A stretch of DNA of 20,594 nt, from IMG/VR virus record IMGVR_UViG_2526164690_000051; one strand, 5' to 3'. The stretch is from a virus (Duplodnaviria; Heunggongvirae; Uroviricota; Caudoviricetes). Made by a program: the position numbers and the translations under genes. The notes beneath the pieces are model-generated. The model worked only from the letters and a program-made list of their open reading frames with translations, had not been told where the DNA came from and made no database searches. Positions 1 through 20,594 of this stretch are shown piece after piece. The number at the start of each line of letters is the position of its first letter. Within the stretch, counting starts at the first letter, position 1.

Positions 1-8790: not shown

Positions 8791-9222
8791 TTAATCGTGC
8801 TCACCAGACAACCTCCTGAAATTACTCTGGTAAAATGCCAGTACACGCTGCATAACTTCGCTTTTCCGGCACTCGCGACAGATTATATTCAGGCGCCTGT
8901 CGTAGCGGCGTATTTCTCCGTCTGGTAATGACCAGATAAGGTCAGGATCAACCACAACCGTTTTTTTCACCTTTGCCCTGGATAGTTTTTTGCGGGCGTT
9001 TTGCCAGTCCTTACGGGCCTGCTCAGACAGGAATAATCCGTAGCCTGAATTGTAAACATCACCACTGGCGACCAGTTCTCTGGCGAGAGTGCTTATGTAA
9101 TACCTTGATGCACCGGTTTTAGCCTCCAGAGCCCGTAACGTCTCGCGACCGCTCAGACGTACAAGTTCAACAACCTGCCCTTTAATTTTTTCCCGCTCTT
9201 CTGGTGTAAATACTTTTGCCAT
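8791..9222 (-). CDS. hypothetical phage protein (HTH-like segment, C-terminal CxxC)
   Basis: ORF 8791..9237; start likely Met of MAKVFTPEE at 9222, six nt after GGAGG. Confidence 0.45.
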   Translation of the reverse strand: MAKVFTPEEREKIKGQVVELVRLSGRETLRALEAKTGASRYYISTLARELVASGDVYNSGYGLFLSEQARKDWQNARKKLSRAKVKKTVVVDPDLIWSLPDGEIRRYDRRLNIICRECRKSEVMQRVLAFYQSNFRRLSGEHD

Positions 9223-9237
9223 AGGTGCCTCCGGCAA

Positions 9238-10008
9238 TCACTTTTCCGACACAATACGACTGGAGGAATCGAAAATCTGTCGAACAATATCCCGGTGCTT
9301 GTTCAACTCCCGCAGCGCGGCGCAGACTCGCTCCCACTTCTGGACATGACTTTTCGCCCGACGCAGTTCACGGTTTGCCATATGCAGCGATGGTAAAATC
9401 AGGCCATTCGCTCGCGTTTCAGTGAACGATGGCAGTGACTGCACAAGGTCCGCCACAGTTTCTGTTTTAATTTCTTCCTGTGTTGCCGCGTCCTGTACTG
9501 GTAACGCAAAACCGGCTGGCTGAGGAAAGCCTTTACCAGGTGTTTTCGCTACCGATACAACTTTCGGCTCTGCTGGTAAATTACCGTCCGGCAGGCAGTA
9601 ACGAAATTTACCGTTCTGATTAACGCGTGCCAGCCGCCCCGTTGCGGTTACTACCGCCAGCGTGGAAGCAACCTTGCGAGTGCTGACACCGAACTTACTC
9701 GCCAGTTCCTCACACGTTTTAGCCCCCTCCTGACCGATAAACTCAATCATCATGTCAGCGGTAACTTTTTGTTCGCCCCCCCCGGTTAGCACATCCGGTA
9801 CTTCAGATTGTGCTGGCTGCTCTTCGGTTACCCCGGATTCACCTTCGCCAGCCAGAAACCAGGTGTGACCAGTTTTATCAACGACGCCATTTCTTTTCAG
9901 TTCCCACAGCTCGTTCAGTATCTCTTCACGACTGATATCAAGTCGCGCAGCAAGTTCTATGGATGTGGCTTTTCCCATTGCTTTCAGTGCGTCAAAAACA
10001 GTCTCCAT
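9238..10008 (-). CDS. hypothetical phage protein with two winged-helix-like segments
   Basis: ORF 9238..10059; start likely Met of [13 protein letters not shown] at 10008 after GGGAG. Two HTH-like stretches separated by an acidic linker. Follows the DnaC-like gene. Confidence 0.45.
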
Positions 10009-10030
10009 TAAATTTTTCTCCCGGTAAAAA

Positions 10031-10777
10031 TTACTTCGCAATTCCTGGCTGGACGACATTCGGACGCCAGCTCTCCCAGTTAAAATTCACCCATCGCCCG
10101 CCGTTCATGGTCATGCGATCCATAATCCGCTCGCCGAGCAATGTTTTCATGGCCTCATAGTTCAGGTTTGTCAGCATTCCCACGCTACGCATCGACGCTG
10201 TCCGTCGATCAATAATCTGGTGCAGTACCACCTGCTCGTTTTTCGTCTCGCGCTGAATGCCAATTTCATCAAGAACCAGCAGATCCACTTCGCACAGTTC
10301 CCGCAAAAATTTTTCGCCTGACTGCCCATCGTCATAGCTGGCGTGGAGGGCACTCATAACATCAGCCACGGTAACCACAATCACTGTCTGACCGTCTTTC
10401 AGCAGGCGATTCCCGATAGCTGCTGCTAAGTGGTTCTTCCCGGTACCAGGTTTTCCGCTAAACGCGAAATTTGTGCATCCGGTCATCAGTTCATCAGCGA
10501 TAGATTTCGCCTGGCTCAACGCGTATCGCTGACCGTCGTTCTGCACCTGGTAATTCGCAAACGAGCATTTACGGTGCAACGGCTGGATGCCTGAGCGATT
10601 CAGAATTTTTTCCACCCGCAACTGGCGATTCAGGCGGTTGATCTCCTCGCTACGTTTCTGGCCTTCAGCAAGTTGCCACTCGTGCCACTCCGCTACCGTT
10701 CTGAATGGGGCGGTTACATGTGGCGGAGCCAGTCTTCGGATACGTTCAAGAACGCCGCCTGCCGCAATATTTTTCAT
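10031..10777 (-). CDS. DnaC-like replicative helicase loader (YdaV-like)
   Basis: 248 aa. Walker [16 protein letters not shown] and Walker B LLVLDEIG in the DnaC/IstB arrangement. AGGGGG RBS. Confidence 0.8.
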
Positions 10778-10783
10778 GGTCAG

Positions 10784-11572
10784 TTACCCCCTGAAGCCTG
10801 GCGGGATCGCACTATCCGGTAACGAGACGGTGTTAACCTGTCGGAGCAACGTCTCAGGCCGAACACCTTTCGGCGCGAACAGGCCCTGGTATTCATTGGC
10901 GATACTGTGTCGAATCACCTGCTCAGGTGTAAAACCCTGCTGGCGGAATTTTTCCAGCTCCCGTATCGCCCCGTTAGCGCCCTGCTCCGTTCGAATCGGT
11001 TTTCGCAATGCCTGCCTGAACCGGACCCACTCATGCCAGAGTGTTTCCGGCAACCAATCGGGCAGCTCAATAGCCTCCGGCACAAATTTTTTAGACGCTC
11101 GTTTTTGGCGAGGGGGATTTAGGGGGAGATCAGTATTTATATCTTCCTCTTTCTCTTCCTCTGGTAACGCTTTTTGATCCATTTGTGTAACGCTGCCAGC
11201 GTTACCTTTTCGTTTCAGTTCGCGTATTTTTGTAACTCGCTCGTTTGTAACCGCCCGTTTTTTAGAGCTTTTCCCGTTATGACGTTCAAAGTTAGGTAGA
11301 GAAAGCCCACCGTCATTTTCGACCAGCCATCCAACCTGAATTAACGCATCAGCAAAACCAGCCATAAAAGTGATGCGATCTATTGCACTTTTTGTAACGC
11401 CGCGAGCGTTACAATCTGCATTACCGTCTATCATTTGTTGATCCGCCCATGCCCAGAAGCGAATAACCTTCCCTAATGCGGCATCTGGATCAATATTCAG
11501 AATCTCAGCAAGCCTGAATATTTCCGGCTTATCCGGCGTAATAACCTCGAGCTTTATCCAGTTTGAAGCCAT
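10784..11572 (-). CDS. phage replication initiation protein (O-like/YdaU-like)
   Basis: 262 aa immediately upstream of the DnaC-like gene. Contains two of the three GTAACGC-N5-GCGTTAC palindromes listed below. Confidence 0.55.
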   Translation of the reverse strand: MASNWIKLEVITPDKPEIFRLAEILNIDPDAALGKVIRFWAWADQQMIDGNADCNARGVTKSAIDRITFMAGFADALIQVGWLVENDGGLSLPNFERHNGKSSKKRAVTNERVTKIRELKRKGNAGSVTQMDQKALPEEEKEEDINTDLPLNPPRQKRASKKFVPEAIELPDWLPETLWHEWVRFRQALRKPIRTEQGANGAIRELEKFRQQGFTPEQVIRHSIANEYQGLFAPKGVRPETLLRQVNTVSLPDSAIPPGFRG

Positions 11573-11604
11573 TTGTTTTCACCTTGTAACGCTCGCAGCG
11601 TTAC
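11187..11604. repeat. three 19-bp palindromes GTAACGC-N5-GCGTTAC (11187..11205, 11394..11412, 11586..11604)
   Basis: Read directly: GTAACGCTGCCAGCGTTAC, GTAACGCCGCGAGCGTTAC, GTAACGCTCGCAGCGTTAC, spaced about 200 bp apart. Additional GTAAC half-sites at 11163..11170 and 11231..11250. Confidence 0.7.
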
Positions 11605-11649
11605 ATTTAACTGATACCGAACAAAACAATCCGGCACGATTAATTTCAA

Positions 11650-12072
11650 TCAATGCACTACGACAGAATCGCCGGACGACCCACCACCGCTGAAATGTGC
11701 TTTCCGGTAAACGGCCTGGACTGCATCATCATGCGCATCAATTGCCGTACTCAACGCTTCCTGCGCCGCCAGTAATGCACGGCGTTCCAAGGTATCGAAG
11801 ATGCAGAGTCGGTGACGCAGCTCGCGCGGAAGAATTGCCAGAACCGCAGGGATCAGTTTCTGAATTTTTTCCCTTTGCGCTTTCGTTTCACCTTTCAACC
11901 AACGGTGATAGATATTCTGCTGATTGTTCCAGTCCTTGCCTGGTACAAGGGGCAATTCGCCGCCCCCCTGGCGCAGATATTCTTCAGTAATTGCGTTAGC
12001 GACCCACGCCTGCCCTTTTTCGGCTGCCAGGGCTAACAACACTGATTCGATGTGCTCATGCCTGATTTTCAT
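11650..12072 (-). CDS. YdaT-like protein
   Basis: 140 aa beginning MKIRHEHI and ending VVVH, resembling Rac YdaT as I recall it. Overlaps the cro-like stop by 4 nt. Confidence 0.55.
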   Translation of the reverse strand: MKIRHEHIESVLLALAAEKGQAWVANAITEEYLRQGGGELPLVPGKDWNNQQNIYHRWLKGETKAQREKIQKLIPAVLAILPRELRHRLCIFDTLERRALLAAQEALSTAIDAHDDAVQAVYRKAHFSGGGSSGDSVVVH

Positions 12073-12311
12073 GAATCAACCGCTCCTATGCTGTTTTCGC
12101 TATGCTTACCGTCTGGGGGGAATACATCGTCAAGTCCACAATGAGCGCCAAGCCGATTAAGGGTAGAAACAATTTTTCTGCACTCCTCTAGTCCAGGGGT
12201 ACGAAAATTTGCTTCGTAATTTGCCAGTCGGCTTTGTATCCACCCTAACTGAACAGCAAGTTGTCTTTGAGACAGCCCAAGCTGTTTTCGATATGTTGAA
12301 ATTTTGTTCAT
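12069..12311 (-). CDS. Cro/YdaS-like XRE-family HTH protein
   Basis: 80 aa with HTH (LGLSQRQLAVQLGWIQSRLANYE); GGAGG RBS; divergent from the repressor gene. Confidence 0.65.
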   Translation of the reverse strand: MNKISTYRKQLGLSQRQLAVQLGWIQSRLANYEANFRTPGLEECRKIVSTLNRLGAHCGLDDVFPPDGKHSENSIGAVDS

Positions 12312-12407
12312 TGAAAACCTCCGATGACAATTTTAAACACATCTTGTGTTATATGGTCAAGCTGTTTTGTGTTTTATGTAAATCACGATTCGTGATACAA
12401 GGATGCA
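12312..12407. promoter_or_regulatory. divergent promoter/operator region of the immunity switch
   Basis: 96-bp AT-rich intergenic region containing perfect palindromes ACACA-TCT-TGTGT (12337..12349) and TCACGA-T-TCGTGA (12383..12395). Confidence 0.55.
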
Positions 12408-12827
12408 ATGGAAAAAGAAAACGAAAAAATTGCCGCTAGTAGGCTCAATGACAAAATTGCAATGCGTCTTAAAGAGCGCAGGCAGAAGCTTGGTTTATCT
12501 CAAGGAAAACTTGCTGAAATCTGCGGATGGACGCAATCGCGTATAGGTAACTATGAGGCGGGCAGCAGAAATGTTGGAGTGCATGACGCTGTCGTATTGG
12601 GAAAGGCACTTGGCATATCTCCTCCTGAGCTCCTCTTTGGAGAACAGGAATCTTCTGAATTGTGGTTAAATGAATCCCAACGAAAACTTCTTGAGTTGTT
12701 TAACCAGCTACCGGGCTCAGAACAACAACGAATGATTGAGCTATTTGAAGTCCGGCTAAAAGAAATCGATGAGTATGTAGAAAAATATTTGAGAGGCAGG
12801 CTTAAAGATAATCCCCCACCGGAGTAA
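12408..12827 (+). CDS. prophage repressor, XRE-family HTH (RacR/CI-like)
   Basis: 139 aa with HTH (LGLSQGKLAEICGWTQSRIGNYE); AAGGA RBS; divergent from the cro-like gene; followed by a terminator. Confidence 0.7.
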   Translation: MEKENEKIAASRLNDKIAMRLKERRQKLGLSQGKLAEICGWTQSRIGNYEAGSRNVGVHDAVVLGKALGISPPELLFGEQESSELWLNESQRKLLELFNQLPGSEQQRMIELFEVRLKEIDEYVEKYLRGRLKDNPPPE

Positions 12828-12856
12828 TGATCTTGCTATCACAGTAATATGCCAAT

Positions 12857-12881
12857 CAGCCCGCTATCAGCGGGCTTTTTT
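12857..12881 (+). terminator. rho-independent terminator after the repressor gene
   Basis: GCCCGC-TATCA-GCGGGC followed by TTTTTTTG. Confidence 0.6.
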
Positions 12882-12924
12882 TGTACCATCATCATATGAC
12901 ACCCACCATAAAACACATTTCGTG

Positions 12925-12953
12925 TTGACGCAAGAAAACGTATTGTGTTTAAT
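12925..12953 (+). promoter_or_regulatory. candidate pL-like early-left promoter
   Basis: TTGACG (12925..12930), 17-bp spacer, TTTAAT (12948..12953). Pattern match only. Confidence 0.3.
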
Positions 12954-13133
12954 AAGCATATCCAAACAACGCCCCACCAGAGAACGGCAGGACAATACCT
13001 CGAGTTATCCAGCCACTGAACAGGGCTAAGTAGCCAGCCTGAGGCATACGAACATGACGGCAGTTGTTGATTGATACAAAGCGCAGTAGATAAAACGTTC
13101 CGCCACCCGGCGTTAAGGGGAAATGAGGTCAAC

Positions 13134-13286
13134 ATGGATACTATCGATCTTGGCAACAACGAATCTCTGGTATGTGGCGTGTTTCCCAATCAGGACGGCA
13201 CATTCACCGCCATGACGTATACCAAAAGCAAATCGTTTAAAACCGAAGCTGGCGCACGTCGCTGGCTTGCCAAAAATACCAGCTAA
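13134..13286 (+). CDS. small hypothetical early protein
   Basis: ORF 13071..13286; Met of MDTIDLGNNE at 13134 follows GAGGT. First ORF of the leftward operon. Confidence 0.35.
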   Translation: MDTIDLGNNESLVCGVFPNQDGTFTAMTYTKSKSFKTEAGARRWLAKNTS

Positions 13287-13706
13287 ACCATTTATTGGAT
13301 TAATTCAATATTCTTGCTGTAGGGGTATAGCCGAGGCCACCAAAGCCCGGAGGTGGTGAAATAAAACCGGGCACAACACGAAGGCGCATTTCCGGTATCC
13401 ATAAAGAGTCGGTCTTGTCTGTTAAATTTAAATGGTGGGAGTGCGCCTCCGGTTGTGAATAACAACACTGCTGTGTGTAGTCTTGGCGGCATCAGTTTTT
13501 TCTTGAAGTTCGACTGATGTCCGCCCTTTTTAAAGTGAATTTTGTGATGCGGTGAATGCGGCTAAGCGCACGCGGCACAGTTAAAAGTCATGTTAGTCCT
13601 TATTGGTTTGGGTGGGAAAGCCGACTGTAATTGTTAACTGGTTGCAGTCACCTGGAGGCACCAGGCACCGCATCAACAAAGTTCATTTGTAAAAATGGAG
13701 ATAATT

Positions 13707-13928
13707 ATGATTGCACATCACTTCGGAACTGATGAAATACCACGTCAGTGTGTGACTCCTGGTGATTATGTTCTTCATGAAGGCCGGACATATATCGCCT
13801 CGGCAAACAATATTAAAAAGCGAAAACTTTATATTCGTAACCTGACTACAAAAACATGCATTTCTGACTGCATGATTAAAGTCTTCCTCGGTCGTGATGG
13901 TTTACCTGTAAAGGCGGAGTCATGGTGA
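13707..13928 (+). CDS. kilR: KilR-like cell-division inhibitor
   Basis: [46 protein letters not shown]... matches my recollection of Rac KilR (73 aa). Confidence 0.75.
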
Positions 13929-14098
13929 TGACTAAGAAAATAAAATGTGCTTACCACCTTTGCAATAAAGGAATTGAAGAAAGCAAAAGCATTAAAAGAC
14001 CACTTCATTTCATGCGTGGAGTTATCCCAACGACGGAAATGAAAAAATATTGTAGTGAAAATTGTGCCGAAAAAGACCAGATGGCACACGAACTTTAA
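13928..14098 (+). CDS. YdaE-like small zinc-ribbon protein (56 aa; not in the ORF track)
   Basis: Translated by hand: [56 protein letters not shown]. Start overlaps the kilR stop. Confidence 0.5.
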   Translation: MTKKIKCAYHLCNKGIEESKSIKRPLHFMRGVIPTTEMKKYCSENCAEKDQMAHEL

Positions 14099-14171
14099 TT
14101 AACTGACTATGCGAAACTGAATTTATGCCAGCAATGGCAGGGATTCGCTCAACCTTAATTAAGGAGAAAAA

Positions 14172-14447
14172 ATGATTACCAATTATGAAGTCACTGTTGT
14201 AACTACCGATGACATTGTTCACGAGGTTAATCTGGAAGGAAAGCGTATTGGCTACGTGATTAAAACAGAAAATAAAGAAACCCCATTCACTGTGGTTGAT
14301 ATTGACGGTCCATCAGGCAACGTAAAAACACTTGATGAAGGTGTCACAAAAATGAGTCTGGTTCACATCGGAAAGAATCTGCCCGCAGAAAAAAAAGCCG
14401 GATTTCTGGCAACTCTGATTGCAATGAAATTAAAAGGTGAAATCTGA
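14172..14447 (+). CDS. racC: RacC-like protein
   Basis: 91 aa immediately upstream of recE, as in Rac; GGAG RBS. Confidence 0.6.
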   Translation: MITNYEVTVVTTDDIVHEVNLEGKRIGYVIKTENKETPFTVVDIDGPSGNVKTLDEGVTKMSLVHIGKNLPAEKKAGFLATLIAMKLKGEI

Positions 14448-14545
14448 AAAAAGAAAGCCTGCACAACGTGCAGGCCTGAGTGAAGAACCTGGGACATTTA
14501 TTCATCACTCGCAGTAATTTTAATCTGAGTTGAGGTTAAAAAACA

Positions 14546-17197
14546 ATGAGCACAAAACCACTCTTCCTTTTACGGAAAGCGAAAAAATCATCCGGTGAAC
14601 CTGACGTCGTCCTGTGGGCAAGCGACGATTTTGAATCAACCTGTGCCACTCTGGACTACCTGATCGTTAAGTCAGGTAAAAAACTGAGCAACTATTTTAA
14701 AGCTGTTGCCACAAATTTTCCTGTCGTTAATGACCTTCCCCCTGAAGGTGAGATCGATTTTACCTGGAGTGAACGCTATCAACTCAGCAAAGACTCCATG
14801 ACCTGGGAACTAAAACCGGGAGCAGCGCCAGACGACGTTCACCATCAGGAGGATGCACCGGAAACCGAAGAACCGACGGGAGGCCAGGAAGAAAACGCGC
14901 AGGCAGACGCCCACGAGGATTGCCAGGATTGCGAAGTCTCTGTAGCCACTTTGCGGTTCACACAGCGTCTTCTGCACATTTTTACGTATGCAGCCGGGGA
15001 TCGAAAATACCTGCATCATGCCACCCGTGAACAACGCAAACACATTACTGCTCTTGAGATGGATCAGGAAAACAGCTATGTCCAGAATCTGCTGTTGGCC
15101 ATACGCAGCATGGCAGAACCGACAACTCTGGATAATGCCGCCCTGCTCCGCCTGACTGATGCAATTAAGGCAGTGTTCTCTATCACGAAAAAACATCAGC
15201 CCTATGAATTTAAGAATTTCATTTCAGCCTGGCTGGATACCGAACACATTGATCGCGGTCTTCTGACAAAAGAATGGCGAAAAGGGAATCGTGTTTCACG
15301 CATCACTCGCACGGCTTCCGGTGCTAATGCTGGCGGCGGGAACCTCACCGATCGCGGCGAAGGTTTCGTCCACGATCTGACATCACTGGCGCGCGATGTA
15401 GCCACTGGCGTACTGGCCCGTTCAATGGACGTGGACATCTATAACCTTCATCCGGCACACGCTAAACGCATTGAGGAAATTATCGCTGAAAATAAACCAC
15501 CCTTTTCTGTTTTCCGCGACAAATTCATCACCATGCCTGGCGGGCTGGATTATTCCCGCGCCATCGTGGTTGCGTCCGTGAAAGAAGCACCAATTGGGAT
15601 CGAGGTCATCCCCGCACACGTCACTGAATATCTGAACAAAGTACTGACTGAAACCGATCATGCCAACCCTGATCCGGAAATCGTGGATATTGCCTGCGGT
15701 CGCTCCTCGGCCCCGATGCCGCAACGAGTAACAGAAGAAGGAAAACAGGACGATGAAGAAAAACCACAACCATCTGGCGCAATGGCAGATGAACAGGCAA
15801 CGGCTGAAACAGTGGAACCGAATGCAACTGAACATCATCAGAACACGCAGCCGCTGGATGCTCAGTCACAGGTAAATTCTGTTGATGCGAAATATCAGGA
15901 ACTGCGGGCAGAACTCCATGAAGCCCGGAAAAACATTCCATCAAAAAATCCTGTCGATGCCGATAAATTGCTTGCTGCATCACGTGGTGAATTTGTTGAC
16001 GGAATTAGCGACCCGAACGATCCGAAATGGGTTAAGGGGATCCAGACTCGCGATTCTGTGTACCAGAACCAGCCAGAAACGGAAAAAATCAGCCCGGATG
16101 CGAAACAACCTGAGCCAGTAGTGCAACAGGAACCGGAAATAGTCTGCAATGCCTGCGGTCAGACTGGCGGGGATAACTGCCCTGACTGTGGTGCGGTGAT
16201 GGGCGACGCAACATACCAGGAAACATTCGGTGAAGAGAATCAGGTTGAAGCTAAGGAAAAAGATCCGGAGGAAATGGAAGGCGCTGAACATCCGCACAAT
16301 GAGAATGCTGGCAGCGATCCGCATCGCGATTGCAGTGATGAAACTGGCGAAGTCGCAGATCCCGTAATCGTAGAAGACATAGAGCCAGGTATTTATTACG
16401 GAATTTCGAATGAGAATTACCACGCGGGTCCCGGCGTCAGTAAGTCTCAGCTCGATGACATTGCTGATACTCCGGCACTGTATTTGTGGCGTAAAAATGC
16501 CCCCGTGGACACTACAAAGACAAAAACGCTCGATTTAGGAACCGCTTTCCACTGCCGGGTACTTGAACCGGAAGAATTCAGTAACCGCTTTATCGTAGCA
16601 CCTGAATTTAACCGCCGTACAAACGCCGGAAAAGAAGAAGAGAAAGCGTTTCTGATGGAATGCGCAAGCACAGGAAAAACGGTTATCACTGCGGAAGAAG
16701 GCCGGAAAATTGAACTCATGTATCAAAGCGTTATGGCTTTGCCGCTGGGGCAATGGCTTGTTGAAAGCGCCGGACACGCTGAATCATCAATTTACTGGGA
16801 AGATCCGGAAACAGGAATTTTGTGTCGGTGCCGTCCGGACAAAATTATTCCTGAATTTCACTGGATCATGGACGTGAAAACCACAGCGGATATTCAACGA
16901 TTCAAAACGGCTTATTACGACTACCGCTATCACGTTCAGGATGCATTCTACAGTGACGGTTATGAAGCACAGTTTGGCGTGCTGCCAACTTTCGTTTTTC
17001 TGGTTGCCAGCACAACTGTTGAATGCGGACGTTACCCGGTTGAGATTTTCATGATGGGCGAAGAAGCAAAACTGGCAGGCCAGCAGGAATATCACCGCAA
17101 TCTGAGGACCCTGGCTGACTGCCTGAATACCGATGAATGGCCAGCTATTAAAACGTTATCACTGCCCCGCTGGGCTAAGGAGTATGCAAATGACTAA
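14546..17197 (+). CDS. recE: exodeoxyribonuclease VIII (RecE), full length
   Basis: 883 aa. N-terminus [26 protein letters not shown]... and long collinear stretches match Rac RecE as I recall it. 4-nt overlap with recT. Confidence 0.9.
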
Positions 17198-17999
17198 GCA
17201 ACCACCTATCGCAAAAGCCGATCTGCAAAAAACCCAGGGAAACCGTGCACCAGCAGCAGTAAAAAATAACGACGTGATCAGCTTTATTAATCAGCCATCA
17301 ATGAAAGAGCAACTGGCAGCAGCTCTCCCACGCCATATGACGGCTGAACGAATGATACGTATCGCCACCACAGAAATTCGTAAGGTTCCGGCGCTAGGAA
17401 ACTGTGACACCATGAGTTTTGTCAGTGCGATCGTTCAGTGTTCACAGCTCGGCCTTGAGCCAGGTAGCGCCCTCGGCCACGCATATTTACTGCCTTTTGG
17501 TAATAAAAACGAAAAGAGCGGTAAAAAGAACGTTCAGCTAATCATTGGTTATCGCGGCATGATTGATCTGGCTCGCCGTTCTGGTCAAATCGCCAGCCTG
17601 TCAGCCCGTGTTGTCCGTGAAGGTGACGAGTTTAGTTTTGAATTTGGCCTTGATGAAAAGTTAATACACCGCCCGGGAGAAAACGAAGATGCACCAGTGA
17701 CCCACGTCTATGCTGTCGCAAGACTGAAAGACGGAGGGACTCAGTTTGAAGTTATGACGCGCAAACAGATTGAACTGGTGCGCAGCCAGAGTAAGGCTGG
17801 TAATAACGGGCCATGGGTAACTCACTGGGAAGAAATGGCAAAAAAAACGGCTATTCGTCGCCTGTTTAAATACCTGCCTGTCTCAATTGAAATCCAGCGT
17901 GCAGTATCAATGGATGAAAAGGAACCACTGACAATCGATCCGGCAGACTCCTCTGTATTAACCGGGGAATACAGTGTAATCGATAATTCAGAAGAATAA
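17190..17999 (+). CDS. recT: RecT single-strand annealing recombinase
   Basis: Internal start gives [29 protein letters not shown]..., matching Rac RecT as I recall it. Confidence 0.9.
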
Positions 18000-18043
18000 T
18001 TCAGCCTGGCGGTGTAATGCACCGCCAACGTGAGACAGTTTTT

Positions 18044-18250
18044 ATGACAAAAATTATGAGATATGACGATGTTAAACCATGTCCGTTTTGTGGTTGTCCA
18101 TCTGTTACAGTGAAAGCAATTTCAGGATATTACCGGGCAAAATGCAACGGATGCGAATCCCGAACTGGCTATGGTGGAAGTGAAAAAGAAGCACTCGAAA
18201 GATGGAATAAACGAACTACTGGAAATAATAATGGAGGTGTTCATGTATAA
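18044..18250 (+). CDS. ralR: restriction alleviation protein Lar/RalR
   Basis: MTKIMRYDDVKPCPFCGCPSVTVKAISGYYRAKCNGCESRTGYGGSEKEALERWNKR...; Cys4 zinc-ribbon; matches Rac Lar. Confidence 0.75.
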   Translation: MTKIMRYDDVKPCPFCGCPSVTVKAISGYYRAKCNGCESRTGYGGSEKEALERWNKRTTGNNNGGVHV

Positions 18251-18431
18251 AATAACTGCCACTATTGAAAAAGAAGGTGGCACTCCTACTAACTGGACAA
18301 GATATTCAAAATCTAAATTAACGAAATCAGAATGCGAAAAAATGCTCTCAGGGAAAAAAGAAGCAGGCGTGTCCAGAGAGCAGAAAGTAAAGCTGATAAA
18401 TTTTAATTGCGAGAAACTTCTGTCCTCGTGA
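18243..18431 (+). CDS. YdaC-like small protein
   Basis: MYKITATIEKEGGTPTNW...; GGAGG five nt upstream; overlaps the lar stop. Confidence 0.5.
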   Translation: MYKITATIEKEGGTPTNWTRYSKSKLTKSECEKMLSGKKEAGVSREQKVKLINFNCEKLLSS

Positions 18432-18537
18432 GTTGCATTATATACAAATTAGAACTTCATAGCTGATTATTAAAAATCAACCACACCCGCCAGTATTCTG
18501 TATATTTACTGGCGGTCATATCGTAAGAGGTATGGCA

Positions 18538-18819
18538 ATGAATCTTGTGACACTCAAAACGTGGGGAAAACTCAGATATCCGGATAACCCACCATCAATA
18601 TCAACGCTGAGACGATGGGCAAGGAATGGAAACATTTATCCTGCACCTGAACTACACGGGAGGAGTTACAGGGTGGTTCCGGAAGCTTTCTATATCAACC
18701 CAAATAAGGTTGATACCGATATAACACACCATCAGCCTAATGGGCGACAAGGGAGAGACAGTCCGTTACTGGAGAAGTTAAAACATGCAGCGGAAAAAAT
18801 ACGATCCCAATTTACCTAA
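18538..18819 (+). CDS. excisionase-like protein (Xis)
   Basis: ORF 18532..18819; second Met has better RBS spacing. ISTLRRWARNGNIYPAPELHGRSY resembles lambda Xis. Overlaps the int start as xis-int pairs typically do. Confidence 0.6.
   Translation: MNLVTLKTWGKLRYPDNPPSISTLRRWARNGNIYPAPELHGRSYRVVPEAFYINPNKVDTDITHHQPNGRQGRDSPLLEKLKHAAEKIRSQFT

Positions 18820-20594: not shown

Follow-up and report, generated by a model that had tools for sequence, protein, structure and literature searches.

A candidate replication origin marked by conserved GTAACGC palindromes inside the initiator gene of a Rac-like prophage

The window, which is the whole 20,594-bp stretch of viral DNA analyzed here, carries a replication region on its minus strand with genes for a Cro-like helix-turn-helix protein, a YdaT-like protein, a replication initiator and a DnaC/IstB-like helicase loader (Table 1). 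Between positions 10784 and 11660, a segment that spans the initiator gene, the window matches a prophage of E. coli O103 strain RM8385 at 100% identity and prophages of many further E. coli, O157:H7 among them, at 95–98%. The initiator matches the PHROG 'replication initiation protein' family (E 4e-89), with the PHROG 'O-like' match limited to residues 77–236, and its close relatives are labelled 'hypothetical protein' in RefSeq. Eight relatives were scanned for the gene that follows the initiator gene: in seven it encodes a DnaC-like, lambda-P-like or DnaB-type protein, and in the remaining one it has no Pfam match.

The C-terminal half of the initiator resembles YdaU and lambda-O-like proteins, and some of its relatives have a DnaT-like C-terminal domain. 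The N-terminal portion is predicted to fold into a winged helix followed by a long basic helix (domain approximately aa 1–121). Searched against Pfam, the 262-aa protein matched no family at E ≤ 0.01, including Phage_rep_O (the N-terminal iteron-binding domain of lambda O) and the N-terminal DUF1376 domain present in YdaU of E. coli K-12; the NCBIfam search gave no family for the N-terminal half, a profile of the N-terminal domain found no solved relative among PDB sequences, and a fold search with this domain returned only generic winged-helix DNA-binding domains with modest scores. The N-terminal domain, made up of winged helix and basic helix, represents an uncharacterized initiator family, and it is the sole constant partner of the DNA sites described below across the loci compared.

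Table 1. Genes and sequence elements of the replication region, in window coordinates
Feature	Position	Strand	Sequence or context	Match or remark
DnaC/IstB-like helicase-loader gene	10031-10777	minus		Pfam IstB_IS21, E 5e-20; PHROG 50, DnaC-like helicase loader
Initiator gene	10784-11572	minus	262 aa	PHROG 2509
A+T-rich patch	11110-11141	minus	ATATAAATACT with GATC, then two C5 runs CCCCCTAAATCCCCC (coding strand)	
Purine tract	11142-11162	minus	AGAGGAAGAGAAAGAGGAAGA on coding strand (pyrimidines on plus strand)	AGAGAAGAGAAGAG-type
Terminal half-site	11164-11170		GTAACGC (coding strand GCGTTAC, A-L-P)	Directly abuts purine tract
Second in-gene palindrome (site 2, linker copy)	11187-11205		Codons 123-129, G-N-A-G-S-V-T	Perfect match
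Degenerate half-site	11232-11238		GTAACTC	
Degenerate half-site	11247-11254		GTAAC-C-GC	
First in-gene palindrome (site 1)	11394-11412		Codons 54-60, C-N-A-R-G-V-T	Perfect match
One-mismatch half-site	11418-11424		GTAATGC on coding strand; GCATTAC	Direct orientation
Upstream palindrome	11586-11604		GTAACGC-TCGCA-GCGTTAC, in 77-bp gap between YdaT-like gene and initiator gene	Perfect match
YdaT-like gene	11650-12072	minus		
Cro-like helix-turn-helix gene	12069-12311	minus		

The original prediction placed three copies of the palindrome GTAACGC-N5-GCGTTAC in this region, two inside the O-like coding sequence and one in the intergenic sequence upstream of it; all three are perfect and their placement agrees with the gene map. 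When the whole window was searched for GTAACGCNNNNNGCGTTAC with up to two mismatches allowed, these copies were the only matches, against a chance expectation of 0.07, and three or more matches occurred in none of 100 dinucleotide-preserving shuffles; the three palindromes are not a product of chance. Measured between centers, site 1 is 207 bp from the linker copy and 192 bp from the upstream copy (399 bp from the upstream to the linker copy). The 7-mer GTAACGC itself is found as 10 exact copies in the window, where 1.65 are expected, and 7 of the 10 lie inside 11164–11604. The two in-gene palindromes are read in the same frame, both encoding x-N-A-x-x-V-T, and in the structure model site 1 corresponds to a loop of the winged-helix domain predicted at low confidence and site 2 to a disordered linker. 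The upstream copy starts 32 nt before the ATG and ends 1 base from the AAGGTG ribosome-binding site.

The extra half-sites that had been noticed near the palindromes are likewise real (Table 1). The one closest to site 1 lies 12 nt upstream of that palindrome, matching the 12-nt start-to-start spacing seen family-wide, and GTAACTC is counted as a one-mismatch half-site of the cluster in the linker. Across the family, linkers carry three to seven half-sites (at most one mismatch each) with start-to-start spacings of 12 nt (88 cases), 11 nt (43) and 23 nt (18), arranged as a convergent array in which a run of one orientation is followed by a run of the opposite orientation, with the palindrome at the junction. 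The core cluster of the window (11164–11254) is a minimal version that consists of one palindrome, one exact half-site and the two degenerate half-sites. The spacing had been described as unlike that of the tandem iterons of lambda, which holds for the three full palindromes but overlooks that the linker copy sits in an array of half-sites 11–12 bp apart. Distances between the two in-gene palindromes vary across loci from 189 to 234 bp and share no single helical phase, so strict phasing between them is unsupported. No DnaA boxes (TTATNCACA, at most one mismatch) were found at 7491–12332, and their total in the window is below the chance expectation.

In most loci the last half-site of the linker is abutted by purine repeats of the AGAGAAGAGAAGAG type, as in the window. 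The tract is read in three frames across lineages (PEKRRE, PREEKRRE and QRREEK), is also found in phages epsilon15, CP2 and TL-2011b, and is proposed here as an element for unwinding or helicase entry. Beyond it lies a short A+T-rich patch, at which the G+C fraction is 0.43–0.45 vs. 0.55–0.62 further into the gene; a GATAT(A/T)AA...CCCC pattern recurs after the tract in loci L007, L009 and L022 and in epsilon15 and TL-2011b. We propose that the patch is a melting region and at the same time a mosaic junction with K-12-type ydaU.

The breadth of these features was assessed in a comparison set of 80 loci from species-representative genomes, together with 80 near-identical viral contigs. Relatives of the N-terminal 140 residues are found at 38–75% identity across many phyla, and a profile search retrieved 10,521 cluster representatives; of the best 150, nearly all have the domain at the N-terminus. 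Most of the loci that come from Enterobacterales, Pseudomonas, Burkholderiales, a Xanthomonas phage and Planctomycetes have the palindrome at the same two gene positions (approximately +148/+160 and +335 to +391 from the start codon), and the initiators of loci that share these positions are only 40–70% identical to that of the window. The position of site 1 is retained in most of 78 loci, and the palindrome is present in phage TL-2011b and Xanthomonas phage CP2. The upstream copy (at −32 to −44) is confined to Enterobacterales, namely the window and loci L001–L003 and L005–L007 (E. coli, Shigella, Winslowiella, Serratia, Pantoea); in Serratia it stays beside the initiator gene, with one or two other genes between it and ydaT. 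One subfamily, mostly from Verrucomicrobia, has the domain and lacks both the palindromes and the purine tract, which are therefore not obligatory for the domain.

Codon usage at site 1 points to constraint on the DNA itself. The columns of this site were anchored by protein alignment, so that the palindrome played no role in their choice. The Val codon is GTT in 60 of 70 sequences, a codon that accounts for 15–30% at four further columns of conserved Val; all 65 Asn codons are AAC (approximately 67% elsewhere), and the preceding Gly is GGT in 48 of 58 (6–36% elsewhere). Where the arms depart from AAC/GTT they do so in compensatory fashion (six loci have CAC/GTG, and GAC/GTC and TGC/GCA are each found at a single locus), and the palindrome is retained at the cost of amino acid changes, from N-V to H-V (with GTG) or to C-A. 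Among 71 distinct sequences, 86% of cells pair between the arms, and the arm covariation score of 0.096 (0.039 in shuffles) was reached by none of 500 shuffles. In 83 close relatives from E. coli and Shigella the arms vary at 3 of 42 positions, and the spacers vary at 10 of 15 positions vs. 94 of 493 elsewhere (p = 1e-4). The palindrome of the linker, moreover, is read in all three frames across the family (32, 9 and 6 cases). Conservation in related prophages despite synonymous drift, which had been suggested as a check on the sites, is thus borne out by the forced codons at site 1 and by the joint change of variant arms: the palindromes are a conserved DNA element under nucleotide-level selection.

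The sequence of the element also changes in concert. Variant words (GTCACGC, GTGACGC and GTTGCGC) are shared, within a locus, by both arms and by site 1 and the linker site, and the terminal half-site in front of the purine tract carries the variant of its locus as well (e.g., GCGTGACCAGAG and GCGCAACCAGAG; GCGTGACCAGAGAAG is an example of a variant half-site followed by the tract). In phage epsilon15 a different word, GTCCGC(A), is clustered and then followed by the same purine tract. That one word is common to all sites of a locus argues for a common sequence-specific reader, because independent hairpins need not share their sequence. A residue of the initiator varies along with the word: every GTAAC-type locus in which position 113 can be aligned has Val there (Ala in one case), all GTCAC loci have Lys or Gln, and the remaining variant words go with Met, Asn or Lys. 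The GTCAC word evolved independently on at least three occasions (L031 and L047 each have GTAAC-type loci as their nearest relatives), and a check that used protein sequences only agreed with the residue 113 rule, with 3 exceptions among 179 sequences, the correlation as such resting on a handful of independent switches. This covariation is the pattern that would be expected if the basic helix reads base 3 of the half-site, and on these comparisons the view that the palindromes co-evolve with the initiator as a DNA element is well supported. Kinship with basic leucine-zipper proteins was considered on account of the variant half-sites (TTAC, TGAC, TTGC) and the basic helix and was rejected; the spacing of conserved residues does not match the eukaryotic basic leucine-zipper motif, and the half-site resemblance is therefore treated as a coincidence.

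Taken together, nucleotide conservation against codon drift, concerted change of the sites, covariation with the initiator, the purine tract with its A+T-rich patch and the helicase or loader gene downstream make it likely that the palindromes are double-stranded DNA sites for the prophage's own initiator and that, with their surroundings, they form a replication origin inside the initiator gene. The selection, the concerted evolution and the covariation are direct results of the comparisons, and the steps of binding, melting, loader recruitment and looping are put forward as a model. Points that weigh against the origin reading are the dispersal of the full palindromes at about 200 bp, which differs from the tandem iterons of characterized origins, the minimal core cluster of the window, the shortness of the A+T-rich patch, with a G+C fraction no lower than about 0.43, the subfamily that has the domain and lacks the elements, the few independent switches and the 3 exceptions behind the residue 113 rule, and the RNA hairpins possible in the messenger. 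The recognition unit would be the 7-bp word GTAACGC, probably read by the conserved basic helix (approximately residues 103–121) that follows the winged-helix domain, and each palindrome would bind two initiator subunits head to head. The linker cluster at 11164–11254, in which the palindrome is flanked by half-sites about one helical turn apart, would serve as the origin core; it abuts the purine tract (11142–11162) and the A+T-rich patch, which extends to approximately 11110, and assembly of the initiator on the half-site array may destabilize the adjacent tract. The C-terminal half of the initiator could then recruit the DnaC-like loader encoded by the adjacent gene and, with it, the host helicase. 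The two outlying palindromes would be auxiliary sites that could loop onto the core, and the copy near the ribosome-binding site could let the initiator damp its own synthesis.

That last role is plausible and compatible with the origin reading, and repression of the own gene is common among initiators. An alternative that goes further, in which the initiator-bound sites are mainly autoregulatory operators that block transcription or translation of the gene and replication starts elsewhere, is unlikely: it would fit an upstream copy that ends next to the ribosome-binding site and outlying palindromes that are isolated rather than tandem, but conservation of the in-gene copies and of the purine tract reaches far beyond Enterobacterales, the only order that has the upstream copy, an operator would have no need of the conserved array with its purine tract or of the A+T-rich patch seen in several lineages, and no other cluster of the word occurs in the 20.6-kb window or in the 6-kb loci. 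The original prediction had left the choice between an origin and operators for the YdaT-like or Cro-like protein; comparative evidence favors the former, and operators for either of these proteins or for a repressor have become very improbable. Proximity to the immunity region and a dyad symmetry suited to a dimeric helix-turn-helix protein are what speaks for such operators. YdaT of CP-933P and Rac, however, has been footprinted on (A/T)TGATT-N6-AATCAA (PMC9986795; PMC11879457), a word that the palindromes do not match; the only near-match to it close to the initiator gene is a one-mismatch YdaT-box at 12062–12079, over the start of the ydaT-like gene. The repeats in the gap between cI and cro are yet another word, TTGTGTT(A/T)TATG, and the palindromes persist where a methyltransferase gene or other genes, in place of ydaT, lie upstream, as well as in CP2 and TL-2011b; in Serratia the upstream copy remains with the initiator gene, where ydaT is one or two genes away.

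Two further readings dispense with a protein bound to duplex DNA. The palindromes might act as single-strand hairpins, either as stem-loops in the mRNA that affect translation or stability or as priming or primosome-assembly signals in single-stranded DNA, and the Watson-Crick covariation of the arms is what such hairpins would produce; RNA folds of approximately −14 to −16 kcal/mol, more stable than those of shuffled sequences (z −2.1 to −3.7), are possible in the messenger, the DnaT-like domain of some relatives would suit a primosome, and the hypervariable spacers, with their reverse-complement variants, could reflect hairpin extrusion. Against this, many half-sites lack a partner arm, being repeated in direct orientation (62 ++ and 53 -- neighbor pairs in the linkers), and no hairpin is possible between them; mismatched cells almost never form a wobble pair (4 G-U vs. 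69 other), and structure alone does not require that each locus share one sequence which tracks a protein residue. There was no relevant Rfam match at E ≤ 1 and no U-run on the coding strand after the hairpins, and the sole match to an intrinsic terminator is antisense and within chance expectation; the hairpin reading has a small probability. Smaller still, to the point of being negligible, is the probability that the palindromes merely reflect a conserved peptide (G-N-A-x-x-V-T) or arose by chance, and that as DNA they have no function. Although both in-gene copies lie in the same frame and the protein alignment shows conservation of the peptide x-N-A-x-x-V-T that they encode, codon choice is far more restricted than the amino acids demand, amino acids change so that the palindrome is kept, the third copy is non-coding, all three frames are used by the linker copy and likewise by the purine tract, and both peptides fall in a loop or a disordered linker. 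The codon bias, the compensatory changes and the three-frame reading contradict this explanation, which was rejected.

Within the preferred reading, namely that of an origin bound by the prophage's own initiator, a more general proposal can be made tentatively, and we hold it to be somewhat less than an even prospect: that the window exemplifies a widespread phage replicator in which the reading frame of the initiator also carries a 7-bp word, a convergent half-site array and a GA-repeat tract, residue 113 of the basic helix sets the word, and the tract is a new element for unwinding or helicase entry. The residue code within this replicator would pair Val113 with A or T at base 3 of the word and Lys or Gln with C or G, as the covariation suggests.

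A literature search found no published description of the palindrome sites. If the origin reading is true, it provides both an origin and a role in DNA recognition for a large family of initiators from phages and prophages; these proteins now bear the annotations 'hypothetical', 'primosomal protein I' or 'O-like', and their DNA-binding domain is without a Pfam model or a solved structure. On the more general proposal, the replicator would be very widespread and so far undescribed, with more than 10,000 protein cluster representatives, occurrence in Proteobacteria and Planctomycetes, and members in epsilon15, CP2 and TL-2011b. It would also be a case of overlapping codes, in which a DNA element constrains a coding sequence, amino acids change to retain a palindrome and a motif is read in three frames; 'synonymous' recoding or annotation-based engineering at the marked positions would then destroy replication. 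The simple recognition code of the general proposal would make origin specificity and cross-talk between co-resident prophages predictable from sequence, and a rule of one residue and one base could predict the sharing or avoidance of initiators among co-resident prophages of pathogenic E. coli (O103, O157).

Several known systems invite comparison. The YdaT-box of CP-933P and Rac is dyad-symmetric, as are the palindromes, and occupies the same part of a Rac-like prophage, but its sequence, TTGATT-N6-AATCAA, differs from GTAACGC-N5-GCGTTAC. Iteron-type origins of plasmids and phages consist of Rep-bound direct repeats beside an unwinding element. The window is similar to these in having an initiator-specific word that is repeated at intervals of about one helical turn, beside a tract predicted to open easily, with a word that co-evolves with the initiator; it differs in that the unit is only 7 bp long, the array is convergent with a central palindrome and lies within coding sequence, and the region is free of DnaA boxes.

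The Rac prophage of E. coli K-12 has an origin, oriJ (PMC3945230; PMC11014345); the papers found only mention the Rac origin, and none was found that maps oriJ at nucleotide resolution. The gene order of the window (Cro-like, YdaT-like, initiator, DnaC-like) is that of ydaS-ydaT-ydaU-ydaV in Rac, the 374 bp at the 3′ end of the initiator gene (10784–11157) are approximately 86% identical to K-12 ydaU, and in the linker of K-12 ydaU there is likewise a repeated word, with A+T-rich sequence and runs of C after it. In contrast, K-12 YdaU has an unrelated N-terminal half, the repeats of K-12 ydaU are TGTTCAAACA, and that gene contains no GTAACGC palindromes. Since homology with K-12 ydaU breaks at the purine tract, the DNA-binding domain and its sites move as a single module.

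In lambda, four 19-bp iterons lie inside gene O, dimeric O binds them to form the O-some, and P-DnaB is then recruited (PMC3985674). The N-terminal domain of the window's initiator is not the lambda O domain, the palindromes are dispersed at intervals of approximately 200 bp rather than tandem, and the core is formed by convergent 7-bp half-sites 11–12 bp apart; the A+T-rich patch comes after a conserved purine tract of GA repeats, a single recognition word is kept across phyla, and the upstream copy is outside the gene, at the ribosome-binding site. By the domain test, then, the element is not a member of the lambda family. What it has in common with lambda is a candidate origin in the linker of the initiator gene, with the DNA-binding domain on its N-terminal side and the partner-binding half on its C-terminal side, 19-bp dyad sites, a putative melting tract beside them, and a helicase-loader gene that follows (a lambda-P-like gene in some relatives), and in both systems the domain is swapped along with its sites as a unit of specificity. 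A lambda-like origin function is probable, and the element would resemble the lambda origin in how it works.

Among 83 close relatives, the 5-bp spacers that separate the half-sites of the three GTAACGC-N5-GCGTTAC palindromes vary far more than the sequence around them. Reverse-complement pairs (TGGCA and TGCCA) occur among the spacer variants, a hint that spacers may have been inverted by hairpin or template-switch events. The palindrome in the linker region of the initiator gene is also the first part of a terminator-like site on the antisense strand (11187-11215, + strand); matches of this kind are no more numerous than expected by chance. Just 3′ of the A+T-rich patch, paired C5-7 runs recur in the relatives' loci L007, L009, L022, L026, and L164 (ydaU of E. 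coli K-12), and these runs may be a further DNA-level element.

Additional sequence features in the window and in phage epsilon15
Feature	Position	Remarks
Paired C5-7 runs, CCCCCTAAATCCCCC	11110-11127	encode P-L-N-P-P
Terminator-like site	11187-11215, + strand	antisense; linker palindrome, then CTTTTCGTTT
Palindrome spacers (5 bp)	11194-11198, 11401-11405, 11593-11597	
YdaT-box-like site, CTGATTTTCATGAATCAA	12062-12079	one mismatch to the published YdaT-box
Direct repeats, TTGTGTTATATG / TTGTGTTTTATG	12344-12355, 12367-12378	A+T-rich gap between repressor-like and Cro-like genes
epsilon15 (L161) half-site clusters	gene positions +52 to +106, +330 to +375	

Full palindromes and the purine tract are absent from a subfamily of relatives, mostly from Verrucomicrobia (L025 and a subset of L037-L074), in which only AACGTTAC-like remnants are left of the first site and the N-terminal domain of the initiator, including Thr109 and Val113, is retained.

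Two features lie near the regulatory genes. The YdaT-box-like site, CTGATTTTCATGAATCAA, overlaps the YdaT-like gene at its start codon, the same placement as in Rac and CP-933P (published box, TTGATT-N6-AATCAA; PMC9986795, PMC11879457). The repeats TTGTGTTATATG and TTGTGTTTTATG, to which the GTAACGC word bears no relation, are probably immunity operators.

At the equivalent place in its linker (gene positions ~390-535), K-12 ydaU carries its own repeated word, TGTTCAAACA, in two direct copies and one inverted copy, followed by A+T-rich sequence and CCCCCCCTAAATCCCCCCC; homology with the window begins just past this region, which possibly forms the core of oriJ, the Rac origin. In epsilon15, the half-site is GTCCGC(A)/GCGGAC, unlike the GTAACGC of the window, and occurs in two clusters, of which the first occupies a different gene position than in the window and the second adjoins the same CAGAGAAGAGAAGAGAAGAGAAGATATTAAACCCC sequence.

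In the initiator, an invariant F-x-R-H-N-G-x3-K-x-R segment runs into the basic helix (residues ~95-121; window ~11210-11290), and half-site variants in the family (GTTAC, GTGAC, and GTTGC cores) are similar to those bound by basic leucine-zipper proteins in eukaryotes. However, the residue spacing of the initiator differs from that of the zipper motif, and the likeness is therefore probably a coincidence.
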